Virus record (IMG/VR): IMGVR_UViG_3300050821_002957
Location: 1-15,191 of that record
DNA: 15,191 bases
Direction: 5' to 3' (one strand)
Source: a virus
Shown here: positions 1 to 15,191 of the stretch, piece after piece
Position numbering within the stretch: the stretch's first letter is position 1
Layout: every line of letters starts with the position of its first letter
The notes under the pieces: generated by a model
Told to the model about the DNA's origin: nothing
Database searches by the model: none
Seen by the model: only the letters and a program-made list of their open reading frames with translations
Made by a program: the position numbers and the translations under genes

Positions 1-2
1 GA

Positions 3-140
3 AAGGCAGAGCGTGCAGCCGCCGAAAAGAAGAGACGTGAAGAGAAGGCCGCAATCGAAAAGAAAGAAGACAACGACCTGAAGACTTACGAGAGACTGAA
101 GAAAAAGTATGAACATAACGAATCACAATCTGACGTTTAA
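3..140 (+). CDS. 3' end of an upstream gene (partial), Lys/Glu/Arg-rich coiled-coil-like tail
   Basis: Open frame from the window edge: KAERAAAEKKRREEKAAIEKKEDNDLKTYERLKKKYEHNESQSDV, stop TAA at 138-140. 5' end is outside the window. Confidence 0.35.
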   Translation, partial: KAERAAAEKKRREEKAAIEKKEDNDLKTYERLKKKYEHNESQSDV

Positions 141-402
141 TCTCACGGTCAAAGAAGTCGGCGTCTGGATGGCTGCACTTCGCATGGCGGCGAAACACCA
201 CACCATGTGCATTCCGTGGGACTCCAATCCGTTTCTCGAACAACACAAAGAATTAGTGCGGCTGACCGGCTACGGCACTGGTGACCATGAAGATTTGTAC
301 AACGCTCTCGCAAAGAAAGCCAAAGAACAAGGGATCAGTTCGATGCAGGAGTTAAAAAATGCCGGAAAGAAACTTGAAGAGCTATATCCAGAACATGCTT
401 AA
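109..402 (+). CDS. hypothetical protein (97 aa)
   Basis: ORF-track frame. Start overlaps the upstream partial ORF by 32 nt, so the true start may be an internal Met. No recognisable motif. Confidence 0.4.
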   Translation: MNITNHNLTFNLTVKEVGVWMAALRMAAKHHTMCIPWDSNPFLEQHKELVRLTGYGTGDHEDLYNALAKKAKEQGISSMQELKNAGKKLEELYPEHA

Positions 403-688
403 TGAGGCCAAAGCAGCGTTTCTGATGGGCCACGGCTGGAAAGAAGTGGCAGCGGACGGCGGCGGAACCTGCTGGACCCCGGCCATCTACTTCCTTCAGA
501 CACCCCTTTATTTCGCATTAGACGACGCCTACGCCCTCGAAACGGTCGGGGAGGGTATCCACGCCTACGCCGGTCAAATCGCCCTGGAGGAAGCGCTACG
601 GGCCGAAGACCTGCGAAAAATGGACGAAGCTGAGGCCAAATATTTCGCCGAAACTGGCAAGCGCCACGGAATCTATCCAAACTGGTGA
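395..688 (+). CDS. hypothetical protein (about 98 aa)
   Basis: The ORF-track frame begins at 359. I prefer ATG 395, which overlaps the upstream TAA (ATGCTTAA coupling) and gives MLNEAKAAF...YPNW. Confidence 0.45.
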   Translation: MLNEAKAAFLMGHGWKEVAADGGGTCWTPAIYFLQTPLYFALDDAYALETVGEGIHAYAGQIALEEALRAEDLRKMDEAEAKYFAETGKRHGIYPNW

Positions 689-724
689 AAACAAAGGTGA
701 TAAACTGTTAAGATAGATAGGTAC

Positions 725-952
725 ATGCCTATCATCAATGTACCCTCGCCATCGCCAATGTCCGACTACCAAAAGGTCCAATTTGCGACCGAAGTAGCCT
801 TCAATTCACTCCTGGACGAAGCCAAAAAGCTCGGCCTGCCTCTGGAGCCGGTCATGGGCCTGATGTACCTTCCTACTTCAAAGCTAACAAGTGACTTTCA
901 AACGGCTTGCAGAGCCATTTTGGATGCTCTAAAAACGCCTCAAGAAAATTAG
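725..952 (+). CDS. hypothetical protein (75 aa)
   Basis: ORF with AGGT a few nt upstream of the ATG. No motif recognised. Confidence 0.45.
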   Translation: MPIINVPSPSPMSDYQKVQFATEVAFNSLLDEAKKLGLPLEPVMGLMYLPTSKLTSDFQTACRAILDALKTPQEN

Positions 953-996
953 ATACATCTATTGACTTCCAATTTGGAATTTGATAGCATGTATTC
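948..996 (+). promoter_or_regulatory. conserved early-promoter cassette, copy 1
   Basis: Palindrome-like TAGATACATCTA, then -35 TTGACT (962-967), 17-nt spacer, -10 TAGCAT (985-990). ATG at 997 lies 6 nt after the -10, so the mRNA should be leaderless. Confidence 0.6.
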
Positions 997-1446
997 ATGA
1001 GCGAATACACTGAAGCGAAATTAGACGGATCGAAAGTCATCGCCCAATTTGTTCTTGGCGGCAACTCTACCTTCACTGTGGTCTCGAAGCGCACCGGCTC
1101 CAGGCTGACGTTCAAGGTTGGATTTTGGGAAGAACGTAACATGTACATCGTCAAAGTTCTGACCGGCCCGGACAATGAAAACGACTACAGAAAGCTCGGC
1201 AAGATCAAAAACGGCATCTTCTCTTTGACTGATGCGGCTCGGGAGAACGGCTTCACCGTCGAGACTCGTTCCTTCAGCGTATTCTCCTGGCTGCTCCGCA
1301 ATCTCCAGTCCGAAAAGATCGACGATCAAATTGAAATCTGGCACGCTGGTCGCTGTGGCCGTTGCGGACGTAAGCTGACGGTGCCTGAGAGCATCGAGAC
1401 TGGTCTAGGACCGGAATGCGCTGAGAAAGGTTTTGGTGGTTTCTAG
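997..1446 (+). CDS. phage protein with a C-terminal CxxCG...GxGPEC zinc-ribbon motif (DUF6011-like)
   Basis: 149-aa ORF ending ...GRCGRCGRKLTVPESIETGLGPECAEKGFGGF. I recognise the CxxC...S...GxGPxC tail as a common phage C-terminal motif. Directly downstream of promoter copy 1. Confidence 0.6.
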   Translation: MSEYTEAKLDGSKVIAQFVLGGNSTFTVVSKRTGSRLTFKVGFWEERNMYIVKVLTGPDNENDYRKLGKIKNGIFSLTDAARENGFTVETRSFSVFSWLLRNLQSEKIDDQIEIWHAGRCGRCGRKLTVPESIETGLGPECAEKGFGGF

Positions 1447-1493
1447 TAGATACATCTATTGACATTGATCCCGAAACGAGGTACACTTTAATC
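1444..1493 (+). promoter_or_regulatory. conserved early-promoter cassette, copy 2
   Basis: TAGATACATCTA (1447-1458), -35 TTGACA (1459-1464), 17-nt spacer, -10 TACACT (1482-1487), ATG at 1494. Confidence 0.6.
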
Positions 1494-1661
1494 ATGACAA
1501 ACGAAATGATTTGGCAAAACATGACCGACGAACAAAGAAGGGCCGTCCTCGATCAATTCACTATGACTTCCGACATTCCTTCCGACATCAAGTGGGATCA
1601 TCTGGACCACGGAACACGGTCGGCGATCATCTTCACTGGAACGGTCGAGGGAATGAAATGA
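1494..1661 (+). CDS. small hypothetical protein (55 aa, leaderless)
   Basis: ATG 1494 sits 6 nt after the -10. Translation MTNEMIWQNMTDEQRRAVLDQFTMTSDIPSDIKWDHLDHGTRSAIIFTGTVEGMK. Below the ORF-track length cutoff. Confidence 0.45.
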   Translation: MTNEMIWQNMTDEQRRAVLDQFTMTSDIPSDIKWDHLDHGTRSAIIFTGTVEGMK

Positions 1662-1747
1662 TCGTCCTCCTTGCCGTCCTCAAAATTCAGGCTATGTTTT
1701 ACGGTTTGCGTCTGTTATTCTATATCAAGGTGAACCCAAATGACTAA
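1658..1747 (+). CDS. mini hydrophobic peptide (29 aa)
   Basis: ATG overlaps the upstream TGA (ATGA). MIVLLAVLKIQAMFYGLRLLFYIKVNPND is a single predicted TM helix. Weak support. Confidence 0.25.
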   Translation: MIVLLAVLKIQAMFYGLRLLFYIKVNPND

Positions 1748-1979
1748 CCTTCTCATTTCGCTCGGGGCTGCTGTCATGTGGCTTCTTCGGGTCCAAGAGT
1801 TAAAGTCTGCATTGCCGGAAGAATGCACGATGCTTCCGTCTGAGGGCCGCAGCTTCATCAATCTCCAACATTATGACCCGGACACGATCACTCGAATGTC
1901 AAGTGAGAATTATGAAGCTACGCATACTGCGGCTACTCCTGAAGTGGTCGTACTATCTGAAAATCCAACGGCTGAGTAA
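1740..1979 (+). CDS. hypothetical protein (79 aa)
   Basis: ORF overlaps the previous stop and has an N-terminal hydrophobic segment. Confidence 0.4.
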   Translation: MTNLLISLGAAVMWLLRVQELKSALPEECTMLPSEGRSFINLQHYDPDTITRMSSENYEATHTAATPEVVVLSENPTAE

Positions 1980-2048
1980 TTGGCTCTGGCATCGTAAGAT
2001 GGACGAGTTTTATCGGACGGTTCACCATCAGTCCGACTACGGCTGGTA

Positions 2049-2077
2049 ATTCCAAAATCTCATGCTATGATATTGGC
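2049..2077 (+). promoter_or_regulatory. extended -10 promoter (TGCTATGAT) for the downstream membrane protein
   Basis: TGcTATGAT, then 6 nt, then ATG 2078. The -35 is weak. Same leaderless geometry as the cassette family. Confidence 0.35.
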
Positions 2078-2560
2078 ATGAACATTCTAAGAAACGTATT
2101 GTTAGCGATGCTTCTTGTTGTAGGGATCGGATATTTGATTTCGCTGTTGCCTCCTCCACATCCTCGACACCACAAAGTCAAAATAGAAAAACTGAAGAAT
2201 GGCCAGTATGCCTACAAGGACAAGAAAGGCAACTGGTGGTTTTACGCCAAAAAAGTTGCAAAGGCTGGGAGTCAAACCGATTTTGATTTCGACTTTAATT
2301 TCACCGGAGCCGAGTTTGGTAAGTCAGCGAGTGGATCGGTGCGTATGCCTTCGGGCGGTTCATGGGTTCGTGCGTCAAATCCTCCCAAGCCGGAAGAAAT
2401 CGAAGAAGAGATTGAAGTGTCTGTCGAAGAGAGCGTCACAGGCGAACCGGAAGGGGACACTGACGACGGCGCAGATGCCGATTCAAGCGATTCTGGCGGC
2501 GATGGCGGCGACGGCGGGGGAGATGGCGGTGGGGATGGTGGAGGCGACGGCGGCGAGTAA
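2078..2560 (+). CDS. membrane-anchored protein with an acidic Gly/Asp-repeat C-terminal tail
   Basis: N-terminal TM helix (LLAMLLVVGIGYLISLL), central Lys-rich region, then a D/E-rich stretch ending in SGGDGGDGGGDGGGDGGGDGGE. Confidence 0.55.
   Translation: MNILRNVLLAMLLVVGIGYLISLLPPPHPRHHKVKIEKLKNGQYAYKDKKGNWWFYAKKVAKAGSQTDFDFDFNFTGAEFGKSASGSVRMPSGGSWVRASNPPKPEEIEEEIEVSVEESVTGEPEGDTDDGADADSSDSGGDGGDGGGDGGGDGGGDGGE
2492..2557 (+). repeat. in-frame GGC/GAT tandem repeat encoding (G)nD
   Basis: GGCGATGGCGGCGACGGCGGGGGAGATGGCGGTGGGGATGGTGGAGGCGACGGCGGC, an imperfect 9-12 nt periodicity. The PPSPPP-encoding minus-strand ORF (2272-2631) is its mirror image. Confidence 0.6.
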
Positions 2561-2593
2561 TTGACGCTATCCATCCTTGTGGTAGGATAGGTC
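2561..2593 (+). promoter_or_regulatory. promoter of the cassette family without the palindrome
   Basis: -35 TTGACG (2561-2566), then TGgTAGGAT as an extended -10 (2580-2588), ATG at 2594 five nt later. Confidence 0.4.
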
Positions 2594-3112
2594 ATGTCCC
2601 CAAAGACTGACATGTTCGGAACGCCGGTCATCGATTCATTTCGTGACGACTATCGTTTCCTCAGCAATTTTTATGTTGCACCTGTCTCTCTTTGGGGAAT
2701 TAACTTTCCTTCGTCCGAACATGCCTATCAATGGGCCAAGACAGATGACGAGCTTGAAAAGAAGTTCGTACTCTTCAAGCAGCTTCCGCATGTCCAGGGA
2801 TATCGTGTTATCTCGACTTCTCCCGGCCAAGCGAAGCGTGTAGGTAAGACAGTAACAAAACGTGAAGACTGGGATTTGATTCGTCCTGGCATCATGTTGG
2901 AAATTTTGAGAGCCAAGTTTAGTCAGAATCCCGATCTCAAAGAATTACTCCTGGCGACCGGCGATGCAATTCTCATTGAAGGCAACACATGGCACGACAA
3001 CGACTGGGGCCACTGTACGTGTGAGAACTGCATTACCAAGAAAAAATCCAATATGCTTGGTGCTCTGCTTATGCAGGTTCGAGAAGAATTACAAAATGAA
3101 AGACAAGACTAA
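2594..3112 (+). CDS. NADAR / YbiA (DUF1768) family protein, candidate ADP-ribosyl-guanine glycohydrolase
   Basis: 172 aa. FLSNFY...SSEHAYQWAK...LRAKFSQNPDLKELLLATGDAILIEGN...WG...NMLGALLMQVREEL lines up motif-for-motif with E. coli YbiA (FSNFA...SEHYFQAQKF...LRAKFEQH..LRALLLAT...LVE...WG...NRLGYLLMELREQL). Confidence 0.8.
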   Translation: MSPKTDMFGTPVIDSFRDDYRFLSNFYVAPVSLWGINFPSSEHAYQWAKTDDELEKKFVLFKQLPHVQGYRVISTSPGQAKRVGKTVTKREDWDLIRPGIMLEILRAKFSQNPDLKELLLATGDAILIEGNTWHDNDWGHCTCENCITKKKSNMLGALLMQVREELQNERQD

Positions 3113-3398
3113 AAACGCAATCGAAAAAAAGCTAACCAAAGTAGAAGAGTTGGTTTCTGACATCAGAGTTTTGATGACAGAACAAGAAACCTTACCAATT
3201 TTGTTGACCGAATATGATACTTGGTTGGTTCCTCGGCGAGTCGAATTTTGTGAAAACTGCATGAACATCAAAGCACAAGTAGGATATGCCGAAGTTGACA
3301 TTGAGGACTACAAGAAGGATACAAACTGTATGCCGAATGTCACATGGTGTCGTACATGTGGAGAGACCGGCAGTATCGGTGTCCTTACTGAGTCCTAA
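3096..3398 (+). CDS. small Zn-ribbon protein (CxxC...CxxC), 100 aa
   Basis: The ORF-track frame 2964-3398 overlaps the NADAR gene. Internal ATG 3096 (MKDKTKNAIEKK...) has GAGAAG upstream and overlaps NADAR by only 17 nt. Cys pairs FCENC...CRTCGETG. Confidence 0.5.
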   Translation: MKDKTKNAIEKKLTKVEELVSDIRVLMTEQETLPILLTEYDTWLVPRRVEFCENCMNIKAQVGYAEVDIEDYKKDTNCMPNVTWCRTCGETGSIGVLTES

Positions 3399-3406
3399 AT
3401 AGCAAC

Positions 3407-3652
3407 ATGCTTCTCCAGCACCCTCGCATCTATCTGTTCAGTGCAGCGCTCACCGTGATCAATTTAATCACGTTCTGTATCTGTGTCTACAATGGAAACG
3501 CTACAGGGATTGCGTGGAACGGCGTCTTCCTCATTTTTAATCTCATCGCAACCATTGGCAACTTCCGTATTCGTCATCATCGTGCTATACTACGTGAAGA
3601 ACAGAAAATGGAACGGCGAAATCAACTCATACGTTTGACCATCGGCGAGTAG
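3407..3652 (+). CDS. small membrane protein with two predicted TM helices
   Basis: 81 aa with two hydrophobic helices and a basic C-terminus. No good RBS. Confidence 0.4.
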   Translation: MLLQHPRIYLFSAALTVINLITFCICVYNGNATGIAWNGVFLIFNLIATIGNFRIRHHRAILREEQKMERRNQLIRLTIGE

Positions 3653-3663
3653 TTTCTACTTGT

Positions 3664-3756
3664 GGTGGCGTGGTGTATGGTTGCACAGCCTGCCTTATAA
3701 GCAGGGTCGCACTAGATGAGTGCCCGGACTGAGTTCAATTCTCAGCGCCACTACCA
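3664..3756 (+). tRNA. type-II-like tRNA (long variable arm), anticodon UAU by loop position (formally Ile, AUA-decoding); atypical
   Basis: Acceptor GGTGGCG pairs with CGCCACT (G1-U72). D-arm GTGT/GCAC with GG in the loop. Anticodon stem CCTGC/GCAGG, loop CTTATAA. The 23-nt variable region holds hairpin GCACT-AGATG-AGTGC. T-arm CTGAG-TTCAATT-CTCAG, discriminator A, encoded CCA. There is one extra nt between the D and anticodon stems. Confidence 0.5.
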
Positions 3757-3763
3757 AAATTTT

Positions 3764-4327
3764 ATGACATCTCTTGAAAAAGCAGGACAAGCAAAGAACC
3801 TTCTCATTGGCATCGCAGAGAAACTGACGGTGCCTGCGCTGACAGATGCCTGCAAGGTCGTTCTGTACGATCCAACCTTCGTGACGCAATACGGCTCGTC
3901 TGGAAAGCACCACAGCTATCCTGGTGGCTTGGCGATGCATACTCTCGAAGTGACTCAGTTTGCCTTGAAGATGGCCGAGATGCTTCCGATGGCCGATACT
4001 GACGTGGTTGCGACGGCGGCAATTTTTCACGACTACACGAAGATCAAGGAATACGCACCAGCAGCACAATTTGGTGATGGTGGATCGGTACGCCATACCA
4101 ACTATCGAAAATTCATTCGTCACGTTGCCGGAAGTCACGCTGCATTCATGATCGCCATCGAAGGAAAACGAGTGCCGGAAGAAAAGGTGTTCCGCATCGA
4201 GCACGCAATCCTGGCACATCATGGTTCGATTGCAGCAGGAAGTCCGATAGATATGGCGCTCATTGAAGCCTACATCGTGCATTACGCAGATTCATTCAGT
4301 GCAAAATTTGGTCCATCGAAAGGATAA
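3764..4327 (+). CDS. HD-domain phosphohydrolase (YhaM-like HD motif set)
   Basis: Motifs GKHHSYPGGLAMHTLEV, AAIFHDYTK, HAILAHHG and ...D fit the H..HD...H...H...D metal ligands. The ORF-track start 3716 lies inside the tRNA variable arm, so I place the start at ATG 3764, 8 nt after the tRNA CCA. Confidence 0.65.
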   Translation: MTSLEKAGQAKNLLIGIAEKLTVPALTDACKVVLYDPTFVTQYGSSGKHHSYPGGLAMHTLEVTQFALKMAEMLPMADTDVVATAAIFHDYTKIKEYAPAAQFGDGGSVRHTNYRKFIRHVAGSHAAFMIAIEGKRVPEEKVFRIEHAILAHHGSIAAGSPIDMALIEAYIVHYADSFSAKFGPSKG

Positions 4328-4328
4328 A

Positions 4329-4808
4329 ATGTTACTCGACACAATCAACACTCACATTACCGAAGCAATGAAGGCAAAGGATGGTCCACGTCTGACGACA
4401 CTCCGTGCAATCAAGGTGAAGATTGACGCCTTCATGAAAGAACGCATCAATCGAGTCGAAGTGACCGAGGCTAACGAACAGAAGATCCTGGAGAACCTCG
4501 TCAAGCAGCGCCTTGACTCAATTGAACTGTTCGAGAAAGGCAAGCGTTTGGATTTGGTTGCAATTGAAAGAGCCGAACTTGCGCTCATCAAAAGCTACAT
4601 GCCAAAGGATGCGACCGGCGTAGAGATCGACGCTGCAATTGAACTAGCATTACCGGGACTGCTTTCGACGGGTCCCAAGGCAATTGGTATGGTCATGGCC
4701 GATGTCAAAAAGAGATTGGCTGGCAAACGAGTGGATGGAAAGATTCTCTCAGAAAAAATCAAGGCTCGTTTCGTTGTCGCTGAAGCGAACGGTGAGACAT
4801 TCCATTGA
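4329..4808 (+). CDS. yqeY: GatB/YqeY-domain protein
   Basis: The ORF-track start 4263 overlaps the HD gene. ATG 4329 has AAGGA upstream. LTTLRAIKVKIDAFMKE...EANEQKILENLVKQRLDSIELFEKGKRLDLVAIERAELALIKSYMP...TGPKAIGMVMADVKKRLAGKRVDGKILSEKIKARF matches the YqeY/GatB C-terminal pattern along its length. Confidence 0.75.
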   Translation: MLLDTINTHITEAMKAKDGPRLTTLRAIKVKIDAFMKERINRVEVTEANEQKILENLVKQRLDSIELFEKGKRLDLVAIERAELALIKSYMPKDATGVEIDAAIELALPGLLSTGPKAIGMVMADVKKRLAGKRVDGKILSEKIKARFVVAEANGETFH

Positions 4809-4996
4809 TCGACTGGAAAAGTCTTGGCCTGAAAAAACCTCAGAAAAGAGCCTCTAGCAATCGTGACTCTAATTCGAGACTTCAGGTCAAGTGCATCTGT
4901 GGTCACAAGCAGTTTGAACATGAGTGTCATCCAGACGAACATTGTTACAAATGTGAATGCCGACAATTCAAGAGGTCCCGTCGTCCAACTGGATAG
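4805..4996 (+). CDS. Cys/His-rich mini-protein (TTG start), doubtful
   Basis: 63-aa ORF with KCICGHKQFEHECHPDEHCYKCEC. It starts at TTG and its last 23 nt run into tRNA-Arg(CCG). Confidence 0.25.
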   Translation: MIDWKSLGLKKPQKRASSNRDSNSRLQVKCICGHKQFEHECHPDEHCYKCECRQFKRSRRPTG

Positions 4997-5049
4997 GACG
5001 CTACCCTCCGAAGGTTGAAATAGTGGTTCAAATCCACTCGGGACTACCA
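4974..5049 (+). tRNA. tRNA-Arg (anticodon CCG)
   Basis: Acceptor GGTCCCG/CGGGACT (G1-U72). D-arm GTCC-AACTGGATA-GGAC. Anticodon stem CTACC/GGTTG with one U-U mismatch, loop CTCCGAA. T-arm AGTGG-TTCAAAT-CCACT. Discriminator A plus CCA. Confidence 0.7.
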
Positions 5050-5062
5050 TCTAGATATTGAC

Positions 5063-5251
5063 ATGAATCTGAATGACAAACCAATTAGCGTCACTGGCTC
5101 TGCCAATCCTGTAATCACTCGTGAAGAATATTATAAACGTCGTGAAAAATCTTCTAGCTACATGCCCGGATTAAAGAAAGGCGATCTCCCAAAGCGTATC
5201 AGGACAGCGGAAGATGATATTGCCGACATGCTTTTTGATCTAACAGAATGA
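5063..5251 (+). CDS. hypothetical protein (62 aa)
   Basis: ORF beginning 14 nt after the tRNA. A degenerate cassette, TAGATATTGACATG, lies upstream. Confidence 0.35.
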   Translation: MNLNDKPISVTGSANPVITREEYYKRREKSSSYMPGLKKGDLPKRIRTAEDDIADMLFDLTE

Positions 5252-5586
5252 CCCAAAAAGAACGACAAGCCATATTTGACGTAGTAGGTCAGGAAGCCGA
5301 TTTCCAAAAAATCTCAGGTTCCAATTTTGAAGTCGCTCTCAAGGAATGGTTTGATGATACTGAGAAACCATTCCCGCCCTATATTACAGACATTATCGTC
5401 CAGGTAATTGTTCAGTTAGCCAAGAAACCGCAATTTGAACACTATAAACTCGACGGAGATGTAGCTTTAAGAGCATTTGAACGGGCACTAAAACGAAGAC
5501 CATTTCGTATGATGGAAAATCCCTTTCCGGCTTTGACGAGAGTCGTCTTCGACAGTTTCATACGGCAGATACAACTAAAAAGATAG
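5248..5586 (+). CDS. hypothetical protein (112 aa)
   Basis: ATGA overlap with the upstream ORF. No motif recognised. Confidence 0.5.
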   Translation: MTQKERQAIFDVVGQEADFQKISGSNFEVALKEWFDDTEKPFPPYITDIIVQVIVQLAKKPQFEHYKLDGDVALRAFERALKRRPFRMMENPFPALTRVVFDSFIRQIQLKR

Positions 5587-5636
5587 CTCTGCTATATACC
5601 TGTAGAAGTCGAATCTAATCTTCGACCTAGAGGAAT

Positions 5637-5999
5637 ATGAGCAAAGAAAAAGTACAAGACGACAAAATTTTGTTGCGTCTGCCGTCCACTCTGACATCGG
5701 CAGTTGATCAAGTTATTAGAGAGCAAATCCCAGAGTTAAACCGCTCGGAATTCATCCGCAGGGCAGTTCGTTTTACGCTGGATCATGTCGAAGAATTCAA
5801 GACCAGTGATGCGGCGACCGTTCACGAAAAAACAGAAGTCGAGAGTGTTGCAAAGATCAATGCTGTCCGTGACCTTCGTGACCAATTACTACAATACAAG
5901 GATCTGTTGCAGAAGGAACCACAGACTCCAAACACCATCAAACAACTTTCGTTTTTGATCTTTTTGATCGGCGAAATGATCTTTAAGATGAACGATTAA
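5637..5999 (+). CDS. ribbon-helix-helix (CopG/Arc/MetJ-like) DNA-binding protein
   Basis: GAGGA RBS 7 nt upstream. The N-terminal ILLRLPSTLTSAVDQVIREQIPELNRSEFIRRAVRFTLD is a beta-strand followed by two helices, the typical RHH layout. A hairpin GTCGAA-N7-TTCGAC sits just upstream. Confidence 0.6.
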   Translation: MSKEKVQDDKILLRLPSTLTSAVDQVIREQIPELNRSEFIRRAVRFTLDHVEEFKTSDAATVHEKTEVESVAKINAVRDLRDQLLQYKDLLQKEPQTPNTIKQLSFLIFLIGEMIFKMND

Positions 6000-6026
6000 T
6001 AAACCGACGCTTGTATACATATTTGC

Positions 6027-6662
6027 ATGGAACAAAAACCGTGCCAAGTGTATTACTGTTACAAAACAACCAACATCATAAATGGAAAGGTTTACATTGG
6101 GTTCGCCAGTGATCCCAAAACTCGCTGGCGAAATCATAGAAGAGACGCTGAAACAGGTCGAGGATTTGCCCTCGCCGCCGCAATCCGAAAGTATGGATGG
6201 GACGCATTTGAATTTGAAGTGCTCTGTTGTGGTAAAGACAAGCGTATGATGTTGGAACACGTCGAGCCTGCATTGATTGAACAATATCAAAGTCGCATTG
6301 AACAAAATGGCTACAATGTAACTCGGGGCGGCGAACACATCCCGGTAGGCAATCGAGGTGGCTCTAAAAAAGGTCGTATTGTTTCTGAAGAATCTCGATG
6401 TAAAATGAGTGCTGCTAAGAAAGGCAATGTTAATGGAGCAGGTAACAAAGGCCATAAACATTCCGATGAAACTAAACAAAAAATGGCAGCAGTCCATCTG
6501 GGTCATTTCGTTTCTGAAGAGACACGCAAGAAAATCGGTAATCGTTATCCTCGCACAGAAGAAGAAAAGCAACACCTAAGCAAAATAAATACGGGCCGAA
6601 AACATTCAGAAGAAACCAAACAGAAGATGGCAGCGACAAGACGAGCAATGAGGATTTTGTGA
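6027..6662 (+). CDS. GIY-YIG homing endonuclease with C-terminal NUMOD3-type repeats (Seg/I-TevI-like)
   Basis: VYYCYKTTNIINGKVYIGFASDPKTRWRNHR is the GIY-YIG motif with the Arg and His-Arg. It is followed by four copies of SEE(S/T)(R/K)xK(M/I)... spanning 6375-6660 (SEESRCKMSAAKKGN, SDETKQKMAAVHLGH, SEETRKKIGNRY, SEETKQKMAATRRA). Confidence 0.8.
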   Translation: MEQKPCQVYYCYKTTNIINGKVYIGFASDPKTRWRNHRRDAETGRGFALAAAIRKYGWDAFEFEVLCCGKDKRMMLEHVEPALIEQYQSRIEQNGYNVTRGGEHIPVGNRGGSKKGRIVSEESRCKMSAAKKGNVNGAGNKGHKHSDETKQKMAAVHLGHFVSEETRKKIGNRYPRTEEEKQHLSKINTGRKHSEETKQKMAATRRAMRIL

Positions 6663-6819
6663 CGTGTGGAAGTACATCAAGGCACTCTTTACCCATCGGC
6701 CAAAATTCTATCGAGGCACCACAGATAAATTTTGCCACAGCCTTACCGCAAAGGGCAGGCGCATTCGTATTTTCGGATTCGCCTGGGGACCTTTTATGAT
6801 TGCATTCCATACACTCGAC

Positions 6820-6847
6820 TTGACAAATAGCAGACCTTCTGTAAAAT
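6820..6847 (+). promoter_or_regulatory. sigma70-like promoter TTGACA-16-TAAAAT
   Basis: Near-consensus hexamers at 6820-6825 and 6842-6847, with an AAGGG SD and ATG 6863 downstream. Confidence 0.45.
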
Positions 6848-6862
6848 ACAAAGGGTACTCCA

Positions 6863-6973
6863 ATGAAGCTGACTGAAATGGAAAAGAAAATTTTGTTCGA
6901 TGCAATAACACTGTACAAAAACAGAGCAGAGACGATGTTGATACTACCATCTCGGCACTTCGTAGCAAATTGA
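6863..6973 (+). CDS. mini-ORF (36 aa), doubtful
   Basis: MKLTEMEKKILFDAITLYKNRAETMLILPSRHFVAN. Its only support is the strong promoter and SD just upstream. Confidence 0.25.
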   Translation: MKLTEMEKKILFDAITLYKNRAETMLILPSRHFVAN

Positions 6974-7047
6974 AACGTGCTCTGGCTGAAGGAACCAACA
7001 GCACCGGCCCAAGATGATCTATTTGGTTGGAATGCGAAAATAATACC

Positions 7048-12653: not shown

Positions 12654-13238
12654 ATGGAAACGTACAACGTAGCTGACCTGATGGAACAGATGAAATCTGG
12701 CCGTTATCAATATGGCATGGGCAATTCGACTACGAGCATCATCCGTTCGATCACCGAAACGGACGGCAAGTACTTAGTCGTTGGTGACACGTTTGCCTGC
12801 TCTGGTGACGAGAATCTTCAACTTTCGGTCACGCCGATCCTGGTACAATTGAAGCCGATGGTCGAAGATTACTTTTCCGGGGAATGCGCCGCTTTCGAGA
12901 CCCTGGCTGAGGCTCTAAAACACGCCAGTGTCAAACGGATCACTGGACGCATCCTGACGGCCACCGACGAATTCAAATTGAAAGCTGGAGTGGTCGAGAA
13001 AAAGAAGTTCTCGAAGAAACGCCTGGAAGCAGTCCTGGAGCAGAACGGATTCGGAAAGAGCGTAAGCTACGAGGCGTATGGACGTGACGTGCGTGCTTTC
13101 ATCGGAACTGACAAACGGACGCAACTGGAAGCGTTTCTGCGCCTTCTGGGGCAGTCTGTAGACGAGTCCTACGCTCCTGGTCGCAACGTCGTCGAGTGCA
13201 AAGTGACTTTCTTCAAGGCATGGCACTGGGATGAGTAG
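12654..13238 (+). CDS. hypothetical protein (194 aa)
   Basis: Leaderless ORF. No motif recognised. Confidence 0.55.
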   Translation: METYNVADLMEQMKSGRYQYGMGNSTTSIIRSITETDGKYLVVGDTFACSGDENLQLSVTPILVQLKPMVEDYFSGECAAFETLAEALKHASVKRITGRILTATDEFKLKAGVVEKKKFSKKRLEAVLEQNGFGKSVSYEAYGRDVRAFIGTDKRTQLEAFLRLLGQSVDESYAPGRNVVECKVTFFKAWHWDE

Positions 13239-13396
13239 ATCCGAACTGCGCCGGATGTCAATGGCGAAACTGATCGATCTCGCACAGGAAAATGAAATCT
13301 TCGTCTGGTTCGATGCCCACCGGGAAGGCATTTTGGAAGCGCTGGTGGACAAGCTGGTCGAAGAAAAAAGTGACGTTTGGTGTGCATATTTTTAGA
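13231..13396 (+). CDS. small hypothetical protein (54 aa)
   Basis: ATG 13231 overlaps the end of the previous gene by 8 nt. MSRSELRRMSMAKLIDLAQENEIFVWFDAHREGILEALVDKLVEEKSDVWCAYF. Its stop TAG is the first triplet of the next palindrome. Confidence 0.35.
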
Positions 13397-13439
13397 TGCA
13401 TCTATTGACTTTGGGGCCGATCTGCGGTAGACTTTAAGT
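13393..13439 (+). promoter_or_regulatory. conserved early-promoter cassette, copy 5 (perfect palindrome)
   Basis: TAGATGCATCTA (13393-13404), -35 TTGACT (13405-13410), 17-nt spacer, -10 TAGACT (13428-13433), ATG 13440. Confidence 0.6.
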
Positions 13440-13700
13440 ATGAAAGCGATCAACACTTGGAAGATGGCAAACGGACAGACCGCAGAATTGCTTGGCGTTT
13501 GGGAAGAGAAACAATCATGGGGCGCTACTTGGAAGATGAACCTAGAGCGCTACAAGAGTACCAAAACCGAACGCACTTTACGGTACTTGATTTGCCACGA
13601 AGGTGGTCAATCGTATCTGGTGGGTGAATACAAATCTCTCAAAGCTGCATTGAAAGACATGGCTTCGTTTTCCAACTACACAAAGAAAGTGACGGCATAA
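13440..13700 (+). CDS. hypothetical protein (86 aa)
   Basis: Leaderless ORF downstream of cassette 5. Confidence 0.5.
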   Translation: MKAINTWKMANGQTAELLGVWEEKQSWGATWKMNLERYKSTKTERTLRYLICHEGGQSYLVGEYKSLKAALKDMASFSNYTKKVTA

Positions 13701-13704
13701 TTCC

Positions 13705-14103
13705 ATGAGCAAAACATACCGCAACACTCTGTTAGATGCACCCAAGCCAGAAGCACTCACCGTCCAGGTTCTCTATACGACTTACGGTGGCGTCGTTTCT
13801 GACTGCACCAACGGTGGCGTGACGGCCAAGTCTGAACGGGTTATCCTGGTCCCCATCGGCGCAGATGTTCCGACCGATTCCAAGCTGCCGGTGCTCAAGG
13901 TGGTTTGTCGTTATTTTGGTGGTCTTTCATACCTGCACGCAGAGCCAGTGACACCCGTAGGCAAAAATCTGATCGGCTACATGGCTGGTGGCAATTTCGT
14001 CTACTCCTGTGACAGCCGTTTCCGTACCTGGGTTTCTCAGTATCCGATCAGCGTCCATGATCGTGTCGAGACGCAGGCACAGTACAATTCGCTTTCGGTC
14101 TAA
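13705..14103 (+). CDS. hypothetical protein (132 aa)
   Basis: ORF 4 nt after the previous stop. Confidence 0.5.
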   Translation: MSKTYRNTLLDAPKPEALTVQVLYTTYGGVVSDCTNGGVTAKSERVILVPIGADVPTDSKLPVLKVVCRYFGGLSYLHAEPVTPVGKNLIGYMAGGNFVYSCDSRFRTWVSQYPISVHDRVETQAQYNSLSV

Positions 14104-14107
14104 CCAT

Positions 14108-14245
14108 ATGTCAAAACGTTGGCCCAAAACCACTCGAAAGACTTTGATTCCCGAACTTAAAGCACTCTGGCCCATGTTCACCATTGCTGCATTTGCAGTT
14201 GTTGCTATCTTCTTCACAGCTTGGTATACGTCGGTACAAAAATGA
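14108..14245 (+). CDS. mini membrane protein (45 aa, one TM helix)
   Basis: MSKRWPKTTRKTLIPELKALWPMFTIAAFAVVAIFFTAWYTSVQK. ATGA coupling to the next gene. The ORF-track entry 13988-14245 is this frame extended upstream into the previous gene. Confidence 0.35.
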   Translation: MSKRWPKTTRKTLIPELKALWPMFTIAAFAVVAIFFTAWYTSVQK

Positions 14246-14835
14246 AAACTTTCACACCAGAAACCACCAAGATCCTTACCACCGAATTGAACGTGGCATT
14301 GGAATTCGTCAACGGAATTTTTCCCTTGATTCCTCTCGCCCGGATCGTCGAACTGATCAATGCGTACAATCTCGACGCAAGTCAGATTGTTCATCAACTC
14401 GGACCAGACAATGGGCGTATGGTCGTGCCGGTCGCCGCCGACATCTTCTTTGTCATGTCCTGGTATCGCTTTGAGACTGGTACATTTGAAATTGTCTGCT
14501 ACGCCACCAGCAACTTCGATGATTACGAGAAACCTTTCACCGCAGTCTACAAGGCACAAGAAAGAGCCGCTCGTCTGCGTCGTCTGAATTCTACGCTTCG
14601 TAATCTTCCTCCTTATTTCAACGGCAAGGGTCATGCTTTTGCTTGTGTCGAGAACCATATCATCAGCGCCGGGTTTGATCATCGAGAGTTTCAAGACGAT
14701 ACGACTAGCGGCAAATTTAGTTGTATGGGTGAGCAAGGCCGGATCATGTCGGACATCAGCAACAATGCTTTTATTGTCGTAACATGGTACAAGATGCCGT
14801 CAGGAAATTACGAGATCATTGCATATGCCAGCTAA
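14242..14835 (+). CDS. hypothetical protein with an internal duplication
   Basis: The ORF-track start is 14221. ATG 14242 overlaps the upstream TGA. The two halves share DIFFVMSWYRFETGTFEIVCYATS and NAFIVVTWYKMPSGNYEIIAYAS. Confidence 0.55.
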   Translation: MKTFTPETTKILTTELNVALEFVNGIFPLIPLARIVELINAYNLDASQIVHQLGPDNGRMVVPVAADIFFVMSWYRFETGTFEIVCYATSNFDDYEKPFTAVYKAQERAARLRRLNSTLRNLPPYFNGKGHAFACVENHIISAGFDHREFQDDTTSGKFSCMGEQGRIMSDISNNAFIVVTWYKMPSGNYEIIAYAS

Positions 14836-15191
14836 AACAGCACACCAAATCAAATTGATCAAAAAGATCACTCACCTAAAGACTGCAATCGAAGCTGGTG
14901 ACACCACTTTGCAGCTAGAATTGAAGAAGCTAGAAAACGATCTGAAAAGTTCTCTTGGATCGGTCGGACAAAAAAAGAAACAACAAAAACCAAAGCCGGT
15001 CCAGGTCAATCACGCCTGCCGAGATGCAGTGACCGGAGAATGGAAGCTGTGTGAAGTCTGCCAAGGCCGAGTCCACAAACACGGCTGTAAGACAATCAAG
15101 AAAGAGTGGGATTGCTGCAAAAAGCGTCATACCAAGATGGGTCTGGAGTGGGTGGGAAAGTCAGACGCCGACTACTACGAACGCAAGACGA
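14825..15191 (+). CDS. Cys/His-rich protein, 5' partial (runs off the window end)
   Basis: ATG 14825 overlaps the end of the previous gene. MPAKTAHQIKLIKK...HACRDAVTGEWKLCEVCQGRVHKHGCKTIKKEWDCCKKRH... stays open to the end of the window. Confidence 0.45.
   Translation, partial: MPAKTAHQIKLIKKITHLKTAIEAGDTTLQLELKKLENDLKSSLGSVGQKKKQQKPKPVQVNHACRDAVTGEWKLCEVCQGRVHKHGCKTIKKEWDCCKKRHTKMGLEWVGKSDADYYERKT

Follow-up and report, generated by a model that had tools for sequence, protein, structure and literature searches.

The 15,191-nt stretch of phage DNA that we analysed (hereafter the window) carries a gene whose product, as judged from its sequence, is a stand-alone phage NADAR with the catalytic residues intact. 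We give about an even chance to the full explanation, in which this orphan NADAR of a jumbo phage is expressed from a leaderless message and would remove guanine-linked ADP-ribose (G-ADPr) from phage DNA in the manner of the AdfN proteins. Our analysis makes an anti-DarT role plausible, and the best argument for it is the similarity to AdfN-Bas32 (bas32_0066; BLASTP, 41% identity, 163 aligned positions, E 4e-36). The idea of a phage NADAR antidote is itself not new, as phage orphan NADARs neutralising DarT1 were published as AdfN in 2024–2025 (Cihlova 2024; Johannesman 2025, PMC11825919), and the window protein is a further example of a published and very common phage class, credible but ordinary.

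Results

Coding sequence, family and fold

The preliminary description had called a NADAR gene, and both its reading frame and the family assignment were confirmed exactly (Table 1). The protein matches Pfam NADAR (PF08719, DUF1768) with E 1.3e-25 and 91 bits (cutoff 35.1) over profile positions 8–163 of 163, and it also matches PHROG 1017 (E 4e-40). Because the nearest homolog (72% identity) has the N-terminus MS(P/T)KTDMFG in common with it, the ATG at 2594 is taken as the start of the ORF; the core domain begins ~10 residues further on. The AlphaFold2 model has a mean pLDDT of 96.4, and its alpha-helical core with small flanking beta sheets superposes on solved NADAR structures. When the model was searched against the PDB with Foldseek, E. 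coli YbiA (2b3w, TM 0.73) and the ADP-ribose-bound Phytophthora nicotianae NADAR (PnNADAR; 8bau, TM 0.71) were found, and beyond these two nothing had an E value below 0.5. An identical protein is present on a 404-kb metagenomic contig (L001; ENA ERZ27253678 k141_5803278) that carries tRNAs, homing endonucleases and PHROG families. When 50,697 phage records were searched by megablast with the entire window, nothing matched, implying that the phage has no close cultured relative among them.

Table 1 Features of the NADAR gene and its surroundings, in window coordinates.
Feature	Position	Strand	Details
Sigma-70-type promoter, leaderless placement	2561..2593	+	-35 TTGACG 2561-2566; 16-nt spacer; extended -10 TGgTAGGAT; 5 nt; ATG 2594
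NADAR coding sequence	2594..3112	+	ATG start, TAA stop 3110-3112; 172 aa; single domain
Catalytic helix S41-E42-H43-A44-Y45-Q46-W47-A48-K49	2714..2740	+	Alignment to YbiA and PnNADAR
Insertion of ~25 aa, aa 51-75 (DELEKKFVLFKQLPHVQGYRVISTS)	2744..2818	+	Modelled helix and beta-hairpin
Second catalytic segment and predicted zinc knuckle	2978..3031	+	E129 (2978-2980), D135, W138; H134, C141, C143, C146 (WHDNDWGHCTCENC)
81-aa ORF, long hydrophobic stretches, possibly membrane-embedded	3407..3652	+	Conserved downstream neighbour in L007 and L011
Class-II-shaped tRNA, anticodon UAU, encoded CCA	3664..3756	+	ARAGORN; same position in all five related contigs
HD-domain protein, YhaM type (3'-5' exoribonuclease HD domain)	3764..4327	+	Pfam HD

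The active site

In the catalytic helix, E42 (codon 2717-2719) and K49 (codon 2738-2740) correspond to E43 and K50 of PnNADAR and to E36 and K43 of AdfN-T4, whose numbering we confirmed on the translated gene 30.3; the functions of these catalytic residues are known from previous studies (PMC11543638, PMC11825919). Eight ADP-ribose ligands have been listed for PnNADAR (PMC11543638). Seven of them, E43, K50, W89, R93, E125, D130 and W133, are kept as E42, K49, W93, R97, E129, D135 and W138, while the eighth, R79, is replaced by K85 at a position that is variable among homologs. E42, K49, E129, D135 and G139 are invariant in all 127 homologs compared, and W138 is kept in 120 of the 127. The last-strand catalytic position is Glu in the YbiA family, Asp in BC4488/DarG1 and His in T4-type proteins (PMC11543638, PMC11125620). 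At this position the window protein has E129, lying in LIEGN and aligned with E125 of PnNADAR and with the Glu of the YbiA VEH motif.

Relation to YbiA and to other NADAR families

The block-for-block match to YbiA noticed earlier holds: SEHAYQ aligns with SEHYFQ, DWG with YWG, and NMLGALLMQVRE with NRLGYLLMELRE (phmmer against 2b3w, E 5e-16), and BLASTP against the K-12 protein gave 37% identity over 158 aa (E 2e-24). The label "YbiA-family" that went with it is valid only broadly. In the broad definition of de Souza and Aravind the window protein belongs to the family through the Glu at the last-strand position, but it does not fall in the narrow clade of housekeeping riboflavin N-glycosidases, because YbiA (80 bits) is outscored by other phage and archaeal-type NADARs (100–136 bits); a set of nine from phages, metagenomes and the archaeal type, AdfN-Bas32 among them, scores 109–136 bits.

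Membership in the T4-type family was considered and rejected. No match to Pfam PF08010 (T4-type "phage NADAR") was obtained, PF08719 being the only family at E ≤ 0.01, and Glu129 is retained; T4 gp30.3 (AdfN-T4) itself is barely alignable (BLASTP, 23% over 80 aa, E 0.004). A DarG1-type identity was likewise rejected in view of Glu129, the missing N-terminal extension and the finding that no ART or DarT domain was flagged among the flanking genes; sequence and profile searches of the PDB retrieved YbiA and PnNADAR, and no DarG1-type chains. In PADLOC, the protein matched only PDC-M42C, a generic candidate model for NADAR-like proteins to which YbiA and AdfN-Bas32 respond as well, and with 62.4 bits against a cutoff of 240 it is not a member of the DS-32 NADAR anti-phage family (NCBIfam NF053876). 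The AdfN comparison covered AdfN-Bas32 and AdfN-T4.

A putative zinc knuckle and a clade-specific hairpin

A predicted zinc knuckle of the His/Cys3 type would use H134, C141, C143 and C146 as metal ligands. Of the 127 homologs, 107 have H or C at 134 together with C141, C143 and C or H at 146. The positions covary: G, N or D at 134 never occurs with the full Cys triad (0/127), and the triad is absent from all 17 homologs with G, N or D at 134. The knuckle, beside D135 and W138, probably holds a structural zinc ion. Neither zinc nor cysteine is mentioned in the text of the NADAR papers searched.

The insertion at aa 51-75 is modelled with two strands (61–66 and 69–74) at pLDDT above 96. In our alignments it was seen only in the nearest ~20 metagenomic homologs and was absent from YbiA, AdfN-Bas32 and the UTK0009, BUDD, AR9, pf16 and Peregrin NADARs. 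This hairpin, specific to the clade, may have a part in binding nucleic acid.

A promoter placed directly at the start codon

The upstream ORF ends with TAA at 2558-2560 and the -35 element begins at the very next nucleotide; the extended -10 consists of TG at 2580-2581 and the hexamer TAGGAT at 2583-2588. The unit TTGACN-16/17-TAnnnT-5..7-ATG occurs eight times on the plus strand of the window and not once on the minus strand, compared with a mean of 0.027 per window in 300 dinucleotide shuffles, and every one of the eight units opens an ORF (55–194 aa). The NADAR promoter is spaced 16+5, against 17+6 in the core of this cassette family, and has no TAGATRCATCTA box, which in five cassettes lies directly against the -35. 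The leaderless geometry ahead of the NADAR gene recurs, with diverged spacers, in three of the four related contigs: TTTACG-16-TAGGAT-5-ATG in L007, TTGACG-16-TAGAAT-6-ATG in L012 and TTGACA-16-TATACT-6-ATG in L013. In L011, TTGACG-16-TACTAT is followed by a 29-nt leader. The earlier proposal that the gene is driven by its own leaderless promoter of the cassette family is therefore borne out by the excess of units and by the conserved geometry.

We also considered whether TAGGAT/AGGA could be a Shine-Dalgarno sequence and rejected this as the main reading, because TAGAAT (L012) and TATACT (L013) cannot pair with the anti-Shine-Dalgarno while the geometry is kept; the hexamer is rather read as a -10 element. 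Transcription should start at or beside the NADAR ATG and yield a leaderless mRNA, as far as can be predicted from these elements.

Genomic neighbourhood

The NADAR gene is kept at 50–72% identity in four related large phage contigs (L007, L011, L012 and L013), which argues for selection. In each of the five related contigs it marks the 5' edge of a tRNA island, next to the tRNA(UAU), the YhaM-type HD protein and YqeY. The tRNA scored 43.4 bits with the Rfam tRNA model under permissive filters, and RNAalifold found compensatory changes in 21 of its 28 pairs. The HD ORF opens at 3716, and its likely start is the ATG just past the tRNA; the protein matches the NCBIfam YhaM model with E 1.4e-15 but far below the cutoff, and it matches the YhaM structure 9h3f with E 2.7e-15. 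The 81-aa ORF, which has no family match, was found by tblastn at the syntenic position in L007 (65% identity) and L011 (39%).

The NADAR–HD neighbourhood is kept in the four related contigs, but a general functional link was rejected, because the adjacency is limited to this phage clade and is absent from T5-like phages, AR9, BUDD, pf16 and Peregrin. The gene is flanked upstream by an ORF of 160 aa and downstream by an overlapping CxxC ORF of 100 aa. For neither did tblastn find a match in the four related contigs, and both are therefore taken as window-specific insertions and rejected as partners.

Like the published AdfN genes, the gene is an orphan, a phage NADAR with no cognate toxin gene found nearby. 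PADLOC and NCBIfam detected no toxin-like family in the immediate NADAR neighbours scanned, and the precomputed Pfam table flagged no ADP-ribosyltransferase (ART) domain among genes within ~10 kb on L001 (~30 kb of the 404-kb genome covered); the four related loci likewise had none flagged.

Discussion

The proposed mechanism is as follows. The gene would encode a stand-alone NADAR ADP-ribosyl N-glycohydrolase of a jumbo phage (contig of ~404 kb). Host RNA polymerase with the primary sigma factor would read the TTGACG/TGgTAGGAT promoter, the transcript would begin at or beside the A of the ATG, and the leaderless message, we propose, could be translated as soon as it is made. The ADP-ribose moiety would be bound through K49, W93, R97, D135 and W138, as homology suggests. 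The enzyme would then serve as an AdfN-type counter-defence, an orphan resembling an antitoxin, and would clear the guanine-ADP-ribose adducts that a host DarT1-like ADP-ribosyltransferase puts on replicating phage DNA. Because such an enzyme undoes the modification instead of binding the toxin, it would act against any guanine-directed transferase.

The fold, the seven conserved ligands, the orphan context as in published AdfN genes and the conserved host-type promoter of its own all speak for this AdfN-type explanation. All NADAR subfamilies tested so far remove G-ADPr from DNA in vitro (PMC11125620, PMC12945103). However, E. coli YbiA and T4 gp30.3, which are active in vitro, fail to rescue DarT1 toxicity in cells (PMC11125620), so that in vitro activity is no guarantee of counter-defence. 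Points against it are that the protein has no basic N-terminal extension of the DarG1 type, that its conserved neighbours (tRNAs, the YhaM-type HD protein and YqeY) are RNA-related, not DNA-related, that it passes the cutoff of a riboflavin-intermediate N-glycosidase model, and that most phage NADARs have been argued to act on small ADP-ribose derivatives (Iyer 2022, PMC9503650). The preliminary description had also extended the anti-DarT role to thymine and DarT2. This part conflicts with published data, in which T-ADPr, the DarT2 modification, is reversed by no NADAR tested.

The view of Iyer et al. (PMC9503650) is that most phage NADARs degrade small molecules derived from ADP-ribose (for example cyclic ADPR variants and ADPr-phosphates) that act as immune signals or arise as toxic by-products, and thereby blunt NAD-based host immunity generally. 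It was based on a correlation with genome size, on co-occurrence with Macro, SLOG and Nudix domains and on DUF4326–NADAR fusions, one of which (P0098) is among the homologs of the window protein; the lack of a DarG1-type DNA-binding extension would also fit. Nevertheless, the NADAR papers examined report no NADAR activity on such molecules, direct experimental precedent exists for base-linked ADPr only, and Pfam scans of the larger window ORFs and of ±10 kb revealed no Macro, SLOG or Nudix partner, so we regard a small-molecule substrate as unlikely.

The neighbourhood raises another possibility, that the substrate is ADP-ribosylated guanosine or cytidine in tRNA, mRNA or rRNA, and that the enzyme protects the translation apparatus and the phage tRNAs from an RNA-directed host ADP-ribosyltransferase. 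NADARs do take G-ADPr off RNA in vitro, and for those of the YbiA type and stand-alone ones C-ADPr on RNA is a substrate as well (PMC11833690, PMC12945103); the location at the tRNA-island edge is shared by five related contigs, and the NADAR of Pseudomonas phage pf16 likewise lies inside a tRNA array. On the other hand, the neighbourhood may simply reflect the gene order inherited in a single phage clade, and the NADARs of T5-like phages, AR9, BUDD and Peregrin lie among genes of DNA metabolism or of unknown function with no tRNAs nearby. Trimming of the 3' ends of CCA-encoded tRNAs accounts well enough for the YhaM-type HD protein. Furthermore, the papers examined describe no anti-phage system that would ADP-ribosylate guanine or cytidine in RNA; the target of CmdT is adenine N6. 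We consider this possibility quite unlikely. Decidedly improbable, in our estimate, is its more specific form, a distinct jumbo-phage NADAR subtype defined by the His/Cys3 knuckle and the 25-aa hairpin, expressed leaderless at the head of the tRNA island with tRNA(UAU), the YhaM-type domain and YqeY, and acting on ADP-ribosylated RNA. If true, it would counter an undescribed defence by an RNA-base-directed ADP-ribosyltransferase, rather than DarT1 on DNA.

The protein could also be an antidote or regulator for a transferase encoded by the phage itself, keeping phage nucleic acid free of self-inflicted modification. There is precedent in a YbiA-type NADAR that is the antitoxin to the non-DarT transferase YarT (PMC11125620), in T4, where gene 30.3 (128307-128765) lies ~3 kb from alt (123454-125502), and in the co-expression of NADARs and ARTs in T4-like phages (Iyer et al., PMC9503650), but with no ART flagged around the gene in the regions scanned, we find this very improbable. 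Finally, a metabolite-repair N-glycosidase that hydrolyses the reactive ribosylaminopyrimidine intermediates of riboflavin synthesis as YbiA does, with no role in conflict, can be set aside as hardly probable at all: the protein passes the NCBIfam model TIGR02464 "riboflavin biosynthesis intermediates N-glycosidase" (85.1 bits, cutoff 73.7), resembles YbiA and has many phage homologs annotated under that name, but TIGR02464 covers the common domain and does not discriminate between activities, because G-ADPr is hydrolysed by YbiA as well (PMC11125620), the protein scores higher against phage NADARs, the validated AdfN-Bas32 among them, than against YbiA, Pfam scans of the larger window ORFs, of ±10 kb in L001 and of the four related loci found no riboflavin genes (ribA/ribD), and flavin damage control has no obvious use for a lytic jumbo phage.

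If the protein is active, the AdfN class gains a jumbo-phage example from an uncultured lineage, and the predicted zinc knuckle and hairpin would offer a natural variant for probing why only some NADARs protect in vivo; in vivo protection versus activity only in vitro is a question left by Cihlova 2024 and Johannesman 2025. No new concept follows from it: anti-DarTG1 phage NADARs are already in the literature, and about half of medium and jumbo phages encode a NADAR (over 48%; Iyer 2022, PMC9503650). The promoter analysis has a value of its own, as it describes, in a 404-kb phage, a promoter family of the sigma-70 type that is joined directly to start codons.

Comparison with known NADARs

YbiA is the best match among solved structures. 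Both proteins are "naked" core domains with the last-strand Glu and with the SEHxxQ and N-LG-LLM-R blocks, but YbiA has neither the aa 51-75 insertion nor the Cys triad (YWGDGGHGKGKN), and it is encoded by a chromosomal gene in a LexA-controlled operon (PMC11125620). PnNADAR has the same fold, and since its ADP-ribose-contacting residues are conserved (27% identity in the structural alignment), the active site of the window protein can be mapped on it. It differs in being a eukaryotic stand-alone protein with N-terminal and internal extensions of its own and no Cys triad.

DarG1, of the BC4488 family, belongs to the same superfamily and shares the expected reaction, removal of ADP-ribose from guanine N2. 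Its last-strand residue is Asp where the window protein has Glu129, its N-terminus carries a basic beta-beta-alpha extension with a proposed role in ssDNA binding, and its gene adjoins that of DarT1 (PMC11543638); none of the three is seen for the window protein. AdfN-T4 has the same proposed anti-DarTG1 role and the same E-x6-K spacing, but in the T4 family the last-strand Glu that the window protein keeps is His, and full activity there depends on a T-even-specific factor (PMC11825919).

Among proteins validated by experiment, the nearest that we found is AdfN-Bas32 of Escherichia phage IrisVonRoten, which alone neutralises DarT1 in E. coli and rescues the phages RB69, T5 and Bas25 when they infect DarTG1 hosts (PMC11825919). 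This anti-DarT1 activity has been demonstrated for AdfN-Bas32, and we infer it for the window protein. AdfN-Bas32 lacks the 25-aa hairpin and the His/Cys3 knuckle (it has TWGD...WGVCRGIGDN), and it comes from a T5-like phage, where its gene lies among DNA-metabolism genes (RNase H, thymidylate synthase), whereas the window gene lies at a tRNA island of a jumbo phage. Both are orphan, single-domain phage NADARs that agree in their catalytic residues (E, K, E, D and W), and neither has an N-terminal extension or an adjoining toxin gene.

A full-length NADAR domain with an intact active site

The ORF encodes a NADAR domain of full length (Pfam PF08719, E 1.3e-25; 91 bits, gathering score 35.1), scores above the NCBIfam TIGR02464 cutoff (85.1 vs 73.7 bits) and matches PHROG 1017, a family of unknown function, at E 4e-40. 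Its solved-structure matches were E. coli YbiA (2b3w, E 5e-16) and the Phytophthora nicotianae NADAR, PnNADAR (8bau, E 7e-7), and the AlphaFold2 model computed with 40 homologs was very confident (pLDDT 96.4, pTM 0.90), with only 2b3w (TM 0.73) and 8bau (TM 0.71) as significant PDB neighbours. The ORF, PF08719, the structure matches and the model bear out the NADAR protein proposed in the preliminary description, and the YbiA motifs quoted there align as claimed.

Features of the window and of related contigs
Feature	Position	Strand	Remarks
160-aa ORF	2078-2560	+	hydrophobic N-terminus; acidic Gly/Asp-rich tail GDGGDGGGDGGGDGGGDGGE, encoded by 9-nt repeats
NADAR ORF	2594..3112	+	ATG to TAA, 172 aa (ORF list)
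His/Cys3 knuckle, predicted	2993-3031 (NADAR aa 134-146)		H134, C141, C143, C146; covariation
100-aa ORF	3096-3398	+	overlaps final 17 nt of NADAR gene; two CxxC pairs (EFCENC...WCRTCGE), zinc-ribbon-like
tRNA, anticodon UAU (Ile AUA codon)	3664-3756	+	92-93 nt, encoded CCA
tRNA(UAU) counterparts	L007 8777-8868, L011 7775-7866, L012 7808-7899, L013 7916-8007		
HD-domain protein	3716(3764)-4327		resembles YhaM 3'-5' exoribonuclease HD domain (PDB 9h3f, E 2.7e-15)
YqeY-family protein	4329-4808		directly after HD protein
tRNA island	4974-9452		Arg CCG, ACG, TCT, CCT; Lys TTT, CTT; Ile GAT; Val TAC
GIY-YIG homing endonuclease	6027-6662	+	two NUMOD3 motifs
RF-1-like protein, 170 aa	8644-9156	+	PCRF C-terminal end only and full RF-1 domain, E 3e-30
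Cassettes 1-4	962-997, 1459-1494, 2561-2594, 9497-9532	+	sigma-70-type promoter joined to start codon
Cassettes 5-8	10676-10712, 11100-11135, 12619-12654, 13405-13440	+	sigma-70-type promoter joined to start codon
Palindromic box TAGAT(A/G)CATCTA	950-961, 1447-1458, 11088-11099, 12607-12618, 13393-13404		TAGAT-nn-ATCTA; abuts -35 in 5/8 cassettes

In PnNADAR, ADP-ribose is contacted by E43, K50, R79, W89, R93, E125, D130 and W133 (Schuller et al. 2023, PMC11543638), and these residues, with the mapping corrected for a two-residue offset of the PDB chain, align in the same order with E42, K49, K85, W93, R97, E129, D135 and W138 of the window protein. E42, K49, E129, D135 and G139 are invariant among 127 aligned sequences, and W93 and W138 nearly so. 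E42 and K49 share their E-x6-K spacing with E36 and K43 of AdfN-T4, the pair that Johannesman et al. 2025 (PMC11825919) mutated. The last-strand residue is Asp in DarG1, the DarT1-linked antitoxin, and His in the T4 'phage NADAR' (PMC11543638, PMC11125620, PMC12945103); it is Glu in the window protein, which excludes both types and groups it with YbiA and the stand-alone NADARs.

A predicted zinc site next to the catalytic residues

The segment WHDNDWGHCTCENC holds H134, C141, C143 and C146. Of the 127 homologs, whose counts are not phylogenetically independent, 107 have H or C at 134 together with C141, C143 and C/H146; the 17 whose residue 134 is G, N or D all lack the Cys triad, and none combines G, N or D with the full triad. 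From this covariation we predict a structural zinc site with four ligands adjoining D135 and W138. YbiA, AdfN-Bas32 and PnNADAR do not have the site, and neither zinc nor cysteine is mentioned in the NADAR papers searched. Only the nearest ~20 homologs share an insertion of 25 aa (aa 51-75), for which the model shows a helix and a beta-hairpin.

The gene lies in an uncultured jumbo phage beside a tRNA island

The identical protein is encoded on a 404,282-bp ENA metagenome contig (L001) and a 34-kb Logan contig, and megablast of the window gave no match among 50,697 phage records. The surroundings are phage-like, with nine tRNA genes, a GIY-YIG/NUMOD3 homing endonuclease, DUF6011, PHROG families and a short RF-1-domain protein; the source is a jumbo phage of an uncultured lineage. 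By tblastn, NADAR homologs occur in 506 phage records, all at <60% identity, with many annotated host genera including Streptomyces, Vibrio, Salmonella, Escherichia, Bacillus and Xanthomonas. As more than 48% of medium and jumbo phages were also reported to carry NADARs (Iyer et al. 2022, PMC9503650), a phage NADAR is commonplace. The closest proteins are metagenomic (50-72% identity).

These proteins are encoded in syntenic stretches of related large phage contigs, in the order DUF6011 and small ORFs, NADAR, directly 3' of it an 81-aa ORF in which long stretches are hydrophobic, tRNA(UAU), HD protein, with or without YqeY, and tRNA island. NADAR neighbours elsewhere are RNase H and thymidylate synthase (T5-like phages), SbcC (AR9), a tRNA array (pf16) and unknowns (BUDD and Peregrin). 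No ADP-ribosyltransferase (ART) domain was flagged around the gene in any of these contigs and phages, so we regard it as an orphan. Downstream of the NADAR gene in the related contig L007, a public minus-strand call (8510-8776) overlaps a homolog of the window's 81-aa ORF on the plus strand (8528-8767, tblastn) and is therefore probably spurious. A similar minus-strand call stands at this place in L012 (7551-7853), where a plus-strand homolog was not detected. The 160-aa ORF immediately 5' of the NADAR promoter matches no family and gave no tblastn hit in the four related contigs (L007, L011, L012, L013), which makes it a window-specific insertion. The 100-aa ORF also has no family match and is absent in related contigs.

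The anticodon loop of the tRNA(UAU), CTTATAA, does not vary, and the long variable arm (4-bp stem, 7-nt loop, conserved AGAT[G/T]A) gives the tRNA a class-II shape, normally restricted in bacteria to Leu, Ser, Tyr and Sec. All five diverged contigs carry it at this position, and 21/28 pairs show compensatory changes; Rfam missed it under default filters and scored it at 43.4 bits with permissive ones. The annotated start of the HD ORF falls within this tRNA; the true start is probably ATG 3764. Of the 321 residues of the YhaM chain, the HD protein matches only 140-281, the HD part. Both it and YqeY are kept beside the tRNA genes of related contigs and may therefore help to trim the 3' ends of CCA-encoded tRNA precursors; CCA is encoded at the tRNA-island 3' ends inspected. 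The related contigs carry similar, Arg/Lys/Ile-rich tRNA sets. Anticodon nucleases classically attack Lys and Arg tRNAs. Inside the island, the 170-aa protein, conserved in L001, L007 and L008, is a truncated class-I release-factor-like protein. Direct repeats in the homing endonuclease gene (6372-6406/6501-6535, 6450-6490/6594-6634) correspond to the repeated NUMOD3 motif.

A probable leaderless promoter joined to the start codon

Upstream of the NADAR gene, TTGACG lies directly 3' of the stop codon of the preceding ORF and is followed by 16 nt, TGgTAGGAT, aggtc and the ATG. The pattern TTGACN-16/17-TAnnnT-5..7-ATG occurs eight times on the plus strand of the window and never on the minus strand, against a mean of 0.027 and a maximum of 1 in 300 dinucleotide-preserving shuffles, and all eight of these cassettes open an ORF of 55-194 aa, showing that this promoter-plus-start-codon family is real. 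The NADAR cassette is atypical, being 2 nt shorter and without the palindromic box. The box, which resembles an operator of a dimeric regulator, is also found 5' of the DUF6011 gene in L001 and L007.

A ribosome-binding role is also conceivable for the AGGA inside TAGGAT. The related contigs have TTTACG-16-TAGGAT-5-ATG (L007), TTGACG-16-TAGAAT-6-ATG (L012), TTGACA-16-TATACT-6-ATG (L013) and TTGACG-16-TACTAT followed by a 29-nt leader (L011) upstream of their NADAR genes. Because hexamers and distances are conserved while spacers have diverged, and two of the -10 elements are unfit as Shine-Dalgarno sequences, the leaderless reading appears the better one, and the claim of an own cassette-family promoter gains support from L007, L012 and L013. 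Its placement in an 'early region' is something we infer from the host-type promoters. Shine-Dalgarno sequences are weak or absent for most other window genes; our observations suggest that this jumbo phage uses leaderless mRNAs heavily, and the eight leaderless-type promoters may hint at its host.

Proposed reversal of guanine ADP-ribosylation and the alternatives

All four E. coli-associated NADAR types hydrolyse ADP-ribosylated guanine (G-ADPr) in vitro, not ADP-ribosylated thymine (Cihlova et al. 2024, PMC11125620). Since all tested NADARs are active and the active site is intact, the window protein is probably a G-ADPr hydrolase in vitro. The most likely mechanism is that the NADAR, expressed at once from its host-type leaderless promoter, would enzymatically reverse guanine-N2 ADP-ribosylation on phage DNA. 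Anti-DarT1-like counter-defence is plausible, with direct precedent, and we give roughly even chances to its being the selected function. The thymine/DarT2 reversal also raised in the preliminary description is contradicted by the thymine assays and by the lack of any effect of AdfN-T4, AdfN-Bas32 and AdfN-Bas60 on DarTG2 (PMC11825919).

Degradation of small ADPr-derived signals, as hypothesized by Iyer et al., is unlikely; no such activity is reported for any NADAR in the literature examined. Slightly less probable still is removal of ADP-ribose from RNA: the tRNA/YhaM/YqeY neighbourhood suggests it, but may be mere synteny, and tRNA 3' trimming would account for YhaM. That the protein is an antidote to a phage-encoded transferase is improbable, none being seen within the ~30 kb inspected of 404 kb, and a riboflavin-intermediate glycosidase, with no pathway context around the gene, is very improbable.

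Comparison with known NADARs

Three phage NADARs, AdfN-T4 (T4 gp30.3) and the unrelated AdfN-Bas32 and AdfN-Bas60, strip ADP-ribose from DNA and overcome DarTG1; AdfN-Bas32 and AdfN-Bas60 need no other phage factor to neutralise DarT1 (Johannesman et al. 2025, PMC11825919). In cells, neither YbiA nor T4 gp30.3 rescued DarT1 toxicity (PMC11125620). In T4 (123454-128765), gene 30.3 lies ~3 kb from alt, the virion ADP-ribosyltransferase gene, which fits co-deployment of some phage NADARs with phage ARTs. Defence-system libraries also contain NADAR models (NCBIfam NF053876, DS-32 'NADAR family anti-phage protein'; PADLOC PDC-M42C), implying use on the bacterial side too; the window protein matches both at the level of generic domain homology only, and PADLOC returned just the generic NADAR-like candidate PDC-M42C.

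The window protein shares 41% identity (E 4e-36) with AdfN-Bas32 (bas32_0066 of the IrisVonRoten genome) and 37% with YbiA, and is essentially unalignable with T4 gp30.3. In all-against-all comparison its scores with nine NADARs (phage, archaeal-type and metagenomic) were 109-136 bits, and its score with YbiA was 80 bits; 'YbiA-family' thus holds only in the broad, Glu-type sense, and the protein is most reasonably filed with the non-T4 AdfN-type orphans. The concept of anti-DarTG1 phage NADARs is already published, and the window gene adds no new one there; among these commonplace phage proteins it would be one more AdfN-like orphan, whose activity we infer.

Follow-up and report, generated by a model that had tools for sequence, protein, structure and literature searches.

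The window analysed here is the whole 15,191-nt stretch of the IMG/VR virus record IMGVR_UViG_3300050821_002957, and at positions 3664-3756 it presents a segment that resembles a tRNA, with a long variable arm and the anticodon UAU, next to a gene for an HD-domain protein. This locus raises the question of whether the segment is a genuine tRNA gene, which codon and amino acid it would serve, and what its additional arm would do. We found that ARAGORN calls a tRNA-Ile(tat) of 93 nt on the + strand with exactly these bounds, and this call, together with the covariation described below, establishes as genuine the long-variable-arm tRNA that a sequence-only reading of the same DNA had put forward with ARAGORN as one of its checks. 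The window phage is a jumbo soil phage with a probably acidobacterial host. Nine tRNAs are found by ARAGORN in the window (four Arg, two Lys, two Ile and one Val), and ordinary ORFs of the standard code fill it.

Layout of the tRNA gene and the start of the HD gene

All of the core elements of a tRNA are present in the window copy (Table 1), namely U8, A14, G18 G19, a TTCRANY-type T loop, U33, a purine at position 37 and the 3' CCA, with U8 and G9 between the acceptor and the D arm. Two nucleotides, A3687 and G3688, separate the D arm from the anticodon stem where one is usual, which is the extra nucleotide that the earlier reading had pointed out, and the 23-nt variable region does hold the hairpin of its own that it had described, with a stem of 4-5 bp. 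Its label of a Tyr-like acceptor carries no meaning, because acceptor stems vary widely within the family.

Table 1. Features of the tRNA(UAU) locus and related features of the window
Feature	Position	Strand	Details and basis
81-aa ORF	3407..3652	+	Stop 11 nt before the tRNA
Whole tRNA(UAU) gene	3664..3756	+	93 nt, five arms, encoded CCA; ARAGORN, homologues, covariation
Acceptor stem, 5' strand GGTGGCG	3664..3670	+	Pairs with CGCCACT 3746-3752; G1.U72
D arm GTGT-ATGGTT-GCAC	3673..3686	+	4-bp stem, short 6-nt loop with A14, G18, G19
Anticodon arm CCTGC-CTTATAA-GCAGG	3689..3705	+	TAT = 3696-3698; U33, A37, A38
Variable region, 23 nt	3706-3728	+	Holds the hairpin 3709-3723
Variable-arm hairpin GCAC-UAGAUGA-GUGC	3709..3723	+	Alternative: 5-bp stem, loop AGAUG; GAU = 3715-3717
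Unpaired linker CCGGA, 5 nt	3724..3728	+	From variable-arm hairpin to T stem
T arm CTGAG-TTCAATT-CTCAG	3729..3745	+	5-bp stem, giving the 7/5 configuration; covariation
Discriminator A73 and encoded CCA	3753..3756	+	Sequence; alignment A1
Spurious 16-codon 5' extension of the HD ORF (MSARTEFNSQRHYQNF)	3716..3763	+	tRNA read as protein
HD-domain protein (YhaM-like HD/HDIG phosphohydrolase), 187 aa	3764..4327	+	Pfam HD 3e-10; NCBIfam YhaM, HDIG
Ordinary tRNA-Ile(GAU) of the window	7478-7551		ARAGORN

The variable-arm loop also contains an ATG at 3716, made up of the AU of a conserved GAU and the next G, which opens an ORF of 203 codons, and the gene caller of the collection stretched the HD ORF to this position. 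Nine HD homologues all start at the residue that matches Met-3764, the MSARTEFNSQRHYQNF extension occurs in none of them (0/9), and the N-terminus MT.LE.A.QAK is conserved; the CCA of the tRNA ends 7 nt upstream of ATG 3764. Judged from these homologues, the HD gene starts at 3764 and its overlap with the tRNA is an artefact of ORF calling, so that the tRNA does not, as had been described, lie over the beginning of the HD gene. The expectation that annotation pipelines would disagree here was borne out, with the gene caller running to 3716, Rfam missing the copy and ARAGORN finding it. No Shine-Dalgarno-like sequence was found before the HD start at 3764, and a promoter and terminator scan gave nothing above the shuffled expectation and no site among the 81-aa ORF, the tRNA and the HD gene on the + strand. 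The tRNA-HD junction is kept in three related loci (L003, L004 and L021), and the arrangement of ORF, tRNA and HD gene is conserved. Additionally, the neighbourhood is rich in genes linked to tRNA and translation, which comprise the HD/YhaM-like nuclease, YqeY, NADAR, a PNK-like kinase and an RF1 fragment.

A five-arm cloverleaf maintained by compensatory substitutions

The minimum-free-energy fold of the window copy is the five-arm cloverleaf (−35.3 kcal/mol), with all stems intact, but the folding z-score of this single sequence is weak (−1.68), and thermodynamics by themselves are thus unconvincing. The Rfam tRNA model (RF00005) does not report the window copy at the gathering score or at E ≤ 10, nor the L003 copy at the gathering score, whereas the homologues of L010 and L078, which score 38.4 and 40.5 bits, exceed the threshold of 29 bits.

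We examined covariation in an alignment of 20 distinct homologues across 26 pairs, with 500 shuffles and slid controls. In the 7/5 cloverleaf 93% of the cells are paired and 13 of the 26 pairs display changes on both sides; none of the 500 shuffles matched the observed covariation values, and the slid controls are only 26-53% paired. All seven acceptor pairs are 100% paired, with pair 2-71 switching from CG to GC; D-arm pair 10-25 covaries from GC to AU; compensatory changes are found in all five pairs of the anticodon stem and in three of the five pairs of the variable-arm stem. T-stem pair 49-65 covaries from CG to AU, and pair 8-65 of the alternative 8/4 configuration breaks in the same two sequences, by which the 8/4 'allo-tRNA' cloverleaf is ruled out. 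An extension of the anticodon stem to 6 bp would place G opposite G, U or A. Furthermore, in alignment A1 the U13.G22 pair of the D stem and U33-A37 are invariant, U8, A14, G18 G19, the T loop, U33, the purine at 37 and the CCA are invariant or nearly so, and A38 and A73 each occur in 90% of the rows or more. These results show that the five-arm 7/5 cloverleaf is kept by compensatory substitutions, well above chance.

Distribution of the tRNA(UAU) across phages and bacteria

Homologous tRNAs lie upstream of an HD gene in related contigs of jumbo phages, namely L003 (HD protein 80% identical), L004 (60%) and L021, and a further homologue is found, among others, in L005. We also observe the tRNA(UAU) in the genomes of Bryobacterales (Acidobacteriota), where it belongs to big tRNA arrays, on over 100 viral contigs of IMG/VR, and in cultured phages that infect Sinorhizobium, Stenotrophomonas, Vibrio and Synechococcus. 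In the cultured Sinorhizobium phage Phosso (PV764938, 383344-383436), Stenotrophomonas phage DLP6 (KU682439, 104738-104829) and Vibrio phage vB_ValC_WD615 it is annotated as tRNA-Ile. A pattern free of constraints on the anticodon and the variable arm gave 67 metagenome, 10 GTDB genome and 1 IMG/VR matches, with the GTDB genomes all belonging to Bryobacterales or Solibacteraceae, and UAU was the anticodon in every match of the anticodon-free pattern (82/82). The covariance model R1 returned 52 full-length members among the matches listed, located in viral contigs and with unrelated acceptor stems. Across the family the acceptor stems are unconserved, and the UUAUAA of the anticodon loop is essentially invariant.

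When considering the tRNA sets in which it is found, the tRNA(UAU) is the sole UAU tRNA of otherwise ordinary, near-complete sets, which contain one CAU tRNA. Some array copies have visible damage, such as a truncated acceptor (L012) or an insertion (L038). The neighbourhood of the gene differs between phage groups, and there is no conserved neighbour gene across hosts. Other array 'tRNAs' of about 92 nt, called as His, Gln, Arg or Pro, are tRNA-Pro copies with anticodon-loop insertions and not members of the family. Relatives were reached via protein search, contig look-up and a D-arm pattern with degenerate positions. Among 50,697 GenBank phages, nucleotide BLAST gave no match to 2-4 kb of the window or to the tRNA by itself, and the window phage is absent from that collection; a search of IMG/VR with the HD protein and a search with the exact anticodon-arm pattern were likewise without a match, and the contig placement of P0003 was not found. 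In the literature searched we found no description of a long-arm tRNA-Ile(UAU) of phages or bacteria. The five-arm tRNA(UAU) forms a large, apparently undescribed family, spanning phages of many hosts and Bryobacterales arrays.

A conserved GAU in the loop of the extra arm

Next, we investigated the extra arm, which consists of a 4-5-bp stem, only 4 bp in most members, and a loop with the family consensus C-A-G-A-U-N-A. Among 111 seven-nucleotide loops, G is found at position 3 in 104, A at position 4 in 103, U at position 5 in 104 and A at position 7 in 110. The near-invariant GAU at loop positions 3-5 and the A at position 7 occupy the places of G34, A35, U36 and A38 in the major tRNA-Ile, and since GAU fills the anticodon-equivalent positions, the arm loop mimics the anticodon loop of the major tRNA-Ile(GAU). 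The copy is incomplete, because position 2 is A, not U, in 99 of the 111 loops and position 6 is mostly U (a pyrimidine in most), not a purine; a few loops read exactly CUGAUAA. Loop position 6, mostly U, showed no covariation with position 37 of the accompanying tRNA-Ile(GAU), which is mostly A. Of 143 family members, 104 have a linker of 5 nt from the arm hairpin to the T stem.

Part of the family sample was gathered with patterns that demand UUAUAA or AGAUNA, and conservation counts from those sets are inflated. Unbiased figures come from the anticodon-free pattern given above (82/82 UAU) and from two further scans. The arm-motif pattern CAGATTAG..GGTTCGAYTC, in which the anticodon is unconstrained, gave 119 matches, 104 of which are ARAGORN tRNA(tat) calls and none of which has another anticodon; a scan that leaves the variable-arm loop unconstrained found GAU in the arm of 44 of 47 long-arm tRNA(UAU). 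The GAU-loop arm is found only alongside UAU anticodons. A general rule by which extra-armed phage tRNAs copy their own anticodon was rejected, as long-arm Asn, Met, Glu and Lys tRNAs have no such copy. Overall, the conserved GAU in the variable-arm loop is the most interesting feature of the tRNA(UAU).

AUA codons in carrier phages

In bacteria, reading AUA normally requires a CAU tRNA that is rewritten by TilS, because IleRS charges a plain UAU tRNA poorly and such a tRNA can also misread AUG. We performed a codon-alignment test on 2,243 AUA positions from 231 carrier loci, which informs on AUA usage and not on the identity of the reading tRNA. The partners of these positions are I in 34%, V in 19% and L in 15%, and the I/L ratio at AUA is 2.3, compared to 1.34 at AUU, 2.73 at AUC and 0.14-0.21 at Leu codons. 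AUA in carrier phages is therefore shown to align as an Ile codon, unlike Leu, Tyr or Ser codons. In the window AUA makes up 0.90% of all codons and 16.7% of Ile codons, and its share across carriers is 1.77%; both shares exceed the 0.3-0.4% of Bryobacterales flanking DNA, so that the AUA enrichment for which a check had been advised is present.

Among the options that the sequence-only reading had offered, the rare AUA decoder fits best. A retargeted Tyr/Leu-type scaffold is unsupported in view of the 4-bp D stem and the 5-6-nt D loop, which are unlike those of the array Leu, Ser and Tyr tRNAs, and of the alignment of AUA as Ile; descent from tRNA-Tyr or tRNA-Leu was rejected, there being no likeness to the array Tyr, Leu and Ser tRNAs beyond generic features and the acceptor varying freely. 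A suppressor tRNA was likewise set aside, because the invariant anticodon UAU is a sense anticodon that pairs with AUA and complements no stop codon.

Comparison with known tRNAs

The minor class I tRNA-Ile(UAU), for example that of M. mobile, shares with the phage family the use of UAU for AUA, A73, A37 and A38, the replacement of the CAU/lysidine system, and the two problems of having U34 recognised by IleRS and of avoiding AUG. It differs in being an ordinary class I tRNA with a 4-5-nt variable loop, to which both the IleRS (Arg865 in M. mobile) and the ribosome must be co-adapted, whereas the phage family displays a GAU loop on a hairpin arm of 15 nt and resides in mobile genomes that meet many hosts. 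The minor Ile determinants C4-G69, U12-A23 and C29-G41, known for E. coli only, are absent, with the window copy having G4-C69, G12-C23 and U29-A41 in their place. The TilS substrate tRNA-Ile2 (CAU, lysidine) has C34, in contrast to the TAT anticodon of the window copy.

With class II tRNAs (Leu, Ser, Tyr, Sec) the family has in common the long variable stem-loop and the total length of about 90 nt, and the window copy, with 23 nt and a stem of 4-5 bp, is class II by the definition of a variable region above 10 nt with a stem-loop. Its UAU is none of the Leu, Ser, Tyr or Sec anticodons, and its arm loop is conserved in sequence and followed on the 3' side by five unpaired nucleotides, unlike in class II tRNAs. 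[quoted passage not shown]

Among the allo-tRNAs of Acidobacteria, UAU is the commonest anticodon of the group in soil metagenomes (Mukai et al. 2017, PMC5389517). They share with the phage family the long variable arm and acidobacterial origin, and 'five-stem-junction' shapes are mentioned (PMC5389517), but their defining trait is a 12-bp acceptor branch in an 8/4 or 9/3 configuration (PMC5389517), whereas the phage family is 7/5 by covariation. Allo-tRNAs also have a long, tRNA-Sec-like D stem with a tetraloop and a longer anticodon stem, in contrast to the 4-bp D stem of the window copy. Furthermore, allo-tRNA(UAU) genes were described with stem-destabilising mutations and toxin-antitoxin or transposon neighbours and treated as potentially Ser (PMC5389517), while the phage family has A73, intact stems and a location in phage tRNA clusters or arrays, the neighbours in the window being the HD gene, YqeY and tRNAs. 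Acidobacterial allo-tRNA(UAU) that were turned into amber suppressors were inactive in E. coli (PMC5389517). Some of them may be relatives, and the two groups may partly overlap.

The nev-tRNA-Ile(UAU) of nematodes likewise combine a class II shape with the anticodon UAU, raise the same question of the amino acid at AUA and are leucylated in vitro (PMC3333845, PMC4300185). They are eukaryotic, nematode-specific and derived from tRNA-Leu (PMC3333845, PMC4300185), in contrast to the phage family, which belongs to phage and bacterial lineages, lacks Leu-like features and has codons that point to Ile. Finally, there is a likeness to the phage tRNA clusters and bacterial arrays that supplement host decoding, with nine tRNAs in the window and carriers above the putative host in AUA; cluster tRNAs are usually expected to be ordinary copies of host types, whereas the five-arm tRNA(UAU) has no counterpart in standard bacterial sets.

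A proposed mechanism and its alternatives

The explanation that we favour, with confidence somewhat better than even, is a functional elongator tRNA of this five-arm family that decodes AUA via its UAU anticodon; it would most likely be charged with isoleucine. Against the AUA-decoder reading, misreading of AUG would be expected if U34 were unmodified. E. coli IleRS aminoacylates tRNA-Ile(UAU) inefficiently (PMC3575796), and an ordinary bacterial IleRS would recognise G34 or lysidine-34 and charge a UAU tRNA poorly, so the extra arm may supply the missing Ile identity signal, or a contact for another Ile-specific protein, independently of the host, with decoding left to the UAU loop. The phage would then no longer need the TilS/lysidine pathway of the host. 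In a tentative and rather doubtful extension, the tRNA would be 'two-headed': the arm would be a transplanted tRNA-Ile(GAU) loop that gives IleRS a handle while the separate UAU loop decodes, so that the triplet for the synthetase is separate from the triplet for the ribosome. The two hairpins may exchange the place stacked under the D arm, one for charging and the other for decoding. Because the family has no conserved neighbour gene across hosts, the arm would be expected to act on a component that all hosts possess. The tRNA would probably be excised from a polycistronic transcript running from the 81-aa ORF through the tRNA to the HD gene, and its excision would leave the HD message with a nearly leaderless 5' end.

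A precedent for a synthetase that reads an extra arm is the archaeal LeuRS, a class Ia enzyme as is IleRS, whose C-terminal domain reportedly recognises the long variable arm of tRNA-Leu at its tip, in work attributed to Fukunaga and Yokoyama in 2005. In canonical class Ia binding the variable region points away from the synthetase, and as a 4-5-bp arm may miss the anticodon-binding domain, the IleRS handle would require the complex to adopt an unusual geometry or the two hairpins to stack in another way.

LeuRS ignores the anticodon, and LeuRS or another synthetase that recognises class II tRNAs could charge the tRNA, making AUA mean Leu, Tyr or Ser, an outcome also proposed for the nematode nev-tRNA-Ile(UAU). 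The long variable arm and A73, as in tRNA-Leu and tRNA-Tyr, the mildness of an Ile to Leu substitution and the poor handling of UAU by E. coli IleRS all agree with such mis-acylation, as does the in vitro leucylation of the nematode tRNAs (PMC3333845, PMC4300185). We regard it as unlikely, because the I/L ratio at carrier AUA codons is Ile-like, far from that of Leu codons and unlike Tyr or Ser, recognition by LeuRS leaves the invariant A37, A38 and arm GAU unexplained, and the G73 favoured by SerRS is absent. We likewise give a low probability to a tRNA-like RNA outside translation, serving as a decoy or sponge (for an Ile enzyme, an anticodon nuclease or a toxin), as a processing signal of the HD mRNA or as a regulatory RNA. 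The failure of the Rfam model on the window copy, the squeezing of the gene between two ORFs with 7-11-nt spacers and no promoter or terminator between, and the nearby tRNA and translation genes (HD/YhaM-like, YqeY, NADAR, PNK-like, RF1 fragment) would suit this reading, and a single RNA with a pair of anticodon-like loops would make a fitting decoy, but A73, CCA, U33, A37, A38, the T loop and G18 G19 are all retained, the tRNA fills the AUA slot in near-complete sets with a single CAU tRNA, and carrier phages are AUA-rich. A role in cis on the HD gene cannot explain the family, since the context is wholly different between phage groups.

It is less probable still that the GAU hairpin is the true anticodon arm of a tRNA-Ile(GAU) for AUC and AUU, with the UUAUAA hairpin inserted between the D and anticodon arms. 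The 5-nt spacing to the T stem in 104 of the 143 members, which matches a class I variable loop in length, the additional nucleotide that follows the D stem ahead of the UAU hairpin, and the exact CUGAUAA loop of a few members speak for this arrangement; against it, A replaces the near-universal U33 in 99 of the 111 loops, a pyrimidine at 37 and a 4-bp stem are found in most, the UAU loop is canonical throughout (Y32, U33, A37, A38), and many carriers, including the window, already have a normal tRNA-Ile(GAU). A chance fold or a decaying pseudogene in an intergenic spacer, to which the weak z-score, the lack of an Rfam tRNA match for the window copy and the damaged array copies could be assigned, has next to no probability, as the compensatory changes extend down to 60% HD-protein identity and across unrelated phage groups and every stem of the window copy is intact; covariation effectively refutes it.

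Implications

The missed copies in covariance-model annotation, and the gene callers that run the downstream ORF into the tRNA, mean that tRNA counts of public phages, their AUA-decoding capacity and the N-terminus of the HD protein are mis-annotated. For a phage that switches hosts neither of the bacterial solutions for AUA is dependable, and the five-arm tRNA(UAU) represents a third, widespread solution, found in phages of Proteobacteria and Cyanobacteria, a jumbo phage and the chromosomal arrays of soil Acidobacteriota. We know of no earlier natural case of an anticodon-type determinant outside the anticodon arm; should the arm GAU act as an identity element, that would make it the first one known, anticodon-independent isoleucylation would be directly testable, and a design principle for orthogonal tRNAs would follow. 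If the two-headed reading is true, these phages and the mobile tRNA arrays would possess an AUA decoder that is portable and relies neither on TilS nor on the IleRS type of the host.

A conserved five-arm tRNA(UAU) in phages and Bryobacterales

We found that ARAGORN calls a 93-nt tRNA-Ile(tat), the first of nine tRNAs predicted in the window, at exactly the position assigned by the sequence-only reading, and direct inspection of the sequence agrees with the long-variable-arm structure described there. The spacer between the D and anticodon stems has two nucleotides (A, G) where one is usual, and the five-arm cloverleaf is the minimum-free-energy fold (−35.3 kcal/mol). The folding z-score against shuffles is only −1.68, and the Rfam tRNA model, which finds the other eight window tRNAs, does not match this copy even at E ≤ 10, so that the call taken alone would be doubtful and the decision rests on sequence comparison. 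Copies of the gene in bacterial tRNA arrays lie above the Rfam threshold (38.4 and 40.5 bits).

Features of the window, of related contigs (L numbers) and of matching GenBank phages
Feature	Source	Position	Detail
tRNA(UAU)	window	3664-3756 (+)	tRNA-Ile(tat), ARAGORN
Acceptor stem	window tRNA(UAU), sequence reading		7 bp, GGTGGCG/CGCCACT, G1.U72; then U8, G9
D arm	window tRNA(UAU), sequence reading		4-bp stem, short loop ATGGTT
Anticodon arm	window tRNA(UAU), sequence reading		CCTGC-CTTATAA-GCAGG
Variable region	window tRNA(UAU), sequence reading		23 nt, hairpin GCACT-AGATG-AGTGC
T arm	window tRNA(UAU), sequence reading		5-bp stem, loop TTCAATT
3' end	window tRNA(UAU), sequence reading		A73 and encoded CCA
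NADAR protein	window	2594-3112	
YqeY protein	window	4329-4808	
GIY-YIG/NUMOD3 homing endonuclease	window	6027-6662	
tRNA-Ile(GAU)	window	7478-7551 (+)	first nucleotide U1
RF1-like protein	window	8644-9156 (+)	170 aa
PNK-like P-loop kinase	window	9984-10478	
RF1-like protein	L003	14878-15381	167 aa
Further Rfam tRNAs	L003	13386-13469; 13747-13821	40.6; 39.6 bits
tmRNA	L005	7692-8004	tag ANNNFAFAMAA
'tRNA-Cys(ACA)'	L080	5124-5200	A73; slot shared by most arrays (L007, L010, L032, others)
Short tRNA-Leu	L080	3297-3373; 6715-6791	
Short tRNA-Leu	L073	4844-5092	
tRNA-Pro(TGG) with insertion	L017; L041; L042; L027; L079	109-200; 672-763; 1150-1245; 839-929; 184-273	
Extra-arm phage tRNAs	L128; L334; L157; L354; L153; others	2268-2354; 2259-2346; 6799-6885; 426-512; 614-701	
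tRNA-Ile(tat)	Sinorhizobium jumbo phage Phosso		93 nt, annotated
tRNA-Ile-TAT	Stenotrophomonas phage DLP6		92 nt, annotated
tRNA-Ile	Vibrio phage vB_ValC_WD615		98 nt, annotated; adjoins 72-nt tRNA-Ile(GAU)
Match	Synechococcus phage S-SRM01	32944-33020	no annotation
Match	Synechococcus phage S-SKS1	178527-178591	no annotation

Homologues of the downstream HD gene led to two further contigs, L003 (370 kb, HD 80% identical) and L004 (short, 60% identical), both with a 93-94-nt tRNA(tat) directly upstream of HD. A degenerate pattern of the 5' acceptor, D arm and T loop, leaving anticodon and variable arm unconstrained, matched one contig in IMG/VR, 67 contigs from metagenomes (JGI samples for the most part) and 10 GTDB genomes, each of them a MAG of Bryobacterales, Bryobacteraceae or Solibacteraceae; the anticodon loop carried UAU in 82 of 82 hits. 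Contigs from bacteria and metagenomes carry the gene inside arrays of as many as 36 tRNA genes in fixed order (...Arg(tct)-Gln(ttg)-[tRNA(UAU)]-Lys(ctt)-Lys(ttt)-Glu...), which mostly hold only one CAU tRNA and have the five-arm tRNA as their sole UAU tRNA. By variable arm and anticodon stem, the window copy is nearest to the Solibacteraceae version (L078), a likeness that hints at the phage host. A covariance model built from the tRNA(UAU) alignment and run on loci fetched by a loose viral pattern yielded 52 further full-length members in IMG/VR, with quite different acceptor and D stems (e.g. CCCGCCG..., GCCAGCG..., ACTGGGT...). Using two of the viral members as BLAST queries, we also matched GenBank phages; public records thus already contain the gene type, labelled simply as tRNA-Ile, and the literature searched contained no description of the five-arm architecture.

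Next, we evaluated the cloverleaf with seven acceptor and five T-stem pairs (7/5) on an alignment of 20 distinct homologous sequences, with shuffles and slid controls. Paired cells amounted to 93.1%, both-sided changes occurred in 13 of 26 pairs with support for all five helices, none of 500 shuffles attained the values observed, and slid controls were 26-53% paired. Two sequences have AU in place of CG at the first T-stem pair (49-65), and in both of them the eighth acceptor pair needed by the 8/4 'allo-tRNA' fold is broken, which rules out that fold and establishes the configuration as 7/5. In the anticodon loop, U33-U34-A35-U36-A37 is invariant and A38 nearly so.

Several array tRNAs have unusual features. 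Copies of tRNA(UAU) with a shortened 3' acceptor strand (L012, L037, L053, L059), or with a GC insertion there and A38 changed to G (L038, L060, L073; missed by ARAGORN), may be in decay or may reflect errors of assembly. A 'tRNA-Cys(ACA)' with A73 recurs across the Bryobacterales arrays; the Cys discriminator is U73, and A34 anticodons are very unusual in bacteria. Bacterial tRNA-Leu normally has a long variable arm, and several array tRNA-Leu (CAA, CAG, GAG) are only 77-78 nt and lack it, while the 84-nt tRNA-Leu(TAG) of these arrays keeps it. Copies of tRNA-Pro(TGG) with 14-19-nt insertions in or near the anticodon loop, called by ARAGORN as His, Gln, Arg or 'Stop' (90-96 nt), may have been disrupted or may contain intron-like inserts. 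Among viral contigs, L003 has two further Rfam tRNAs uncalled by ARAGORN, and in L005, which carries a family member, a tmRNA lies about 4 kb away from it.

AUA use and amino acid identity

We compared 2,208 non-overlapping ORFs from 231 carrier loci by all-against-all BLASTP, retained pairs of 30-85% identity and tallied the partner residue opposite each codon, leaving out partners with AUA or the query-identical codon.

Partner residues opposite isoleucine and leucine codons
Codon	Positions	Ile	Val	Leu	Ile/Leu
AUA	2,243	34%	19%	15%	2.3
AUU	4,714	26%	25%	19.5%	1.34
AUC	2,627	41%	20.5%	15%	2.73
Leu codons	925-3,122 each	8-11%	6-8%	48-58%	0.14-0.21

Because its partner residues resemble those of the Ile codons, AUA is, to judge from this alignment, used for isoleucine by genomes with tRNA(UAU). 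The Tyr and Ser codons tested had overwhelmingly Tyr and Ser partners, and the codon alignment argues against delivery of Leu, Tyr or Ser by tRNA(UAU). The Tyr/Leu-type scaffold suggested earlier finds no support, since AUA aligns as an Ile codon and the tRNA, although it looks like class II, departs from that class in its anticodon and D arm. The proposed check of AUA enrichment came out positive: carriers use AUA for 1.77% of their codons and the window for 0.90%, equal to 16.7% of the Ile codons there, as against 0.3-0.4% in the DNA flanking Bryobacterales arrays, so that the AUA demand of the phage is roughly two-fold higher.

The extra arm and its GAU loop

Across the family, the extra arm consists of a covarying 4-5-bp stem and a seven-nucleotide loop, C-A-G-A-U-N-A, with G3 in 104, A4 in 103, U5 in 104 and A7 in 110 of 111 loops; a few loops read exactly CUGAUAA. 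In the major tRNA-Ile(GAU), these conserved positions (3, 4, 5 and 7) correspond to the anticodon-loop nucleotides G34, A35, U36 and A38. The same anticodon-loop nucleotides were reportedly found to be IleRS identity elements in E. coli by Nureki et al. in 1994. A review likewise includes them among the identity elements of the E. coli enzyme (PMC9976931).

Since two of the collecting patterns demanded either the extra-arm motif or a UUAUAA loop, we performed two control scans. With only the arm loop and T loop fixed and the anticodon free, 119 matches were obtained, of which ARAGORN called 104 as tRNA(tat) and none with another anticodon; several of the 15 uncalled matches are truncated or variant members. 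With the arm free, and only CTTATAA and the T loop fixed at either end of a long gap, the first 80 matches listed included 47 cloverleaf-positive long-arm tRNA(UAU), with GAU in the arm in 44 (34 of 37 distinct arm sequences among the matches listed). The other extra-arm phage tRNAs (Asn, Met, Glu, Lys) contained no copy of their own anticodon, and the association of UAU anticodon and GAU arm is therefore specific.

These other phage tRNAs, Asn(GTT), Met(CAT), Glu(TTC) and Lys(TTT) of 86-91 nt, have an extra-arm hairpin of their own, and class II-like architecture beyond Leu, Ser and Tyr seems not to be rare in phages. Position 37 of tRNAs is almost always a purine; the window tRNA-Ile(GAU) has U37, and its anticodon loop, CUGAUUA, differs from the extra-arm consensus CAGAUUA at the second position only.

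The HD junction and the surrounding phage genome

The tRNA had been placed on the start of the HD gene; we find no overlap. Nine HD homologues (178-196 aa) begin at the residue aligned with Met-17 of the 203-aa ORF, that is ATG 3764, and the 16-residue N-terminal extension is present only in the gene call of the window's contig. The extra-arm GAU (3715-3717) and the next G supply an ATG (3716) by which the ORF caller was misled. At the three loci sharing an upstream ORF (window, L003, L004), 8-11 nt separate its stop from the tRNA, and the HD ATG follows CCA by 5-7 nt of AT-rich spacer in these and in L021, with no Shine-Dalgarno-like sequence before it in any of the four. No promoter-like or terminator-like sites were found between the upstream ORF, the tRNA and HD, and tRNA(UAU) is probably excised from a transcript common with its neighbours. 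Were it removed by processing, the HD message would have almost no leader (3757-3766 in the window, and the junctions of L003, L004 and L021).

The window is part of a jumbo phage, because the 203-aa ORF is recorded on a 404-kb ENA contig, as well as on a 23-kb Logan contig; GenBank phages gave no nucleotide match to the window. The neighbouring genes are linked with translation and RNA repair: besides the HD gene, which encodes an HD/HDIG phosphohydrolase of YhaM type, genes for NADAR, YqeY, GIY-YIG/NUMOD3 and PNK-like proteins are interleaved with nine tRNA genes (Arg x4, Lys x2, Ile x2, Val), a stretch that looks like a translation or tRNA-repair island and is possibly a counter-defence island. 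The match of the 170-aa protein to release factor 1 is confined to the C-terminal half of that factor (profile positions 163-330 of 347) and takes in the RF-1/GGQ domain and the end of PCRF; PrfH and ArfB are weaker matches. No N-terminal half was seen nearby, the same truncated form is kept in the related 370-kb phage, and the protein may act on its own as a peptidyl-tRNA hydrolase or rescue factor.

Relation to known systems and proposed role

The five-arm tRNA would work like the minor tRNA-Ile(UAU) of TilS-less bacteria, the difference being that it is not class I. Its anticodon, long arm and acidobacterial habitat are those of the 'allo-tRNA(UAU)' described by Mukai et al. in 2017, but it departs from that description in lacking the 8/4 or 9/3 fold by which allo-tRNAs are defined, in its A73 and in its genomic context. 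The nematode nev-tRNA-Ile(UAU) is a parallel; the codon evidence here points to Ile rather than Leu.

The tRNA of this family is conserved, has five arms and combines a canonical decoding loop with UAU, a further loop that bears GAU, and the 3' elements A73 and CCA; it lies in the ordinary tRNA sets of AUA-rich mobile genomes. As no conserved protein neighbour accompanies it across hosts, the partner of the arm should be a universal host factor. Archaeal LeuRS, a class Ia synthetase that reads the variable-arm tip, is a precedent. E. coli IleRS does not charge tRNA-Ile(UAU) efficiently, and in Mycoplasma mobile a changed IleRS residue and an AUG-avoiding ribosome are needed for this tRNA (PMC3575796). 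The GAU arm could provide an Ile-specific contact that would make tRNA(UAU) chargeable by an unadapted host IleRS. The geometry is uncertain: the variable region faces away from the enzyme in the standard IleRS binding mode, so that the two hairpins may need to swap their stacking on the D arm. We lean towards tRNA(UAU) being a functional Ile-accepting AUA decoder; that the extra arm is the IleRS handle of such a decoder is a tentative proposal, less likely than not. As a whole, the family is a widespread, uncharacterised variant of tRNA-Ile, and the copy in the window belongs to it.
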